Origin: a virus
Virus genome (UHGV): UHGV-0041589
Length of the DNA stretch: 20,735 nucleotides
Direction: 5' to 3' (one strand)
Shown: in pieces, positions 1 through 20,735 of the stretch
Numbering within the stretch: the stretch's first letter is position 1
Layout of the letters: the number at the start of each line of letters is the position of its first letter
Made by a program: the position numbers and the translations under genes
The notes under the pieces: generated by a model
The model's database searches: none
What the model saw: the letters and a program-made list of their open reading frames with translations, nothing else
What the model was told of the DNA's origin: nothing

Positions 1-43
1 CTTGTATGTGTGAGCTTGTTTTCTGCGCCTACGCAGATAAGGA

Positions 44-1580
44 TTGAGAATGCCGCGCACTGTAACACATAATCCGGATAGCCCCAATAATGACGATGTT
101 TTAGCCGCATCTGAAAAATGGGACGCCTGTAAACCCCCCTATACCAGCGCACACATGAAAATCTGTGTTGCTGCTGCCAAAATCATCCTCGCTGCTTCCG
201 GCGTGGCTCGCCGTTCCAAATACGAAAAAGAGAACTATCTCCGTATCGATTTCAGCAAAGCCGGTAAGGTTACATTTTACGCCGAGTTTCCAAAAAAGAT
301 GGGCCTCAAGGGTAAAAAGCTCGGCGAGTGGCCGGAGCTCGCTATCCAGCTGGCGCGCGAAAAAGCGCTAGGTATGGCTGACTGTGGCTTGCGGGCAGAG
401 TCAGTACATGCAGCGCTGGAAATGTACCGGGATGACCTCAAAGCCAAAGTCGCCCGGCAGAAGCTGAGCCCGGACAGTTTCACAACCTACGGGGTGCGTA
501 TCGACCGGATTAAAGCAACGTTCGGCGAGCGTGAGGTGTTCAGCGACGTAACATACAATCGGCTGGTGGAAGTGCTGGACGAGTGGATCGCCACTCGCTC
601 GAACAATAACGCCCTGGAGTTGTTTGCCGAGCTCCGTCGGTTCTGGAAGTTCTGCGCACCTACTCTTTGCAACGGCCGCAATGTTGCCGCCAGTCTGCCA
701 GATGATTATGTTTCCTCCCGCATACAGAAACCTACCCCCACACGGCTTTTTACCGATATTGAATCAATCGCCCGACTCTGGCTCAATGTTGCTGCCTGCA
801 CCTCTGTACACCAGAAGAATGCTGTTCGCTTCATGATCATCACTGGCGTTCGTCCGATTAATGTCCATAACCTGCGCTGGGACTACGTTCACGAGGAGGC
901 TGGTGAAATTGTTTATCCGGAAGGGGTTATCGGCATGCGAGGGGCTATGAAAACACAAAAGGGCTTCCCCCCCCCCCCNNNNNNNNNNNNNNNNNNNNNN
1001 NNNNNNNNNNNNNNNNNNNNNNNNNNNNNNNNNNNNNNNNNNNNNNNNNNNNNNNNNNNNNNNNNNNNNNNNNNNNNNNNNNNNNNNNNNNCGCCCCCCC
1101 CCCCTGCCGATAACGCCTGAGATCCGGCGGATTATCGACGAGCAGAAAGCCTGGCGTGATTCAGTTCCTGAGTGCAACAGGGATTATGTATTTTTGCAGC
1201 CACGTGATCCAATGCAGCCATTTTCAAAACGATCACTGGATAAGCTGGTGAAAACATACAGCCCGGACGGGGCTGTAAAAGGAATAAAACATGATGGGAC
1301 TGTTAAAGGGAAAGACGGTGCATTTAATACGATGTGCCGTAAATTCCTTAAGAGCAATGTTATTGCCTTGATGAAGGAAAGAGGCTATTCCCGATCAGAC
1401 CGAAGGGAAATCAGCCTCCTTTGCCTTCACCACTCCAGCAAGTCAGATGACCCGATGGCAGAACATTACGACTTTTCTGATGAGATTTTACAGGAAGAGA
1501 TTGCGTTAAAGCGCGAAGCTTTCGAGGCTCACGAGCGGAGCATACTTGCGCAGGTTGCATTGCTACGGCGGCGAGGTTAA
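44..1580 (+). CDS. int: Phage integrase (tyrosine recombinase); frame interrupted by the N-run at 979-1091, C-terminal part resumes after the gap
   Basis: ORF 44..1120 has an AAGGA RBS about 7 nt upstream of the ATG and contains a TGVRPINV segment consistent with the box I arginine. After the gap, frame 0 (from about 1104) reads LPITPEIRRIIDEQKAWRD...LHHSSKSDDPMAEHYDF, a typical integrase C-terminus with His and Tyr. Stop TAA at 1578-1580. Gap length is unknown, so intactness cannot be judged. Confidence 0.8.
979..1091. other. Assembly gap: 113 N flanked by C12 (967-978) and C11 (1094-1104) homopolymers
   Basis: Literal N characters with poly-C on both sides, read as poly-Pro in the ORF track. 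Homopolymer flanks suggest a sequencing or assembly artefact, not biology. Confidence 0.9.
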
Positions 1581-1777
1581 TACTGGCTGCGACACTTTTG
1601 AATAAAAGCGTCGACATTTCGGCGCTCATAACGAACTACTTTTGCACTGAAACGAATTGGTGCCAGGATAGCCCGATGACGATGCTTAATATTCCACTCA
1701 CATAGCGTTTTCTGTGTAATACCTAACTTTTGGCATACTTCATCTGGGGTGAGTAAATCGTCGGGTTTCTCGCTCAT
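1577..1777 (-). CDS. AlpA/excisionase-like HTH DNA-binding protein (candidate Xis)
   Basis: 66 aa; LLTPDEVCQKLGITQKTLCEWNIKH...VRYERRNVDAFI matches the AlpA/excisionase HTH pattern. Start ATG overlaps the helicase stop (ATGA). Converges on the integrase stop. Confidence 0.65.
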   Translation of the reverse strand: MSEKPDDLLTPDEVCQKLGITQKTLCEWNIKHRHRAILAPIRFSAKVVRYERRNVDAFIQKCRSQY

Positions 1778-3168
1778 GCTATACCTCTCTTTTTCATGGC
1801 ATCGAGCAGGATGTCCTGCACTGTTCGTTTTGAGTTGCGCCGCTCCATCACCATTTCGTCCATAGTGTCGGCCGCAATAATGTGGTGAATAAATACCGGA
1901 CGATTGTGTCCGGCCTGTATCTGCCTGGTGGGGCCGATACGTTCAATAATTTGCTGATACTGCTCCAGGTCCCACCAGTGTGAGAAAAATACCAGTATGT
2001 TTCCGCCGTCCTGCATGTTCAGACCGTGGCCCGCGCTGGCTGGGTGTGCAAAGAGAACAGGAATCTTTCCGGAATTCCAGTCGCGCAGTGTCTGTGGATC
2101 TTGGTCGAGGTGACGACCGCGAGGGAATGCTTTAAGCAAGCGTTCAAGATCGTGTTTCCAGTGATAAGCAACCAGCACAGGTGCGCCAGCTGCTTCGGTC
2201 AGTATGCTGTCCAGCGCTTGTAGTTTGGTGTCATGCAGTTCTGACCAACTTCCGGTGTCGTCTGTGTATACTGCGCCACTGGCGATTTGCAGACACTTCA
2301 GTGTCTTTGCCGCGGCGTTTGGTGCTTCGATGCCTTCGCCGTTCAGCTCGAGGAACATTTCCTTTTCCATTTCACGATACTGCTGACGGGCCTTCGGCGG
2401 CATATCCACGCGGATTACGTTATGGATGGGGTCTTTGATATCGAACCAGTCGGCCGCATCCAGCGAGAGGGTCACATCGGCTAACGCTCGCTGTATTTCA
2501 GCATGTGAGTGAGCAAACGGCTCCAGTTTGGTCCAGCTCTGCCCCGGAAACTGTATCGAGTTGAACCAGCGTGAGGTAAACGCGCCGTAAGTGCGCCCGA
2601 GACGTTGCCCCTGGTCCACAAACCACAATTGTCCCCACAAATCTACCAGGCCGTTCGGTGCTGGCGTACCGGTGAGATTTATCCAGCGCTGGACATACTT
2701 ATGCGCCACTTTGCCCAGCGCCGCCGCGCGCTTACCACCACCTCGCAGCCGGAAGGATTTTAGCCGGGTGCTTTCATCTGGAATGACAGTACCGAACGGC
2801 CATCGTTCTCCCAATTCCTCAACCAGCCAGACAAGGTTATCGTAGTTGATGGTGAACACGCTCGCGTTGCTGTTCGCCAGCGCTGCAGAGCGTGCTTTGG
2901 CGTTACCAACAATCGGCTGCACCTCGATATTGCGCAGATGCCCCCATTTCAGCGCTTCATCCGGCCATGTGCTTGCTGCAACGCGTAGGGGCGCGAGGAC
3001 CAGCGCGGGCTGTGTCTCTGAGCCCGCCATGAAAAGATCTTCCAGCGTGGTGAGTGTCGCTACGGTTTTACCCATCCCCATCCCTGCCCAGATGTTGCAG
3101 CGGTGAATGTCGATTTCGTGGTTGATAATTAGATCTTGGTAGGGGCGAGGCGTGAAAACTTTGGGCAT
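1774..3168 (-). CDS. SNF2-family DEAD/DEAH-like helicase
   Basis: 464 aa; RPYQ motif, Walker A GMGKT, DEST box (IPDESTRLK), C-terminal helicase motif HPASAGHGLNMQ. Confidence 0.85.
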   Translation of the reverse strand: MPKVFTPRPYQDLIINHEIDIHRCNIWAGMGMGKTVATLTTLEDLFMAGSETQPALVLAPLRVAASTWPDEALKWGHLRNIEVQPIVGNAKARSAALANSNASVFTINYDNLVWLVEELGERWPFGTVIPDESTRLKSFRLRGGGKRAAALGKVAHKYVQRWINLTGTPAPNGLVDLWGQLWFVDQGQRLGRTYGAFTSRWFNSIQFPGQSWTKLEPFAHSHAEIQRALADVTLSLDAADWFDIKDPIHNVIRVDMPPKARQQYREMEKEMFLELNGEGIEAPNAAAKTLKCLQIASGAVYTDDTGSWSELHDTKLQALDSILTEAAGAPVLVAYHWKHDLERLLKAFPRGRHLDQDPQTLRDWNSGKIPVLFAHPASAGHGLNMQDGGNILVFFSHWWDLEQYQQIIERIGPTRQIQAGHNRPVFIHHIIAADTMDEMVMERRNSKRTVQDILLDAMKKRGIA

Positions 3169-3202
3169 AATGTAACCCTTTAAAATTCAGGAGGATTGTT
3201 TA

Positions 3203-3523
3203 ATGGCTACTTTGTTAACATCAGGGTTAACTGTTCCGGAGTATTACAAAAATGGTGGAGTGCTCGACTTTGAACTGGATGCTTTAGAGGTGGGCGGGAA
3301 TAGCACTGATTTTGAAAATTACCCTTCACTGGTAAACATTCTTTCTAAAGGTTTCGAGCTTCCTGCTACATCTATGGTTAGCGATCCAAAATTTTTAGCC
3401 CCAATACTAGTTTATGGGGACTTCTGGACAAAACTTCATGCTTATACTTATGCCATGGGCGGCTCCGTTGTATATAAGCAATTACCTTCTGGACGGTATC
3501 ATGCCAGATGTGAGTGGCATTAA
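3203..3523 (+). CDS. Hypothetical protein (106 aa), AT-rich moron antisense to the surrounding operon
   Basis: Strong RBS (AGGAGG) 7-8 nt upstream of ATG 3203. Visibly lower GC than its neighbours. Diverges from the helicase start (3168) and overlaps the C5-MTase stop by 3-4 nt. No recognisable motifs. Confidence 0.6.
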   Translation: MATLLTSGLTVPEYYKNGGVLDFELDALEVGGNSTDFENYPSLVNILSKGFELPATSMVSDPKFLAPILVYGDFWTKLHAYTYAMGGSVVYKQLPSGRYHARCEWH

Positions 3524-4548
3524 ATAAGGTCGTATCCTGCGCATTCCATAAACGAGCGGATGAATGTTGCGGCAGCTGGTGCGACTATCGCGTTGCCGTA
3601 GGCGCGCAGTCGTCCCACTCTGGAGGTAATCCCATTAGCCAACGGGCATGTGCCGGATTCAACTGGCCGCCAGCGACCATCCCGGCAGAGGAGCCAGTCA
3701 GCACCATCCCAGCAGCCGTTAATCGTATTGGGCCGCAGATTCTCGCAGCGCCGCCGAGGGTCGTTCCCCGTTCGGTATGATTGGCCGCTGCGCCCTCGGC
3801 ACGAACTTGGTTGTTGTCGATCGTCGTCACTGTCGGCCATCCCGCTAATCTGGATAGTCCCGCTAAGGTTTCTAGACCGCGTTTTGTCTCCGGCTGTGGG
3901 TTTGTGTTGCAGGTTGGGGTGTACCACCCCGCTAGGTGAGCAAAATTCCGCAGGGAGCTGTGTAGCGTGTTGCCGGACGGTCGACGATCTCCAGACATCT
4001 TCCTCAATGCTATTGAGGCGCTTTCGCCACCGCTGTGATCGCTCGCCGCTGGCGTCGGCCACCCAATACGCTCTATCTCGGATATGCGGGGCACCGACGC
4101 CCGCAGCCGGAAACGGGACAAGCCCAAAGGCGTAGTCCACTGCTTCCACGTCAGTTTGTACAAGATCGAACCAGGCATTGACTCCCGCAACCTGTTCGCC
4201 AAATACCAGCTTAGGGCGTCGCTCGCTGATGAGGTGGAATAGTGCTGGCCATAGGTGCCGCTCGTCATCAAACCCAGCGCCTTTACCAGCCGAGCTGAAA
4301 GGCTGGCACGGGCAACTTCCTGTCCAGACCGGTTTGTTATCCGGCCATCCGGCCAGACGCAGAGCATAAGACCAGACGCCGATCCCGGCGAAGAAATGGC
4401 ACTGTGTGAATCCGCGCAAGTCGTCTGGTGCGACATCTTCGATACTCCTTTCATCAACTTCACCCGGGGCGATATGACCTGCAGCAATAAGGTTACGCAG
4501 CCATTGTGCTGCGTTAGGGTCTATTTCGTTGTAATAGGCTCCCCGCAC
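3520..4548 (-). CDS. DNA (cytosine-5)-methyltransferase
   Basis: Motif I FAGIG, catalytic motif [14 protein letters not shown]-like FGEQV, C-terminal AYGNAIV. Arg-rich central variable region consistent with a target-recognition domain. Confidence 0.85.
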
Positions 4549-4817
4549 AATATCCCCTCCAGATTTTTGCTATCTAATACCACCACGGTAAAGCCCAACG
4601 CGCGCAGCCGTTCGTGCTCGCGTAACTGGTCAGGCCGTGGTGGTTTGCTTGGCGCTTTGCATTCGACAAAGACGATGCGACCGCCGGGTAGCAGGACAAT
4701 GCGATCCGGTACCGAGCGGCGACCGGGTGACACGAACTTAAAGGCGACCCCGCCAGCCTTTTTCACTTCGGCGACGAGGTGCTTTTCGATAAGGCTTTCA
4801 CGTTCGTAGGCCATCAT
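4521..4817 (-). CDS. VRR-NUC domain nuclease
   Basis: Start chosen at the internal ATGATG (4817..4812) because ATG 4817..4815 overlaps the upstream MTase stop TGA 4816..4814; the longer ORF to 4940 would overlap the MTase out of frame. Pattern VAFKFVSPGRRSVPDRIVLLPGGRIVFVECKAP...LREHE matches VRR-NUC. Confidence 0.75.
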   Translation of the reverse strand: MMAYERESLIEKHLVAEVKKAGGVAFKFVSPGRRSVPDRIVLLPGGRIVFVECKAPSKPPRPDQLREHERLRALGFTVVVLDSKNLEGILCGEPITTK

Positions 4818-5296
4818 TCCACACCTTTGACGAAAATAACCCAGTGGGTTTTGTCGGCTTTTCCGGTTCGTTGCCATATGGCCGGCTTCTCGTCGGTCAG
4901 CGCCAAGATATTGCTTACCGGGATCTGCGTTTCGTTCCATTTGAATATGAGTACACCGTGGGGCCGCAATACCCTGAATGCTTCGGCGAAGCCGTCGCGA
5001 AGATCATCGCGCCATGTTTCTTTGTTGAGCCGCCCGTACTTTTTCCTCATCCATGCGTTATCGCCGACGCGCTCGAGGTGCGGCGGATCGAAAACGACGA
5101 CAGGGAAAGTGTTATCGGCAAAGGGAAGGGCGCGGAAATCAGCTATAAGGTCCGGACTTATAACCAACTGGCGACCGTCGCAAAGCTCATGCTGCTCGGC
5201 GCGGATATCACTGAACACGGCGCGCTTGTCCTCCTTGTCGAACCAAAACATACGAGAGCCGCAGCACATGTCAAGAATGGTCTGCTCACAAGTCAT
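4814..5296 (-). CDS. DNA amino-methyltransferase (N6-adenine or N4-cytosine type; DPPH motif)
   Basis: 160 aa; SAM-binding motif I-like LDMCCGS followed by VVVFDPPH (motif IV). Motif order I then IV. Confidence 0.7.
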   Translation of the reverse strand: MTCEQTILDMCCGSRMFWFDKEDKRAVFSDIRAEQHELCDGRQLVISPDLIADFRALPFADNTFPVVVFDPPHLERVGDNAWMRKKYGRLNKETWRDDLRDGFAEAFRVLRPHGVLIFKWNETQIPVSNILALTDEKPAIWQRTGKADKTHWVIFVKGVE

Positions 5297-5507
5297 CGCT
5301 CACCGCCTTACGCTTTTCGCGCATGTTCTGCATCAGACAAAAATCAGACCGGCGTTCGCTCCAGTCCTGATTCAGTTCGTTACGTGACTGGCGGTTAGCC
5401 TTGGCCCAGACCTTCGCTGCCCGGTCATATTCGCCGGACTGCTCAAGGCGCAAGGCCTCCCTCGCAGCCCGGTAATAAAGCGGACTGTCCCGATATTTAA
5501 ATGACAT
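5286..5507 (-). CDS. Small protein (73 aa), possibly ANR-family-like small regulator
   Basis: Start at internal ATG 5507 with RBS AGGAG 8 nt upstream; the longer ORF to 5633 would overlap the upstream gene. AAKVWAKA...NELNQDWSERRSDFC resembles the ANR small-regulator pattern as I recall it; unverified. Confidence 0.5.
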   Translation of the reverse strand: MSFKYRDSPLYYRAAREALRLEQSGEYDRAAKVWAKANRQSRNELNQDWSERRSDFCLMQNMREKRKAVSDDL

Positions 5508-5512
5508 AGGGG

Positions 5513-5716
5513 TTACTCCTGCTTTGCTTCGATTGGGCGGATGCTGCTCAGCACCAGACGAGTGCGGACACCGACAGCACCACCGCGGCGGCCAGTGTCT
5601 TTGTAGTAATACTCTTTTGGGCCAGCCACCCACGTTGTCGCGTTTTGATGCAATTGCACCTGCTTTTCACCGGTGCGGGTAATAACCGTTCCGGTATGCG
5701 TTTTGATTACAGTCAT
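5513..5716 (-). CDS. Hypothetical protein (67 aa)
   Basis: ATG 5 nt after the PolA stop, AAGGA about 9 nt upstream; stop TAA 6 nt before the next start. Tight operon packing supports it being real. Confidence 0.5.
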   Translation of the reverse strand: MTVIKTHTGTVITRTGEKQVQLHQNATTWVAGPKEYYYKDTGRRGGAVGVRTRLVLSSIRPIEAKQE

Positions 5717-5721
5717 AGCGA

Positions 5722-7785
5722 TTAATCCTTACGGTAGTGGTACGCCTCAAAACCGCCAGCGTTCAGTGGGATATCGGGCGCCCATTCGGGGTTAGTGGAG
5801 AGAAGCGCGGAAAGCGCTTTATCGTTGAAATCTTCTGTGTCAGGTGCTTCGGTGATCACCTCGTCGTGTACCGTCAGCACAATGCTGTAACCGGCATCTT
5901 CGATAAGCGGCATGTTTCCGGCCAGAACGTCGCGGGCGGCCGCCTGGGTGACGTTCTCTACCAGCTTTCCGCCGTAGGTTTTGAGTCGTTGCCATTTACG
6001 CGAATAAGAGTTAACACCCATATAGGTGATATTCCCTTTTTCGATAACCGGAGAGGGGTAGCATACAGCGCGTCCGGATGGTAGCTGTATGCGCAGCCAC
6101 GCGCCATCGCGGCGGATTTTAAGATAACCGCAATACAATGTTTTTTGCGGTGTGGCGATTGCAGTGCGGACGGTGCGCTCCAGTTCGTACCAGAAATCGC
6201 AGGTCGCCGGGTGCGCCCTGCGCCACAGGCGCTTGAGCGAGTCACATGCGATGAATACACGCTCGGACAGGCCAAAGGTCGACTTACGTTTAACCGATTC
6301 GTTGTACCAGCTTTTCGCCTCGCGGATAACATCGCGGGGAATGTTTGGCAGTGCGGCGTTCGCCAGCTCGTCGAGATCGAGACCGTAAACCAGAGCAAAA
6401 GTGATGAAAGCCGATACACCACCTCCATAACCCAGACCGAGTTCCATGACTTTACCGATCTGACGCATGTGTTTATCAACATCATCTGGTGCAATATCGA
6501 AAGCTTTTGCATACGCCAGTTTATATAAGTCCGGACCCGTTCCGGCGTCGTACTCTCTGAATGCATTCAGTTTCCATTCTTCTCCCGCCAGCCATGCCAG
6601 CATACGGCCTTCAATGTTCGACAAGTCACTTACCACCAGTTTTTTGCCTGTTGGCGCGATAATGCAGCCACGTAACGCTGAACTGGTTAGTTCCATGATA
6701 TTGTCAAACAGCAGGTCTGCACATCCGGCTTTCAGTGCTTCGATGCCTTCGTCTATTTGTTCCTGTTTTAGTGAAGGGCGGGGAAGGTTCTGGGGCTGGA
6801 ATAGCCGTCCGGCCCAACGACCGGTACGTGACGCCCCGCAGAACTGTAGCGTACCGCGTAAGCGCCCGTCGTGGCTTACGCCTTTCATCAGTGCCTTGTA
6901 TTTACTGGTGCTGGTAGTACTGGCCTGCAGGCGGATAGCCAGCAGTTCTTTCACGGCAGATGGTAAATCGGGGTCGGCTATACGACGTTCCAGAGTACTG
7001 CGTTGCATGTCTGGTAGCTCCACACCGTAGGATTCAACGATGTGCTTAATCAACGCGTCCCGTTGTGTTGCTGCCTGCACTTCGCCATCAGTCATTTCCT
7101 GTGTACGCTTTGCCAGGCGCTTTTGCTCCTGGTCTACCGCTTCGATCGCAGCGCGCGCGAGTTGAATGTCCATGCAGACGCCCCGGTCGTTGATCTGCTG
7201 ATCACGATGCCAGAGCGCCAGTTCTGTCCCCTGATAATTCCACTTCGGCAGACGTTTATAGACTTCGCGCATTGCCTCGATATCCAGTCCGGCGTAAGCA
7301 ACAAAGCGCCGCCATTCTTCCGGGTGGGTTTTGCTGGTGGCCCGGCGCAGTTTGCTGTTTTTCGGGCGTGGCTTACAGAACAGCTGGATCAGCGCTTTAC
7401 CTTCTTTGTCCTTCGCTTTGTCTTGCGGGACGCCTAGTACTTCGCAGAGTTCCCCCAGAGACCCCGGGAGACCGTGCGCCAGCGCCTGCACCATTGTGTC
7501 GCGCCAACGTTCGACTGGCGGTGCCAGGCGCGGCATTGCATAACGCAGGACGGTGCGGTCGAAGTGAGAGTTATGAAAATAAAGCAGGGTTTCAGGGGCT
7601 GCGATTGCTTCGTATAAGCCGTGTGGAATACCACCACCGGCAGTGATATCCCACACGTTTACGGGCTCGTCGTTGATAGCCCATGCGAACAGCATCACTT
7701 CAACGCCTTCGGCATACGCATGGGTACCGTTCGTAATAGGGATTTCGCAATAGGTTTCTAGGTCACCCCATAGTATATTGGACAT
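5722..7785 (-). CDS. Family-A (Pol I-like) DNA polymerase with N-terminal 3'-5' exonuclease domain
   Basis: 687 aa; exo motif LWGDLETY near the N-terminus, motif [17 protein letters not shown], motif C LTVHDEV. Confidence 0.9.
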
Positions 7786-7841
7786 AAAATAACCTTGTGT
7801 GATATATGGTTATGTAGGTGTAAATAAACAAGGAGACGGCG

Positions 7842-8111
7842 GTGTTTAGCTTTGGTATCGGAATACTTTCATTGATAGGTATTATTGCTTTCCCCATTCT
7901 TTATATTTTAGGGAGAATAGTTCGGGCTGGTGGCGCATGGCTCGAACGTGAAGAAGGTCCTAAGGATCGTGTTCTTCCCAAAATTATAATTTTTGCGCTT
8001 ATTGGGTTCTTTCTTGGGTGTTTGGCTCAGCCTGTATGGGACAGCATTTCGGTATGTAGAGACTATGGCAATCCAATAGGGAAATGTCTTTTTAAATTCA
8101 ATGAATTTTAA
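7842..8111 (+). CDS. Small membrane protein (89 aa, two predicted TM helices), AT-rich accessory gene
   Basis: GTG start 5 nt after AGGAGA RBS (7831-7836). Two hydrophobic stretches (about residues 2-24 and 47-65), Cys-containing C-terminal tail. AT-rich codon usage. Opposite strand to the surrounding operon. Confidence 0.6.
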   Translation: MFSFGIGILSLIGIIAFPILYILGRIVRAGGAWLEREEGPKDRVLPKIIIFALIGFFLGCLAQPVWDSISVCRDYGNPIGKCLFKFNEF

Positions 8112-8178
8112 TTTTTAGTATTGCGGTAGGCTGGTTTGGATAACTATTTTCTTAAGCCAGCCTTTGTTATAAGAAATA

Positions 8179-8832
8179 TTAAGCATCTACCCCTTCGTCA
8201 GAAGGGAGGCCGATCATTTCGTTGAGAGTTTCGCGTCGTATAGCTGGCGGAAGCGGAGCAGATGGTGCATCGGCTGGCAGAAGTTCTTTAGCTTCAGGCC
8301 ACTCTTCCAGCAGGCGCTTAACTGTGCGCACTTTACTGAGTGCAGCGCTGACATTCTGTCGAATGTCTGACTCATCGCTCTGTATCTGCTCATAAAGTGT
8401 ATCAAACCCGTAAAACTCTGTAACTAGAGGGTCATTTGCCAGAAGGGTAAATTCCCCCGGCGCGATTTTGTGAATATGGTCTGGTGACCCTGATTCATAT
8501 CCTCGGTAGTTACCGTTGAAATAGACGGTAACCCGAGAACCTGCCAGATTCAGACACATGTAACACTCTTCCCTGATAATGTTATTGGCGGTTTTTAATG
8601 CTTCGGGGAATTTTGATACCAGTGTTTCTATTTTTTTTATATTTTTTAATATTTCAGCTTCTTTCTCTACGCCCCCGATAGCTGCAAGCCGAACACGTTC
8701 GGCCCATTCAACACGAGCAGCTCGTAGTGCTGATTTACGTTTGGGGATACCCGCTTTCTCAAGTGCGTTATTGATGATTTGAGTTTTAAGGTAATTAGTT
8801 AATACGGGCTGTGACATTATTCTTTCCCTCAT
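8179..8832 (-). CDS. Hypothetical protein (about 212-217 aa); start ambiguous (ATG 8832 or ATG 8817)
   Basis: Long ORF with lower GC than the core replication genes; Lys/Glu-rich helical N-terminal half, no recognisable catalytic motif. Both candidate ATGs have a GA-rich SD-like sequence upstream. Confidence 0.55.
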   Translation of the reverse strand: MRERIMSQPVLTNYLKTQIINNALEKAGIPKRKSALRAARVEWAERVRLAAIGGVEKEAEILKNIKKIETLVSKFPEALKTANNIIREECYMCLNLAGSRVTVYFNGNYRGYESGSPDHIHKIAPGEFTLLANDPLVTEFYGFDTLYEQIQSDESDIRQNVSAALSKVRTVKRLLEEWPEAKELLPADAPSAPLPPAIRRETLNEMIGLPSDEGVDA

Positions 8833-8868
8833 GAGATCCCCCAGCACGCAGCTGGGGGATGAATATTT

Positions 8869-9417
8869 TTAAATTAGTGCTTCAGCATCAGCACCTTCGC
8901 TGATATCGTCGAAATCGTCAGCGCTTGCCACTCCGCCGCCAGCGAATGCATCGCCGTCTCGCAGGAACTGGACTCCGCCGAGTGAGGCATTAATGCGTTT
9001 ACCGAAATTATTGTCCTGTGCCCAGATATCGATAACGGCGTTTACATAGCACCCTGCATAGGGACGTCCATCAGCCTGAATTAGTGGCGAACGATCGCGA
9101 TCAAGAACAGCTGGGCGCGCTTTGTTAGCAGCGTTCAGGAAGAAATTGCCGGGAAAGCCTTCATACTCTGCTTTTTCATCACCATCATGCAGGCACAGAT
9201 TGAGTTTTTTCTCCAGCTGGTTATAAATGGACTCCCACTTCTCCCCCCATTTTTCCTTCGCTACCTGCTTCATAGCTTTACGGATTTCTTCCAGTTGTGG
9301 GTGTTTGGGAGACATTAAAAATACTGCGGAGAAACGCGGATCGCCTTCGCCGTTTACAGTTTTAGCTTCAAACAGAGACGGGAAGGCCAGACGAACATTG
9401 TTCAGCTTCAGTTTCAT
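8869..9417 (-). CDS. DUF2815-like protein (putative phage ssDNA-binding protein) with acidic SSB-like C-terminal tail
   Basis: 182 aa; N-terminus MKLKLNNVRLAFPSLFEAK; C-terminus DDFDDISEGADAEALI. AAGGA RBS 9 nt upstream. Stop is 13 nt after the DUF2800 gene. Confidence 0.7.
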   Translation of the reverse strand: MKLKLNNVRLAFPSLFEAKTVNGEGDPRFSAVFLMSPKHPQLEEIRKAMKQVAKEKWGEKWESIYNQLEKKLNLCLHDGDEKAEYEGFPGNFFLNAANKARPAVLDRDRSPLIQADGRPYAGCYVNAVIDIWAQDNNFGKRINASLGGVQFLRDGDAFAGGGVASADDFDDISEGADAEALI

Positions 9418-9432
9418 GGGGATTTCCTTAAA

Positions 9433-10734
9433 TCAGATGAGGTCTGCGGTTAGCGTATCGTCGGATACGTCGTCGAAATCATTTACAGGGTTGATATTGA
9501 GTGCGGGGCGTGGGTCTGACTCGGGAACGACGGTGGGTTTACCATCAGCTCGTGTTATCAGTGCCTCGACTTTTGACCAACGGCGCGGACTGGCCTTTTT
9601 GATAAGTTTTTCGGCTTTTGTGGGACTAATAAGTTTAAAGTCGAATACTTCTTCAGTTTTGTACCTGAACTGGTCCTTCAGAAGTGCGCGAGCTGCCTCT
9701 TCATCACTCCAGGCCCGGTTACCTTGTTTTCCTGTTACCAGTTTAAACCCCGGTACCGGATGTCCGGCATTGAGTTCATTGTGAACCCGGTCCCGTACTG
9801 CCTTTAGCCAGGACTCAATAAAGTCGGTCTGGCTATAGATCTCCGCAAGCTGCTCAATGGTTAACAGAGGTACACGTGCGCTGGCATTGGTGATTATTTC
9901 GCTGACAGGCTTTGTCAGATCTTCAAAGTCGCTGGCCGCTGTTTGTAAATGCTGCATTTTCTGGGCAGTGCAAATAGCTTTTGCTTTACAGAAGCGGCAC
10001 TGTTTTTCTCCAGGTATGAAGTTTTCCAGCGGTAGTGTCTCAATGCCTTCGCATTCAGCAATATTGAGAACAAGGATCGCACTGGTTGCGGCCTCCTGTG
10101 CCCGTTCACCGAACGCCTGGAGCTCTTCCACCGTCAGAGCCCACTCTGAAACGTGGTTAAGCCGCGGCTGGTGAATAAATAATCTTACAGTCTCAAAGTC
10201 ATACAGCATGCTGAATTGTTCGAGCGCACCCAGAGCATACAGTTGTAGTTGCTCATTTTGTTCTGCATCAATGCGGACGCCTTTGCCATATTTCAGGTCG
10301 TGGATTTGTAATTCGCTACCAGCAATGATTATGCTGTCGGCAGTTCCGAAAGATTCTTCCACACCCGTTATATGGGAGAAGTCGACACGCTGCTCGACCA
10401 GCAGCTCATTGCCCTGCGCCAGCGCCCAAACAGTGTCGACGTAACGACCAACGGCTTCGACCATTTCCTCATCTACCTGCGGGCCGGAAGTATCATCCGG
10501 GTGCTCAGCAAGAGGATAGGATCCAAGGAACATCGCGACGTTGCAACCTGCATAGTGCTCCGGGTGGCTCTGGCGGTTGCGCAGCACCTTTTCGGCAAGT
10601 GCATGCGCTGCAGTGCCCTCGATTGCAAAAGTTGTTTCTTTATCCGGTTGTGTGGCCTCCAGCGCCAGACTTCCTGGGCAGCGCATCCATCGATGCGCTG
10701 ATGATGGAGAAAGTTGTGCATGAACGTCTGGCAT
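9433..10734 (-). CDS. DUF2800-like PD-(D/E)XK nuclease (Cas4/RecB-like, Cys-cluster)
   Basis: 433 aa; N-terminal [16 protein letters not shown]-terminal [13 protein letters not shown] cysteine cluster (Cas4-like Fe-S arrangement), acidic tail [25 protein letters not shown] lies inside the upstream gene's 3' end. Confidence 0.8.
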
Positions 10735-10736
10735 GA

Positions 10737-11639
10737 TTAACCCTCCAGTGCTTTTTCAGCCAGGGTGATTACTTCAGCGAGATTTTCATCCGTTACTTCA
10801 CCAAGTTTCCTGGCTCCCTGTTTTTCCAGAATTGCAATAGCTTCTGCCCGGTAACCCCCTTTTGCTAACTGGAGGATCAACCCTTCAGCTTGTTTGCGTA
10901 GTGCCGCGAAATCAATTGTATGGTCATCTTTGGCGTCATTATTCTGGCTGGAATTTGCTGCGTCTCTGCGTGCAAATTCTTCCTGCAGCTGAAGGTACTC
11001 AACACGGTTGATCTCGATATGGCCTTTTTTAAGCATCTCGTTCAACTTGCGTAAGGTATGGAGTTCACTGGCTGCTGTGCCGGATACATTTTTGACGTAA
11101 AACGGCCCCGTGCGTTCTCCATCTTTGTTACTGGCCTTTTTCGGCTTAACTTCATCACGCCCATCTGCAGGTGCATCAAGTAGCTGCTCGGCAAAAGCAC
11201 GTCGCTCGCCGATGGTTGGCAGGTCGTCCCAGAACTTAAGGATGTTACGGGACAGGTCCAGGAGAGCAGGTTTAAGCAGCGCCCTGGCTCGTTTGACGCC
11301 CTGCAATGCGCTGTCGAGAGCATCAATCTGAACAACTCGTTTATCGCCTTCAGCATCACGGTAGGCAACAGCACGTTGCAGCATGTCTTCTGTGATAGGG
11401 GTGGCTACCGGGTAGAAACCAGCCAGTGCGATAACGTCGCTGAACTCCAGATCATCCAGTGTCATTGCCGCTGACATATTTTCAGTTTCAGTTGCTGTAT
11501 CCCGACATTCCTGCACTCGTGAAATCGTGTCAGGATGCATAACAATGCCTGATGCCATTGTGCGGATAAGACGTTCAAGCAGCGCATTATGTTGTGCCAG
11601 AAGTTGATTATTAAGTTCTAGACTGGTTTCTAAACTCAT
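10737..11639 (-). CDS. Hypothetical protein (300 aa), helical and coiled-coil-like
   Basis: Long ORF; start ATG overlaps the upstream stop (ATGA); stop TAA 2 nt before the DUF2800 start. No motif recognised. Confidence 0.65.
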
Positions 11640-11785
11640 ACTGTGGTCCTCGCTACAAGGAGAATGAAAGTGATGATCAGACCGAGCGCAGTGGCAACGG
11701 CCAGACCGGTCATCAAATCGAAGTTTTTACGGCGATAACGGAGAACATCGCGCCCCGTCAGTCGATGGATGTGTTCAGGTTTCAT
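11636..11785 (-). CDS. Small membrane protein (49-60 aa; start ambiguous among 11785, 11806, 11818)
   Basis: C-terminal hydrophobic segment LAVATALGLIITFILLVA. ATG 11785 has AAAGGAA 9 nt upstream; the others lack an SD. Stop overlaps the next gene start (ATGA). Confidence 0.45.
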   Translation of the reverse strand: MKPEHIHRLTGRDVLRYRRKNFDLMTGLAVATALGLIITFILLVARTTV

Positions 11786-11844
11786 CGGTTGTATTCCTTT
11801 TTTCATATCGGGGAGCACGCTGTTGCGAGTGCGCTTTCAGACAT

Positions 11845-11870
11845 AAAAAAGCCCGTCACGTGAGGCGGGC
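11845..11870 (-). terminator. Rho-independent terminator candidate (minus strand)
   Basis: Minus-strand RNA GCCCG-CC-UCAC/GUGA-CGGGC (5 bp + bulge + 2 bp, 4-nt loop) followed by UUUUUU (plus-strand A6 at 11845-11850). About 30 nt downstream of the zinc-ribbon ORF stop. Confidence 0.5.
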
Positions 11871-11901
11871 AAAGACTACACACAGCAATTACATGGATGA
11901 T

Positions 11902-12096
11902 TCAGTTGGTATTGTGCGTACGTGGTACCACAAGGTTGAAGCGGACACGCCAGTGCGTTGCAATGGTATGCAGGAAAGCACCACATCCAGGGCAGTGCTC
12001 ATAACATTCGTTGATTTGGTATCGTTTTGGCTTTGGTGTCAGAAGCTGTGTTTGGCAAGCAGGGCATTCACCTTTGAGCGGTTTATACGTTTTCAC
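11902..12096 (-). CDS. Small zinc-ribbon protein (64 aa, CxxC...CxxC)
   Basis: GTG start with GAGGAAA 6 nt upstream; Cys pairs CPAC and CPGC about 20 residues apart; terminator-like hairpin downstream. First gene after the candidate leftward promoter. Confidence 0.45.
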   Translation of the reverse strand: MKTYKPLKGECPACQTQLLTPKPKRYQINECYEHCPGCGAFLHTIATHWRVRFNLVVPRTHNTN

Positions 12097-12263
12097 GCCG
12101 TTTCCTCATTCAGTTCACTTTGGTGGTTCGGCGGCTTCGACTTGTATCAGTAGACAGTGCTTCGCCGCACCCCAAAGGGAACTTACTGACCCGTATTGCC
12201 GACATCCTGTCCCGCCACGGTCCCGACGCATGGTTTAGAGTCGCGCCGTTCGACTTGTGGCTA

Positions 12264-12314
12264 AAGATACAATTTGAGTTGTATTATGTAAACCACAAAT
12301 GTGGTATTTTGTGG
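12264..12314 (-). promoter_or_regulatory. Candidate leftward early promoter with operator-like inverted repeats
   Basis: On the minus strand: -35 TTTACA (plus 12287-12292), 17-nt spacer, -10 TATCTT (plus 12264-12269). Adjacent CCACA-AA-TGTGG and CCACAAA/TTTGTGG inverted repeats (12293-12314), and GTTGTATTATGT resembling the GTTGTATTAATGT motif in the cI-cro intergenic region. Confidence 0.3.
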
Positions 12315-12379
12315 GGTGTGAATACTACTTTATTGATATTTAAGTGAATTTAATTTGTAAGACTTTACAAATGGGGTAA

Positions 12380-12399
12380 GGGAGGCTGTTACGCCTCCC
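12380..12399 (-). terminator. Hairpin about 20 nt downstream of the repressor stop (weak terminator candidate)
   Basis: Perfect 7-bp stem GGGAGGC/GCCUCCC with 6-nt loop; the following U-tract on the minus strand is only moderate (UUACCCCAUUUGU). Confidence 0.3.
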
Positions 12400-12418
12400 G
12401 ATATTTACGGTGGGAATA

Positions 12419-13042
12419 CTAACGTTTACGGCGGTAAATACGGTGTTCGATCATTACACCTATGATCTGTAAGTTCATATCTGCACTACGAAAAATAGGG
12501 TAATCAGGATTTAGGGGGATTAATTCAAAGTCGTCGATGCCGATTCCTAATGGACGGTATTTTTTAAATGTAGCTTCGTGACCGTCGTTTTTGGCGACAA
12601 CAAACTCCCCTGGTGCAGGACATAGATCAGGATCGATGATAACAATGTCTCCTTCTTTAAACTCTGGTTGCATGCTGTCGCCATCGATACGTAATGCGAA
12701 GCATGTTTCTGGAATGTCAGAGTCTGCCAAAATATATTCAAATTCCCCTGTCAGATCTGTTATGTCTCTTGCTTCTGTAAGCTCTCCTGCCTGAACGTAA
12801 CTTAATATAGGTATGCGTCTGGTACTTATCTCCGCGAGAGGCATAATATTTTTACCGTTCAGTAGCCAGTCTGGGCTACATTTCAAGGCCTTAGCCAGAT
12901 CCAGAAGATTGCGTGGCTTTCTGGTTCGTCCACTTTCGATGGATTCTATGGATTGTTGGCTAACCCCTGCAGAATTCGCTACTTCCACTTGAGTCATTCC
13001 TAATTCCAAACGACGTGCTTTAAAACGGGCTGCGAGAGACAT
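12419..13042 (-). CDS. CI-like prophage repressor (XRE-type HTH + S24 LexA-like autopeptidase domain)
   Basis: Start at ATG 13042 with AAGGA 8 nt upstream (longer ORF to 13093 lacks an RBS). N-terminal HTH LGMTQVEVANSAGVSQQSIESIESG; Ala-Gly cleavage site (YVQAGE); catalytic Ser in GDSM and Lys in FKKY. Confidence 0.85.
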   Translation of the reverse strand: MSLAARFKARRLELGMTQVEVANSAGVSQQSIESIESGRTRKPRNLLDLAKALKCSPDWLLNGKNIMPLAEISTRRIPILSYVQAGELTEARDITDLTGEFEYILADSDIPETCFALRIDGDSMQPEFKEGDIVIIDPDLCPAPGEFVVAKNDGHEATFKKYRPLGIGIDDFELIPLNPDYPIFRSADMNLQIIGVMIEHRIYRRKR

Positions 13043-13162
13043 GGGATTAGTCCTTCTGGGTTGTATTAATGTGTATCCCCACATTAAAAACAATTTTTGT
13101 TGTATTTGACAAACCTCGTTTGTTGTTGCTAAATACCACTAAAATTGTATGAGGTGAAAGCA
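13043..13162. promoter_or_regulatory. Divergent immunity-switch intergenic region (candidate rightward and leftward promoters and operators)
   Basis: Perfect -35 TTGACA at 13106-13111 with a weak -10 (TAAATA, about 13130-13135) oriented toward cro. Repeated GTTGTATT motifs (13060-13067, 13099-13106) and inverted repeat TTGTATTAATGT ... ACATTAAAAACAA (13061-13093). Minus-strand -35/-10 candidates for the repressor. Confidence 0.45.
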
Positions 13163-13375
13163 ATGACCTTAGCGACCCGAGTAAAAGAACGACGTAAAGA
13201 ACTCAAAATGACGCAAGTTACGTTGGCTGAGCTCACAGGAGTGAGCCAGCAGGCAATAAACAGAATTGAAAGTGGTGTTATTGCTCGGCCACGTTATCTT
13301 CTTGAAATGTCTATAGCATTGGATTGCGACCCTAATTGGCTGTTGTATGGCTCACAAAACGATAAAAAGGCTTAA
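13163..13375 (+). CDS. Cro-like XRE-family HTH regulator (70 aa)
   Basis: ATG 13163 with GAGGTG 6 nt upstream (the ORF track's TTG at 13145 is less likely). HTH QVTLAELTGVSQQAINRIESG. Divergent from the repressor. Confidence 0.75.
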   Translation: MTLATRVKERRKELKMTQVTLAELTGVSQQAINRIESGVIARPRYLLEMSIALDCDPNWLLYGSQNDKKA

Positions 13376-13378
13376 CCC

Positions 13379-15571
13379 ATGTCCGATAGCAAACCATGGG
13401 GAGCTACGCCTGATGAGTGGTTTCATTTCGACCTGGTATTGGGGAGAACTGATCATCTTCTCCCAGTTGTATGTAACCCCAGTGCGACCATATCCCCTGA
13501 TAGTAAACTGAAAGCGTTGGGTAAGACGCCGAGTCGCTATAACCGGGACCGCCAGGTCACCGGTATTGCTCAATGGACCGGGCATGTTGTTACTGAGCAT
13601 GATTTTGCCCGCTGGTCGAATGAACCGGATTATGGCATCTGCGTGCGTACAGGCCATGGCTGGCTGGCGCTGGACTGTGATAGCGAAGATGAAGACATTC
13701 AGGCAGATATTCGCAAAACGCTTGTGCAACTTCTGGGTGAGTTGCCGCCGCGACGCTGGCGAGCAAACAGTAATAAGTGTCTGTATCTGCTGGCCGTTGA
13801 TGGTGATTTCCGTAAGCGTATCCATCGCCTGGCGGGGGATATGGGCATTATCGAGTTGCTGGCGAACGGGCAGCAGTTCGTTGCCTGCGGTACGCACAGC
13901 AGCGGCGCGCGTATTGAATGGGACGGCGGTTTGCCGGATGAACCTCCGGCTATTACTGGTGAGCAGCTTGAAACGCTGTGGCAGCGCCTGGCTGAACAAC
14001 TCCCTGTGTCGGTAACCACCGAAGCGGGCAACACGAAGATGCGCGACCGATCAGCATTCACGCCCGGCGCGACGGATGATACAGCTGAATATCTTGATGC
14101 CAATGGCTGGACGCTGCTGGATGGCGCAAATGGTGAACGATATATCCGCTGTCCGTTTGAAGACGGCCACAGTAGCGGGGGCGATCCAACAAGCACAGTT
14201 TATTTTCCTGCGGGAACCGCGGGCTTTGAGCAGGGGCATTTTAAATGCCTGCATGCCAGTTGTGCGCATCGTGATGACGGAGATTTCCTTAATGCCATCG
14301 GGATCCGCAACGACGATTTCGAAGATCTGACCAGCACCGAAGTGGCGGAACCTTTACCGCTGCCTGCTTTCGAGCGTGATAAATGGGGGCGTATCGAGGC
14401 AACAATCAGCAACGCAGCCAAAGCAGTAGTACGCCCTGATTTTGTGGACATCGATATTCGCTTTGACCAGTTCCGCGACGAAATCATGTTTGCCCCTGCA
14501 GGATCCGGACAATGGCGGGCATTCACCGATGCGGATTATGCGCGCCTGCGCATCACGATGGAAAAGCGGGGATTTAAACCTGTTGGTCGTGAACTTATTC
14601 GCGATGTGGTGTTACTTGCAGCCGATGAACAACCATTCGATTCAGCGATCACTTGGCTGAACGGACTGGAGTGGGATGGCGTGCCGCGCATCGAATGTTT
14701 CTACCATACGCACTTCGGTACCGCCGACACGCCTTATACCCGTGCGGTGTCTATGTACATGTGGACCGCGTTGGCGGGGCGAGTACTGGAGCCAGGCATC
14801 AAAGCGGATATGGTGCCGATCCTCGTTGGTCCGCAGGGCTGCGGTAAGTCTTCCGGAGTGGAGGCACTGAGCCCTGATCCTGCGTTTTTTACTGAAATCT
14901 CTTTTGCCGAAAAAGACGATGATCTCGCTCGAAAAATGCGTGGTCGGCTGGTGGCAGAGATTGGTGAACTGCGCGGACTTAATACCAAAGAGCTGGAGTC
15001 AATCAAAGCGTTTGTGACGCGTACTCACGAAAACTGGATCCCGAAATACCGGGAGTTCGCCACCCAGTTTCCTCGTCGCCTGGTGTTCGTTGGTACCACC
15101 AATGAGGACGAATTCCTTGCGGACAAGACTGGTAACCGTCGCTGGCTCCCCGTGGAAGTGTCGAAAGTCGACGTGAAAGCGATAAAAAGAGATCTCCTTT
15201 TACTTTGGGCTGAGGCTCGTGAGGTGTTTCAGCGTCTGGGGGGTATCCAGTTCCGTGAGGCTGAACAACTGGCAGCGAGTGTCCATGAACAGTACACCAT
15301 CAAGGATGCTTGGCTTGAAACGGTAGAGAAATGGCTCGACACGCCAGACCTGATGACTAATGAACTTCCGCGAAATTGCGAATTTTTACGCGCAAGTGAT
15401 GTTTTGCGTGATGCGATTGGGCTAAATCCTGACCGCATCGGAAAACGCGAAGAAATGCGAATTAGTAATGTTTTGCAAAATTGCGGGTATAAGCGTGCCC
15501 AAAGGCGAATTGGGGGGAAAATGACTCGAATTTTTGAGGCGGTGTCCCAACCTGTACCAACCTCAAAATAG
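13379..15571 (+). CDS. DNA primase: N-terminal prim-pol domain fused to a C-terminal VirE/D5-like P-loop NTPase
   Basis: 730 aa; N-terminal bifunctional primase/polymerase-like region; Walker A GPQGCGKSSG and downstream Walker B-like acidic motif typical of P4/VirE-type primase C-terminal domains. Confidence 0.85.
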   Translation: MSDSKPWGATPDEWFHFDLVLGRTDHLLPVVCNPSATISPDSKLKALGKTPSRYNRDRQVTGIAQWTGHVVTEHDFARWSNEPDYGICVRTGHGWLALDCDSEDEDIQADIRKTLVQLLGELPPRRWRANSNKCLYLLAVDGDFRKRIHRLAGDMGIIELLANGQQFVACGTHSSGARIEWDGGLPDEPPAITGEQLETLWQRLAEQLPVSVTTEAGNTKMRDRSAFTPGATDDTAEYLDANGWTLLDGANGERYIRCPFEDGHSSGGDPTSTVYFPAGTAGFEQGHFKCLHASCAHRDDGDFLNAIGIRNDDFEDLTSTEVAEPLPLPAFERDKWGRIEATISNAAKAVVRPDFVDIDIRFDQFRDEIMFAPAGSGQWRAFTDADYARLRITMEKRGFKPVGRELIRDVVLLAADEQPFDSAITWLNGLEWDGVPRIECFYHTHFGTADTPYTRAVSMYMWTALAGRVLEPGIKADMVPILVGPQGCGKSSGVEALSPDPAFFTEISFAEKDDDLARKMRGRLVAEIGELRGLNTKELESIKAFVTRTHENWIPKYREFATQFPRRLVFVGTTNEDEFLADKTGNRRWLPVEVSKVDVKAIKRDLLLLWAEAREVFQRLGGIQFREAEQLAASVHEQYTIKDAWLETVEKWLDTPDLMTNELPRNCEFLRASDVLRDAIGLNPDRIGKREEMRISNVLQNCGYKRAQRRIGGKMTRIFEAVSQPVPTSK

Positions 15572-15586
15572 AGGTTGGTACATTTT
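15553..15586 (+). terminator. Strong hairpin + T-tract overlapping the primase stop codon
   Basis: Perfect 12-bp inverted repeat TGTACCAACCTC (15553-15564) / GAGGTTGGTACA (15571-15582), loop AAAATA containing stop TAG 15569-15571, followed by TTTT (15583-15586). The arms also carry the iteron core, so it may double as a protein-binding site. Confidence 0.55.
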
Positions 15587-15607
15587 AACTAATTGAATTT
15601 AAAGGCC

Positions 15608-15800
15608 AGTACCAACTGTACCATCTGTACCAACCTAATTACTAAGAACCCCATATATATATATAAGTCGCTTGGGGAAAAGGTTTGAAAAGAGCTGGTA
15701 CAGGTGGGTACAGGTTGGTACAGGCCGAACAAGGAATTTTTTGCACATAACAGCGTGTAATAAGCGAATCGGAACTGCGTTATCCACACCCACGGATAAA
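15608..15800. repeat. Candidate origin of replication: tandem iterons flanking an (AT)n tract plus a perfect DnaA box
   Basis: Three direct repeats with 9-bp period containing GTACCA (starts 15609, 15618, 15627); ATATATATATATA at 15653-15665; three inverted-orientation repeats GGTACAGG with exact 10-bp period (starts 15697, 15707, 15717); TTATCCACA at 15780-15788 paired with inverted GGATAA at 15794-15799. ORF-track ORFs 15589..15867(-) and 15672..15860(+) crossing this region are judged spurious. Confidence 0.55.
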
Positions 15801-15852
15801 CAAACGTGGTTCTCAGAAAATTTTTTCGTAGCAAAACGTAGAGGTCAGAGCT

Positions 15853-16275
15853 ATGCGTAATATTCAACAGGTTTTAGAGCGCTGGGGTGGCTGGGCAGCG
15901 AGTGAAGGTGGTAGTGTCTACTTTCCTCCTGTTGCAGCCGGGTTTAAGAATCTGCTACCCGCGACGCAGTCTGGAAGGCTGAAATGCAGTGACAATGACG
16001 GTCTTATCATCAACTCCGCTATGAGCTGCCTGAAGAAAAAAGATCCGTATCTGTGCACGCTCCTTGAGTGGCATTACGTCCAGGCCATGCCCGTGCGGGC
16101 GATGGGTGAGAAGCTCGGCGTATCTCACACCCACGTTCTGAAGAGGCTTCAGGCGGCAGAGGGATTTATTGACGGTTGCTTAGCCATGCTGGATGTGGTG
16201 CTCGAAATGGATCAGTCGGTTCAGTCAAAGCCTCAGGCTATCAGGACTTTGCGTAGGAGCTGCTCGGCGGCATAA
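15853..16275 (+). CDS. Q: Late-gene antiterminator, Q-family (phage 82/21-type)
   Basis: 140 aa; N-terminus MRNIQQVLERWGGWAA and C-terminal HTH-like MGEKLGVSHTHVLKRLQAAEGFIDGCLAMLD match the Q-type antiterminator pattern as I recall it. Confidence 0.75.
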   Translation: MRNIQQVLERWGGWAASEGGSVYFPPVAAGFKNLLPATQSGRLKCSDNDGLIINSAMSCLKKKDPYLCTLLEWHYVQAMPVRAMGEKLGVSHTHVLKRLQAAEGFIDGCLAMLDVVLEMDQSVQSKPQAIRTLRRSCSAA

Positions 16276-16306
16276 TATCCAGCAATCAATCACGTAAGGG
16301 AACCAG

Positions 16307-16648
16307 ATGGCTCTGATCAGCGTTCGCAACAGATTTGAAAGCTTCATGGAACAGAGGTACCCAGACCTGTCGTTGCAGGTCAAAGGTAATATTAGCGCAT
16401 CAATGAAGGCTCAACTTGGCATCAGGATTGAACGAGAATTGTACAGTGAAGATGTTACTTACTGTGATTCAGCAGTTCAGTTGATGTGGACACTCTTTCA
16501 GGCAGGTGTTCTGGCCGAACGAAGAGCTACCAGCGTTACGCTTCCTGCGCTGAAGGCAAAGCCGGATAGCTTCTACGATGCGGGTTATAACGAAGGTATT
16601 CAGGACTGTCGTAAACATCTGACGGCATCAGGCATCAAGGTAAGATAA
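16307..16648 (+). CDS. Hypothetical protein (113 aa) immediately downstream of Q
   Basis: ATG with AAGGGA RBS, 31 nt after the Q stop; followed by a terminator. No motif recognised. Confidence 0.55.
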   Translation: MALISVRNRFESFMEQRYPDLSLQVKGNISASMKAQLGIRIERELYSEDVTYCDSAVQLMWTLFQAGVLAERRATSVTLPALKAKPDSFYDAGYNEGIQDCRKHLTASGIKVR

Positions 16649-16715
16649 AAAATAGTTGTGGAATTCCAAAAAGCCGATTAGCCTGATATCCGTTGAAAAC
16701 AGTTCATCACGAAGA

Positions 16716-16739
16716 GGCTTCCGCAAGGGGGCCTTTTTT
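16716..16739 (+). terminator. Rho-independent terminator (GNRA tetraloop hairpin + T6)
   Basis: GGCUUCC-GCAA-GGGGGCC (7-bp stem incl. two G-U pairs, GCAA loop) followed by TTTTTT at 16734-16739. A second GC-rich segment + T6 follows at about 16808-16817. Confidence 0.6.
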
Positions 16740-16894
16740 ATTGCCCCATTCTGGGGAAAAGTTAATAAAACAGGGCTTTCGCTGCGAAAAAACGCTATGC
16801 AGTTTTTGCCCTTTTTTATGCACCTTTTATTCACTCGAATTTCGTCATTCTGGACCACTTAAGTTGATTAAATAGGCCTTTCATCGCAAATCTA

Positions 16895-16925
16895 TTGCGA
16901 GCGGGGATCGTGTGGTTCCTATAAC
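16895..16925 (+). promoter_or_regulatory. Candidate late promoter (PR'-like)
   Basis: -35-like TTGCGA (16895-16900), about 19-nt spacer, -10-like TATAAC (16920-16925). Placed upstream of a strong terminator and the lysis genes, as in lambdoid late regions. Sequence evidence alone is weak. Confidence 0.25.
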
Positions 16926-16969
16926 ATACATTATGTTAAATAACCTCCTTTTTTAACAAATTTAACAAG

Positions 16970-16992
16970 GTTCGCTATGGCGAACTTTTTTT
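16970..16992 (+). terminator. Rho-independent terminator (tR'-like) upstream of the lysis cassette
   Basis: Perfect 6-bp stem GTTCGC/GCGAAC with TATG loop followed by T7 (16986-16992). Lies about 100 nt upstream of the holin start. Confidence 0.65.
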
Positions 16993-17093
16993 GTATTCAG
17001 GGCCCACCGAAGGACGGCTCATAACCCAATCCTACGGGCGTATACGCAGGGCCCGCCTTTCAACAACACCCCGTAATGGCGGAGGTGGGAAGT

Positions 17094-17469
17094 ATGAAAA
17101 TGCACAATGCTCCTCATTCCTGGCCTGACTTACTGGAACTCTTACAAAGTTGGTGGCGTGGAGATACGCCGTTGGGCGCAGTGGTTATGTCAATTGTTAT
17201 GGCTGGTTTGCGCATTGCCTATTTTGGCGGTGGCGGCGGCTGGAAACGAAAAACGCTTGAGATTTTGCTCTGTGGTGCTCTGACGCTGACCTTTGCATCC
17301 GCTCTTGAGTATGTTGGATGGCCTAAATCGCTTTCTGTTGCCATTGGTGGTGGTGTTGGGCTGATCGGTGTCGATGCTATTCGTGGGGCTGNNNNNNNNN
17401 NNNNNNNNNNNNNTTCGTGGGGCTGCAATGCGAGTAATCGGTAACAAGTTTGGTGGCTCTAAGGAGTAA
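17094..17469 (+). CDS. S: Class I holin, lambda S-like, with dual-start motif (Met-Lys-Met); frame interrupted by N-run 17392-17413
   Basis: GGAGG (17081-17085) 8 nt upstream of ATG-AAA-ATG (17094-17102). Segments LRIAYFGGGGGWKRKTLEI and IGLIGVDAIRGA parallel lambda S. The 3' end (…AAMRVIGNKFGGSKE, stop TAA 17467-17469) assumes the duplicated 12-mer TTCGTGGGGCTG either side of the gap is an overlap; the ORF track instead gives a stop at 17444 in the as-written frame. Confidence 0.65.
17392..17413. other. Assembly gap: 22 N flanked by an identical 12-mer (17380-17391 and 17414-17425)
   Basis: The duplicated TTCGTGGGGCTG on both sides suggests two contig ends that actually overlap; collapsing them restores one continuous holin frame. 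Confidence 0.8.
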
Positions 17470-17472
17470 TTC

Positions 17473-17949
17473 ATGCAGACACTAAATTCCCAACGTAAAG
17501 CTTTCCTGGATATGGTGGCATGGTCAGAAGGAACGGATAACGGGCGACAACCGACACGTAATCACGGTTATGACGTTATTGTCGGAGGTGAGTTGTTCAC
17601 TGATTACTCCGATCACCCTCGCAAACTTGTCACGCTAAACCCGAAGCTTAAATCAACAGCCGCAGGCCGGTATCAGCTTCTTTCACGCTGGTGGGATGCC
17701 TACCGTAAGCAGCTTGGCCTGAAAGATTTTTCGCCAGAAAGTCAGGACGCTGTGGCGCTGCAGCAGATTAAAGAGCGTGGCGCTTTACCGATGATTGACC
17801 GTGGCGATATTCGTCAGGCAATCGACCGTTGCAGCAATATCTGGGCGTCGTTACCTGGTGCAGGTTACGGTCAGTATGAACATAAAATCGGTGACCTGAT
17901 TTCCAGGTTTAAAGATGCTGGTGGGGTGGTAAATGAAGCTGACTTATAA
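17473..17949 (+). CDS. R: Endolysin, lambda R-type lytic transglycosylase
   Basis: 158 aa; QRKAFLDM.AWSEGTDNGRQ.TRNHGYDVIVGGELFTDYSDHPRKLVTLNPKLKST.AGRYQLLSRWWDAYRKQLGLKDF is near-identical to phage lambda R as I recall it. AAGGAG RBS 6 nt upstream. Confidence 0.95.
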   Translation: MQTLNSQRKAFLDMVAWSEGTDNGRQPTRNHGYDVIVGGELFTDYSDHPRKLVTLNPKLKSTAAGRYQLLSRWWDAYRKQLGLKDFSPESQDAVALQQIKERGALPMIDRGDIRQAIDRCSNIWASLPGAGYGQYEHKIGDLISRFKDAGGVVNEADL

Positions 17950-18457
17950 GATTGTCATCGCGGCATTTTTCTTCTCTGCCTTTGGGGCGCTCGTCTGGTC
18001 TGCAAACCATTACCACAGCAAGTATCAGGCAGAAAAGTTGCGGGCTGATAAAGCGGAAGGTGAAGCTGAATATCAAGGGAAAGTGATAGCTAATCAGGCA
18101 TTAAACTTCAATCGTTTTAACCAGATAGCAGAAAACGCAAGCCGATTAAATTCTCTGGTCGACATCGGTCACGAGAAGACAGTCATCAAATACCGTGAGG
18201 TTCTGCTCCGTGAAAAGAACTGTGATTTCCCTGTTCCTGTTGATATTGCTGTCGGGTTGCTCAACTACGCGAACCGTTTACGCGCCAGCGCATTGCACGC
18301 CGATTCCGGGGACATTGACTCAGCCGGTGATCGTGCCACTACCCCCAGAACGTTGACATATTGCCAGGCTGTTCTGTGGATTAACCCACTGTTGGCAGCC
18401 ATCGAGAAGGCGAATAACCAGTTGGCTGGTGTCCGACAAATAGAACAGTCCCGGTAA
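17933..18457 (+). CDS. Rz: Rz-like inner-membrane spanin (i-spanin)
   Basis: 174 aa; N-terminal TM IVIAAFFFSAFGALVW followed by a charged helical periplasmic region; start overlaps the endolysin 3' end; position after the endolysin. Confidence 0.8.
   Translation: MKLTYKIVIAAFFFSAFGALVWSANHYHSKYQAEKLRADKAEGEAEYQGKVIANQALNFNRFNQIAENASRLNSLVDIGHEKTVIKYREVLLREKNCDFPVPVDIAVGLLNYANRLRASALHADSGDIDSAGDRATTPRTLTYCQAVLWINPLLAAIEKANNQLAGVRQIEQSR
18210..18356 (+). CDS. Rz1: Rz1-like outer-membrane lipoprotein spanin (o-spanin), embedded in the +1 frame of Rz; absent from the ORF track
   Basis: GTG start with GAGG 9 nt upstream. Translation MKRTVISLFLLILLSGCSTTRTVYAPAHCTPIPGTLTQPVIVPLPPER (48 aa): lipoprotein signal peptide with lipobox LLSG|C, Pro-rich mature part, stop TGA 18354-18356, entirely inside Rz. 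Confidence 0.75.
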   Translation: MKRTVISLFLLILLSGCSTTRTVYAPAHCTPIPGTLTQPVIVPLPPER

Positions 18458-18518
18458 TAGCATTACAGAAGCTCTTCCAGGAGGGGCTTCGATAATGACC
18501 TGATAACTGGAAAATAAA

Positions 18519-19091
18519 ATGACTAAGAAGCTGAAAGCAAAACACGAGGTGTTTTGTCGCGAGTTTCTTGTCGATCTGAATGCTACACAAGCAGCTATTC
18601 GCGCAGGCTACGCCTCCAGGCGAGCACATGTTACGGGGGCTGAACTATACGGTAAACCTGAGATACGCGCCCGCATCAACGAGCTAAAGCAGGAGCGTAT
18701 TGATCAACTGGGCATTGATGCGAATTATGTGCTGATGCGACTGGTTGAGATCGACAGGCTCGATGTGGCTGACATCCTGGAGGACGATTTAAGTATTAAG
18801 CCTCTGTCTGCGTGGCCGGAATCGTGGCGTCGGTACCTGAGTGGATTTAACCTCGCTGAAATGTTTGAGGGGCGAGGAGATGACAGAGAAATGGTCGGGA
18901 TCCTTAAAAAGATTAAGTGGCCTGATAAGGTTAAAAACCTTGAGTTGCTTGGGCGTCATGTTTCTGTTCAGGCGTTTAAAGACAACGTCAAAAATGAAGT
19001 GACTGGCGCTGATGGAGGACCAGTCAGAACAGAAATTACCAACTTAACGCCGGAGCAGGCTGCAGAGGCGTATAGAAAAATGATGGGCTAA
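18519..19091 (+). CDS. terS: Terminase small subunit
   Basis: 190 aa; N-terminal [25 protein letters not shown] matches the small-terminase pattern; immediately upstream of the large subunit. Confidence 0.8.
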
Positions 19092-19093
19092 GT

Positions 19094-20716
19094 ATGCCGT
19101 TACCATTCCCCTTCGATTTTAAACATCCTGATTACCAGATGGTTTTTGAATGGCGGATGGAACGCCTACAGCGCATTCGCCAGAATCCTGAAATATTGCC
19201 TGCACTAAAACAGTTTTACCGAACCAATCCGGCTCAGTTCATCATCGACTGGGGCATGACAACGGACCCGCGTAATATTGATTATGGCCTGCCGGTGACC
19301 ATTCCGTTTTTACTCTTCCCTAAGCAGGAGGAGTGGATCTACTGGATTATGGAACGCTGGGGCAATCGGGAGAATGGTATTACCGAAAAATCCCGTGAAA
19401 TGGGGCTCAGTTGGACCGCGATCGGACTGGCCTGCTCGCTTTGTCTCTTCAACAAAGAAATGGTTATCGGTTTCGGCTCCCGTAAAGAGGAATACGTCGA
19501 CAGCACCGGTGACCCGAAAGCATTGTTCTGGAAGGCGCGCAAGTTCGTGGAAACACTGCCTGTAGAGTTTCGCGGTTCGTGGAGCGAGAAGAAGCACGCG
19601 CCATATATGCGTGTTGAGTTTCCTGAAACTGGTGCCGTTATCAAAGGCGAGGCTGGCGATAATATTGGTCGTGGTGACCGTACCACGCTTTATCTGGTTG
19701 ATGAGGCTGCATTCCTTCAGCGTCCTCTGCTGATTGATGCGGCGTTGTCACAAACGACGCGTTGCCGTATCGACCTGAGTTCAGTTAACGGCATGGCTAA
19801 CCCGTTCGCTCAGAAGCGTCATGGCGGGAAGATACCGGTATTCACATTCCACTGGCGGGATGATCCTCGCAAGGATGAAGAGTGGTATCGCAGGGAATGC
19901 GAGAAAATCGATAATCCGGTGGTGGTGGCACAGGAACTTGATCTGAACTACAGCGCATCAGCGGAAGGCGTCCTGATTCCATCCGAATGGGTACAGGCTG
20001 CCGTTGATGCGCATATCAAACTGGGTATCCAGCCAACAGGCAAACGACTTGGCGCGATGGATGTCGCCGACGAAGGCAGGGACAAAAATGCCTTTTCCAC
20101 CCGTCATGGCTTCCTCCTGGAAAATGTGCGGGAATGGTCCGGTGTGGGCAGCGACATTTATCAGTCCGTCGAGAATGTTTTCGGCTTTTGCGAACAGGAC
20201 AACCTCGAAGAGTTTCGCTTTGACGAGGACGGGCTGGGCGCTGGCGTTCGCGGCGATGCACGCGCTATCAACGAACTGCGTAACGCTGCGCGTCGACCGT
20301 CAATACTTGCCACACCGTTTCGAGGTAGTGGCGCGGTATTTGATCCGGATGATGAAGCTGTTCGCGGGGACAACGGGCAAGCCGCACGTCTGAACAAGGA
20401 CTTCTTCGCTAACGCCAAAGCCCAGAGCTGGTGGCGGTTACGTAAACTTTTTCAGAATACCTGGCGCGCCGTGGTTGAAGGTATGGCTTACAACCCGGAC
20501 GAAATCATCTCAATCAGCAGTAGCATGGCACTCAAAGATAAACTCATCATCGAGCTTTCGCAGCCGACCTATTCCATTAATGGTGTGGGAAAAATAGTTA
20601 TTGATAAACAGCCTGATGGAACCCGATCGCCAAACCTTGCCGACTCGGTGATGATCAACTATGCCCCAATGAATTCAGCCCTGAACATCTGGGAGCTGCT
20701 AGGGAGACAGGCCTGA
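19094..20716 (+). CDS. terL: Terminase large subunit
   Basis: 540 aa; ATPase region with Walker-B-like LYLVDEAAF; size and position after terS; C-terminal nuclease-domain-sized region. Confidence 0.85.
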
Positions 20717-20735
20717 TGGCACGAAACAAACAAGC
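20716..20735 (+). CDS. Start of next late gene (truncated at window end; likely portal by position)
   Basis: ATG 20716 overlaps the terL stop (TGATG); only 20 nt are in the window, so the product is inferred from gene order only. Confidence 0.3.

What the first reader, a model, noticed from the sequence alone, without database searches (positions are those of the whole stretch)
3169..3523. Antisense-embedded AT-rich moron between the SNF2 helicase and the C5-methyltransferase
A 106-aa ORF with a near-consensus RBS (AGGAGG) is encoded on the plus strand inside the minus-strand operon. It diverges from the helicase start only 34 bp away and its stop overlaps the C5-MTase stop by 3-4 nt. Transcription of the leftward operon must read antisense through it, so its expression would be anticorrelated with early lytic transcription (expected in the lysogen). 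Lower GC and different codon usage suggest recent acquisition. No recognisable domain.
Basis: partly seen in the sequence, partly recalled or inferred. Interest (0 to 1): 0.55.

Follow-up and report, generated by a model that had tools for sequence, protein, structure and literature searches.

The report
Antisense cargo gene in prophage hotspot
A small, real but uncharacterised protein gene sits backwards inside a prophage's DNA-replication operon, in a slot where sister prophages carry known anti-phage defence genes, so it is a good but unproven candidate for a new phage-conflict protein.

Summary
ORF 3203..3523 (+), 106 aa, has AGGAGG 8 nt upstream, lies 34 nt from the SNF2 helicase start, and overlaps the C5-MTase span by 4 nt (TTAA). 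It has 42% GC against 55-58% in its neighbours. It is a genuine gene: intact in all 20 E. coli complete genomes that carry it, and between genera pN is 0.14-0.22 against saturated pS of 0.61-0.79. It belongs to an unnamed family of ~107-aa soluble acidic proteins (48 clusters at 50% identity). The confident model (pLDDT 94) matches no solved or predicted viral fold in the libraries available (AFDB not searched). The position is a cargo hotspot. In 80 phages with a 94-100% identical helicase the flanking genes abut, or carry a spacer, or hold varied cargo. Antisense cargos include BstA and PDC-S42, and co-directional ones are orphan methyltransferases. "Recent acquisition" is not supported: divergent alleles (29-71% identity) sit antisense in the same replication module, five of six directly facing the helicase, across several genera, all AT-rich. 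Relatives are also Vibrio integron cassettes and cargo of a mobilisable element. The promoter would lie in the helicase 5' end, not the 3' end, and only a weak candidate was found. Function is inferred: probably a lysogen-expressed phage-conflict protein. It is a new member of a known kind.

The parts
3203..3523 (+). 106-aa ORF (11.8 kDa, pI 5.15, no TM segment). Member of PHROG 28127 and of an unnamed family of ~107-aa stand-alone proteins. This is the cargo gene.
3189..3194 (+). Shine-Dalgarno AGGAGG of the ORF, 8 nt before the ATG
   Evidence: equivalent purine-rich box in all alleles
3169..3202 (.). 34-nt divergent intergenic spacer carrying both ribosome-binding sites. It is homologous across family alleles and travels with the cargo.
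3176..3181 (-). Likely helicase Shine-Dalgarno (AAAGGG on the minus strand, 7 nt before the helicase ATG). It is needed because translational coupling to the upstream gene is lost when cargo is present.
   Evidence: read; compare the abutting/overlapping junctions in L065, L088, L090; inference
3166..3171 (+). Candidate -10 element CATAAT spanning the helicase start codon. It reads TGTCATAAT or TGCCATAAT (extended -10) in L020, L025, L054, L099 and L110, and the weaker GGGCATAAT in the window. Unproven.
   Evidence: the strict consensus scan found no promoter
3520..3523 (.). TTAA giving the overlapping convergent stop codons of the ORF and the MTase. This is the left boundary of the cargo module.
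1774..3168 (-). SNF2-family helicase, the right flank of the slot. Homology with other prophages breaks within its first ~5 codons.
3520..4548 (-). DNA cytosine-5 methyltransferase, the left flank in this window. It keeps a relic '...GYDLI*' tail of the arrangement in which it overlaps the helicase start directly (as in L065).
4521..4814 (-). VRR-NUC nuclease gene. It is the left flank of the slot in relatives that lack the MTase.

Best explanation
The ORF is a genuine, selectively maintained single-gene cargo module. It occupies a recombination hotspot between the last gene upstream (VRR-NUC or MTase) and the SNF2 helicase in the early, leftward replication operon of a temperate phage integrated next to yfhL. 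The module consists of the reversed ORF, a 34-nt spacer with two ribosome-binding sites, and the first few helicase codons. It is exchanged between phages by recombination in the conserved flanks. Shown: it is coding and under purifying selection. The slot is empty, spacer-only or differently filled in close relatives. Family alleles are far more diverged than the adjacent helicase. The family also moves alone as integron cassettes and on an integrative mobilisable element. It has no known domain and no recognisable fold in the libraries that could be searched. Inferred: it is transcribed from its own weak promoter overlapping the helicase start when the leftward operon is repressed (lysogeny), and it is silenced by head-on transcription during lytic growth. 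Also inferred: its product is a small soluble acidic binding protein without a catalytic motif that acts in phage-phage or phage-host conflict, most likely protecting the lysogen from other phages (defence or superinfection exclusion), like BstA and PDC-S42, which occupy the same slot in the same orientation. Approximate confidence by layer: real gene 0.97; hotspot cargo 0.9; lysogeny-biased expression 0.55; defence/exclusion role 0.45.
For: Coding: full-length 106-aa homologues at 64-97% identity in six genera; 48 clusters at 50% identity in 1.84 billion proteins; pN 0.14-0.22 against pS 0.61-0.79; intact and at least 99.7% identical in all 20 E. coli complete genomes that have it; the exact protein occurs on at least 1000 contigs. 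Hotspot: homology in more than 100 E. coli prophages stops at the helicase start. Among 80 phages with a 94-100% identical helicase, 7 have abutting genes, 13 a 141-nt spacer, 6 this family and the rest other cargos. Orientation rule: antisense cargos are BstA (E 1e-115), PDC-S42 (6e-40), DUF6338 and other membrane proteins, and this family. Co-directional cargos are orphan MTases (2e-65, 7e-55), a PAPS reductase/SspD-like protein, Rha and a TIR-like protein. bstA is highly expressed in lysogeny and mediates abortive infection (PMC8585504). Allele exchange: helicase pN 0.03-0.13 against ORF pN 0.18-0.45; for three of four comparisons ORF pS 0.75-0.80 exceeds helicase pS 0.46-0.63. At least three alleles at 32-36% identity lie beside 93-96% identical helicases. 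Autonomy: single-gene cassette between attC-like repeats in Vibrio arrays; next to an integrase and a MobA relaxase in L018. No terminator lies between the MTase and the helicase, consistent with read-through. Reciprocal expression of nested antisense phage genes has been shown for 80alpha (PMC11087260). Integron cassettes of unknown function are reported to encode phage defence (10.1101/2024.07.02.601719).
Confidence: 0.45

Rival explanations
1. It is an anti-defence or inhibitor protein. The small acidic binder would neutralise a host or prophage immune system, and would be made from its own promoter immediately after DNA entry, before leftward early transcription reaches and silences it. 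Alternatively it is a self-immunity factor, like Ith in phage 80alpha.
For: Small (11.8 kDa), soluble and acidic across the family (median pI 5.1, net charge -7..0). The few invariant residues are mostly glycines and aromatics, with no catalytic constellation. Allele diversification is rapid. It is carried by three types of mobile element, including an integrase/MobA element. A small antisense gene product that inhibits a prophage defence has a precedent (PMC11087260).
Against: Same-slot, same-orientation neighbours with a known or candidate role are defence genes, not anti-defence genes. The family occurs as cassettes in sedentary chromosomal integrons, where a host-beneficial role is the more natural expectation. 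No partner defence gene is consistently linked: the neighbours differ (MTase in E. coli, VRR-NUC elsewhere).
Confidence: 0.2
2. It is an orphan immunity or antitoxin-like protein that protects the lysogen from a bacterial toxin (contact-dependent, T6SS or bacteriocin) rather than from phages. This would be a lysogenic-conversion function unrelated to phage defence.
For: Vibrio cassette arrays that contain it also hold Tae4 effector, ParE/Phd and GNAT cassettes. It is a small alpha/beta binder-like protein with a variable surface. It is a stand-alone gene.
Against: It is never adjacent to a toxin gene in the loci examined. No match to any Pfam immunity family. The prophage slot alternates with anti-phage genes.
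Confidence: 0.1
3. It is a phage-intrinsic regulatory device. What matters is the act of antisense transcription, or an antisense RNA covering the helicase start, which would throttle helicase expression. On this view the protein is incidental.
For: Any promoter for the ORF must overlap the helicase translation-initiation region. The geometry is conserved across alleles. Transcriptional interference in nested antisense phage genes is documented.
Against: Strong purifying selection acts on the amino-acid sequence while synonymous sites are saturated. The fold is confidently predicted from covariation (pLDDT 94.3). The same protein family exists without any helicase nearby, in integron cassettes and in an integrase/relaxase element. 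Many close relatives do without any insert.
Confidence: 0.05
4. It is a spurious ORF in a non-coding AT-rich spacer.
For: No promoter or terminator was detected. Annotation everywhere is 'hypothetical protein'.
Against: 13 of 5000 shuffles reach the ORF length. Length is conserved at 104-111 aa down to 27-30% identity. pN is far below pS. Strong SD at correct spacing. High-confidence fold. No disrupted copy in E. coli.
Confidence: 0.02

Closest known systems
Phage 'morons' (extra transcription units inserted between genes that are adjacent in related phages; Hendrix/Juhala concept for HK97/HK022; from my own knowledge)
   Same: It is inserted between two genes that abut in relatives. Its GC and codon usage are distinct. 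It is a single accessory gene, dispensable for the phage, with presence/absence polymorphism.
   Different: It is nested antisense in an early replication operon rather than co-directional in a late operon. No recognisable promoter or terminator flanks it. It is not a one-off recent insertion: a family with several deeply diverged alleles occupies the same slot.
Noncontiguous operons: antisense genes nested in phage operons (S. aureus phage 80alpha ith/tha and orf11/orf17; PMC11087260)
   Same: A small gene on the opposite strand sits between genes of one operon, and no terminator is detected between the flanking genes. [quoted passage not shown]
   Different: In 80alpha the host operon is the lysogenic cI operon and the antisense gene is lytic. 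Here the host operon is the early lytic replication operon, so the polarity would be reversed. No transcript data exist for this locus, and there is no sequence relationship.
BstA prophage abortive-infection locus (PMC8585504)
   Same: It occupies exactly the same slot and orientation in sister prophages (ETEC H10407, EL361, O103:H2). It is a single gene with its own upstream region, and bstA is highly expressed in lysogeny.
   Different: There is no homology: 106 aa against 309 aa, and no PADLOC BstA hit. No HTH/KilA-N-like domain. No evidence of an aba-like self-immunity element.
Defence hotspots of temperate phages and satellites (P2/P4-type hotspots, Rousset et al. 2022; from my own knowledge)
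   Same: There is a fixed position between conserved core genes where unrelated accessory genes replace one another, with known defence genes among them.
   Different: This is a different phage lineage (DNA polA / DUF2800 / DUF2815 / VRR-NUC / SNF2 / VapE replication module) and a different position. I found no description of this slot in the papers searched. Here strand orientation separates defence-like cargos from DNA-modification cargos.
Integron gene cassettes of unknown function that encode phage defence (10.1101/2024.07.02.601719; sedentary chromosomal integrons)
   Same: Relatives at about 41% identity are single-gene cassettes between attC-like repeats in Vibrio vulnificus and V. antiquarius arrays. 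They are very small stand-alone genes.
   Different: The window copy is not a cassette and has no attC. No family member is known to have been tested.

Membership tests
Phage moron | Inserted between two genes that are adjacent in related phages | tested here: met
   MTase-helicase overlap directly in L065, L071, L073, L077 and L079. VRR-NUC-helicase overlap directly in L088 and L090.
Phage moron | Nucleotide composition distinct from the flanking phage genes | tested here: met
   GC 0.42 and GC3 0.35 against 0.55-0.58 and 0.58-0.61. The same holds in four other lineages.
Phage moron | Own promoter upstream | tested here: inconclusive
   The strict sigma-70 scan finds none in 2700-3900. There is a candidate extended -10, TGnCATAAT, over the helicase ATG in five divergent loci, but the window has GGGCATAAT and no -35.
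Phage moron | Own transcription terminator downstream | tested here: not met
   No intrinsic terminator was found. The stop codon overlaps the convergent MTase stop.
Phage moron | Expressed from the repressed prophage | not testable with these tools
   Needs RNA-seq or a reporter in a lysogen.
Noncontiguous operon (nested antisense gene) | Gene on the opposite strand between genes of one transcription unit | tested here: met
   Plus-strand ORF between the minus-strand MTase and helicase, with no terminator predicted on either strand between them. Co-transcription itself is inferred.
Noncontiguous operon (nested antisense gene) | Reciprocal expression of the operon and the antisense gene | not testable with these tools
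   Precedent only (PMC11087260).
Known anti-phage defence families (PADLOC-DB v2.0.0) | Significant match to a defence-protein HMM | tested here: not met
   0 families at E up to 10.
BstA | Homology to the BstA HMM; about 300 aa, two-domain protein | tested here: not met
   No hit. The slot-mates L030 and L060 hit BstA at 2.5e-110 and 1.4e-115.
PHROG 28127 (viral protein family, function unknown) | Full-length HMM match | tested here: met
   E 1.7e-59, residues 1-106 on profile positions 1-106 of 106.
Any Pfam / NCBIfam family or solved-structure relative | Sequence or fold match above threshold | tested here: not met
Integron gene cassette (applies to relatives only) | Single ORF bounded by attC-type repeats in an array | tested here: met
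   In L024 the ORF 1862-2191 lies between repeats at 1665-1797 and 2183-2315. L023 and L024 have 8-11 repeat copies. This does not apply to the window copy.

The most novel reading that the evidence does not exclude
The 106-aa protein is the founding member of a new single-protein phage-conflict family (anti-phage defence/exclusion, or its mirror image, an immune inhibitor). It has a fold with no recognisable relative in the libraries searched, and it is disseminated as a self-sufficient module by three kinds of mobile element (prophage antisense slot, chromosomal integron cassettes, integrative mobilisable elements). In addition, the strand orientation of cargo in this replication-module hotspot would be a usable predictor of lysogeny-expressed defence genes against lytic-cycle DNA-modification genes.
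Probability: 0.4. Interest if true: 0.6.

Novelty: new member of a known kind. Interest (0 to 1): 0.42.

Why it matters
If the inference holds, this would be one of the smallest stand-alone phage-conflict proteins, with an unrecognised fold, and it is easy to test (321 bp, one gene). The slot it occupies also holds at least five other unannotated antisense cargos: a 265-aa membrane protein, DUF6338, 173-, 189- and 235-aa proteins, and the PDC-S42 candidate. A simple orientation rule there seems to separate defence-type cargo from DNA-modification cargo, which could guide discovery of defence genes in this widespread Enterobacterales prophage lineage. If the protein has no such role, the finding is an ordinary hypothetical prophage gene.

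Tried and rejected
2. Profile searches with the 40-member alignment against Pfam and PDB sequences gave nothing.
3. The large multi-repeat hits in the deep search (P0049 2374 aa, P0056 597 aa, P0059) were read and dismissed as compositional or repeat noise.
4. The search for related loci with the broad alignment failed because no stretch was conserved enough. The narrow alignment A1 was used instead.
5. An apparent 133-nt insertion and low-GC dip in the integrase gene turned out to be a run of N, that is an assembly gap.
6. Rfam scan of the whole window: no RNA family.
7. Strict promoter and terminator scan: none in 2700-3900. By eye, TTGATA (3122-3127) and TAAAAT (3181-3186) have no properly spaced partner hexamer and were rejected. 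Only CATAAT (3166-3171) gives sensible geometry.
8. A functional link to the C5-MTase was rejected, because in most lineages the neighbour is VRR-NUC, not an MTase.
9. Literature probes for the accession, the UniProt id and the PHROG id, and for a description of this hotspot, found nothing.
10. The neighbours of the Buttiauxella copy (423 aa, 286 aa, HNH_2) gave no informative Pfam or PADLOC hits.

Full report
OBSERVATION

- It runs 3203..3523 on the plus strand, with an ATG start, and encodes 106 aa.
- AGGAGG lies at 3189-3194, 8 nt before the ATG.
- The SNF2 helicase (minus strand, 1774..3168) starts 34 nt away.
- The C5-methyltransferase (minus strand, 3520..4548) ends at a TTAA (3520-3523) that supplies both convergent stop codons, so the gene spans overlap by 4 nt.
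- GC is 0.417 and GC3 0.346, against 0.55/0.61 for the helicase and 0.58/0.58 for the MTase.
- Only 13 of 5000 shuffles of the 351-nt slot give an open frame this long.
- No minus-strand ORF in the slot exceeds 40 aa.
- RefSeq annotates the ORF as a hypothetical protein (WP_000212683.1) in E. coli F11.

WHERE IT IS

The window is an E. coli prophage integrated beside yfhL/shoB. Its layout is as follows.
- The integrase is on the plus strand.
- A long leftward operon follows, in transcription order: DUF2800, DUF2815 (SSB), Nmad5, DNA polymerase A, ANR regulator, SAM methyltransferase, VRR-NUC, C5-MTase, helicase. By analogy with PL-type early operons, I take this to be the early lytic operon.
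- The operon lies downstream of a LexA-family repressor gene with a divergent HTH/VapE arm.

The ORF is nested antisense between the last two genes of that operon.

IT IS A REAL GENE

- **Close homologues.** Full-length 106-aa homologues at 64-97% identity occur in Salmonella, Klebsiella, Pectobacterium, Enterobacter and Buttiauxella.
- **Wider family.** An exhaustive HMMER search of 1.84 billion representatives found 48 clusters, nearly all stand-alone proteins of 102-119 aa. G18, G19, F51, W75, G87 and Y91 are invariant.
- **Selection.** Between genera pN is 0.14-0.22, while synonymous sites are saturated at pS 0.61-0.79.
- **Refutation test.** In 5,426 complete E. coli genomes the DNA occurs in 20, always full length, at least 99.7% identical and annotated as an intact CDS.
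- **Prevalence.** The exact protein is on at least 1000 public contigs, everywhere named 'hypothetical'.

NO KNOWN DOMAIN OR FOLD

- PHROG 28127 (function unknown) matches end to end, E 1.7e-59.
- Pfam, NCBIfam and PADLOC give nothing. A PDB sequence profile gives nothing.
- With the 40-sequence alignment, AlphaFold gives a confident alpha/beta model: pLDDT 94.3, pTM 0.85.
- The protein is soluble (maximum 19-residue hydropathy 0.88) and mildly acidic (pI 5.15; family median 5.1, net charge -7..0).
- It has no conserved catalytic-type constellation, which suggests a binding protein rather than an enzyme. This last point is inference.

THE POSITION IS A CARGO HOTSPOT

In more than 100 E. coli prophages, nucleotide homology to the window stops at the helicase start. 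I fetched 80 IMG/VR phages whose helicase is 94-100% identical and mapped the interval between VRR-NUC/MTase and the helicase.
- In 7 the genes overlap directly.
- In 13 there is a 141-nt ORF-less spacer.
- In 6 there is a member of this family.
- The rest carry other cargos of 0.3-1.9 kb.

Cargo type follows strand orientation.
- **Antisense to the operon:** BstA (PADLOC E 1e-115), a PDC-S42 candidate defence protein (6e-40), DUF6338 and other predicted membrane proteins, and this family.
- **Co-directional with the operon:** orphan DNA methyltransferases (2e-65, 7e-55), a PAPS-reductase/SspD-like protein, a Rha regulator and a TIR-like protein.

BstA is an experimentally shown prophage abortive-infection protein that is highly expressed in lysogeny (PMC8585504).

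Junction anatomy:
- Co-directional cargos, and the MTase in L065, end in '...DLI*' because they overlap an alternative helicase N-terminus (ATGACCTCATCTAAA).
- The window's MTase keeps that tail as a relic (GGATACGACCTTATTTAA, with the ATG destroyed).
- The cargo module begins at the MTase stop codon and brings its own helicase RBS and first ~5 codons.

NOT A RECENT ACQUISITION

- The same antisense geometry (32-34 nt to the helicase; 4-14 nt overlap with the next gene) holds for several alleles. These are at 71% identity (Klebsiella), 68% (Pectobacterium), 43% (Providencia/Proteus) and 34-36% (E. coli).
- A 29% allele in Xenorhabdus overlaps the VRR-NUC-like gene next to the DNA polymerase.
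- Every allele measured is AT-rich relative to its flanks: 0.37-0.44 against 0.44-0.61.
- The alleles are far more diverged than the helicase beside them. ORF pN is 0.18-0.45 against 0.03-0.13 for the helicase. In three of four comparisons ORF pS is 0.75-0.80 against 0.46-0.63. The alleles are therefore older than their flanks and are exchanged by recombination.
- E. coli alone holds at least three alleles at 32-36% identity beside 93-96% identical helicases.

This pattern, together with the hotspot, is what is expected of conflict genes.

THE FAMILY IS AN AUTONOMOUS MOBILE MODULE

- Members at about 41% identity are single-gene cassettes between ~130-nt attC-like repeats in Vibrio vulnificus and V. 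antiquarius chromosomal integron arrays.
- One member at 43% identity sits directly after a tyrosine integrase, near a MobA/MobL relaxase.
- Others lie in islands with toxin-antitoxin genes, or beside an HNH protein in Buttiauxella.

No partner gene is conserved, so the protein should act alone. Integron cassettes of unknown function have been reported to encode phage defence (10.1101/2024.07.02.601719).

EXPRESSION

- A strict scan finds no sigma-70 promoter or intrinsic terminator between 2700 and 3900, and Rfam finds no RNA family in the window.
- The only sensible candidate is CATAAT at 3166-3171, spanning the helicase start codon. It would place a transcription start about 25 nt before the ATG.
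- In five divergent family loci (L020, L025, L054, L099, L110) this reads TGTCATAAT or TGCCATAAT, an extended -10. The window, Klebsiella and Pectobacterium have the weaker GGGCATAAT.
- Other cargos bring their own motifs: BstA has CAT|TATAAT, and the 265-aa gene has TGGTAGAAT.
- The absence of a terminator fits read-through of the leftward operon across the antisense ORF to the helicase.

The anticorrelation idea is therefore plausible. It has a direct experimental precedent in the 'noncontiguous operons' of phage 80alpha (PMC11087260), but it is untested here.

MOST LIKELY MECHANISM AND RIVALS

I commit to the following. The ORF is a single-gene accessory module, expressed from a weak promoter overlapping the helicase start while the early operon is repressed. 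Its product is a small binding protein acting in phage conflict, most likely protecting the lysogen (about 0.45).

The rivals are:
- an anti-defence or self-immunity inhibitor expressed on entry (about 0.2);
- a toxin-immunity protein (about 0.1);
- a purely regulatory antisense unit (about 0.05), contradicted by selection on the protein and by helicase-free contexts;
- a spurious ORF (about 0.02).

COMPARISON WITH KNOWN KINDS

It behaves like a moron in being inserted between otherwise adjacent genes and in its aberrant composition, but it fails the terminator criterion and its promoter is unproven. Architecturally it is a nested antisense gene of the noncontiguous-operon type. It shares a slot, but no homology, with BstA. 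I found no description of this hotspot or of this protein in the papers searched.

VERDICT

This is a new member of a known kind (prophage hotspot cargo) belonging to an uncharacterised protein family. It is moderately interesting as a cheap, well-motivated candidate for functional testing.

Noticed in passing
window 979-1091: A run of N flanked by poly-C lies inside the integrase gene (about 50-1580 by comparison with strain F11). It is an assembly or scaffold gap, not biology. It splits the integrase ORF in the ORF listing and causes the apparent low-GC dip at 750-1200.
   Followed up: yes
window 7842-8111 (+): A second plus-strand ORF (89 aa, GTG start; F11 WP_000490741.1, hypothetical) is nested antisense between the DNA polymerase (5722..7785 -) and the Nmad5 gene. 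The equivalent position holds 57-86-aa plus-strand ORFs in Klebsiella, Pectobacterium and Providencia loci (L005, L007, L011, L020, L021). This may be a second antisense cargo slot.
   Followed up: partly
L036-L115 (slot between VRR-NUC/MTase and helicase); L030, L033, L034, L035: Strand orientation of the slot cargo tracks function. Antisense cargos are BstA, PDC-S42, DUF6338 and other membrane proteins. Co-directional cargos are orphan MTases, a PAPS reductase/SspD-like protein, Rha and a TIR-like protein. Several antisense cargos (265-aa multi-TM, 235-aa, 173-aa and 189-aa proteins) have no annotation and are defence candidates.
   Followed up: partly
window 3520-3537 (MTase 3' end); L065, L069, L098 near 3990-4002: The MTase ends '...GYDLI*', the same tail as co-directional cargos that overlap an alternative helicase N-terminus (MTSSK...). 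In the window the embedded ATG is mutated to ACG. This is a relic of a former direct MTase-helicase overlap.
   Followed up: yes
L030 (ETEC H10407) and L002 (EL361): In H10407 the helicase has an internal stop and the DNA polymerase is frameshifted, while the BstA homologue in the slot is intact. In EL361 the MTase is frameshifted. The prophages are decaying while the antisense cargo is retained.
   Followed up: no
L021 6702-8225 (-); L031 6551-7294; L034 5863-6624; L003 3109-3870; L035 5490-6518 (+): Other variable genes sit within the same replication module: SIR2_2 (507 aa), TIR-domain proteins next to the DNA polymerase, and a plus-strand HATPase_c protein between VRR-NUC and the polymerase. 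The module contains several cargo positions.
   Followed up: no
P0032 (147 aa, family relative): One family member lacks the N-terminal ~30 residues and carries a C-terminal extension with CxxC...CxxC motifs (zinc-ribbon-like). It is the only domain fusion seen in the family.
   Followed up: no
L023 and L024: These are Vibrio chromosomal integron arrays with 8-11 attC-like repeats. Besides the family member, their cassettes include ParE/Phd, GNAT acetyltransferases, GyrI-like, Tae4 and ankyrin proteins.
   Followed up: partly

Follow-up and report, generated by a model that had tools for sequence, protein, structure and literature searches.

The window, a stretch of 20,735 nucleotides from the virus genome UHGV-0041589, matches at 100% identity a prophage carried by 14 complete E. 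coli genomes. Three consecutive open reading frames on its minus strand encode a small methyltransferase, a VRR-NUC nuclease, and a C5-cytosine methyltransferase, and the same three genes are called by RefSeq. The locus is composed as follows.

1774 to 3168, minus strand: SNF2-family helicase, a backbone neighbour of VRR-NUC (Pfam SNF2-rel_dom, 6e-13)
3203 to 3523, plus strand: convergent ORF of 106 residues (phrog_28127), cargo in the slot between VRR-NUC and SNF2
3520 to 4548, minus strand: C5-cytosine methyltransferase, frame A (alpha), 342 residues, GTG start (PF00145, 1.5e-12)
4521 to 4817, minus strand: stand-alone VRR-NUC nuclease, 98 residues from the first ATG (PDB 4QBO/4QBN; phrog_93, 2.5e-31)
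4556 to 4560, minus strand: Shine-Dalgarno sequence GGAGG, 7 nt upstream of the frame-A GTG and inside the 3' end of VRR-NUC (sequence)
4814 to 5296, minus strand: small class-I SAM methyltransferase, 160 residues (LDMCCGS and DPPH motifs; phrog_954, 2e-85)

The initial annotation had named these three genes and described two overlaps between them, and ORFs, motifs, family matches, and RefSeq calls confirmed it on both counts. The first ATG of VRR-NUC overlaps the TGA of the small methyltransferase gene as ATGA (PGAP starts the nuclease at the next ATG, 4814), and its 3' end shares 28 nt (4521–4548) with the 5' end of the C5-methyltransferase gene. Short overlaps of starts and stops are common in phage operons; those found here are real and in themselves not statistically remarkable. 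A second reading frame inside the C5-methyltransferase gene had been missed.

Frame A of this gene carries the motifs PCQ, GEQV, RDR, and GNAI. Its product, alpha, is predicted to consist of a catalytic large domain with motifs I–VIII (residues 1–165), a non-conserved linker (approximately residues 170–276), and an end bearing motif X. PF00145 was matched over residues 76–172 (E 1.5e-12). Alignment with HhaI and HaeIII by hhalign covered motifs IV–VIII with a probability of 95% (E 2.6e-8); the catalytic-cysteine motif IV (PCQ), an ENV-like motif VI, and motif VIII (HIRDR) are all present in this frame. The motif I-like sequence FFAGIG was found at residues 52–57, after rather than before the II- and III-like elements NEID and DV. 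The 78 N-terminal residues were left unaligned by hhalign, though the AlphaFold2 (AF2) model shows a confidently predicted Rossmann-like fold. In this model, pLDDT values were 70–96 for most of residues 1–80 and 100–150, fell below 50 at residues 149–155 and for nearly all of residues 192–319, and rose to 82–83 in a helix formed by residues 323–337. This helix follows YGNAIV (residues 317–322), and together they represent motif X. A Foldseek search with the model retrieved M.HhaI, M.HaeIII, DNMT2, and DNMT1 with E values of about 2e-6 over about 167 columns. As modeled, alpha folds as the large domain of a C5-methyltransferase and is disordered at residues 192–319. On the alpha chain, the interval from motif VIII to motif X showed neither a target-recognition domain nor motif IX; residues of approximately 170–276 cannot be aligned among homologues, and their pLDDT is 26–46. 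The conserved sequence in the DNA that encodes this stretch is that of the second frame, not that of frame A.

The second frame, frame B, has the following coordinates.

3585 to 4436, minus strand: frame B ORF (beta), 283 residues, +1 relative to frame A and wholly inside it
4445 to 4450, minus strand: frame-B Shine-Dalgarno sequence AAGGAG, 8 nt upstream of the ATG at 4436–4434 (sequence)

The predicted beta protein comprises a weakly constrained tail (residues 1–45), a conserved domain of a helix and a hairpin (residues 46–125), three W-x-T-P repeats, and a motif-IX-like end with the pattern LNPAHSRWLMGLPxEW. The number of WPTP repeats varies from one to six among homologues. The ORF is open and 45–49% identical in BcepC6B, epsilon15, and Haboob, and it runs uninterrupted in 78 of the 80 viral loci and in 79 of the 80 bacterial ones. 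It is both open and conserved in some 97% of 160 homologues, which come from alpha-, beta-, and gamma-proteobacteria and from phages of these bacteria. In an independent set of loci chosen via frame B (80 fetched), PCQ was present in the −1 frame of all 79 in which the frame-B ORF was found, and 77 of these 79 contained a full frame A with a GNA-like end. A search with beta hit more than 4,600 predicted proteins, none of them with a Pfam domain among the matches listed. Neither the Pfam search with beta (all 87 members, E values up to 10) nor those against NCBIfam and the sequences of the PDB yielded a family match. Its AF2 model, based on an alignment of 87 sequences, had a mean pLDDT of 58 and was confident only for residues of about 70–120, and Foldseek returned no fold match for it below E 0.5. 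The sole match of the beta profile to HhaI or HaeIII in hhalign paired its end with motif IX of HhaI (LHPRECARVMGYPDSYK) over 17 columns at a non-significant E value of 0.67.

The start of beta sits inside alpha codons 33–39. Its AAGGAG makes use of the rare arginine codon AGG and lies within the frame-A sequence DERSIEDV. Of 52 sequences, 44 encode Arg34 of alpha by AGG or CGG, and for Asp38 all 52 use GAT, which supplies the ATG of frame B. Among 79 homologues, ATG was found at this site without exception and GGAG upstream of it in 67. In six of the 79, a stop codon directly follows the conserved ATG, and an ATG four codons downstream must serve instead.

Variability at synonymous sites was compared along both frames. 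Three segments of the gene were distinguished.

3625 to 3720, minus strand: dual-constraint segment 2, frame A residues 277–308 (...PLANG) and frame B residues 240–271 (synonymous sites)
3721 to 4041, minus strand: middle segment, WPTP repeats in frame B and linker in frame A (codon periodicity)
4057 to 4302, minus strand: dual-constraint segment 1, frame A residues 83–164 (motifs IV–VIII) and frame B residues 46–127 (synonymous sites)

In segment 1, the synonymous variability of frame A (Hobs/Hpool) was 0.31, whereas the part of the gene upstream of the frame-B ATG gave 0.78 (P = 1e-8), and in 67% of the conserved columns a single codon was used by at least 90% of the sequences. In segment 2, the ratio was 0.34 as compared with 0.79 just downstream (P = 7e-5); this segment alone is 87% identical in nucleotide sequence to Burkholderia phages. 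The corresponding ratios for frame B were 0.24 in segment 1, 0.35 in segment 2, and 0.80 in the middle segment. There, the third codon position of frame B was the most variable (H 1.56–1.66), giving the codon periodicity of frame B, and frame A was unalignable with an identity of 0.25–0.28 and the low pLDDT given above. Frame A contained no stop codon in the middle segment where 2.3 were expected, in genes that had been pre-selected as intact frame-A ORFs. Thus, the synonymous sites of each frame are frozen over the conserved parts of the other frame and free outside them. These values derive from homologues that are not phylogenetically independent. We relied on the synonymous-site tests because comparison of ORF length with synonymous shuffles was only moderately significant per genome (P 0.0005–0.14), being weakest in the most G+C-rich homologues. 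At the level of sequence comparison, these results demonstrate dual coding: each of the two frames has stayed open and evolves under purifying selection across Proteobacteria and the phages that infect them.

A precedent for such an arrangement is M.EcoHK31I, a two-polypeptide C5-cytosine methyltransferase with the target YGGCCR that belongs to a restriction-modification system. Its beta chain is encoded wholly within another frame of the alpha gene and carries motif IX; its alpha chain has motifs I–VIII as well as X, and both chains are needed for activity (PMC2836561, PMC3404938). Going by this published description, the gene studied here resembles it in that a nested ORF on the same strand lies in another frame wholly inside that of alpha, and perhaps also in a motif-IX-like pattern at the end of this ORF, with motifs I–VIII and X assigned to alpha. 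That the nested ORF is likewise a real gene is argued by its reciprocal synonymous constraint and by its conserved ATG and GGAG. The alpha chain of M.EcoHK31I keeps the target-recognition domain, and its beta chain contributes motif IX only, whereas the alpha chain described here has no conserved recognition domain. The nested ORF amounts to 83% of alpha (283 codons), and beta adds a conserved N-terminal domain and variable WPTP repeats. Furthermore, the present gene is a phage orphan.

By analogy with M.EcoHK31I, the C5 gene most likely specifies a two-subunit methyltransferase on a much larger scale, in which the role of beta as a subunit is inferred. The gene would encode two proteins in two frames. 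Alpha would supply the large domain that binds SAM and carries out catalysis (motifs I–VIII), a disordered linker of about 100 residues in place of the target-recognition domain, and the motif X helix. Since alpha has no conserved or folded recognition segment and no motif IX, a partner would be required for DNA recognition. Beta would start at its own AAGGAG and ATG, probably be made as a separate polypeptide, and supply the helix-hairpin domain, the variable WPTP repeats, and the motif-IX-like end; it may join alpha as the DNA-recognition (small-domain) subunit, just as the beta chain of M.EcoHK31I gives motif IX to its alpha chain. M.AquI provides a second comparison, being a natural heterodimer in which one chain carries motifs I–VIII and the other part of the variable region and motifs IX–X (PMC3404938). 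It resembles the pair proposed here in that large- and small-domain functions can sit on separate chains, but its split falls inside the variable region without near-complete nesting of frames, whereas in the present gene it is the catalytic chain that retains motif X. The C5-methyltransferases of the Bacillus phages SPR, phi3T, and rho11s carry tandem short target-recognition modules between motifs VIII and IX. The one to six WPTP repeats of beta occupy an equivalent place, a likeness of position only, but the Bacillus phage enzymes are single chains encoded in one frame. It is a speculation from this analogy that each WPTP repeat recognises a target.

Carried further, this reading leads to a tentative proposal, to which we lend less than even credence: the genes may form an obligate two-subunit C5 family in which the whole recognition small domain is encoded out of frame within the catalytic gene, and in which the one to six WPTP repeats are exchangeable modules that set or multiply specificity. 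Such an enzyme would be compact, co-inherited, and possibly multispecific in its action against restriction, and the two frames would rank among the longest well-supported same-strand overlapping pairs in prokaryotic viruses.

An alternative is that beta is real and translated but serves a function unrelated to methylation, e.g. as an overprinted anti-defence or regulatory protein. This would agree with the lack of any matching family or fold in the searches described above and with the non-significance of the motif IX resemblance. In addition, accessory proteins are the product of many viral overprinted genes (PMC8227390). Nevertheless, we consider such a function unlikely. Alpha lacks a conserved or folded segment at the place normally taken by the target-recognition domain and motif IX, and the end of beta is positioned and patterned like motif IX; moreover, every beta found was accompanied by a frame A with PCQ (79 of 79 loci), and M.EcoHK31I sets a precedent for a nested methyltransferase subunit.

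Programmed frameshifting was also considered, in which a ribosome would read the N terminus in frame A and shift by +1 into the repeats and motif IX of frame B, optionally returning by a −1 shift to motif X, to yield a single canonical chain. The order alpha (I–VIII), beta (repeats and IX-like end), alpha (X) is indeed the canonical order of motifs, and natural single-chain chimeras that run from frame A into frame B exist (P0015, P0017, and P0018; about 20 clusters). However, for about 80 codons ahead of any point where a shift would be useful, frame B is already open and under selection, and it possesses a conserved Shine-Dalgarno sequence and ATG of its own; frame A, for its part, is open through the whole middle segment. 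Frameshifting would need neither of these features, and both therefore count against it. The chimeras join at differing places, and no slippery heptamer of the type X XXY YYZ was seen on reading the short stretch from EWDD to the frame-B stop. Frameshifting thus appears very improbable. Single-chain ancestors were sought separately with P0018 among 1.84 billion representatives, and about 20 full-length matches were obtained. The sole one examined at the DNA level, P0304 (L248), turned out to be a dual-coding gene in which a single indel shifts both downstream frames together. The approximately 20 full-length chimera matches are no evidence for a single-frame family. An alignment built on P0018, which joins the N terminus of alpha to the C terminus of beta, consisted in each half of misaligned out-of-frame partners for about half of its rows.

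Finally, there is hardly any room for the view that frame B lacks a function and is a mere shadow ORF, owing its openness to codon usage rich in G+C and to the strong conservation of frame A: the gene does have a G+C content of 58%, and shuffles sometimes produce +1 ORFs that are long (P up to 0.14 in the most G+C-rich homologues), but in 78 of the 80 viral loci the +1 ORF is some 300 codons in length, as compared with about 20 stops in the +2 frame of the same genes, the middle segment is conserved and periodic in frame B and not conserved in frame A, and the two-frame pattern persists from 53% to 66% G+C. The freezing of frame-A synonymous sites only where frame B is conserved already contradicts this view.

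As for the nuclease, VRR-NUC matched the PDB sequences 4QBO (E 1.4e-13) and 4QBN (E 1.6e-11), and its PD...E-x-K...Q catalytic residues (VPDRIV, FVECK, and PDQL) aligned with theirs. RefSeq names it a VRR-NUC or PDDEXK nuclease; against the Pfam model VRR_NUC (PF08774) it scored 16.1 bits (E 0.012), under the gathering cut-off of 23.8. The enzymes stNUC, saNUC, and psNUC are dimers that cleave four-way (Holliday) junctions (PMC4103454). VRR-NUC shares with stNUC (4QBO) and saNUC (4QBN) a size of about 92–98 residues as well as the aligned active site. Judged by these matches, VRR-NUC most likely resolves branched DNA as a Holliday-junction resolvase, a role that the initial annotation had offered as one of two options. 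The last eight or so residues of the nuclease are dictated by the overlapping methyltransferase cargo.

The small methyltransferase bears the signature of amino-methyltransferases, with LDMCCGS at residues 8–14 (SAM) and DPPH at residues 70–73 (motif IV). Among Pfam models it matched only the generic Methyltransf_11 and Methyltransf_25 and no curated model of DNA amino-methyltransferases; no NCBIfam model scored above its cut-off, and no PDB sequence was matched. The label "DNA methyltransferase" given to it by PHROG and GenBank is annotation only.

Gene neighbourhoods were compared among 80 related prophage loci, chosen for a VRR-NUC of at least 90% identity. The order PolA-ANR-VRR-NUC-SNF2 was constant in all 80, with SNF2 often directly 3' of the nuclease. 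The C5 enzyme was present in 14 of these loci and the small methyltransferase, variable cargo of the slot between ANR and VRR-NUC, in 12, of which two had it across the nuclease on the other side. Both methyltransferases flanked VRR-NUC in only three loci, and in 62 loci with a 90–100% identical nuclease homologues of both were absent. The 106-residue ORF (phrog_28127) accompanied the C5 gene in only three of the 80. In the reverse survey of 80 loci of the C5 family, any VRR-NUC was found within 6 kb in only eight and was absent from 72.

These distributions do not support the functional cassette proposed initially, nor a restriction-like nuclease paired with the methyltransferases. In such a restriction-modification-like module, VRR-NUC would cut unmodified DNA and the two methyltransferases would protect the phage genome. 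It is suggested by the adjacency of the three genes and their overlapping start and stop codons, but we give it almost no credence: the joint inheritance of the nuclease with one or both methyltransferases that a restriction-modification module requires was not seen in either direction, and the nearest solved relatives of the nuclease are structure-specific junction resolvases. Because the backbone is constant, the methyltransferases are sporadic, and the nuclease is resolvase-like, the methyltransferases are best regarded as swappable cargo and not as part of a restriction-like set. VRR-NUC would belong to a replication and recombination backbone of the prophage consisting of VapE, DUF2800, DUF2815, PolA, ANR, VRR-NUC, and SNF2. 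The methyltransferases would have been acquired independently as cargo in two variable slots on either side of VRR-NUC, and their overlaps with the nuclease would reflect tight operon packing and not a functional link. Both probably modify phage DNA against host restriction, as predicted; self-protection of the phage DNA by orphan methyltransferases is plausible. The overall reading, a mosaic region with a backbone resolvase and cargo methyltransferases in which the C5 gene encodes the alpha and beta chains of a two-subunit enzyme, appears reasonably probable to us. The cassette as first described is ordinary and serves as a warning against inferring function from adjacency in phage cargo slots.

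Our literature search found no description of a dual-frame overlap in a C5-methyltransferase gene. The sole trace was the GenBank record of phage K1ind1, the annotation of which carries both ORFs, with ORF28 labelled "Mte8-like". RefSeq/PGAP annotates only frame A, and other gene callers take frame B as "hypothetical"; therefore, a gene is missing or mislabelled in thousands of genomes. When the annotated 342-residue protein is used alone in experiments or predictions, the enzyme seen would probably lack target recognition. In bacteria and phages, long overlapping genes on the same strand are rare, and their existence is disputed; the alpha/beta pair offers unusually clean comparative evidence for one over a wide divergence. 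If beta is the recognition subunit, the pair would represent a natural and widespread family of split methyltransferases, which would be useful for understanding the assembly of C5 enzymes and for engineering targeted methylation, as has been attempted with M.EcoHK31I.

The region around the methyltransferase genes is laid out as follows (window positions, in order of transcription apart from the one convergent ORF).

5722-7785 (-), family-A DNA polymerase (PolA), first of the genes listed
5513-5716 (-), small gene, phrog_1226, after the polymerase
5286-5507 (-), small gene, ANR-family regulator, between phrog_1226 and the small methyltransferase
4814-5296 (-), small methyltransferase, 160 aa, LDMCCGS and DPPH motifs
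4521-4817 (-), VRR-NUC nuclease, 98 aa, between the two methyltransferase genes
3520-4548 (-), C5-cytosine methyltransferase, 342 aa, PCQ, GEQV, RDR, and GNAI motifs
3203-3523 (+), convergent ORF, 106 aa, phrog_28127, function unassigned, between the C5 gene and SNF2
1774-3168 (-), SNF2 helicase, last of the genes listed

The initial annotation described the three consecutive genes correctly, with their motifs and overlaps. The ATG of the nuclease gene lies over the TGA of the upstream small methyltransferase in a shared ATGA, and the C5 gene, whose GTG start has GGAGG 7 nt 5' of it, overlaps the end of the nuclease gene by 28 nt. RefSeq called the same genes in 14 complete E. coli genomes, in which a prophage beside yfhL/shoB was 100% identical to the window. 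The 3' end of the 106-aa ORF overlaps the stop of the C5 gene, and distant homologues (33-38% identity) occupied the same slot in loci without a C5 gene. Within the replication module, at 8179-8847 (-) and 8869-11639 (-), the RefSeq annotation has an Nmad5-family "putative nucleotide modification protein" adjoining DUF2815, DUF2800, and a hypothetical gene; by this family assignment, the phage may carry an additional DNA modification function.

Window proteins were mapped onto 80 viral or prophage loci with VRR-NUC at least 90% identical. PolA, ANR, VRR-NUC, and SNF2 recurred in the same order in essentially all of them. The C5 enzyme was present in 14 and the small methyltransferase in 12 (on the opposite side of the nuclease in 2); both flanked the nuclease in only 3, and in many loci the nuclease led directly to SNF2. 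Gene content of the gaps on either side of the nuclease differed widely. The ANR/VRR-NUC and VRR-NUC/SNF2 slots were hot spots for cargo, much of it on the opposite strand. They held a 255-aa DIPYG methyltransferase, a PAPS-reductase-like protein, Rha-like and Arc-like proteins, membrane proteins, Arc/toxin-antitoxin-like genes, and a 99-aa protein (MIVYVAGPMSG...), which we take to resemble DUF4406. The last ~8 residues of the nuclease varied with the cargo, the match spanning residues 1-98 with the C5 gene and otherwise 1-90 or 1-91. In the reverse test, VRR-NUC was found within 6 kb in only 8 of 80 loci carrying the C5 family; BcepC6B, epsilon15, Haboob, K1ind1, and N15 have the C5 gene in other contexts. 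On these counts (3 of 80 and 8 of 80), the proposal that the three genes form a functional unit was not upheld. The cassette is very probably a mosaic, and both methyltransferases appear from gene content to be swappable cargo.

The nuclease had been read either as a junction resolvase or as a restriction-like enzyme paired with the methyltransferases. It matched the crystallized stand-alone VRR-Nuc proteins stNUC (4QBO, 1.4e-13) and saNUC (4QBN, 1.6e-11), with which its PD...E-x-K...Q residues aligned, and scored below the Pfam VRR_NUC threshold (16.1 bits). Both stNUC and saNUC form dimers and cut four-way junctions (PMC4103454). A backbone nuclease beside variable methyltransferases, with homology to junction resolvases, gives no support to the restriction-like reading; the protein is read as a backbone recombination or replication enzyme, most likely a junction resolvase.

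The small METHYLTRANSFERASE contains a SAM motif and DPPH and matched generic class-I models only, with no solved structure matched by sequence; its motifs can reasonably be read as those of an amino-type DNA methyltransferase, as a provisional assignment. Homologues at 45-65% identity occur in phages of Firmicutes, Actinobacteria, Bacteroidetes, Proteobacteria, and haloarchaea, a spread unusually universal for an anti-restriction enzyme. Their hosts include Streptococcus, Listeria, Staphylococcus, Gordonia, Corynebacterium, Vibrio, Acinetobacter, Porphyromonas, and Bacteroides, and some belong to haloarchaeal viruses.

Within the C5 gene (frame A, product alpha) lies a 283-aa ORF in the +1 frame (frame B, product beta; 3585-4436, minus strand). 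The first pointer was a Megablast search in which the only stretch resembling Burkholderia and Erwinia phages (82-87% nucleotide identity) was window 3587-3725 (139 nt), the second dual-constraint segment described below. A 300-codon ORF in this +1 frame (3585-4487) matched PHROG families. In tblastn it aligned along its entire length (~45% identity) with 235 phage genomes, in each case one frame (+1) away from the methylase annotated there. Public data contain more than 4,600 predicted proteins that match it, with no Pfam domain among the matches listed. Frame A was conserved at residues 1-166 and 277-330 only, its middle being unalignable. In 80 viral loci found via frame A, the +1 frame was open in 78 (median 309 codons), and the +2 frame contained ~20 stops. 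A second set of 80 loci, found via frame B in species-representative genomes of alpha-, beta-, and gamma-proteobacteria, had the frame-B ORF in 79, each with PCQ in the -1 frame (79 of 79); frame A covered all of frame B plus a GNA-like end in 77 of these. Rhodobacter phage RcWhiteOak gp22 has the same two-frame arrangement. When 1.84 billion representative proteins were searched with P0018, an A-to-B chimera that matches either frame, 3,146 clusters were obtained at E up to 1e-30. Both ORFs are annotated in a few GenBank phages, such as K1ind1 (ORF28, "Mte8-like"; ORF29, "C-specific methylase"). No paper discussing the overlap was found in the open-access literature; an earlier account may exist elsewhere.

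The selection analysis drew on 52 sequences, every pair sharing less than 90% identity. Codon position 3 of frame A varied most at the 5' end. Across the middle (gene nt 540-810), the greatest variability was at position 3 of frame B (H 1.56-1.66), with an identity of 0.25-0.28 in frame A. At gene nt 270-540 and 810-960, all three codon positions were constrained.

Synonymous codon entropy relative to pooled usage (Hobs/Hpool) at columns with a conserved frame-A residue
Frame A 4-37; 5' of the frame-B ATG; 0.78
Frame A 39-82; frame B 1-45; 0.72
Frame A 83-164; frame B 46-127; 0.31
Frame A 277-308; frame B 240-271; 0.34
Frame A 310-330; frame B tail and past its stop; 0.79

The ratio was lower at 83-164 than at 4-37 (P = 1e-8) and lower at 277-308 than at 310-330 (P = 7e-5). 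Many four-fold sites were invariant in all 52 sequences, among them P83 CCT, V120 GTT, A149 GCG, V296 GTT, and P302 CCG. The mirror test at frame-B synonymous sites gave 0.24 (B46-127), 0.80 (middle, WPTP columns), and 0.35 (B236-272). Thus, silent sites in either frame are frozen precisely over the segments where the other frame is conserved and vary freely elsewhere, the pattern that true dual coding leaves and one that neither composition nor RNA structure can account for. In the middle, frame A had 0 stops against 2.3 expected from frame-B-synonymous shuffles, in genes preselected as intact frame-A ORFs. Purifying selection almost certainly acts on both frames.

Codon 38 of frame A was GAT in 52 of 52 sequences, creating the frame-B ATG (window 4436). 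Codon 34 was a rare AGG (28) or CGG (16) and codon 35 was AGY (45), together giving GGAG 8 nt 5' of that ATG; the window has AAGGAG at 4445-4450. Among the 79 bacterial loci, the ATG was present in all and GGAG in 67. In 6 of the 79 (homologues of window 4424-4436 in L017, L036, L042, L043, L053, and L063), the ATG is followed immediately by TAA, with a second ATG four codons downstream; this arrangement may represent start-stop followed by re-initiation. Residues 1-45 of beta are weakly constrained. Judged from these start signals, beta is likely a separately initiated product.

The model of alpha (98-sequence alignment) showed a confident Rossmann-type domain over most of 1-80 and 100-150 and a confident helix at 323-337, low confidence at the catalytic loop (83-94) and at 149-155, and pLDDT <50 for nearly all of 192-319. 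Foldseek retrieved M.HhaI, M.HaeIII, DNMT2, and DNMT1 (~2e-6, ~167 columns), and hhalign aligned motifs IV-VIII with HhaI and HaeIII (E 2.6e-8). These matches, with the PCQ, GEQV, RDR, and GNAI motifs, bore out the C5-cytosine assignment; together with the model, they indicate that alpha is a complete large domain, predicted to lack a conserved target-recognition domain and motif IX. The N-terminal 78 residues were unaligned to HhaI or HaeIII. The motif order there looks permuted (4380-4548, frame A 1-57): NEID (II-like), DV (III-like), FFAGIG (I-like), PCQ. In beta, a conserved 32-residue segment (helix plus hairpin) was the sole confident part of the model, followed by 1-6 W-x-T-P repeats and an invariant 19-residue end. 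The sole hhalign match of beta to HhaI/HaeIII placed this end on motif IX (LHPRECARVMGYPDSYK) at E 0.67; no further family or fold match of beta was found.

In the best-supported model, two polypeptides would be made from the one C5 gene. Alpha would be the catalytic subunit, and beta, translated from its own ribosome-binding site, would probably be its DNA-recognition partner. The beta chain of M.EcoHK31I is encoded wholly in another frame of alpha and provides motif IX (PMC2836561; PMC3404938), and M.AquI is likewise a split methyltransferase (PMC3404938). M.EcoHK31I is a precedent for a nested second frame, although the nested gene here is much larger. Beta has about an even chance of being alpha's recognition subunit. 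Beta might instead have an independent, non-methylation role. A single chain produced by frameshifting is unlikely, because frame B has its own start and is open and under selection ~80 codons 5' of any useful shift site, and frame A stays open across the middle. Natural single-chain A-to-B chimeras do occur (P0014-P0018; P0241-P0338); they are rare (~20 clusters among 19,701 hits), and their junctions lie at differing places. The one examined at the DNA level (L248, 1501-2600) is a dual-coding gene in which a single indel shifts both downstream frames together. Such fusions could be active enzymes, pseudogenes, or assembly errors.

The cassette itself is ordinary. What is new is the gene nested in its C5 methyltransferase, a widespread and far larger version of the M.EcoHK31I arrangement.

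Follow-up and report, generated by a model that had tools for sequence, protein, structure and literature searches.

Defense hotspots of prophages and their satellites, such as those of P2 and P4, are fixed positions between conserved genes at which many mutually exclusive cargo genes are found. Lambdoid morons are independent transcription units inserted between genes that are adjacent in relatives. Among small proteins of the inner membrane, T4 Imm, HK97 gp15 and P22 SieA mediate superinfection exclusion, and the immunity proteins of class II microcins and bacteriocins (for example, Cvi of colicin V) are small polytopic members of this compartment.

We analyzed a 20,735-nt viral sequence (UHGV-0041589; the window), which belongs to a prophage adjoining yfhL in Escherichia coli and to a family of enterobacterial temperate phages. 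[quoted passage not shown] The present allele comprises two independent genes, nmad5 and a gene for an 89-aa protein, here called TM89. Like P2/P4-type hotspots, the slot is a fixed site with exclusive cargo and candidate defense genes (PDC-S25), but it lies within a replication operon, flanked by SSB and polymerase genes. The TM89 gene shares with morons its polymorphism at a fixed junction, foreign composition, opposite orientation and possession of its own ribosome-binding site (RBS) and terminator-like hairpin; it differs in that its promoter is putative and its family has long resided in the slot. As with Imm, gp15 and SieA, the product is phage-encoded, small, placed for the inner membrane and predicted to have about two transmembrane helices, but it lacks similarity to any PHROG or Pfam family, those covering such proteins included, and its C-x9-C tail is specific to the TM89 family. 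A parallel to class II microcin immunity comes from one TM89 relative encoded directly after a C39-peptidase ABC exporter, whereas the window gene has neither exporter nor toxin beside it and its product does not resemble in sequence any immunity family already known. The other gene encodes a full-length member of the Nmad5 family (PF18757, PHROG 1965) and, as is usual for this family, sits in an early/replication region, here beside a family A polymerase. No hypermodification enzyme (aGPT-Pplase or 5-hmdU kinase) is encoded alongside it here, the structural model gives no support for catalysis and the gene is dispensable among near-identical sister prophages.

A hypervariable slot at the SSB–PolA junction

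Breakpoint comparison delimited the slot precisely: homology between variants stops exactly at the PolA ATG and, on the DUF2815 side, picks up a few bases past the SSB stop codon. In an unbiased sample of sister loci seeded on SSB (at least 92% identity), 75 loci were complete, and more than 20 alternative slot contents were distinguished among them. The slot is empty in nine of these, where DUF2815 directly abuts PolA with a gap of 20–30 bp. An earlier note on this DNA, which had placed the PolA start and the DUF2815 stop where we find them (Table 1), had described the interval as accessory and as splitting the replication operon, and the synteny of the sister loci supports this. Two sub-positions exist within the slot, one for sense-strand cargo beside SSB and one for antisense cargo beside PolA. 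Occupants include a SIR2-like PDC-S25 gene (PADLOC-DB 2.0, E 4e-158), an SPFH lipoprotein gene, DUF4145 and NUMOD4-HNH genes and many antisense membrane-protein genes; in phage 689R2, a TIR-like PDC-S35 gene lies immediately downstream of PolA. Neither of the two proteins encoded in the slot here, TM89 and Nmad5, matched a PADLOC-DB 2.0 model. The slot flanks were present in 159 of 5426 complete E. coli genomes (~3%), with query coverage of at least 80% in only 57, and the island was matched end to end in 32 genomes. Strains F11 and BH100 are examples of E. coli lysogens with this allele. A literature search retrieved no paper describing a hotspot at the SSB–PolA junction and none mentioning the related phages or protein accessions. 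Our comparison maps this junction as a hotspot for cargo, unreported until now, that lies within a replication operon.

Base composition sets both genes apart from their surroundings, as had been proposed: GC and GC3 values are 39.3% and 30.0% for the 89-aa gene and 45.9% and 38.5% for nmad5, versus 49.2% and 47.0% for DUF2815 and 54.4% and 57.7% for PolA. Genes for two methyltransferases, a C5-cytosine methylase and a small SAM-dependent enzyme (SAM methyltransferase), also belong to the operon, and a lysis cassette with a lambda-family holin and GH24 lysozyme is located elsewhere in the window.

The 10-bp hairpin that the earlier note had taken for the edge of the island exists, but its reading as a boundary did not survive comparison. 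All relatives examined have, just after the stop codon of SSB, a GC-rich hairpin whose loop is 5 nt long, irrespective of downstream content and with differing stem sequences; in the present allele, its T-run occurs on the plus strand only. To judge from sequence and folding, it is a post-SSB feature conserved in position, not an island edge.

Table 1 Features of the cargo slot and its flanks in the window.
Feature	Position	Strand	Basis
Family A DNA polymerase PolA, left flank	5722..7785	-	Pfam DNA_pol_A; breakpoints
Promoter-like site of the 89-aa gene (putative)	7779..7808	+	By-eye reading of sequence
Shine–Dalgarno AAGGAG, 6 nt before the TM89 GTG	7830..7835	+	Sequence
TM89, 89-aa small inner-membrane protein (predicted), GTG start, antisense to operon	7842..8111	+	ORF; RefSeq WP_000490741.1
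Inverted repeat AGGCTGG (8128)/CCAGCCT (8157-8163), then TTTGTTAT; terminator-like hairpin of the 89-aa gene	8128..8163	+	Positions, folds
nmad5, 212 aa from ATG 8817	8179..8817	-	PF18757, phrog_1965, PGAP name and start
Shine–Dalgarno-like GAGGGAAAG upstream of nmad5 ATG 8817	8822..8830	-	Sequence
Hairpin, 10-bp stem, 5-nt loop, just past the SSB stop codon	8836..8860	.	Sequence, folding; dG -20.8
DUF2815/Enc34-type ssDNA-binding protein (SSB), right flank	8869..9417	-	Pfam PF10991, E 2.4e-44; breakpoints

nmad5 is a probably dispensable operon gene

The minus-strand frame at 8179–8847, previously listed as a 222-aa protein, does exist when counted mechanically from GTG 8847, but the true start is almost certainly ATG 8817, giving 212 aa. 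This is the RefSeq start, and all 38 aligned homologs begin there. The earlier note had recognized neither protein of the island. The larger, however, is a curated, full-length Nmad5 protein that matches PF18757 with E 3.6e-56 (190.9 bits versus a cut-off of 27) over residues 16–215 (numbered in the 222-aa ORF) and profile positions 3–206 of 206, as well as phrog_1965 with E 2.3e-62. Such proteins are widespread: many phages, both temperate and lytic, encode them in an early or replication region, with homologs in lambdoid early/nin regions, an N4-like replication module and eiAU. In the window, the orientation and spacing of nmad5 are those expected of an operon gene, and it would be transcribed with the operon.

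Structure prediction, suggested earlier for both island proteins, produced models of Nmad5 and TM89, but fold searches gave no information on function. The AF2 model of Nmad5 (pLDDT 86) shows a helical bundle with a small sheet and a disordered tail (residues 183–212), at the end of which is the conserved peptide LNxMIGLP. Searches with this model returned only generic helical hairpins from the PDB and only other Nmad5 proteins from BFVD, with no enzyme-like neighbor in either database. Most positions that do not vary in the alignment are occupied by hydrophobic residues, Gly or Pro, and the invariant positions form no catalytic-looking constellation. Genomic neighbors at 43 Nmad5 loci lacking PolA are heterogeneous lambdoid early/nin genes, and no hypermodification enzyme appears among the 25 most frequent neighbor families. 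Across the 75 sister loci, Nmad5 is present in 20 and missing from 55 that carry otherwise the same replication genes. Considering the model and these patterns, Nmad5 may serve phage DNA metabolism as a non-enzymatic accessory or adaptor factor that the phage can do without.

The family name used by Pfam and PGAP, 'nucleotide modification associated domain 5', favors a different role, in which Nmad5 belongs to a pathway of DNA base modification and, together with the operon methyltransferases, marks phage DNA against restriction as it replicates. Several placements agree with it. M6-like phages carry Nmad5 in a thymidine-hypermodification cassette upstream of PolA (PMC9476957), the gene comes after thymidylate synthase in the N4-like phage Pollock, both methyltransferase genes share the operon with nmad5 in the window, and small-methyltransferase homologs lie 0.8–1.5 kb upstream of Nmad5 in three Salmonella prophages (L031, L035 and L038). 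This role is nevertheless unlikely in view of the predicted fold without enzyme-like neighbors, the nature of the invariant positions, the mixed company at the 43 loci and the frequent absence from sister loci; moreover, sister prophages show no correspondence between the presence of Nmad5 and that of the methyltransferases.

A single experimental study concerns a gene named 'nmad5', reporting Tmn escape mutants in Dhillonvirus (PMC11846954), and our searches lent no support to homology of that gene with the nmad5 of the window. The Nmad5 profile did not match within the first 12 kb of the genome of Dhillonvirus HK578, and a 234-aa HK578 gene next to the capsid gene had no Pfam match; we therefore gave this study little weight for Nmad5 of the window. 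Three further leads were discarded: the 'NMAD' defense domain of DefensePredictor is Nmad2, phage C130_2, which carries a structurally matching Nmad protein, is a Hungariovirus and not a Dhillonvirus, and a paper on mEpimmI coliphages deals with a different phage group.

TM89 is encoded by a probable moron

The 89-aa plus-strand ORF with a strong RBS, reported in the earlier note, was recovered with its GTG start (Table 1), and the gene indeed runs against the operon with a foreign composition. The 7-bp inverted repeat between the convergent stops was likewise verified. As RNA, this hairpin is more stable on the plus strand (dG -20.3), where G-U pairs extend it, than on the minus strand (-10.6), and a U-rich tail follows it on the plus strand only. 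Homologs of TM89 also have their own terminators. Such a strand-specific terminator would let operon transcription on the other strand pass. Upstream, a promoter-like site has a -35 element (TGGACA, 7779–7784) in overlap with the start codon of PolA, followed by an 18-nt spacer and an extended -10 element (TGaTATATG, 7800–7808). This site is missing from the output of a consensus promoter scan, since its -10 element does not end in T. The 89-aa gene is probably a classical moron, an AT-rich, antisense and putatively self-contained unit with an RBS, a plus-strand-biased terminator-like hairpin and a putative promoter, and its protein would be made in the lysogen.

TM89 represents an undescribed family

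A word-indexed homology search with TM89 returned only E. coli copies, and a profile search through the word index yielded only ten proteins. An ORFan status, suggested by the former, was ruled out by an exhaustive search that recovered 118 clusters of homologs, all of near-equal length (85–95 aa) and matching end to end. Curated resources offered no identity: the window protein has no match in Pfam, PHROGs, NCBIfam or PADLOC, in line with the earlier note's failure to recognize it, and scans of 68 family members gave two matches to the unnamed phrog_8574, no consistent Pfam family and only scattered chance matches. A fold search in BFVD returned nothing (E 1.4 or worse), and tblastn against 50,697 sequenced phage genomes found no relatives. 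TM89 belongs to an undescribed family of 85–95-aa predicted inner-membrane hairpin proteins that is absent from Pfam and, one unnamed PHROG apart, from PHROGs.

The AF2 model shows a confident helical hairpin (pLDDT 87), with predicted helices at residues 8–34 and 44–74, a basic loop at 26–47 and a periplasmic tail containing C72-x9-C82. Across the family, G59 and C72 are invariant and G7, G55, Q63 and C82 nearly so. Lysine and arginine residues average 4.65 per protein in the loop versus 0.15 in the N-terminus, consistent with a predicted N-out/C-out topology with a basic cytoplasmic loop. Two tail cysteines occur in 68 of 68 members and the C-x9-C spacing in 67; the periplasmic tail probably holds a disulfide loop.

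Genomic contexts and proposed role of TM89

In Serratia (L090–L092) and at one further locus (L064), TM89 homologs neighbor PolA and have no Nmad5 next to them. A family member is present at the same junction even in phages with PolA only 73–76% identical, suggesting an old slot resident, not a recent arrival. In decayed Serratia prophages, the PolA, SSB and DUF2800 genes are broken and the TM89 homolog is intact, which points to a benefit to the host. Elsewhere, homologs lie antisense in an early operon (Undibacterium), between lysis and terminase genes ~2.7 kb from the lysis cassette (Pantoea), next to an integrase and beside AbiTii. Eight of 12 contexts examined are prophages without an export or toxin partner, and no exporter, toxin or bacteriocin gene accompanies TM89 within the window. 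We infer that TM89 probably protects the lysogen at the inner membrane, on its periplasmic side. Among possible mechanisms, we rank superinfection exclusion as the likeliest: TM89 would block DNA entry by incoming phages. Comparison with known exclusion, immunity or defense proteins revealed no sequence or structural similarity.

The non-phage contexts inspected comprised two loci, both beside export genes, and these favor a role in toxin immunity over phage exclusion. At one (L178/L179), a distant TM89 relative lies 29 bp after a Peptidase_C39, ABC_membrane and ABC_tran exporter, near which an HlyD-type fusion protein is encoded; at the other (L177), it follows a gene for a 1281-aa HemolysinCabind/RTX protein by 33 bp. 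TM89 could be an orphan bacteriocin or microcin immunity protein, a lysogenic-conversion gene product whose periplasmic loop neutralizes an exported, membrane-targeting toxin of competitors. By analogy, its size, two transmembrane helices and predicted periplasm-facing tail resemble class II microcin immunity proteins. The case is weakened by the small number of non-phage loci, by the prevalence of prophage contexts lacking such a partner, by the absence of an exporter or bacteriocin gene from the window and by the lack of similarity to Pfam immunity families, and we regard this role as improbable, roughly one chance in several.

Both sets of contexts would be accommodated if TM89 were a widespread family of disulfide-stapled, periplasm-facing inner-membrane 'gatekeepers', employed by prophages as phage-exclusion morons and at C39-ABC and RTX loci as immunity factors for exported toxins, with the SSB–PolA junction as an undescribed defense hotspot. 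In such a scheme, TM89 may mask a common inner-membrane entry component. We offer this broader proposal as speculation that is rather unlikely to hold in full.

That TM89 is instead an effector that damages membranes (a small toxin, for instance, or a modulator of lysis akin to holins or antiholins), or that its ORF is not expressed, is very improbable: the modeled two-helix membrane protein and the proximity of the Pantoea homolog to lysis genes fit an effector, but the window already has a holin and lysozyme, holins have charged cytoplasmic tails unlike the predicted C-out tail with its disulfide loop, the intact copies in decayed prophages argue for host benefit, and conservation over 118 clusters argues against a spurious ORF.

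nmad5 and TM89 do not form one module

The earlier note had treated the two convergent genes as a single cargo module. In this interpretation, they would be one horizontally acquired functional unit, either a toxin–immunity pair or a two-component abortive-infection or anti-defense system. Both are AT-richer than their flanks, their convergent ends share the intergenic hairpin and, in E. coli, the 89-aa gene was seen only with this Nmad5 allele (seven of seven IMG/VR loci and all 32 genomes matching the island end to end), which may reflect a functional link within this lineage. The wider distribution shows, however, that each gene occurs without the other. Nmad5 stands alone next to PolA in 12 loci (gap 16–48 bp), is paired with a different, 229-aa antisense gene in others (L003 and L020–L025) and is also found in lytic phages; TM89 homologs in Serratia, L064, Pantoea, Undibacterium and other contexts have no adjacent Nmad5. 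At two loci (L027 and L099), Nmad5 is split or frameshifted beside an intact TM89. The operon-like orientation and spacing of nmad5 also speak against a single module. The single-module interpretation is largely refuted by these distribution data, and we consider it highly unlikely.

Discussion

The analysis demonstrates how the two genes are structured, that the slot is variable and its two occupants independent of each other, and to which families they belong and how these are conserved. The explanation that we prefer combines them into a variable slot holding nmad5, as an accessory gene of the operon, and TM89, as an independent moron that guards the lysogen by exclusion; taken as a whole, we give it about an even chance of being correct. 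Under this explanation, nmad5 would not be cargo that arrived together with its 89-aa neighbor. What we infer is function and, for TM89, also synthesis in the lysogen and topology in the membrane.

For annotation, the name Nmad5 suggests an enzyme, whereas fold, conservation pattern and dispensability suggest a non-catalytic accessory protein. TM89 provides a concrete, cheaply testable candidate for lysogen protection from a family undescribed in curated databases. The alternative slot occupants constitute a ready list of candidate defense or exclusion genes. More broadly, our analysis maps a cargo hotspot in the replication operon of a prophage family found in ~3% of complete E. coli genomes.

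Gene content of the interval

The window is identical to chromosomal E. coli prophages, for example those of strains F11, BH100 and Ecol_542, with integration beside yfhL. Its early operon is transcribed on the minus strand in the order 300-aa PHROG-6784 protein, DUF2800 (a PD-(D/E)XK nuclease), DUF2815 (an Enc34-type SSB, a protein that binds single-stranded DNA; PMC5686142), interval 7786-8868 and PolA, followed by small regulators and two methyltransferases and then VRR-NUC and an SNF2 helicase. Genes for a LexA-like repressor and a VapE primase are found beyond this operon. Both open reading frames, the PolA start, the DUF2815 stop, the inverted repeat and the 10-bp hairpin described in the earlier note are all present, and GC and GC3 calculation bore out that both interval genes are AT-richer than their flanks, the shift being large for the 89-aa gene. 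The true start of the minus-strand gene is most likely ATG 8817 (212 aa), behind GAGGGAAAG, because the RefSeq start lies there and every aligned homologue begins there. Elsewhere, a second antisense AT-rich gene encoding 106 aa matches phrog_28127, had no match in Pfam or PADLOC, and probably represents a further slot for morons (independent transcription units inserted between genes adjacent in related phages) in the same operon.

Coordinates and composition of features in the window and in related loci (L-numbers)
Feature	Position	Strand	Remarks	GC (%)	GC3 (%)
89-aa gene	7842-8111	+	GTG start; AAGGAG 6 nt upstream	39.3	30.0
nmad5, from first possible start	8179-8847	-	222 aa	45.9	38.5
PolA	begins 7785	-	family A DNA polymerase; flank	54.4	57.7
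DUF2815 (SSB) gene	ends 8869	-	flank	49.2	47.0
Inverted repeat	AGGCTGG 8128; CCAGCCT 8157-8163		between convergent genes
Post-SSB hairpin	8836-8860		10-bp stem, 5-nt loop
Post-SSB hairpin, relatives	L007:5940-6010; L013:5942-6012; L145:5537-5600		also L016, L018, L028, L047, L147
-35-like TGGACA	7779-7784	+	overlaps PolA start codon; read by eye
Extended -10-like TGaTATATG	18 nt after TGGACA	+	read by eye
106-aa gene	3203-3523	+	between SNF2 helicase and cytosine methylase	41.7	34.6
SAM methyltransferase	4814-5296		160 aa
SIR2-like protein	L095:5640-7142		500 aa
TIR-like protein	L001:3105-3866; L091:3052-3813		L001, phage vB_EcoM-689R2
HK542 gp33	L184:2132-2755		207 aa
Serratia remnants	L090-L092, 3838-7100		92-aa homologue
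Exporter-adjacent relative	L179:1-2786		L178/L179
RTX-adjacent relative	L177:3123-7258

A hypervariable slot between SSB and PolA

The flanks were found in 159 complete E. coli genomes, only 57 of which covered at least 80% of an interval-spanning query. In six of six fetched variants, homology breaks exactly at the PolA ATG and returns a few bases beyond the SSB stop. To avoid bias toward the minus-strand gene, we drew an unbiased sample of IMG/VR loci with the SSB protein as the only seed (identity of 92% or more). The 75 complete loci carried more than 20 different slot contents. The synteny check proposed in the earlier note was run on this sample, and DUF2815 directly abuts PolA in nine loci; the note's intuition that the interval holds cargo was right.

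Selected slot contents among 75 SSB-seeded loci
Content	Loci
Empty, 20-30 bp gap	9
Nmad5 alone	6
Nmad5 and antisense 229-aa gene	6
Nmad5 and 89-aa gene	7
Nmad5 and NUMOD4-HNH endonuclease	1
Antisense 209-aa protein, several predicted membrane helices	9
Antisense proteins of 166-183 aa, N-terminal pair of membrane helices	about 8
Antisense membrane proteins of 199-208 aa, some alongside a sense-strand BRO-N gene	about 10
Sense-strand 500-aa SIR2-like protein	4, plus one split copy
SPFH-domain lipoproteins	3
DUF4145 protein	1

On the basis of these contents, the slot has two sub-positions, with sense-strand cargo adjoining the SSB gene and antisense cargo adjoining PolA. The SIR2-like protein matches Pfam SIR2_2 and the PADLOC candidate PDC-S25 (E 4e-158). 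Directly downstream of PolA, sister phages encode a TIR-like protein (PADLOC PDC-S35, E 1e-108), a place taken in the window by small regulators and methyltransferases; this position is a further variable cargo site of the same phage family. Anti-phage cargo hotspots in prophages are a known phenomenon; the present one, inside a replication operon, was not found in the literature searched.

Nmad5 as a probable early accessory protein

The minus-strand protein had been thought to carry no recognisable motif, but it matches PF18757 (Nmad5) over its full length (E 3.6e-56) as well as phrog_1965, and PGAP assigns the same name. Relatives were detected by tblastn in 153 sequenced phages. In the N4-like phage Pollock, Nmad5 lies in the replication module between thymidylate synthase and a gp42-like exonuclease, in eiAU-183 it lies downstream of the primase/helicase, and at 43 IMG/VR loci without PolA it is surrounded by typical lambdoid genes of the early or nin type (N, NinG, lambda P, Rad52, ERF, exonucleases). 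An AlphaFold model (pLDDT 86) combines long helices with one small sheet and a disordered tail. The most conserved stretches in the alignment are WPEAKELLP and the terminal LNxMIGLP, and the invariant positions (L6, R43, G49, L131, F135, L169, W173, P174, E175, L180, P181, L198, N199, G203, L204) do not look like a catalytic set. From neighbours, model and invariant residues, we infer a non-catalytic accessory or adaptor in phage DNA metabolism, whose role must be dispensable because the gene is absent from 55 of the 75 sister prophages.

Only the C-terminal half of Nmad5 recurs in HK542 and Stx2a phages, within a different protein encoded directly after N, which suggests that the tail region (residues 127-207: a long helix, WPEAKELLP and the LNxMIGLP tail) is a transferable module. 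These residues recur at 44% identity in a 207-aa protein (gp33 in HK542; at about 11.1 kb in Stx2a-converting phages) encoded immediately after antiterminator N.

A genuine DNA-modification role, as the name implies, would agree with the presence of Nmad5 in the cassette with which M6-like phages hypermodify thymidine (PMC9476957) and with the methyltransferases in the window's own operon, but we consider it unlikely: no hypermodification enzyme was among the 25 most frequent neighbour families listed for the 43 PolA-less loci, and the invariant residues do not suggest catalysis. In Salmonella prophages L031, L035 and L038, homologues of the window's 160-aa methyltransferase lie 0.8-1.5 kb upstream of Nmad5, a proximity that persists even in Salmonella prophages without DUF2815 and PolA; a weak link between the two is possible. 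The sole experimental paper to use the nmad5 name, linked here by that name, describes Tmn-escape substitutions in a gene from a Dhillonvirus, which is toxic when cloned and not essential (PMC11846954).

Putative transcription signals

The promoter-like site upstream of the 89-aa gene was not listed by a consensus promoter scan. As plus-strand RNA, the 8128-8163 repeat folds at -20.3 kcal/mol, with additional G-U pairs, and UUUGUUAU comes after it; minus-strand RNA reaches only -10.6, without a U-tract. Because fold energy and U-tract favour the plus strand, the repeat could end the 89-aa gene transcript while letting operon transcription through toward PolA. Homologues in L064 (a related locus), Serratia and Undibacterium have their own hairpin terminators. 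The hairpin at 8836-8860 had been read as an island edge, but a GC-rich hairpin with a 5-nt loop follows the SSB stop in all relatives examined, irrespective of the next gene and with empty slots included, so it is a conserved operon feature rather than a boundary. The stems vary in sequence, and many relatives have a U-run next to the hairpin in the operon direction; the hairpin is perhaps an internal attenuator or terminator, or an RNA-stability element, placed between the SSB gene and the replication genes downstream.

A conserved family of small membrane proteins

For the 89-aa protein, the absence of a recognised motif held up, with no match in Pfam, PHROGs, NCBIfam or PADLOC. A word-indexed search returned E. 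coli copies only and tblastn against 50,697 sequenced phage genomes had no match, but exhaustive HMMER searching yielded 118 cluster representatives (36 below 1e-10), nearly all of 80-100 aa and matching end to end. Those with a named source come from Escherichia, Serratia, Pantoea, Polaromonas, Undibacterium and Roseateles. Among 68 members scanned, two touched an unnamed PHROG and none had a consistent Pfam match; BFVD contained no viral structure resembling the model. The family is thus undescribed in all libraries searched.

The consensus is AW..R...PKERV ... GF..GS..QP.WD....C...G.P...C, with G59 and C72 invariant and G7, G55, Q63 and C82 nearly so. Across the 68 members, the inter-helix loop averages 4.65 K+R against 0.15 in the N-terminus, and the C-terminal tail has exactly two cysteines in every member, spaced C-x9-C in 67. 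On the positive-inside rule and a confident helical-hairpin model (pLDDT 87), the predicted topology is N-out/C-out with a cytoplasmic loop, and a disulfide loop is probable in the periplasmic tail.

Family members lie next to PolA in antisense orientation in three diverged phages of this group (the window, Serratia and L064), antisense within the early-left operon of an Undibacterium prophage, between lysis and terminase genes, again antisense, in a lambdoid Pantoea prophage, between terminase and portal genes on a lambda-like contig, and adjoining an integrase and an AbiTii gene in Roseateles-like elements; three short contigs were uninformative. In the Serratia prophage remnants, the 92-aa homologue (49% identity) is intact and identical across all assemblies, whereas PolA is frameshifted in two of three, the SSB gene is split and only the last 83 residues of DUF2800 remain, as would be expected if the homologue benefits the host. 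In non-phage DNA, a C39-peptidase ABC exporter precedes one member by 29 bp, and a 1281-aa RTX-type/HemolysinCabind protein precedes another by 33 bp. After the former member come a 104-aa hydrophobic ORF and an H-NS-like gene.

The 89-aa gene fits the definition of a moron in its insertion between genes that adjoin in relatives and in its distinct base composition, with a putative promoter and a putative terminator of its own. Its product resembles small inner-membrane exclusion and immunity proteins in architecture only, and a test for membership placed it in no described family. Expressed in the lysogen from its own transcription unit, the protein would act at the periplasmic face of the inner membrane and so protect the cell. 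We rank superinfection exclusion first among forms of protection because of the prophage cargo positions, the AbiTii neighbour, defence genes that share this slot and persistence in decayed prophages. Second comes immunity to a membrane-targeting toxin that is exported, ranked so because two relatives adjoin export-related genes; it is unlikely, and a lysis or toxin factor is very unlikely.

The two genes occur independently

Relatives in Salmonella, Citrobacter, Xenorhabdus and others, with Nmad5 identities of 48-85%, preserve the order DUF2800-DUF2815-Nmad5-PolA. Only 16-48 bp separate Nmad5 from PolA at 12 such loci; in other relatives different antisense genes occupy this junction, some of them for lipoprotein-like or membrane proteins. 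L027 and L099 have a split Nmad5 next to an intact 89-aa gene. The Serratia homologue, without Nmad5, lies 54 bp from the PolA start on the opposite strand, the broken SSB gene starting 44 bp past its stop, and L064 has an 85-aa homologue in the same antisense position beside PolA, with Nmad5 at a distance of 4.4 kb, just downstream of the repressor. In E. coli, the 89-aa gene is seen only with this Nmad5 allele, as expected if the convergent genes formed one functional module, but since each gene occurs without the other among relatives and Nmad5 is split beside its partner, the module proposed in the earlier note is highly improbable, and a toxin-immunity or other two-component reading is not supported.

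The functions that we infer for the interval's genes are instead those of a cargo hotspot holding two unrelated genes, a reading to which we give an even chance: Nmad5 would act as an early, non-catalytic accessory protein and the 89-aa protein would protect the lysogen at the inner membrane. One half of the "island", Nmad5, belongs to a family already catalogued; the 89-aa protein represents an uncharacterised conserved membrane-protein family, an attractive lead that is cheap to test.

Follow-up and report, generated by a model that had tools for sequence, protein, structure and literature searches.

X300, encoded immediately upstream of the DUF2800 exonuclease in an APSE-like phage of E. 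coli: domain architecture, relatives, and a possible adaptor role in the duf2800-gp2.5-polA module

Gene content and junctions of the locus

The window analyzed in this study, meaning the whole 20,735-nucleotide stretch of virus genome UHGV-0041589, encodes a 300-aa protein, here called X300, on its minus strand at positions 10737..11639. Downstream of X300 and on the same strand were genes for a Cas4-like exonuclease of the DUF2800, PD-(D/E)XK (PDDEXK_1) type (9433..10734; Pfam PF10926, E 1e-109; phrog_69, ‘exonuclease’) and for a Gp2.5/Enc34-type ssDNA-binding and annealing protein (8869..9417; Pfam PF10991, Enc34_ssDNA-bd, E 2e-44). The latter belongs to phrog_112, which is labelled ‘Gp2.5-like ssDNA binding protein and ssDNA annealing protein’. 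Further along the minus strand was a family-A DNA polymerase (5722..7785), assigned by NCBIfam PolA-type matches and by an orthologue annotated ‘DNA polymerase’ in ON470582. An Nmad5 protein was also encoded downstream of X300 on this strand, and a cI-like S24 repressor, a Cro-like HTH protein, and a VapE-type primase-helicase were encoded upstream of it. The duf2800-gp2.5-polA genes have already been described as a module that has no separate ssb gene and uses Gp2.5 as its single-strand annealing protein (SSAP) (PMC8093625). This module was intact in the window, which also encodes a SNF2 helicase in addition to the primase-helicase. The gp2.5 SSB of T7 carries an acidic C-terminal tail, and in this respect the SSB of the window resembles the T7 gp2.5-gp5-gp6 type of genes; the nuclease of the window has an acidic tail, too. 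The region was 99% identical at the protein level to Escherichia phage vB_EcoM-689R2, and its gene order was that of Hamiltonella phage APSE-1 and Yersinia phage YeP5. The source of the window is an APSE-like temperate phage of E. coli.

The X300 gene was closely joined to the genes on both of its sides. Upstream, its ATG overlapped (ATGA) the stop codon of a 60-aa ORF (phrog_11981; 11636..11818, minus strand), whose product has a transmembrane helix at its C terminus and which was kept at this place in most related loci. Several small accessory genes adjoined X300 on this side, namely the 60-aa membrane protein, a Zn-ribbon ORF, and an RprA-like sRNA. At the downstream end, a spacer of 2 nt separated the X300 stop codon from the ATG of the DUF2800 gene, and the Shine-Dalgarno sequence of the latter (GGAGGG) was supplied by the last codons of X300; X300 and the DUF2800 exonuclease are translationally coupled. 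A preliminary description of this DNA had placed a 300-aa ORF upstream of a Cas4-like nuclease and an SSB-like protein, with tight coupling between them, and the ORF call, the 2-nt junction, and the Pfam matches bore this out.

X300 is a real gene under purifying selection, and more than a chance ORF. Its overall dN/dS was 0.19 across 217 pairs of homologous genes, with values of 0.10-0.14 in the N, M, and C domains described below, 0.26 in the I domain, and up to 0.54 in the linkers. The HMM of phrog_6784 matched X300 over its full length (residues 1-300 against profile positions 1-298 of 298; E 1.5e-179), and the homologs, which include P53 of APSE-1, formed 588 clusters at 90% identity, mostly from enterobacterial prophages. 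Because only 69 representatives were present among 1.8 billion 50%-identity clusters, the family is a narrow one. The protein is acidic, with a pI of 5.1. It had been called unannotated, which holds insofar as its label is only ‘uncharacterized protein’; however, a 99.3% identical protein had already been deposited under that label from Escherichia phage vB_EcoM-689R2, and X300 is a member of phrog_6784, known in databases as ‘hypothetical’.

Domain architecture and mobile parts of X300

The AF2 model of X300, which was built on 27 diverse sequences, had a mean pLDDT of 87.3 and a pTM of 0.47; the low pTM fits a protein of independent domains on flexible linkers. The N domain (residues 1-30; 11550..11639, minus strand, as are all parts of X300) was a conserved amphipathic helix, modelled as helical over residues 3-29 with a pLDDT of 89-95, and had a dN/dS of 0.13. 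Its motif, MSLExxLxxNNxLLxxxNxLLxxL, showed heptad-like hydrophobic spacing (positions 3, 7, 10/11, 14, 21, 24, and 28), and the helix is probably an oligomerization or partner-binding element, with a coiled coil suggested by the sequence pattern. Linker 1 (residues 31-58; 11466..11549), which precedes the M domain, is Lys-rich and predicted to be disordered, with a pLDDT of 44-62 and 14-46% identity across homologs. The M domain (residues 59-165; 11145..11465) was acidic (pI 4.6) and all-alpha, had a dN/dS of 0.14, and carried the motif WDxLPGIxERRxFAE, with W137 and R146 nearly invariant. When modelled on its own, it reached a pLDDT of 95.4 and a pTM of 0.87. A Foldseek comparison of this domain with the PDB gave no structural match (best E=4.0, TM <=0.33), and a profile search of PDB sequences returned nothing significant.

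Linker 2 (residues 166-175; 11115..11144) was a basic stretch rich in Lys and Pro (VKPKK...), and K/A/P-rich linkers resembling it were seen in small homologs from other phages. The I domain that follows (residues 176-233; 10941..11114) was a basic beta-beta-alpha-beta-alpha mini-domain with a pI of 9.3, a pLDDT of 92-97, and the motif GPFY...EIxKVEYLQLxEE. The C domain (residues 243-300; 10740..10913) was a three-helix domain with a 29-residue motif and a dN/dS of 0.10. At 84-91% identity, it was the best conserved part of X300, at a level similar to that of the DUF2800 nuclease. X300 is a core of helix, linker, and C domain whose linker has gained M and I in the APSE-like lineage. The preliminary description had called the protein helical, and in the AF2 model this was true of most of it, with the exception of the one small beta-beta-alpha-beta-alpha unit.

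The I domain is a mobile cassette. It follows M in X300, whereas it precedes M in four homologs (P0140, P0141, P0143, and P0166), and it occurs as two allelic types with a bimodal identity of either 76-81% or 36-38%. APSE-1 P53 (NP_051014) and its YeP5 counterpart (QCW23548) share the N helix, M, and C with X300 and lie at the same place, upstream of the exonuclease and the Gp2.5-like SSB (P51 and P50, respectively, in APSE-1). They differ from X300 in having no I domain and other linkers, and overall identity was about 37-38%. P53 has been listed as ‘Phage protein’ (PMC8579659). X300 was the least conserved protein of the module, with an identity of 48-77% compared with 77-94% for its module neighbors, as is also seen for APSE P53 (PMC8579659). 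Fast evolution from an arms race was considered for this divergence and rejected, as the divergence lay mainly in the disordered linkers and in the allelic swap of the I domain, and dN/dS was <0.3 in all folded parts.

The M+I cassette was also detected in P0187, a YdfE-like protein of 500 aa with a precomputed Pfam assignment of YdfE_C. An M-domain HMM built without P0187 scored it at 21.4 bits, whereas the best of 900 shuffles scored 6.8 bits, and its I domain was 38% identical over 86 residues. P0187 differs from X300 in its N- and C-terminal domains, which are YdfE-like, and has no three-helix C domain. Its gene adjoins xis/int and is a distal member of the early-left operon of a lambdoid prophage with lambda-type O/P replication and no DUF2800 module. 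The presence of the M+I cassette at a locus without the module indicated that the cassette can be transferred and is not confined to loci with the nuclease, and suggests that it acts on something general or host-derived. P0187 weakly matched two ‘exonuclease’ families, phrog_2489 and phrog_2082. A relation of the M domain to the N-terminal region of RecE-type exonucleases was examined and rejected, as P0187 showed no similarity to E. coli RecE and the M-domain HMM matched neither E. coli RecE nor K-12 YdfE. When the N-terminal part of P0187 was searched against phages by tblastn, only the I domain of the source phage was found; a homologous-protein search with the same part returned nothing, and megablast of the gene against E. 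coli genomes gave no match.

The C-domain family and its linkage to the DUF2800 nuclease

An HMM of the C domain was searched against 817 stop-to-stop ORFs from ten diverse phage loci containing DUF2800. In all of the nine best matches, the ORF either immediately preceded DUF2800 or opened the operon that they share, and the match always lay at the C-terminal end of the protein. Matches were obtained to Streptococcus Javan181_0005 (E 4.7e-10), Chi_044 (E 7e-5), Staphylococcus phiSa2wa UYE96131 (E 1.3e-4), Xfas53 gp11 (E 1.6e-4), the Dhillonvirus protein of bov11C2 (E 0.06), and Ruegeria phage gp79 (E 0.13), while those to Pseudomonas, Jerseyvirus, and Kagunavirus proteins were weak (E above 1). 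In a second set of loci, gp33 of Bacillus phage Wes44 proved to have an N helix and three tandem C domains (E 3.5e-11), and a 51-aa Bacteroides phage protein also matched (E 1e-3). Many of the C-domain matches outside the X300 family were individually weak (E 1e-3 to above 1) and are persuasive only by their consistent position; the Jerseyvirus, Kagunavirus, and UF_RH7 proteins (E>1) were assigned by position. Structural comparison with BFVD by Foldseek gave a probability of 1.0, with an rmsd of 0.6-5 A over about 50-75 columns, for small proteins of AH2, eiAU, PaMx28, RDJL phi2, and others, phages in which the module is known to be present.

Reciprocal weak matches linked ten PHROGs, all labelled ‘unknown function’: phrog_6784, 408, 3709, 3127, 7721, 19269, 22695, 18562, 5053, and 36047. 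X300 itself matched phrog_408 (3.3e-5), and Javan181_0005 matched phrog_6784 (4.7e-4). By PHROG assignment, Javan181_0005 and phiSa2wa UYE96131 belong to phrog_408, Chi_044 to phrog_7721, the Jerseyvirus and Dhillonvirus proteins to phrog_3127, Xfas53 gp11 to phrog_19269, and Wes44 gp33 to phrog_36047. None of the small upstream proteins had a Pfam or NCBIfam model, and a C-domain profile search for fusions retrieved 34 short proteins and no informative fusions. The upstream proteins, which come from phages of Gram-negative and Gram-positive hosts alike, shared a common layout, in which an N-terminal amphipathic helix was followed by a low-complexity linker rich in K, A, P, E, and T and by the C domain. 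In its N helix, its K/A/P/E-rich linker, its three-helix C domain (AKxGY[KR]xE...FGAxKLSE), and its operon position, X300 was like these proteins. They differed from X300 in length (51-182 aa, apart from Wes44 gp33 with 292 aa and three C copies) and had no M or I, and the similarity was limited to about 50 residues and was individually weak for several of them. The operon position ahead of DUF2800-Gp2.5-PolA was common to the window, to 80/80 IMG/VR loci, and to diverse phages. From the shared C domain, layout, and position, it follows that X300 is the APSE-lineage member of this superfamily.

The DUF2800 gene lay directly downstream of the X300 family gene in all 80 of the IMG/VR loci, as it did in APSE-1, in YeP5, and next to homologs of 23-25% identity. 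The 2-nt junction between the two genes was kept in about 70 loci; in nine loci, a 171-aa homing endonuclease of the NUMOD4/HNH type was inserted exactly at the junction, with both genes intact. One chimeric locus (L084) encodes a nuclease in which a RecE-type catalytic domain replaces that of DUF2800, and it retains the C-terminal ~155 residues of DUF2800 with their acidic tail, the X300 gene, and the 2-nt junction. Homologs of X300 were thus not consistently encoded without the nuclease, and the gene order, tight coupling, and recombination/replication setting from which the preliminary description had argued all held. At another locus (L009), a minimal homolog of the APSE-like group consisting of the N helix and the C domain (P0180) was encoded upstream of an SSB gene and near PolA and primase genes, and the 12.3 kb examined contained no DUF2800. 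The nuclease therefore cannot be the sole partner of the X300 family. The preliminary description had offered a new nuclease cofactor as its second option for X300, which is a possible role that locus L009 weakens. Locus L009 also suggested that the M domain had been lost together with DUF2800, an idea contradicted by P0189, an N+C-only protein of the APSE-like group that is encoded directly upstream of DUF2800.

Annealase candidacy, alternative roles, and a possible adaptor function

The preliminary description had considered X300 a candidate for a divergent single-strand annealing protein. X300 gave no Pfam match at E<=0.1; 27 diverse members of its family were likewise without a match at E<=1 to any SSAP Pfam model (RecT/Redbeta PF03837, Erf PF04404, Rad52/Sak PF04098, and Sak3/DUF1071 PF06378). 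The HMM matches, OB fold, and Walker motifs of the Gp2.5 (PF10991) and Sak4 (PF13479) types were also absent from X300; PF10991 matched the neighboring gene at 8869-9417 and not X300. Searches of NCBIfam and PADLOC gave no match for X300, and PDB sequence and profile searches with it were empty. Foldseek comparison of the whole model with the PDB found nothing at E<=1e-3 (best 1.5), and Redbeta, RecT, and Rad52 folds were not found by this comparison in confident models (pLDDT 87 for X300 and 95 for the M domain). The models were helical save for the 58-residue beta-beta-alpha-beta-alpha unit, which differs from the beta-beta-beta-alpha core of the Rad52 superfamily. Structure prediction and Foldseek comparison thus yielded a fold unrelated to annealases. 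On the HMM, PDB-sequence, and fold evidence, X300 is not an annealase, and the annealase role in the module belongs to the Gp2.5-like protein.

A lambda-Red-like trio, in which X300 would be a divergent SSAP acting with the exonuclease and the SSB, is accordingly hardly credible. It would suit the place of X300, whose gene is immediately followed by those of a 5'-3'-type PD-(D/E)XK nuclease and an SSB, as the phage SSAPs (Redbeta/RecT, Erf, Rad52/Sak, Sak3, and Sak4) are likewise products of early-operon genes beside a 5'-3' exonuclease, and GenBank names the equivalently placed protein of Proteus phage 2207-N35 ‘recombinase’, although that protein matches only unknown-function PHROGs. However, X300 matches these SSAPs neither by HMM nor by fold, and the 27 family members matched none of the corresponding Pfam models, nor that of Gp2.5. 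SSAP cores are beta-rich, a different secondary-structure class from the confident X300 models, which are all-alpha outside the mini-domain. The module already encodes an SSB/SSAP of the Gp2.5 family, and the minimal members of the X300 family, with just 104-126 aa, were judged too small for an SSAP core.

Our tentative interpretation, held with slightly less than even confidence, is that X300 is a non-enzymatic, multi-domain accessory protein of the duf2800-gp2.5-polA module, likely a flexible adaptor or scaffold. The analysis establishes the domain architecture, the homology to the small upstream proteins, the synteny and coupling with DUF2800, and the lack of any known catalytic or SSAP fold, and the adaptor mechanism is a proposal built on these. 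The N helix would mediate self-association (oligomerization) or docking, with loose DNA contacts coming from the basic linker and the I domain. A protein of the module, be it the nuclease that resects ends, the Gp2.5-like SSB/annealase, or the polymerase, would be the partner held by the conserved C domain. By these contacts, X300 could help to organize end resection and recombination-dependent replication, and the M+I cassette would be cargo added in this lineage, perhaps directed at a host factor. An adaptor role is opposed by the consideration that conserved gene order in an early operon can reflect shared regulation instead of physical partnership. A broader proposal, which we consider rather unlikely as it stands, is that the module has a fourth core component, an adaptor made of a helix, a linker, and a three-helix domain, that gives the nuclease, the SSB-annealase, or both a physical connection with the replisome or with DNA ends. 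X300 would then be its most elaborate form, with an M domain of apparently new fold and a mobile mini-domain that also enters prophage proteins of other kinds and could have a host factor as its target.

Other roles can be envisaged for a gene at this position. The genes gam of lambda and abc of P22 sit beside recombination genes, and X300, which occupies a comparable place in the early-left operon, could be a host-directed analog of Gam or Abc that shields the ends of phage DNA or inactivates a host nuclease or defence system, with M and I as a host-binding payload. The acidity of X300 and of its M domain would agree with such a function, as would the two very different alleles of the I domain, the portability of the M+I cassette to a lambdoid prophage without the module, and the low conservation within the module (48-77% vs 77-94%) that is repeated in APSE P53. 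Most of that divergence, however, falls in disordered linkers, while the folded domains have a dN/dS of 0.10-0.26. No likeness to Gam or to any solved inhibitor was found in sequence or fold (Pfam, PHROG, PDB sequence, and Foldseek PDB searches), PADLOC gave no match, and the N+C core is found in both lytic and temperate phages, whose hosts differ widely, a distribution that a partner within the phage fits better than a host target does. We therefore regard a host-directed role as improbable. If X300 served the phage's own replication, it might act as a replication-initiation or replisome-loading factor for the VapE-type primase-helicase and PolA rather than as a partner of the nuclease. This would explain why a minimal homolog persists beside SSB, PolA, and primase after loss of DUF2800, and in many phages the gene is the first of the replication operon and is transcribed away from that of the primase-helicase; the Lys-rich linkers would also be compatible with DNA binding. 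Against this, neither iterons nor other origin-like repeats were found in or near the X300 gene, members of the X300 family showed no HTH or other known DNA-binding domain, and the stop/start coupling is to the nuclease and not to the polymerase or primase, all of which makes a replisome factor distinctly improbable. A replication origin inside the X300 gene was also rejected, as no iterons were found.

It is also quite unlikely that X300 is a passenger of the early operon that functions outside DNA metabolism, in regulation, host takeover, or lysogeny control, and that its linkage to DUF2800 merely reflects operon structure. The location of M and I in a YdfE-like protein encoded next to xis/int, as a distal member of a lambdoid early-left operon, would be in keeping with a passenger, and so would the small accessory character of the genes adjacent upstream (60-aa membrane protein, Zn-ribbon ORF, and RprA-like sRNA). 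However, phages of Proteobacteria, Firmicutes, and Bacteroidetes that are unlike in the rest of their early genes have all kept a C-domain protein directly before DUF2800, and the 2-nt junction is precisely kept, with both genes left intact where a homing endonuclease has entered it. The retained C-domain protein and the conserved junction argue for a functional tie between X300 and DUF2800.

The literature available to us contained no description of a conserved upstream component with its three-part architecture, of its domain-expanded form, or of the M domain without structural relatives, and the published description of the module (PMC8093625) makes no mention of a conserved upstream component, of which X300 would be an expanded form. 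If X300 were dispensable, it would simply be one more hypothetical early gene. If the adaptor reading were correct and X300 were a true subunit, then any reconstitution of the module would need the upstream protein, both in recombineering tools and in work on phage replication and the triggering of defence. Annotation pipelines could then name about a dozen PHROGs now listed under ‘unknown function’, and the M domain would add a confident predicted structure without a solved relative. DUF2800-Gp2.5-PolA is among the commonest replication/recombination gene sets of tailed phages, with the module found in more than 1,600 deposited phage genomes and a DUF2800 homolog in 1,658 of 50,697 phage records. 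The DUF2800 nuclease also triggers a retron defence system (bioRxiv 10.64898/2026.07.14.737667).

The DUF2800 nuclease and its junction with X300

In one related locus (L084, IMG/VR UViG_3300009092_000436), the gene downstream of the homologue of X300, the 300-aa protein of the window, encoded a chimeric exonuclease (6882-8237), in which a RecE-type nuclease domain (GIYFDISNEDYHAG...) was joined in frame to the C-terminal ~155 residues of DUF2800, the Cas4-like exonuclease, including its acidic tail. This chimera suggests that the C-terminal region of DUF2800 is a separable, module-specific part. In the window, near-identical acidic tails ended both the DUF2800 nuclease (9433-9480) and the Gp2.5-like SSB (8869-8916; ...ADDFDDISEGADAEALI), and these tails were reminiscent of those of T7 gp2.5 and gp4. 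The two T7 tails are competitors for the polymerase. Acidic C-terminal tails were also found on many small upstream proteins of other phages, unlike X300, whose C-terminal end carried none.

The short interval that separates the X300 stop codon from the start of DUF2800 was itself a site of insertion. At exactly this position, nine loci (L031, L025, L032, L033, L037, L041, L049, L057, and L080) carried a 171-aa NUMOD4/HNH-type homing endonuclease gene, located at 1677-2192 in L031.

Proteins in the position of X300 and the M+I cassette elsewhere

Upstream of DUF2800 in Bacillus phage Wes44, the 292-aa gp33 (L109, 3100-3978) was composed of an N helix followed by a tandem array of three C domains (the three-helix domain at the C-terminal end of X300); the X300-type family is enlarged in gp33 by a different route than in X300. 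Vibrio phage 104E43.1 p0031 (L107, 2816-3706) and the Proteus phage 2207-N35 “recombinase” (L110, 3303-3989) occupied the same upstream position as X300 and had the motif G[YF]xWDERIH...GxW in common, and by eye their C-terminal parts were similar to the C domain. Their PHROG matches were limited to families of unknown function (11133, 29341, and 27827), and the names that the proteins of these two loci bear in GenBank, “pyruvate dehydrogenase E1 component” and “recombinase”, look unsupported.

The M+I cassette (the all-alpha and mobile mini-domains of X300) also occurred outside the module, in P0187, a 500-aa lambdoid-prophage protein adjoining xis/int (L006, 6001-7503), where it was placed between a YdfE-like N-terminal domain and a YdfE_C domain. 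The N-terminal part of P0187 weakly matched two PHROGs labelled “exonuclease” (phrog_2489 and phrog_2082) and gave no match to E. coli RecE.

Variable content of the replication operon

An Nmad5 (nucleotide-modification-associated) gene (8179-8847, minus strand), present in only a minority of related loci, was located between the SSB and PolA, the family-A DNA polymerase. Downstream of PolA, the same strand carried methyltransferase-like ORFs, some of them Dcm-like, along with an ANR-family regulator (3520-5633); together with Nmad5, these genes are variable cargo within the replication operon. The SSB occurred among related loci in two allelic forms, with ~92% versus ~58% identity to that of the window (noted at L063, L065-L069, L086, L091, and L092), which assorted independently of the nuclease, polymerase, and X300.

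Small ORFs and an RprA-like RNA ahead of X300

Two accessory ORFs preceded X300 on the minus strand: a 60-aa ORF with a C-terminal transmembrane helix (phrog_11981; 11636-11818), whose stop overlapped the X300 start, and a 64-aa zinc-ribbon ORF (CxxC...CxxC; 11902-12096). The latter overlapped the 5′ part of an RprA-like small RNA (Rfam RF00034; 11841-11950, minus strand) directly upstream of the operon, which covered the whole model at 50.5 bits (E 1.3e-5), under the RF00034 gathering score of 70. Its 5′ half was diverged from RprA, and its 3′ half (AAUUGCUGUGUGUAGUCUUUGCCCG...CGGGCUUUUUU), comprising the core and terminator, was near-identical to it. Of the related loci, 29 carried an exact copy of the 25-nt core at the equivalent position.

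What the first reader, a model, noticed from the sequence alone, without database searches (positions are those of the whole stretch)
11845..12418. Small zinc-ribbon protein with terminator, preceded by a structured GC-rich leader containing a 10-bp direct repeat
The first leftward gene after the candidate promoter is a 64-aa CxxC...CxxC zinc-ribbon protein with its own terminator hairpin (11851-11870 + U6). Its 5' region (12100-12260) is GC-rich and non-coding, with TTCGACTTGT repeated 113 bp apart (12136-12145 and 12249-12258). This is the slot where lambdoid phages carry N and nutL, so a structured leader plus a small nucleic-acid-binding protein could be an antitermination or other RNA-based regulatory device; a small RNA is also possible.
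Basis: partly seen in the sequence, partly recalled or inferred. Interest (0 to 1): 0.5.

Follow-up and report, generated by a model that had tools for sequence, protein, structure and literature searches.

The report
Phage put antiterminator plus RprA-like terminator
The "structured leader" is a member of the known HK022 put family, an RNA that lets RNA polymerase read through terminators; the zinc-ribbon gene is an optional passenger, and the terminator behind it unexpectedly copies the 3' half of the host small RNA RprA.

Summary
The window is an E. coli prophage next to yfhL. All features are on the minus strand:
- A CI-controlled early-left promoter (12292..12264), whose operator-like palindrome recurs twice between cI and cro.
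- A 70-nt HK022-type putL antiterminator RNA (12257..12188). It keeps the solved put structure, with compensatory changes in stem II.
- A stable, conserved leader hairpin (12183..12112).
- A 64-aa zinc-ribbon gene (12096..11902), under purifying selection.
- An intrinsic terminator (11870..11845).

In 77 related phages the leader carries either put or a boxA-type module, never both. The zinc-ribbon gene is in only 18 of them and occurs with either leader. So the RNA is the antiterminator and the protein is an accessory cassette, not an N analogue.

The 10-bp repeat is real, but its copies belong to two different RNA elements.

New observation: the 20 nt before the terminator, plus the hairpin, are homologous to the processed 3' half of the host sRNA RprA (24/24 nt identical; Rfam 50.5 bits, below the cut-off of 70). 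The same module sits at this position in at least 74 of 77 relatives, in 811 plasmids (mostly Klebsiella) and in lytic Erwinia phages. I found no paper describing it. Its function is untested.

The parts
12264..12292 (-). Early-left promoter pL (TTTACA, 17 nt, TATCTT).
   Evidence: Promoter scan. The -35 hexamer is the same as in HK022 pL, and the 12-nt spacing from the -10 to GAACGG of put is identical. Homology with relatives of other immunity types ends at about 12260, i.e. at the transcription start.
12268..12283 (.). Operator-like palindrome TACAATTTGAGTTGTA overlapping the -10 region and spacer of pL (candidate oL).
   Evidence: TACAA-N6-TTGTA with at most 1 mismatch occurs 3 times in the window: here and twice in the cI-cro gap (13089-13104, 13134-13149). 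0.3 are expected; 0/100 shuffles reach 3.
12188..12257 (-). putL-like antiterminator RNA (stem I with 5' duplex, stem II).
   Evidence: - blastn match to HK022, O276 and HK75 putL and to the HK639 putL-like element.
- On a 27-sequence alignment threaded on the cryo-EM structure, 93.7% of cells are paired and 10 pairs change on both sides. Covariation is 0.368 against 0.106 shuffled (0/500) and at most 0.084 when slid.
- The covariance model scores it 87.6 bits, and it is the only copy in the window. The window sequence was part of the model.
- A8, A9, U21, C25, U28, U32, G35, G43 and the A64 equivalent are all kept.
12112..12183 (-). Long imperfect leader hairpin ending just upstream of the Shine-Dalgarno sequence. 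The second copy of the 10-bp repeat (12136-12145) lies in its apical part.
   Evidence: MFE -32.7 kcal/mol, z = -3.54, 0/200 shuffles. The basal stem GUUCC-CUUUGGGGUG...CCAAAG-UGAAC is kept in 19 sequence variants, with both put and boxA leaders and in front of different first genes. There are a few U-A/C-G exchanges.
11902..12096 (-). 64-aa zinc-ribbon ORF from a very small family (orphan); an accessory first-gene cassette.
   Evidence: - Translation.
- Three clusters among 5.8 billion proteins; five real relatives among 1.84 billion representatives.
- The four CxxC cysteines are invariant.
- dN/dS is 0.16-0.44.
- It occupies the same slot in an Enterobacter bugandensis prophage.
- No significant Pfam, NCBIfam, PHROG, PADLOC or PDB match.
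11871..11890 (-). Conserved single-stranded stretch AAUUGCUGUGUGUAGUCUUU, identical to the start of processed RprA.
   Evidence: Rfam RprA match at 11841-11950, 50.5 bits, E = 2.3e-5, gathering score 70. 24/24 nt are identical to E. coli K-12 rprA. The stretch is mostly 95% or more conserved (never below 90%) in 53 distinct sequences anchored on the downstream gene, while the hairpin interior and the flanks vary.
11845..11870 (-). Intrinsic terminator (GCCCGCC...GACGGGC plus U6); the first terminator of the pL operon.
   Evidence: Sequence and fold. In relatives the fifth stem pair is G-C, C-G or A-U. It is followed by the 49-aa ORF 11636-11785 and the replication genes.
12380..12399 (-). Hairpin GGGAGGC-GUAACA-GCCUCCC just after the cI stop codon; a candidate weak cI terminator that separates cI from pL.
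   Evidence: Fold -16.1 kcal/mol, z = -3.4. The T-run after it is poor.

Best explanation
The region is the promoter-proximal end of the repressor-controlled early-left operon of a temperate E. coli phage.

Proposed sequence of events:
1. When the LexA-family CI repressor is removed, RNA polymerase starts at pL, at about 12257.
2. The first 70 nt of the transcript fold into an HK022-type put RNA. By analogy with HK022, this RNA binds the beta' zinc-binding domain of the polymerase that made it and makes that polymerase resistant to pausing and termination.
3. The modified polymerase passes a conserved leader hairpin and the zinc-ribbon gene.
4. It then reads through the intrinsic terminator at 11870-11845 into the replication and recombination genes.

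The zinc-ribbon protein is an exchangeable, early-expressed accessory gene and is not a partner of put.

Polymerases that escape modification stop at the terminator. The resulting transcript has a 3' end that matches processed RprA, a U-rich stretch plus hairpin plus poly-U of the kind that binds Hfq. It may therefore yield an RprA-like small RNA.

Shown here: sequence, structure conservation, gene order, the either/or pattern of leaders. Inferred: binding to polymerase, read-through, any small-RNA activity.
For: Put identity:
- blastn matches to annotated putL and pL of HK022, O276 and HK75, and to the HK639 putL-like RNA.
- The solved put structure (PMC9378689) is kept, with compensatory changes, and RNAalifold independently recovers both stems.
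- The residues whose mutation impairs put are conserved.
- The promoter-to-put spacing is the same as in HK022.

CI control:
- The operator motif is shared by pL and the cI-cro gap.

A terminator to overcome:
-; it sits between the first gene and the replication genes.

Antitermination role of the leader:
- In 77 relatives, 27 have put, 49 have a boxA leader and none has both. All lie upstream of the same terminator module.

The protein is not coupled to put:
- It is present in 14 of 27 put loci and 4 of 49 boxA loci. Other cassettes fill the same slot: 33 aa, 47 aa, about 100 aa, and 174 aa with a weak DnaN match.

RprA likeness:
-.
- The processed form is the last 47 nt of RprA and has regulatory activity of its own (PMC9262595).
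Against: - No experiment here shows read-through or polymerase binding.
- The put segment has no unusual folding energy.
- The unpaired 'wedge' base of stem II is G here and U in HK022.
- No second put was found for the rightward operon.
- The RprA model score is below Rfam's cut-off, and the rpoS-pairing part of RprA is absent.
- No separate promoter for a small RNA was predicted.
- No complementary target was found in the window.
Confidence: 0.8

Rival explanations
1. One reading: the zinc-ribbon protein is an N-like antiterminator (or other regulator) that acts on the structured leader as its nut-like site.
For: It is the first gene after pL, which is the position of N. It is a small zinc ribbon with weak, sub-threshold matches to nucleic-acid-binding zinc fingers such as zf-IS66, TFIIB and Nop10.
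Against: - The leader is a put RNA, a class that needs no phage protein (PMC9378689).
- The gene is absent from 13 of 27 put-bearing relatives and present with boxA-type leaders in 4.
- The window's leader has no boxA, and I see no arginine-rich N-terminal motif in the protein.
- The slot holds unrelated cassettes in relatives.
Confidence: 0.04
2. The RprA-like stretch is only a terminator, captured from or shared with the host by horizontal transfer. It has no trans-acting role. Its conserved flank serves termination efficiency or protection of the mRNA 3' end.
For: - It sits exactly where a first terminator is expected.
- No own promoter.
- The rpoS-pairing half of RprA is missing, and the score is below the Rfam cut-off.
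- No target was found in the window.
Against: - The 20 nt before the hairpin are more conserved than the hairpin interior and both flanks, across relatives whose neighbouring protein is only 69-100% identical.
- The same module recurs behind unrelated genes in 811 plasmids and in lytic Erwinia phages.
- A terminator alone does not need that sequence.
- Processed RprA has regulatory activity of its own (PMC9262595).
Confidence: 0.4
3. The leader (12100-12260) produces a free, stable small RNA acting in trans.
For: It is non-coding and has conserved structure.
Against: - No terminator follows put or the hairpin.
- The hairpin ends just upstream of the Shine-Dalgarno sequence of whatever gene follows.
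- No Rfam match.
- Put is known to act in cis on its own polymerase (PMC9378689).
Confidence: 0.07
4. The 10-bp direct repeat is a functional pair, for example two binding sites or two competing pairing partners for the CGACU strand of put stem I.
For: An exact 10-mer twice in about 160 nt is unlikely by chance. The core AAG(U/C)CGAA recurs in the hairpin apex of several leader types. Both copies contain AGUCG, which pairs with C15-U19 of put.
Against: - In most relatives the second copy reads ACAAGCCGAA, and the first copy varies outside AGUCGAA.
- The hairpin also occurs with boxA leaders that have no put.
- The window-type hairpin has a shortened and rearranged apical region compared with the commoner type.
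Confidence: 0.1

Closest known systems
HK022 putL (polymerase utilisation) antiterminator RNA, including the putL-like element of phage HK639 (King et al. 2011, J Bacteriol 193:5784, listed in the references of PMC9378689; cryo-EM structure in PMC9378689)
   Same: - Position directly after pL, with the same -10-to-put spacing.
- Stem I is almost identical, including the A3-G7/C15-U19 duplex, A9, G35 and the -10-like AACCAU.
- Stem II has the same internal loop GGCGGG...CGGCAAU and an AGGAU apical loop.
- It is followed by a first gene and then a terminator.
- A single leftward copy, as annotated for HK639.
   Different: - The stems of stem II have different sequence, kept paired by compensatory changes.
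- The upper stem is 1 bp shorter.
- The unpaired 'wedge' base is G, not U.
- No putR copy.
- The host phage is not lambdoid in its replication genes (DNA polymerase, DUF2800, DUF2815, VapE).
- The downstream gene is a zinc-ribbon ORF instead of nun.
Phage lambda nutL-N leader, with the RNase III-sensitive hairpin in front of N (own knowledge)
   Same: The order is the same: promoter, antitermination RNA site, large hairpin just upstream of the ribosome-binding site of the first gene, first terminator.
   Different: No boxA or boxB, and no N-like protein. RNase III cleavage of the hairpin at 12183..12112 is only an analogy and was not tested.
RprA small RNA of Enterobacteriaceae (Rfam RF00034), especially its processed 47-nt 3' form
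   Same: AAUUGCUGUGUGUAGUCUUUGCCC is identical. A terminator hairpin of the same length and a poly-U tail follow. Some relatives also keep AUCCCCUGAGU, or the RprA hairpin sequence itself (L022 and L099).
   Different: - Embedded at the 3' end of a phage mRNA rather than being a separate gene with its own promoter.
- The 5' stem-loops and the rpoS-pairing segment are absent.
- Scores 50.5 bits against the cut-off of 70.
3'UTR-derived, Hfq-binding small RNAs and phage-encoded small RNAs or anti-sRNAs, e.g. AsxR and AgvB (PMC4104026)
   Same: A U-rich stretch plus terminator hairpin plus poly-U at the end of an mRNA on a mobile element, resembling a core-genome regulatory RNA.
   Different: There is no expression or Hfq-binding evidence for this one. 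Those examples antagonise host sRNAs (AgvB carries the GcvB target sequence; AsxR pairs with FnrS), whereas this copies part of an sRNA.

Membership tests
HK022-type put antiterminator RNA | Lies in the transcribed leader immediately downstream of an early promoter and upstream of terminators. | tested here: met
   pL is at 12292..12264 and put at 12257..12188. The spacing is identical to HK022. The terminator is at 11870..11845.
HK022-type put antiterminator RNA | Two-stem fold: stem I with a 5' duplex, stem II with a conserved internal loop. | tested here: met
   93.7% of cells are paired and 10 pairs have compensatory changes. Covariation is 0.368 against 0.106 shuffled (0/500) and at most 0.084 when slid. 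RNAalifold recovers both stems. Caveat: stem I could not vary, because the sequences were collected with a stem I pattern.
HK022-type put antiterminator RNA | Nucleotides whose mutation impairs function: A8, A9, U21, C25, U28, U32, G35, G43, A64. | tested here: met
   All are present at the equivalent positions of the window sequence (numbering).
HK022-type put antiterminator RNA | Acts in cis, without phage proteins, through the beta' zinc-binding domain of RNA polymerase; suppresses pausing and termination. | not testable with these tools
   Indirect support only: put occurs without the zinc-ribbon gene in 13 of 27 relatives, and put and boxA leaders are mutually exclusive.
RprA sRNA (Rfam RF00034) | Full-length match at or above the curated score (70 bits). 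| tested here: not met
   50.5 bits in the window and 46.5-65.5 bits in related loci.
RprA sRNA (Rfam RF00034) | 5' stem-loops and the segment that pairs with the rpoS leader (UCCCCU...AACGAAUU). | tested here: not met
   The corresponding stretch is the end of the zinc-ribbon coding sequence. Only AAUU remains. The pairing segment is recalled from my own knowledge of the RprA literature.
RprA sRNA (Rfam RF00034) | Conserved 3' part (processed form): single-stranded AUUGCUGUGUGUAGUCUUU, terminator hairpin, poly-U. | tested here: met
   24/24 nt are identical, and the hairpin has the same length.
Lambda-type N/nut antitermination | boxA and boxB in the leader, and an arginine-rich N protein as the first gene. 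| tested here: not met
   No boxA within 2 mismatches in 11801-12420. By my reading of the sequence, the first-gene product is a Cys4 zinc ribbon without an arginine-rich N-terminus.
Known zinc-ribbon protein families (Pfam, NCBIfam, PHROGs, PADLOC, PDB) | Score above a curated threshold for any family. | tested here: not met
   The best match is zf-IS66 at 25.9 bits, below its 27.3 cut-off, and covers only residues 34-59. PHROG matches have E of 0.006 or worse; NCBIfam E of 0.02 or worse; PADLOC none; PDB E of 0.13 or worse. One distant relative (P0005) carries a precomputed Pfam label, Phage_Mu_gp6, which I could not reproduce.

The most novel reading that the evidence does not exclude
Mobile elements of enterobacteria carry a portable copy of the processed half of RprA as a 3'-end module. 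They include this group of temperate phages, hundreds of large Klebsiella plasmids and lytic N4-like Erwinia phages.

The module would give rise to an Hfq-binding small RNA that mimics or competes with processed RprA, and so taps into the host envelope-stress (Rcs/RprA) network.

In this phage its production by termination would be set by how many polymerases escape put modification. That would link an antitermination switch to small-RNA output.
Probability: 0.3. Interest if true: 0.75.

Novelty: new member of a known kind. Interest (0 to 1): 0.45.

Why it matters
For annotation, 630 bp that PGAP leaves empty in at least 36 complete E. coli genomes can now be labelled: promoter and operator, put antiterminator RNA, leader hairpin, a real small gene and a terminator.

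For biology, three points follow:
- Put RNAs are used outside classical lambdoid phages. In this phage group they are swapped one-for-one with a boxA-type leader. That gives a natural comparison of two antitermination solutions upstream of the same terminator.
- The slot behind the antiterminator is a hot spot for small, fast-changing early genes. These are candidates for host takeover or anti-defence functions.
- If the RprA-like module is active, it would be a case of phages and plasmids copying part of a core stress-response small RNA. That could be tested directly with Northern blots and Hfq pull-downs after induction.

Tried and rejected
- Rfam at curated thresholds found nothing in the window.
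- Folding the whole leader as one piece gave z = -1.4, and the put part alone z = +0.8. Thermodynamic folding alone would have wrongly dismissed put.
- The covariance-model search for a second (putR-like) copy found none. The next best hit scored 10.6 bits.
- The search for a sequence complementary to the RprA-like stretch found only the site itself.
- For the zinc-ribbon protein, Pfam, PHROGs, NCBIfam, PADLOC and PDB sequence searches gave nothing above threshold. The weak PHROG match to Lar-like restriction alleviation (E = 0.099) is too weak to use.
- The AlphaFold model had mean pLDDT 64 with only three sequences, so I ran no fold search.
- The exhaustive HMMER search added only two small relatives, plus spurious repeat proteins. 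tblastn of the most distant relative found only hypothetical proteins of Pseudomonas phages.
- The + strand ORF 12120-12347 looked protein-like by eye, but has no family match and overlaps put and pL, so I rejected it.
- The small - strand ORF starting MRRDRGG inside put has no Shine-Dalgarno sequence and changes frame and length in relatives, so I rejected it.
- The papers King et al. 2011 and Papenfort et al. 2015 were not available.
- Literature searches for phage or plasmid homologues of RprA found none. This covers only the held library.
- The simple terminator scan misses the 11851-11870 hairpin, because its loop exceeds 8 nt when the inner pair is not counted.

Full report
**Context.** The window matches a prophage integrated next to yfhL at 100% identity in several E. 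coli chromosomes. The early-left genes run on the minus strand and include DUF2800, DUF2815, a DNA polymerase, Nmad5 and SNF2. A LexA-family CI repressor lies at 12419-13093 (-). A Cro-like gene, a VapE-domain gene and a Q antiterminator run rightward. NCBI's PGAP pipeline annotates nothing between 11786 and 12419, which is the stretch in question.

**Observation check.**
- The ORF, the terminator, the 10-bp repeat and the composition are all as described.
- The leader is 56.5% G+C against 50.5% for the window, so it is only moderately GC-rich.
- Its 3' half forms a hairpin at 12183..12112 that is far more stable than shuffled controls (-32.7 kcal/mol, z = -3.5).
- The 5' half has no unusual folding energy (z = +0.8).

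**What the leader is.** A sensitive blastn search matched 12184-12300 to pL and putL of phage HK022 and its relatives O276 and HK75, and to the putL-like antiterminator RNA of HK639. All of these are annotated as such in GenBank.

- The -35 hexamer (TTTACA) and the 12-nt distance from the -10 to the GAACGG of put are the same as in HK022.
- A scan of viral contigs for a 14-nt stem I motif returned dozens of put-like elements with differing stem II sequences.
- I threaded the cryo-EM base-pairing scheme of HK022 put (PMC9378689) onto a 27-sequence alignment. 93.7% of pair cells are standard pairs and 10 pairs show changes on both sides. The covariation score is 0.368, against 0.106 in shuffles (0 of 500 reach it) and at most 0.084 when partners are slid.
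- RNAalifold independently finds both stems.
- The window sequence keeps the A3-G7/C15-U19 duplex, with a U5-A17 pair where HK022 has A5-U17. It also keeps the A9 and G35 pair, the -10-like AACCAU, and the internal loop of stem II.
- Caveat: the collection pattern fixes stem I, so only stem II and the 5-17 pair are informative.
- A covariance model finds one copy in the window and no rightward copy.

**Control of the promoter.** The palindrome TACAA-N6-TTGTA overlaps pL and occurs twice more in the window, both times in the cI-cro gap (3 hits against 0.3 expected). The promoter is therefore most likely repressor-controlled, like pL of lambdoid phages.

**Is the zinc-ribbon protein part of the device?** I anchored on the 49-aa gene downstream of the terminator and collected 77 related loci with enough upstream sequence.

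- 27 loci have put, 49 have a boxA-like leader (CGCTCTTTAACAA), and none has both. One locus with a shorter upstream flank shows neither. The covariance model confirms this split.
- The zinc-ribbon gene is present in 18 loci: 14 with put and 4 with boxA.
- In other put-bearing relatives the same slot holds unrelated ORFs of 33, 47, about 100 or 174 aa. The 174-aa ORF gives a weak match to the DnaN model (E = 7e-5).
- The leader is therefore the antitermination module, and the first gene is an exchangeable cassette.

The ORF itself appears to be a real gene:
- It has a good Shine-Dalgarno sequence.
- The four CxxC cysteines are invariant.
- dN/dS is 0.16-0.44.
- It sits in the same position in an Enterobacter prophage.

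Its family is very small and has no assigned function. My best guess is an early accessory function such as host takeover, anti-defence or exclusion, as Nun has in the same slot of HK022. Confidence in that guess is low.

**The 10-bp repeat.**
- The copy at 12249-12258 is nucleotides -1 to +9 of the transcript. It forms the 5' strand of the stem I duplex plus A8 and A9.
- The copy at 12136-12145 lies in the apical part of the leader hairpin.
- In most relatives this second copy reads ACAAGCCGAA. The hairpin also occurs with boxA leaders that have no put.
- The repeat is real, but it is not conserved as a pair.

**The leader hairpin.**
- Its basal stem is conserved in 19 sequence variants, with a few compensatory exchanges.
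- It always ends about 8 nt before the Shine-Dalgarno sequence of whatever gene follows.
- The arrangement resembles the RNase III-sensitive hairpin between nutL and N in lambda (own knowledge). This is an analogy only.

**The terminator.** A permissive Rfam scan matched 11841-11950 to RprA at 50.5 bits, E = 2.3e-5, against a curated cut-off of 70.

- The match lies in the 3' half. AAUUGCUGUGUGUAGUCUUUGCCC is identical to E. coli rprA. A hairpin of the same length and a U-run follow.
- This corresponds to the processed form of RprA, its last 47 nt, which exists in vivo and represses narP on its own (PMC9262595).
- In the anchored set, at least 74 of 77 loci carry the module.
- Across 53 distinct upstream sequences the 20 nt before the hairpin are mostly 95% or more conserved (never below 90%). 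The hairpin interior, the upstream flank and the downstream leader are much more variable.
- The fifth stem pair is G-C, C-G or A-U in different variants.
- Some relatives are even closer to RprA. L099 scores 65.5 bits with an almost identical hairpin, and L022 keeps AUCCCCUGAGU.
- The same module follows an 86-aa ORF in 811 plasmids, 753 of them from Klebsiella. It also follows thymidylate synthase in lytic N4-like Erwinia phages.
- I found no paper describing phage or plasmid homologues of RprA. The library searched is incomplete.
- There is no own promoter and no target in the window.
- Whether the module yields an active small RNA or is only a well-travelled terminator remains open. I put the two readings at roughly equal odds.

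**Mechanism.**
- After repressor loss, transcription from pL makes put.
- By analogy with HK022, put anchors to the beta' zinc-binding domain of its own polymerase. That polymerase then reads through the terminator into the replication genes.
- Unmodified polymerases stop and leave a roughly 410-nt zinc-ribbon mRNA with an RprA-like 3' end.
- Shown: identity and conservation of the parts, and the either/or leader pattern.
- Inferred: polymerase binding, read-through and small-RNA activity.

**Verdict.**
- The put element is a new member of a known family.
- The RprA-like terminator module is the unexpected part and deserves a direct test.

Noticed in passing
Related loci L007 (about 2300-2650, - strand) and L181 1160-1440; not in the window: Relatives without put carry a boxA-like sequence (CG(C/T)TCTTTAACAA) at the same place. 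About 170-200 nt of conserved, apparently non-coding RNA follow it, with three GGUAAGC repeats. In the L181 type there is no ORF between the promoter and the RprA-like terminator, so there is no N gene. There is no Rfam match. It may be a second, N-independent antiterminator RNA.
   Followed up: partly
L008 2501-2561, L212 1501-1561 (Klebsiella-type plasmids); L211 601-647 (Erwinia phage Ea9-2): The RprA-like 3' module (AAU(U/A)GCUGUGUGUAGUCUUUGCCC plus hairpin plus U-run) follows an 86-aa hypothetical gene in 811 plasmids, and follows thymidylate synthase in lytic N4-like Erwinia phages.
   Followed up: partly
window 12291-12306: A second palindrome, ACCACAAATGTGGT, overlaps the -35 of pL, and a related TTTGTGGGG lies nearby. 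It differs from the TACAA-N6-TTGTA motif and is conserved in L023, L101 and L130. It may be another operator or a binding site for a second regulator.
   Followed up: partly
window 11786-11840 and the same stretch in relatives: Between the terminator and the 49-aa ORF lies a conserved stretch, CUGAAAGCGCAYUC...GUGCGCUCCCCGAYAUGAAAA, with hairpin potential. It is absent in the L181-type phages, where the terminator directly abuts the Shine-Dalgarno sequence.
   Followed up: no
window 11636-11785 (-): The 49-aa ORF after the terminator (PHROG 11981, E = 3e-36, unknown function) is the most constant gene at the start of the early-left operon in this phage group. It looks like a small membrane protein (MTGLAVATALGLIITF...).
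   Followed up: no
L038-type cassettes: L101/L079 (174-aa ORF), L022 (33 aa), L023 (47 aa), L099 (about 100 aa): The slot between the leader hairpin and the RprA-like terminator is a hot spot for unrelated small genes. One of them gives a weak match to the DNA polymerase III beta subunit model (TIGR00663, E = 7e-5, far below its cut-off).
   Followed up: partly
window 8179-8847 and neighbours: The prophage encodes an Nmad5-family putative nucleotide-modification protein, two methyltransferases, an SNF2 protein and a VRR-NUC protein in its early-left operon. This suggests DNA modification by the phage.
   Followed up: no

What the first reader, a model, noticed from the sequence alone, without database searches (positions are those of the whole stretch)
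15551..15800. Plasmid-style iteron origin downstream of the primase gene: 8 copies of a TGTACC/GGTACA core, (AT)6 tract and a perfect DnaA box
Directly after the primase stop: a 12-bp perfect inverted repeat with the iteron core; three 9-bp-period direct repeats; a 13-nt alternating AT tract; three 10-bp-period repeats in the opposite orientation; then TTATCCACA, the consensus DnaA box, paired with an inverted GGATAA 8 bp away. Iterons, an AT-rich unwinding element and a DnaA box together are the textbook layout of theta-type plasmid and lambdoid origins. Here it sits next to a prim-pol/VirE primase rather than an O/P or Rep initiator, which raises the question of what binds the iterons.
Basis: seen in the sequence. 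Interest (0 to 1): 0.6.

Follow-up and report, generated by a model that had tools for sequence, protein, structure and literature searches.

The report
Phage replication origin read by its own helicase
The repeats after the primase gene are very probably this E. coli prophage's replication origin, of the kind known from staphylococcal pathogenicity islands, where the primase-helicase itself binds the repeats; the DnaA box next to it is most likely incidental.

Summary
With the better-defined 8-mer GTACCAAC (one mismatch allowed) there are nine copies in 178 bp, against about 0.1 expected. They flank an (AT)6-containing core, and one perfect DnaA box lies 58 bp further on.

About 100 related loci keep the same layout at fixed offsets from a conserved core: two direct copies plus one inverted copy at the primase stop, then three direct copies, the core, and three inverted copies. 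The repeat sequence comes in at least 11 types.

Repeat type tracks a seven-residue stretch, G713 to F719, in the primase-helicase C-terminus. Mutual information with repeat type peaks at residues 715 and 716 over the whole protein. Proteins 99.9% identical over residues 9-700 carry different repeats, and proteins only 52% identical there share both the repeat and the stretch.

The protein's helicase part is homologous to SaPI1 Rep (PDB 7PDS). Its C-terminus models as a winged helix, with residues 715-716 in the wing.

The region is therefore a SaPI/PICI-type origin for a self-loading helicase, here in a complete temperate phage. The DnaA box travels with one allele of the Q-upstream segment and is absent from every locus with another downstream gene.

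This is a new member of a known kind, of moderate interest.

The parts
13379..15571 (+). Gene for the 730-aa primase-helicase initiator (PriRep-like). [quoted passage not shown]
   Evidence: Pfam VapE-like domain, E 2.3e-60. PHROG DNA helicase and primase families. A profile of the family hits SaPI1 Rep, PDB 7PDS, at E 9.5e-46 over residues 376-662. The AF2 model matches 7PDS, and its N-terminus matches the pRN1 and NrS-1 prim-pol domains.
15296..15541 (+). Coding region for the C-terminal winged-helix domain (residues 640-721), the predicted origin-binding domain.
15515..15535 (+). Codons for the wing heptad G713-K-M-T-R-I-F719, the stretch that co-varies with iteron type. M715 and T716 are encoded at 15521-15526.
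   Evidence: Mutual information with iteron type peaks at residues 716 (2.26 of 2.86 bits) and 715 (2.09 bits) over the whole protein. The mapping from heptad to iteron type is close to one-to-one. These codons do not overlap iteron DNA.
15544..15561 (+). Outer iterons 1 and 2: GTCCCAAC at 15544-15551 and GTACCAAC at 15554-15561. They are direct copies 10 bp apart and lie inside the last codons of the primase gene.
   Evidence: They sit at the conserved offsets -105 and -95 from the core in relatives of all iteron types.
15574..15581 (-). Outer iteron 3 (GTACCAAC on the minus strand). It forms the 12-bp inverted repeat with iteron 2 across the stop codon. In this phage a TTTT run follows.
   Evidence: It sits at the conserved offset -75. 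The scan flags the pair as terminator-like, but the T run is not conserved in relatives.
15609..15635 (+). Left inner array: three direct 9-bp iterons, GTACCAACT, GTACCATCT and GTACCAACC.
   Evidence: They sit at offsets -40, -31 and -22 from the core in all related loci, with no gaps in the register.
15636..15693 (.). Conserved core, TAATTACTAAGAACCCC-(AT)6A-AGTCGCTTGGGGAAAAGGTTTGAAAAGAGC, with the alternating AT run at 15653-15665. This is the predicted site of DNA melting.
   Evidence: It is nearly invariant across phages whose iterons differ. GC content falls to 0.33-0.38 here.
15694..15721 (-). Right inner array: three inverted iterons with a period of about 10 bp. On the minus strand they read GTACCAGC, GTACCCAC and GTACCAAC.
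   Evidence: They sit at offsets +45, +55 and +65 in relatives.
15780..15799 (+). A perfect DnaA-box consensus, TTATCCACA, with an inverted GGATAA. It is adjacent to the origin but probably not part of it; it belongs to one allele of the segment upstream of Q.
   Evidence: Its distribution follows the Q-upstream allele and is independent of iteron type. The homologous positions in sister alleles are TTACCCACG, TTAACCACG and TTACCTATG.

Best explanation
The stretch 15544-15721 is the replication origin of this temperate E. coli prophage. It is of the SaPI/PICI 'self-loading helicase' type.

Proposed mechanism (every step here is inferred):
1. The 730-aa primase-helicase encoded just upstream binds the nine 8-9-bp iterons through its C-terminal winged-helix domain. 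The wing, around residues 713-719, reads the variable part of the iteron.
2. Because the two inner arrays point in opposite directions across the core, protein assembles on both sides of it.
3. The (AT)6 core melts.
4. The SF3 helicase rings load themselves onto the DNA.
5. The fused prim-pol domain makes primers.
6. The phage's own family-A DNA polymerase (5722-7785) extends them.

Host DnaA is not expected to be needed.

Shown here:
- the repeat architecture and its statistical excess;
- its conservation in register across about 100 loci;
- the co-variation of iteron type with a seven-residue protein stretch;
- homology of the helicase part to SaPI Rep;
- a predicted winged-helix fold for the C-terminus.

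Inferred only: binding, melting, helicase loading and independence from DnaA.
For: 1. Excess. Nine iteron copies lie in 178 bp against 0.1 expected.

2. Conserved architecture. In 85 of 101 loci, iterons sit at fixed offsets from a conserved core: -105, -95, -75(inverted), -40, -31, -22, then +45, +55 and +65 (all inverted). The primase stop codon, by contrast, drifts from -53 to -175. More distant relatives keep 9-bp triplets flanking an AT-rich centre. These include Yersinia YeP4, APSE-2, Caulobacter phage RapA, and loci from Gilliamella and Burkholderiales.

3. Concerted change. At least 11 iteron types exist. All copies in one origin change together while the core between them stays the same.

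4. Co-variation with the protein.
- Each iteron type goes with its own heptad. Examples: GTACCAAC with GKMTRIF, GGAACCAC with GKKCKVW, TAGACAAC with GKQQRVF, TAGACCAC with GKQIRVW.
- Mutual information peaks at residues 715-716 out of 730.
- Pairs of different type reach 99.9% identity over residues 9-700. Pairs of the same type fall to 52% there yet keep the heptad.
- Window and L030 DNA are identical up to codon 714. They then differ from there through the iteron arrays (the core between them differs at only a few positions) and become near-identical again about 40 bp past the last iteron.

5. The immunity repressors are not the determinant. Loci with Cro and cI at least 97% identical to the window's carry GGAACCAC iterons, and GTACCAAC loci carry other Cro and cI.

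6. Homology and fold. The helicase part is homologous to SaPI1 Rep (Foldseek). The C-terminus models as a winged helix that resembles the Rep1 chain.

7. Match to the published SaPI origin. That origin has 6-12 iterons immediately downstream of rep, an AT-rich centre, and iterons on the two sides pointing in opposite directions. Its Rep binds the iterons through a C-terminal winged-helix domain and needs no loader (PMC9371898). The same organisation is functional in E. coli PICIs (PMC6092414).

8. Association with the helicase half. Relatives with a different N-terminal primase domain keep this origin layout.
Against: - There is no experimental evidence here for replication, binding or melting.
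- The heptad lies only about 10 bp from the first iteron, so some of the co-variation could come from physical linkage within a recombining block. Arguing against that, the core between the arrays is conserved and the heptad is retained in backbones only 52% identical.
- Iteron 'types' are not fully discrete. Some origins mix variants at positions 2-4.
- APSE-2 breaks the simple rule that F or W at residue 719 goes with A or C at iteron position 6.
- The iterons are 8-9 bp, not the 5-6 bp of SaPIs.
Confidence: 0.8

Rival explanations
1. One reading: a DnaA-assisted origin of the plasmid or lambdoid theta type. Iterons, an AT-rich unwinding element and the DnaA box would act together, and the host DnaA, DnaB and DnaC would be recruited.
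For: A single perfect TTATCCACA lies 58 bp from the last iteron, and only about 0.002 are expected in this intergenic region. It is retained in 20 of 26 loci with this Q allele.
Against: - The box is absent from every locus with another downstream gene, although those loci keep the full iteron and core layout.
- Homologous Q-upstream segments carry 2-4 mismatches at this position, and the GGATAA partner becomes GGAGAG.
- YeP4, APSE-2 and RapA show no such box.
- No lambda O/P-like or RepA-like initiator is annotated in the prophage.
- The initiator is an SF3 helicase homologous to SaPI Rep, for which no loading partner has been identified (PMC9371898).
Confidence: 0.05
2. The array is mainly a transcriptional control element between the early operon (cro-primase) and Q. 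The hairpin at the stop codon would terminate transcription, and the repeats would be operators flanking a promoter in the AT-rich core. They could be bound by the primase C-terminus (autoregulation) or by another regulator.
For: The inverted repeat followed by TTTT scores as terminator-like. The core contains TTACTA-N17-TATAAG, which resembles a promoter by eye. Origin iterons in plasmids often double as operators (general knowledge).
Against: - The consensus scan finds no sigma-70 promoter in 15572-15852.
- The T run after the hairpin is missing in the GGAACCAC, TAGACAAC and TAGACCAC types.
- The array is independent of the downstream gene, which may be Q, several unrelated small ORFs, or terS in RapA.
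- Iteron type is uncoupled from Cro and cI.
Confidence: 0.1
3. The repeats serve some other DNA transaction, for example a partition (centromere-like) site, a packaging site or a recombination site.
For: Clustered short repeats around an AT-rich centre also occur in plasmid centromeres (general knowledge). One 76.9-kb circular 'plasmid' record carries this phage region.
Against: - No partition genes are annotated nearby.
- The terminase genes lie 3 kb away.
- The integrase and attachment site are at the other end of the window, which starts near the integrase at the yfhL junction.
- Co-variation is with the helicase C-terminus.
Confidence: 0.03

Closest known systems
SaPI / PICI Rep (or Pri-Rep) with its ori: self-loading SF3 helicase initiators of phage-inducible chromosomal islands (PMC9371898; PMC6092414)
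   Same: - The initiator's helicase core is homologous (7PDS, E 9.5e-46).
- The C-terminal domain is a winged helix.
- The origin starts immediately at the 3' end of the initiator gene.
- Two iteron sets in opposite orientation flank an AT-rich centre.
- Allelic initiator and iteron specificities exist.
- The primase is fused to the helicase, as in SaPI5 PriRep5 and the E. coli PICI Pri-Rep.
   Different: - The host element is a complete temperate phage with its own PolA and its own lysis, packaging, head and tail genes. It is not a satellite.
- The iterons are 8-9 bp at a strict 9- or 10-bp period, not 5-6 bp.
- There is an extra outer group of three iterons (two direct and one inverted) overlapping the stop codon.
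- The core is conserved in sequence, not merely AT-rich.
- The primase domain is of the AEP prim-pol type.
Bacteriophage P4 alpha protein with ori and crr
   Same: One polypeptide combines primase, SF3-type helicase and a C-terminal origin-binding domain that recognises octamer iterons. This rests on general knowledge; PMC6092414 names alpha and its cognate ori.
   Different: - P4 needs a second, distant cis element (crr). Here everything is contiguous with the gene.
pRN1 ORF904 and phage NrS-1 prim-pol-helicase proteins
   Same: The domain order is the same: N-terminal AEP prim-pol, then an SF3 helicase. The N-terminal domain of the model matches 1RNI, 3M1M and 6A9W. In pRN1, 166 bp downstream of orf904 is essential for replication (PMC4234260 abstract).
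   Different: The archaeal plasmid element has not been shown here to have a comparable iteron array. Sequence identity is only 12-14%.
SV40 large T antigen and papillomavirus E1 origins
   Same: These are SF3 helicase initiators that recognise short repeats arranged in opposite orientations around a region that melts, and they load themselves as hexamers (general knowledge).
   Different: Their origin-binding domain is not a C-terminal winged helix, and there is no sequence relationship. This is an analogy only.
Iteron plasmids (RepA/pi/TrfA type) and lambda ori
   Same: Both have iterons plus an AT-rich unwinding element.
   Different: - The initiator there is not a helicase.
- DnaA boxes and host helicase loading are integral to those origins. 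Here the box is not conserved.
- Lambda's iterons lie inside the O gene.

Membership tests
SaPI/PICI-type Rep-ori replicon (self-loading helicase origin) | The initiator is an SF3 helicase homologous to SaPI Rep. | tested here: met
   A profile of the family hits 7PDS (SaPI1 Rep) at E 9.5e-46 over residues 376-662. Foldseek gives E 1.5e-12. Pfam VapE domain at E 2.3e-60.
SaPI/PICI-type Rep-ori replicon (self-loading helicase origin) | The initiator has a C-terminal winged-helix domain. | tested here: met
   [not shown]
SaPI/PICI-type Rep-ori replicon (self-loading helicase origin) | The origin lies immediately 3' of the initiator ORF, with two iteron sets in opposite orientation flanking an AT-rich centre. 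| tested here: met
   for the window. Searches show the same layout in register in 85 related loci.
SaPI/PICI-type Rep-ori replicon (self-loading helicase origin) | Each initiator allele has its own cognate iteron sequence. | tested here: met
   Iteron type co-varies with residues 713-719, and mutual information peaks at 715-716. The window and L030 differ by a natural cassette swap. This is comparative evidence, not a binding assay.
SaPI/PICI-type Rep-ori replicon (self-loading helicase origin) | The Rep-ori segment drives autonomous replication, and Rep binds and melts the origin. | not testable with these tools
   This needs cloning, EMSA and footprinting.
PICI (the satellite element itself) | A small island that lacks its own virion and lysis genes and depends on a helper phage. 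| tested here: not met
   The element carries PolA, holin, lysozyme, terS, terL, portal, head and tail genes. It is a complete prophage, so only the replicon type is shared.
DnaA-dependent iteron origins (theta plasmids, lambda-like) | DnaA box(es) are a conserved, integral part of the origin. | tested here: not met
   A perfect box occurs in 21 of 83 loci, all with one Q-upstream allele, and in none of the roughly 50 loci with other downstream genes. Sister alleles carry 2-4 mismatches.
DnaA-dependent iteron origins (theta plasmids, lambda-like) | The initiator is a RepA-type protein or a lambda O/P pair. | tested here: not met
   None is found among the Pfam or PHROG hits of the neighbouring genes or in the RefSeq annotation of the prophage.
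P4 alpha / ori-crr | Sequence homology to the alpha protein, and a second cis element (crr). | tested here: not met
   [not shown]

The most novel reading that the evidence does not exclude
A stretch of about seven residues in the wing of the C-terminal winged helix (715-721) acts as a swappable 'address label'. It moves together with the nine iterons as one small cassette. This would have produced at least 11 mutually orthogonal initiator-origin pairs on otherwise near-identical replication proteins.

There may also be a simple readable rule: F or Y at residue 719 goes with A at iteron position 6, and W goes with C.

The diversification would be driven by the need for co-resident prophages and satellites not to fire, or hijack, each other's origins. 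One Xenorhabdus genome carries two related prophages with different cassettes.
Probability: 0.45. Interest if true: 0.55.

Novelty: new member of a known kind. Interest (0 to 1): 0.4.

Why it matters
- It places the origin of a widespread family of Enterobacterales prophages. The family includes uropathogenic E. coli prophages and the APSE phages of the aphid symbiont Hamiltonella.
- It shows that the origin design described as peculiar to PICI satellites (PMC6092414) is also used by complete temperate phages that carry their own polymerase. That bears on where satellite replicons came from.
- The natural set of near-isogenic initiators with different iterons is a ready-made system for two uses. 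One is working out how a winged-helix wing reads DNA. The other is building orthogonal replicons.
- It corrects annotation. The DnaA box should not be used as an origin marker here, and ORFs called across the core, such as APSE-2 'P4', are doubtful.

Tried and rejected
- Rfam scan of 15450-15900 at E up to 1: no hit, so no known RNA lies here.
- Promoter scan: no sigma-70 match in the intergenic region. The TTACTA-N17-TATAAG seen by eye lacks the required T at position 6 of the -10 element.
- Hairpin as a conserved terminator: rejected, because the T run is absent in several iteron types.
- Protein tail encoded by iteron DNA (residues 722-730, VSQPVPTSK) as the specificity determinant: rejected. 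GTACCAAC origins also occur with proteins that end right after the wing, at ...RIFEPV, with the stop codon at -104.
- Cro or cI as the iteron binder: rejected.
- Core as a recognition site for the prim-pol domain: not supported. Relatives with a different N-terminal domain keep a similar core. YeP4, whose N-terminus is similar to the window's, has a different core.
- Megablast of the region against phage records gave only the YeP4-6 primase and Q-gene hits. A distant blastn of the origin found only APSE records and one 'plasmid' record, none annotated as an origin.
- A literature search for a described APSE origin found nothing specific.
Full report
**1. The observation**

- A perfect 12-bp inverted repeat (15553-15564 and 15571-15582) spans the stop codon of the 730-aa ORF 13379-15571.
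- Three direct copies follow at 9-bp spacing, then a 13-nt alternating AT run (15653-15665), then three inverted copies at 10-bp spacing.
- TTATCCACA lies at 15780, with an inverted GGATAA 8 bp further on.

The exact hexamer GGTACA occurs 7 times in this stretch, out of 14 in the window. The better-defined unit is the 8-mer GTACCAAC. With one mismatch allowed it occurs 9 times in 15544-15721 and 12 times in the other 20.5 kb. That is 0.10 copies expected, Poisson P about 3.5e-15. The ninth copy, GTCCCAAC at 15544, lies inside the coding sequence.

**2. Context**

The window is a prophage integrated next to yfhL. The searched stretch 13000-16400 is 100% identical to E. coli F11, BH100 and other strains, and is present in 145 of 5426 complete E. 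coli genomes. The gene order is:
- integrase, SNF2 protein, methyltransferases, VRR-NUC, family-A DNA polymerase, Nmad5, DUF2815 and a DUF2800 exonuclease;
- a cI-like S24 repressor (minus strand) and a Cro-like HTH protein;
- the primase-helicase and then the 281-bp gap that holds the finding;
- antiterminator Q, holin, lysozyme, terS and terL, followed by head and tail genes.

It is a complete temperate phage, not a satellite.

**3. The same architecture elsewhere, with different repeats**

Yersinia phage YeP4 has a primase 74% identical in protein. Downstream of the stop codon it shows the same layout, but the repeat is AGACAACCT.

I collected 24 genomic and 80 IMG/VR loci that encode relatives. 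In 85 of 101 usable loci a core of the form CCCCA(TA)nAAG anchors the array. Iteron 8-mers sit at fixed offsets from the first C of that core:
- -105 and -95 (direct), and -75 (inverted);
- -40, -31 and -22 (direct);
- +45, +54 or +55, and +64 or +65 (inverted).

The primase stop codon, in contrast, lies anywhere from -53 to -175. The array is therefore positioned relative to the core, and the ORF simply runs into it to a variable extent.

The core and most spacers are nearly invariant. The iterons fall into at least 11 types: GTACCAAC, GTCCCAAC, GGAACCAC, GTAACCAC, GTATCCAC, GTTACCAC, GAAGCCAC, TAGACAAC, TAGACCAC, GTAACAAC and GTAACCAA.

More distant relatives at 37-58% identity keep triplets of 9-bp repeats on one side of an AT-rich centre and inverted copies on the other. 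These are APSE-2, Caulobacter phage RapA, and loci from Gilliamella, Burkholderiales and Symbiopectobacterium.

**4. What binds the iterons**

Each iteron type goes with its own heptad after the conserved 'RRxxGK':

| Iteron | Heptad |
|---|---|
| GTACCAAC | GK(M/V)(T/V)RIF |
| GTCCCAAC | GKKMRIF |
| GGAACCAC | GKK(C/S/R)K(V/I/L)W |
| GTAACCAC | GKVQRVW |
| GTATCCAC | GKVLKVW |
| GTTACCAC | GKLMKVW |
| GAAGCCAC | GKMTKAW |
| TAGACAAC | GKQQRVF |
| TAGACCAC | GKQIRVW |
| GTAACAAC | GKSQRVY |

- Across an alignment of 71 distinct full-length proteins, mutual information with iteron type peaks at residue 716 (2.26 of 2.86 bits) and residue 715 (2.09 bits).
- These codons (15521-15526) do not overlap iteron DNA. 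The overlap starts at codon 722.
- The tail encoded by iteron DNA is dispensable. Several GTACCAAC origins go with proteins that end right after the wing, at ...RIFEPV.
- Phylogeny does not explain the pattern. Pairs with different iterons are up to 99.9% identical over residues 9-700. Pairs with the same iteron fall to 52% there yet keep the heptad.
- Window and L030 DNA are identical up to codon 714. From there through the iteron arrays they differ, apart from the near-identical core, and identity resumes about 40 bp past the last iteron. This is a natural cassette swap.
- Iteron type is uncoupled from Cro and cI.
- The caveat is physical linkage, since the heptad lies about 10 bp from the first iteron. 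Against linkage alone, all nine copies change together around an unchanged core, and the heptad persists in very divergent backbones.

**5. The protein**

Pfam finds only the VapE domain in the window's own protein, while close relatives also score Prim-Pol. A profile of the family hits one relevant solved structure, 7PDS, at E 9.5e-46. That entry is SaPI1 Rep bound to DNA (PMC9371898).

The full-length AF2 model has pLDDT 67.7, with weak linkers. It matches 7PDS over the whole Rep chain, and its N-terminus matches the prim-pol domains of pRN1 ORF904 and NrS-1.

**6. The DnaA box**

A perfect box is present in 21 of 83 loci. All 21 carry the same Q-upstream allele, and 20 of the 26 loci with the window's Q protein start have it. 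None of the roughly 50 loci with a different downstream gene has a box within one mismatch, whatever their iteron type.

In sister alleles of the Q-upstream segment, the homologous nonamer reads TTACCCACG, TTAACCACG or TTACCTATG, and GGATAA becomes GGAGAG. The box therefore belongs to one allele of the neighbouring module. It is not a conserved component of the origin. It may be fortuitous, or it may have a local role I cannot assess.

**7. Rival readings**

- Known RNA: no Rfam family matches.
- Promoter or terminator: no sigma-70 promoter is predicted in the gap. The stop-codon hairpin scores as terminator-like in this phage, but its T run is not conserved. A terminator role is at most a local extra.
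- Regulatory array near Q: the array follows the primase gene regardless of the downstream gene, which argues against this.
- Link to the primase domain: relatives in Photorhabdus, Xenorhabdus and APSE have a different N-terminal 310 aa. It gives only a weak PriCT_2 match and no Prim-Pol match. They keep the helicase, the C-terminal domain and the origin layout. The origin therefore goes with the helicase and C-terminal half.

**8. Comparison with what is known**

The published SaPI origin has 6-12 iterons immediately downstream of rep and an AT-rich centre. At least two iterons on each side point in opposite directions. A C-terminal winged-helix domain of Rep reads them, and no separate loader is known (PMC9371898). 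[quoted passage not shown] A 2026 paper reports a SaPI5-like iteron origin next to a self-loading helicase in a lytic Enterococcus phage (PMC13517437).

The present case meets every sequence-level criterion of that replicon type. The element itself is not a PICI. It differs in these respects:
- longer iterons at a strict 9- or 10-bp period;
- an extra outer group of three iterons overlapping the stop codon;
- a sequence-conserved core;
- an AEP prim-pol fusion;
- residence in a complete phage with its own PolA.

**9. Verdict**

This is a real origin-like array and very probably the phage origin (confidence about 0.8). It is bound by the primase-helicase's own winged-helix domain. It is a new member of a known kind, of moderate interest (0.4).

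The most interesting residue of the analysis is the compact, swappable specificity cassette and its apparent rule: F or Y at residue 719 goes with A at iteron position 6, and W with C. This holds for 11 of 12 types, with APSE-2 the exception.

Noticed in passing
L107 (APSE-2, EU794049) 3158-3379: The annotated 'P4 conserved hypothetical protein' lies across the AT-rich core and the right iterons of the same kind of origin (iteron GTAACAACC). It is probably a spurious ORF call. The APSE origin also has an extra inverted-repeat pair on the right side, which makes it more symmetric.
   Followed up: partly
L012 and L013 (both from Xenorhabdus yunnanensis XENO-10): One genome carries two related prophages with different cassettes: GTAACAAC with GKSQRVY, and GTAACCAC/GTATCCAC with GKVCKVW. 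This fits selection for replicons that do not cross-react.
   Followed up: no
L011, L012, L025, L107 (N-terminal about 310 aa of the initiator): Relatives in Photorhabdus, Xenorhabdus and APSE have a different N-terminal domain (weak PriCT_2 match, no Prim-Pol match) fused to the same VapE helicase and C-terminal domain. They keep the origin layout and a similar core.
   Followed up: partly
L109 (Enterobacter sp. E76 'plasmid' pE76_003, CP042502) 6830-9300: A 76.9-kb circular record filed as a plasmid, with no replicon type assigned, carries one copy of this phage's replication, lysis and packaging region with a GTAACCAC origin. It could be an extrachromosomal phage form, a phage-plasmid or an assembly artefact.
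   Followed up: no
window 15089-15100: GTTGGTACCACC holds two overlapping iteron-like 8-mers, one an exact GTACCAAC on the minus strand. It lies inside the primase gene about 450 bp upstream of the origin. It could be chance.
   Followed up: no
window 15542-15568: The last nine codons of the primase gene (VSQPVPTSK) are encoded by iteron DNA. In relatives the stop codon drifts, so the tail varies from absent to more than 20 residues. It appears dispensable for specificity.
   Followed up: yes
L055, L004 (origins of the GTATCCAC and GAAGCCAC types): Within one origin the outer and inner iterons can differ at positions 2-4. In L055, for example, the outer copies are GTAACCAC and the inner copies GTATCCAC. 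Recognition therefore tolerates some variation, and the 'types' are not fully discrete.
   Followed up: partly
window 15583-15608 (minus strand, about 15586-15600): The AT-rich spacer between the outer and inner iterons contains ATTCAATTAGTTA, one mismatch from the IHF consensus WATCAANNNNTTR. This was seen by eye only. The spacer is conserved in many iteron types but replaced in others.
   Followed up: no
window 1774-11639: The replication and modification module is unusually rich for a lambdoid-looking prophage. It holds SNF2, a Dcm-like cytosine methyltransferase, a second SAM methyltransferase, VRR-NUC, PolA, an Nmad5 'nucleotide modification' protein, DUF2815 and a DUF2800 exonuclease.
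   Followed up: no

Follow-up and report, generated by a model that had tools for sequence, protein, structure and literature searches.

The nin genes of lambdoid phages (ninA–ninI in lambda and ninA–ninZ in P22) are small, mostly dispensable, delayed-early genes located between the replication genes and Q. A second setting for accessory genes, the late cargo slot, comes after both the late promoter PR′ and the terminator tR′, and is exemplified by stx and the tRNA genes of Stx phages and by the lc porin of PA-2. The late promoter of lambda is known experimentally. In phage 21 the Q-binding element is located between −35 and −10, with a sigma-dependent pause and then a terminator after it (PMC6606751). 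The Q antiterminators fall into families that have no sequence or structural similarity to one another, and family PF06530 has been equated with the phage 21 Q family (PMC9388147).

The DNA analysed here is a stretch of 20,735 nt (UHGV virus genome UHGV-0041589, hereafter the window) that comprises an Escherichia coli prophage. Between its genes for Q and the holin is an open reading frame of 113 codons, ORF113. It resembles the nin genes in being small and, by assumption, dispensable, and in its place in the rightward early operon, after a replication gene and upstream of the putative PR′; unlike them it sits after Q, inside a Q–PR′ unit that is otherwise tight. With late cargo it shares its location in the Q-to-holin interval, its accessory character and a patchy distribution, and homologues elsewhere fill the late slot, but ORF113 itself is upstream of the putative PR′ and hence would not be under the control of Q. 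Like orf-64 of lambda it is a small reading frame of unknown role right beside the late promoter and leader, although the two have no sequence relation, orf-64 is downstream of PR′, and ORF113 is clearly under purifying selection. The evidence set out below indicates that ORF113 is probably a dispensable accessory gene of the nin type, belonging to the phiTE_015 family, that lies between Q and PR′ and is transcribed with Q.

Layout of the locus

The region is 100% identical to that in strains BH100, F11 and others, and in BH100N the prophage is integrated beside yfhL and shoB. In contrast to classical lambdoid phages, the prophage carries a VapE primase, a family A DNA polymerase and a myovirus-type tail; it further encodes a LexA-like repressor, a cro-like HTH protein, Q, a lysis cassette and terminase. 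The nin region is almost absent from it. Starting at the gene for the cro-like HTH protein and reading along the plus strand throughout, the order continues with the VapE primase gene, passes through origin-like repeats located between the primase gene and Q, and then continues as Q, ORF113 and the PR′ module. The features of the locus are as follows.

15853 to 16275, plus strand: Q antiterminator, 140 aa (Pfam PF06530, E = 5e-42; PHROG 79)
16296 to 16301, plus strand: ribosome-binding site AAGGGA, 5 nt before the ORF113 ATG (read from the sequence)
16307 to 16648, plus strand: ORF113, ATG start, 113 aa, assigned to PF26207 (Phage_phiTE_015) / PHROG 343 (open reading frame list, family matches and dN/dS)
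16311 to 16596, plus strand: 286-bp segment missing in a natural deletion allele (alignment with phage vB_EcoM-611R5)
16656 to 16684, plus strand: putative PR′, with −35 TTGTGG (16656–16661), spacer AATTCCAAAA... (presumptive Q-binding element) and −10 TAGCCT (16679–16684) (comparative)
16716 to 16739, plus strand: intrinsic terminator, putative tR′, with stem GGCTTCC/GGGGGCC and GCAA loop (16716–16733) followed by TTTTTT (16734–16739) (hairpin folding)
16773 to 16817, plus strand: second terminator-like hairpin with T run
16967 to 16994, plus strand: third terminator-like hairpin with T run, 80 nt before the holin gene
17076 to 17444, plus strand: lambda-family holin, first gene of the lysis cassette (PF05106, E = 1.4e-23)
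17473 to 17949, plus strand: endolysin
17933 to 18457, plus strand: Rz (the cassette matches PHROG 126, 90 and 214)

The Q protein of the window is 42–46% identical to the Q proteins of Stx phages such as 933W. Its gene ends with the stop codon TAA at 16273–16275; position 16276, from which a first-pass annotation of this DNA had counted the feature, is the first base past the stop, and the gap between the stop and the ATG of ORF113 is 31 nt. That annotation had described a 113-aa reading frame 31 nt after Q, followed by a strong terminator and possibly co-transcribed with Q. The reading frame, its spacing and the terminator are all found as described, the last with an energy of −13.3 kcal/mol for the 45 nt upstream of its T run. 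No terminator is found between Q and ORF113, and this, together with the short spacing, supports co-transcription of the two.

A scan of 15400–17300 against Rfam gave only sub-threshold terminator-like matches, a match to a ctRNA terminator being the sole RNA-family signal. Reading frames of 52, 49 and 30 aa on the minus strand within 16225–16628 were rejected; they have no support, and they overlap a gene under purifying selection.

ORF113 is a genuine gene of a catalogued family

ORF113 is a genuine gene under purifying selection, as judged by dN/dS ratios of 0.07–0.23 across six homologue pairs and by the columns conserved in an alignment of 45 sequences. In that alignment F10, E11 and P80 are invariant, and Y52, W61, L79, G93 and N95 are shared by 90% of the sequences or more; F10, E11, W61, L79, P80 and G93–N95 stand out as conserved columns, and ORF113 is a single small domain with the F-E / W / L-P / G-x-N pattern of PF26207/PHROG 343. 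The ribosome-binding site and the N-terminus are also conserved among homologues. The homologues are 26–98% identical to ORF113 and come from prophages of Escherichia, Rahnella, Yersinia, Providencia, Proteus and Xenorhabdus, together with a phage deposited as a Vibrio phage. Within E. coli the gene is present in 62 of 5426 complete genomes at 95–100% DNA identity, and 63 of 66 matching E. coli records are at least 99% identical to it at the DNA level.

The first-pass annotation had seen no recognisable motif in the protein, a statement that is superseded by matches to catalogued families. Residues 5–112 match PHROG 343 (function unknown) with E = 2.8e-18, cluster representatives 98% identical to ORF113 carry a precomputed tag for PF26207, named Phage_phiTE_015, and newer RefSeq annotations use the name 'phiTE_015 family protein'. 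The search for remote homology that had been proposed as a check on the first reading was productive. Using hhalign, the 45-sequence alignment matches phiTE_015 with a probability of 97.5% (E = 6.4e-12) and gp32 of Salmonella phage ST64T with a probability of 98.5% (E = 3.4e-15). On the strength of these profile matches ORF113 is assigned to PF26207 (Phage_phiTE_015) / PHROG 343, a catalogued family without known function. A local copy of Pfam-A that has no PF26207 model, NCBIfam and PADLOC gave nothing meaningful for ORF113 or for the distant members, and the literature on phiTE_015, PF26207, PHROG 343 and D3 orf41 describes no function for any member of the family.

The close subfamily is small. 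An exhaustive HMMER search matched 16 clusters among 1.84 billion representatives; none of the 16 is annotated, and two are low-complexity false positives. The wider family occurs in 178 deposited phage genomes, mostly those of Salmonella and Pseudomonas phages. Profile scans of genome contigs with two family alignments gave no confirmed locus.

Members of the phiTE_015 family (gene 015 of phiTE, from which the name is taken, orf41 of Pseudomonas phage D3 and gp32 of ST64T) are about 86–115 aa in length, like ORF113. The columns common to ORF113 and PF26207/PHROG 343 comprise an N-terminal helix with R..FE, a central helix with Q..W, a V.LP strand, and a C-terminal helix and strand with GYNE.I..C...I..AG.KV. 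The ORF113 subfamily differs from the rest of the family in that it is found mainly in prophages of Enterobacterales, has a longer variable insert (residues 24–50, with low pLDDT), and has a strict PDxFYDAGYNEGI motif.

Among the distant members, gp32 of ST64T, a P22-like lambdoid phage, is encoded in the nin region, with replication gene 12 on one side and ninB on the other. Gene 015 of phiTE overlaps a gene for a Lar-like restriction-alleviation protein and is near a NinX-like gene, between the primase/helicase and polymerase genes. Still other distant members come after a Prim-Pol or VapE primase, amid successive small reading frames. By analogy this setting is the signature of small, dispensable early or delayed-early accessory genes, of which ORF113 would be the only one in the prophage.

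A 'head closure' label attached to PHROG 15831 was considered and rejected. The match covers the C-terminal half only (residues 60–112 against profile positions 9–60 of 112), and a role in head closure is also disfavoured for a gene that lies in a regulatory region, has a nin or early family setting and is deleted in deposited phage genomes.

The encoded protein

The ORF113 protein has a mass of 12.8 kDa and a pI of 8.6. The first-pass annotation had suggested looking for a signal peptide or transmembrane segment; the sequence has neither, and its maximum Kyte–Doolittle mean over 19 residues is 0.94. The product is predicted to be a soluble, cytoplasmic, small α/β protein. Across the family the pI ranges from 4.1 to 8.7; charge is thus not conserved, and therefore a DNA-binding role is not suggested.

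An AlphaFold2 model made with the 45 sequences is of moderate confidence (pLDDT = 75.3, pTM = 0.61; an earlier model had a pLDDT of 72.5). The modelled fold comprises three long core helices and two short strands, with a short helix in a low-confidence insert. Starting at the N-terminus the chain forms a helix (residues 6–17), and then passes through the insert (24–50), which includes the short helix (29–36). It continues as the second long helix (55–74) and then as the short V-x-L-P strand. Following a loop that contains PDSFYDAGYNEG, the chain forms the helix 94–107 and ends in the terminal strand.

Comparison of this fold with known structures did not point to a function. Foldseek searches with the two AlphaFold2 models, made twice against the PDB and once against BFVD, gave no match at E ≤ 0.001; the best match, which falls outside this threshold, is to an uncharacterised Salmonella phage protein. 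Among PDB sequences, a profile search found nothing better than matches with E > 1 to designed TPR proteins. Most of the conserved residues are aromatic or structural, and they include no catalytic constellation. We infer that ORF113 is neither an enzyme nor a protein of the membrane or the virion. A more tentative suggestion, which falls short of being probable, is that it acts by binding a partner protein in lytic growth, in an accessory role in host takeover, DNA transactions or anti-defence.

A putative late promoter linked to Q lies downstream of ORF113

The 16-mer TTGTGGAATTCCAAAA starts at 16656, 8 nt past the stop codon of ORF113. The identical 16-mer is located directly after the stop codons of the homologues in four relatives (L021, L024, L025 and L029) that have the same gene order as the window, while the window contains no second copy, even at three mismatches. 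IMG/VR was scanned for exact matches to TTGTGGAATTCCAAAA, and the flanks of the resulting 120 hits were searched with the Q, ORF113 and holin sequences of the window. A homologue of the window Q (60–100% identity) adjoins the element in 40 of the 120. ORF113 is absent from 21 of these 40 Q-linked loci, and in these the element starts at −3 to +48 nt relative to the end of the aligned Q; in the other 19 a homologue of ORF113 intervenes, and the element is found 11–12 nt past the last aligned codon of that reading frame. Because the element stays next to Q whether the reading frame is absent or interposed, it belongs to Q and not to ORF113.

The aligned flanks have a common architecture. TTGTGG is followed by an invariant spacer and, exactly 17 nt later, by a TAnnnT hexamer that takes the forms TAGCCT, TAGTCT, TAATCT, TAACCT, TACTCT and TAATGT. 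After this there is a short leader, and then a GC-rich hairpin with a T run. The terminator lies 30–90 nt downstream overall, except in a few aligned loci that have no clear terminator in the stretch of flank compared; the distance from the −10 hexamer to the hairpin is about 30 nt in the window and 45–60 nt in most relatives. The −35/17-nt/−10 geometry, the invariant spacer and the terminator downstream match a lambdoid late promoter, and it is on this comparative anatomy that 16656–16684 is identified as the likely PR′ with its Q-binding site. The terminator at 16716–16739 is best read as tR′ of the leader of this promoter. Pause hexamers resembling a −10 element (TACTTT, TATTGT), located a few nt past the start region, are plausible in most relatives, and no pause element is recognisable in the leader of the window itself (GATATCCGTTGAAAAC).

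Other identities for TTGTGGAATTCCAAAA, judged by eye, were a CRP/FNR-type site and a repressor operator. Only one half-site is CRP-like, and a promoter is a better fit than either, given the fixed geometry, the TAnnnT hexamer and the terminator downstream.

The PR′ module starts past the stop codon of ORF113, and therefore ORF113 is expected to be expressed from an earlier transcript together with Q. It is thus probably carried on the delayed-early Q transcript.

Homologues are found on either side of the putative late promoter

About 20 genomic contexts of family members were inspected. Members of the ORF113 subfamily are near Q in all contexts examined, unlike other members of the phiTE_015 family, with one displaced by 1.5 kb; in this exception (L033) an ORF6N gene and a HicAB pair separate a PF06323-type Q from the homologue. 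In the Providencia, Yersinia ruckeri and Xenorhabdus contexts Q is followed by the homologue. The relatives that share the gene order of the window have the reading frame first and then the promoter element, and others have them in the reverse order. A lambda-type Q (PF03589) precedes the homologue in L027, L028, L030 and L001, and the interval separating the two aligns with lambda PR′ as TTG..TTG..A.TTGG..TAA.T...A..TGG. A terminator then precedes the homologue in L028, L030 and L001, while in L027 PR′ is followed by the homologue and then by the first terminator. Following the homologue in L030 are three tRNA genes. L034 has a DUF1133-type Q, with a 10/12 promoter and a terminator ahead of the homologue. 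L032 has a divergent PF06530-type Q, and a variant of the module (TTGCGTAATTACAAAAG...TAAGAGTG...terminator) comes between this Q and the homologue downstream.

From this arrangement the homologues in L028, L030, L001, L034 and L032 would each be the first gene of the late transcript, past tR′. Early timing is consequently not a property of the family as judged from gene order, with homologues located downstream of PR′ in relatives. L028 further contains, after the homologue, a fossil of a PF06530-type leader and terminator that is missing its −35 and spacer part. Because this remnant persists 3′ to the reading frame, L028 evidently kept the frame while the Q module upstream of it was replaced.

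These relatives give substance to an alternative in which ORF113 itself is cargo of the late operon, transcribed from PR′ under Q at a high level late in infection, like stx and the tRNAs of Stx phages. ORF113 does lie between Q and the holin gene, a promoter and terminator precede the homologue next to three different types of Q (lambda-type in L028, L030 and L001, DUF1133-type in L034, divergent PF06530 in L032), and the lambda-type promoters of the relatives align with one whose function has been established by experiment. For the window, however, this alternative is unlikely. The sole copy of the Q-linked promoter module is downstream of ORF113, the 31-nt gap between Q and ORF113 could not accommodate a promoter together with a pause site and a terminator, and the only promoter-like match near the gap scores 8/12 and is inside the Q coding sequence. 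The first-pass annotation had assigned ORF113 to a cargo slot between Q and lysis. It was right in that the gene lies between Q and the holin gene and has no known function, but with the putative PR′ module 8 nt after it the gene would not be in the late slot; for several of the relatives the late-slot picture is correct.

Less likely again is that ORF113 is a moron, expressed in the lysogen from a promoter of its own within the 3′ end of Q (16249–16276), ended by its own terminator, and of benefit to the host, for example by superinfection exclusion. The promoter would be the weak site just mentioned, TTGCGT-16-CATAAT, which overlaps the Q stop codon. A promoter-like site is kept here in close relatives (TTTGCA-17-CATAAT, 9/12, in L021 and TTGCGA-16-CATAAT in phage 611R5), the GC content of ORF113 is somewhat lower than that of Q (0.47 against 0.54, with a mean of 0.51 for the window), a terminator follows the gene, if one shared with the PR′ leader, and the homologue in L027, located past PR′ but ahead of the first terminator, could be expressed independently of Q. 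Yet the site is below the threshold of the scan, it lies within coding sequence that would be conserved in any case, and L024, L025 and L029, loci of the same gene order, lack it. The gap to Q is 15–31 nt in all loci of this order, as is typical of an operon, and PADLOC has no match to the protein. Transcription of ORF113 together with Q remains the preferred reading.

A natural deletion allele

In phage vB_EcoM-611R5 and its relatives the 286 bp at 16311–16596 are missing. The junction joins ATGG directly to TATTCAGG and leaves a frameshifted stub of nine codons. This allele is found in four deposited phage genomes (vB_EcoM-611R5 and relatives) and in 31 complete E. coli genomes; in the phages carrying it Q is 89% identical and the downstream region 98% identical to the window. 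A further 21 loci with the Q subfamily of the window have no ORF113 at all. ORF113 is an accessory gene, and its deletion or absence in otherwise near-identical relatives fits accessory cargo. Because the 286-bp deletion occurs in four phage and 31 E. coli genomes, ORF113 is probably dispensable for the phage, where the viability of the phages with the deletion allele is assumed from their deposit as phage genomes. A search of the literature on these vB_EcoM phages found no paper. A small reading frame upstream of Q in 611R5 was considered as a displaced copy of ORF113 and rejected (E = 4.4).

Discussion

The constant association of the subfamily with Q raises the question of whether the protein takes part in the late switch. 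All of the divergent homologues examined in the FYDAGYNEGI subfamily lie just downstream of Q and upstream of the lysis genes. This placement spans phages of Escherichia, Rahnella, Yersinia, Providencia, Xenorhabdus and Proteus/Vibrio and four families of Q (PF06530, PF03589, DUF1133 and PF06323, the last at a distance of 1.5 kb), and L028 kept the gene while its Q module was exchanged. The protein might then influence RNA polymerase, antitermination by Q or the moment of lysis. Since the Q families are unrelated (PMC9388147) a contact with Q common to all of them is unlikely. The protein might act on a component shared by the late switches (NusA, RNA polymerase or the termination that takes place at the tR′ cluster), or set the interval from Q synthesis to lysis; the constancy of position could then reflect function, and not only descent. 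If true, ORF113 would be a previously unnoticed accessory factor of Q-type antitermination. We regard this as improbable, more so than either of the alternatives considered above. Distant members of the family are 3 kb from Q (ST64T) or in a region of a virulent phage without an annotated Q (phiTE), deletion alleles are common, and the homologue may be on either side of PR′, so that timing relative to Q is not conserved.

That ORF113 is a chance reading frame in a regulatory spacer, a view that only its smallness and the absence of any known function would favour, is refuted by the dN/dS ratios, by the columns shared with homologues down to 26% identity, and by the conserved ribosome-binding site and N-terminus.

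We return to ORF113 as a probably dispensable accessory gene of the nin type, and the way in which it would be expressed can be outlined as follows. From the primase gene the locus runs through origin-like repeats, Q and ORF113 to the putative PR′ with its Q-binding site, and from there through tR′ and a further two terminators to the holin gene. ORF113 would share the delayed-early rightward transcript with Q, and would be translated from a ribosome-binding site of its own. This transcript, which would not be Q-modified, would end at the terminator just downstream of ORF113, and the same terminator would double as tR′ for the short leader RNA initiated at PR′. The product may then bind a partner protein during lytic growth.

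Parts of this were known already. The family has been catalogued, with its function unknown, and small accessory genes of the nin kind are familiar; the value of the finding is modest, no long-standing question is opened by it, and no new mechanism is in view. What is new is the placing of the putative PR′ downstream of ORF113, the change of position relative to PR′ among the relatives, and the natural deletion allele.

The map of the late switch of this prophage is corrected by these assignments, with PR′ probably at 16656–16684 and the gene on the Q transcript and not in the late operon, which changes the timing and strength expected for the expression of ORF113. The 286-bp deletion in otherwise near-identical prophages provides a ready-made comparison of phenotype, and ORF113 is a reasonable candidate for inclusion in screens for host-takeover or anti-defence activity. 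More generally, one small gene family stays at the junction of Q and the late promoter across many prophages of Enterobacterales despite exchange of the Q module and, being found on either side of PR′, may serve as a convenient marker of recombination of the late-regulatory module.

Deletion of ORF113 and its packing against Q

A natural deletion allele of ORF113, the 113-aa gene lying between the antiterminator gene Q and the inferred late promoter PR′, removes 286 bp (window positions 16311–16596; compare locus L003 at 3501–3520). The deletion is frameshifting, and there is a GG microhomology at its junction. It is carried by four vB_EcoM phage records and by 31 complete genomes of E. coli. 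The first part of the database protein P0019 (143 aa) is the C-terminus of a Q of the PF06530 type (…KRLQSAEGLIGGCLATL…), after which ORF113-like sequence follows. This is probably a mis-called or frameshifted junction of Q and the ORF, and is one more sign of the tight packing of the two genes.

Sequence elements flanking Q and ORF113

The segment 15543–15726, in the interval from the VapE primase gene to Q, contains at least eight copies of a 10–12-bp repeat (GGTTGGTACA / TGTACCAACC). The copies are arranged as two inverted arrays, with a spacing that is partly 10 bp, and these flank an (AT)n tract at approximately 15655–15668. The arrangement resembles a replication origin equipped with iterons and an unwinding element. 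Where the primase gene ends, two of the repeat copies in inverted orientation (15553–15582) also make up a hairpin resembling a terminator.

Downstream of ORF113, the leader contains a perfect palindrome, AACATA-CAT-TATGTT (16923–16937), located between the second and third of the terminators that precede the holin gene. It overlaps a promoter-like site on the minus strand (TTGTTA-18-CATAAT, 16930–16959), the sole such site returned by the promoter scan. The palindrome is retained in phage vB_EcoM-611R5, which has the deletion allele of ORF113, except for one base immediately 5′ to it.

The holin and Rz genes

The holin gene of the window is interrupted by a run of 22 N (17392–17413) with an identical 12 nt (TTCGTGGGGCTG) on either side. 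The holin gene of E. coli strain BH100N, in which this prophage is integrated, is gap-free with one copy of TTCGTGGGGCTG. The run looks like an assembly gap or an artefact of joining; because of it the holin ORF of the window is nine codons overlong (122 aa vs 113 aa). Further 3′, a different-frame ORF (18195–18356) is nested within the Rz gene (17933–18457). Its N-terminus, MRFCSVKRTVISLFLLILLSGCSTT, is a lipoprotein signal with a lipobox, and the ORF is, judged from its sequence, the expected Rz1 o-spanin. The RefSeq annotation of this region has just one 'hypothetical protein'.

Accessory genes and Q exchange in relatives

DNA methyltransferase-like genes recur slightly 3′ of the ORF113 homologue and 5′ of the lysis genes in several relatives.

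DNA methyltransferase-like genes close to ORF113 homologues (motifs judged by eye)
L024, 4798–5883
L025 and L026, 5742–6800
L035, 4797–5846
L028, 5775–6935

These candidates are of the DPPY-motif type, with one Dcm-like, as judged by eye from their sequence motifs. In phiTE the neighbour of the ORF113 family member is a Lar-like restriction-alleviation gene. The methyltransferase and Lar-like neighbours could reflect a coincidence of accessory regions.

Locus L033 is the only one in which the homologue adjoins neither Q nor PR′. Here (3365–3972) a HicA/HicB-like toxin–antitoxin pair (a candidate assignment, from reading of the sequences) and an ORF6N antirepressor-like gene separate it from a PF06323-type Q. 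In a Yersinia ruckeri prophage (L173) the homologue is followed, within the Q-to-lysis interval, by an alpha/beta-hydrolase or lipase gene (PF00561; 3173–4051), possibly a virulence-type cargo gene. In L030 three tRNA genes (Gln-TTG, Met-CAT and Gly-TCC; 4423–4724) lie between the homologue, directly 5′, and the holin gene 3′, matching the late-slot arrangement of Stx phages.

In L028 the homologue is followed by the remnant of a PF06530-type PR′ leader and terminator (4340–4415; TAAGAGT...CACACAGCTTATTGAATTA...CCTCG..CGGGGTTTTTTT), lacking the −35 and Q-binding part. The Q of this phage is lambda-type, and the remnant is, on sequence grounds, a trace of replacement of the Q module.
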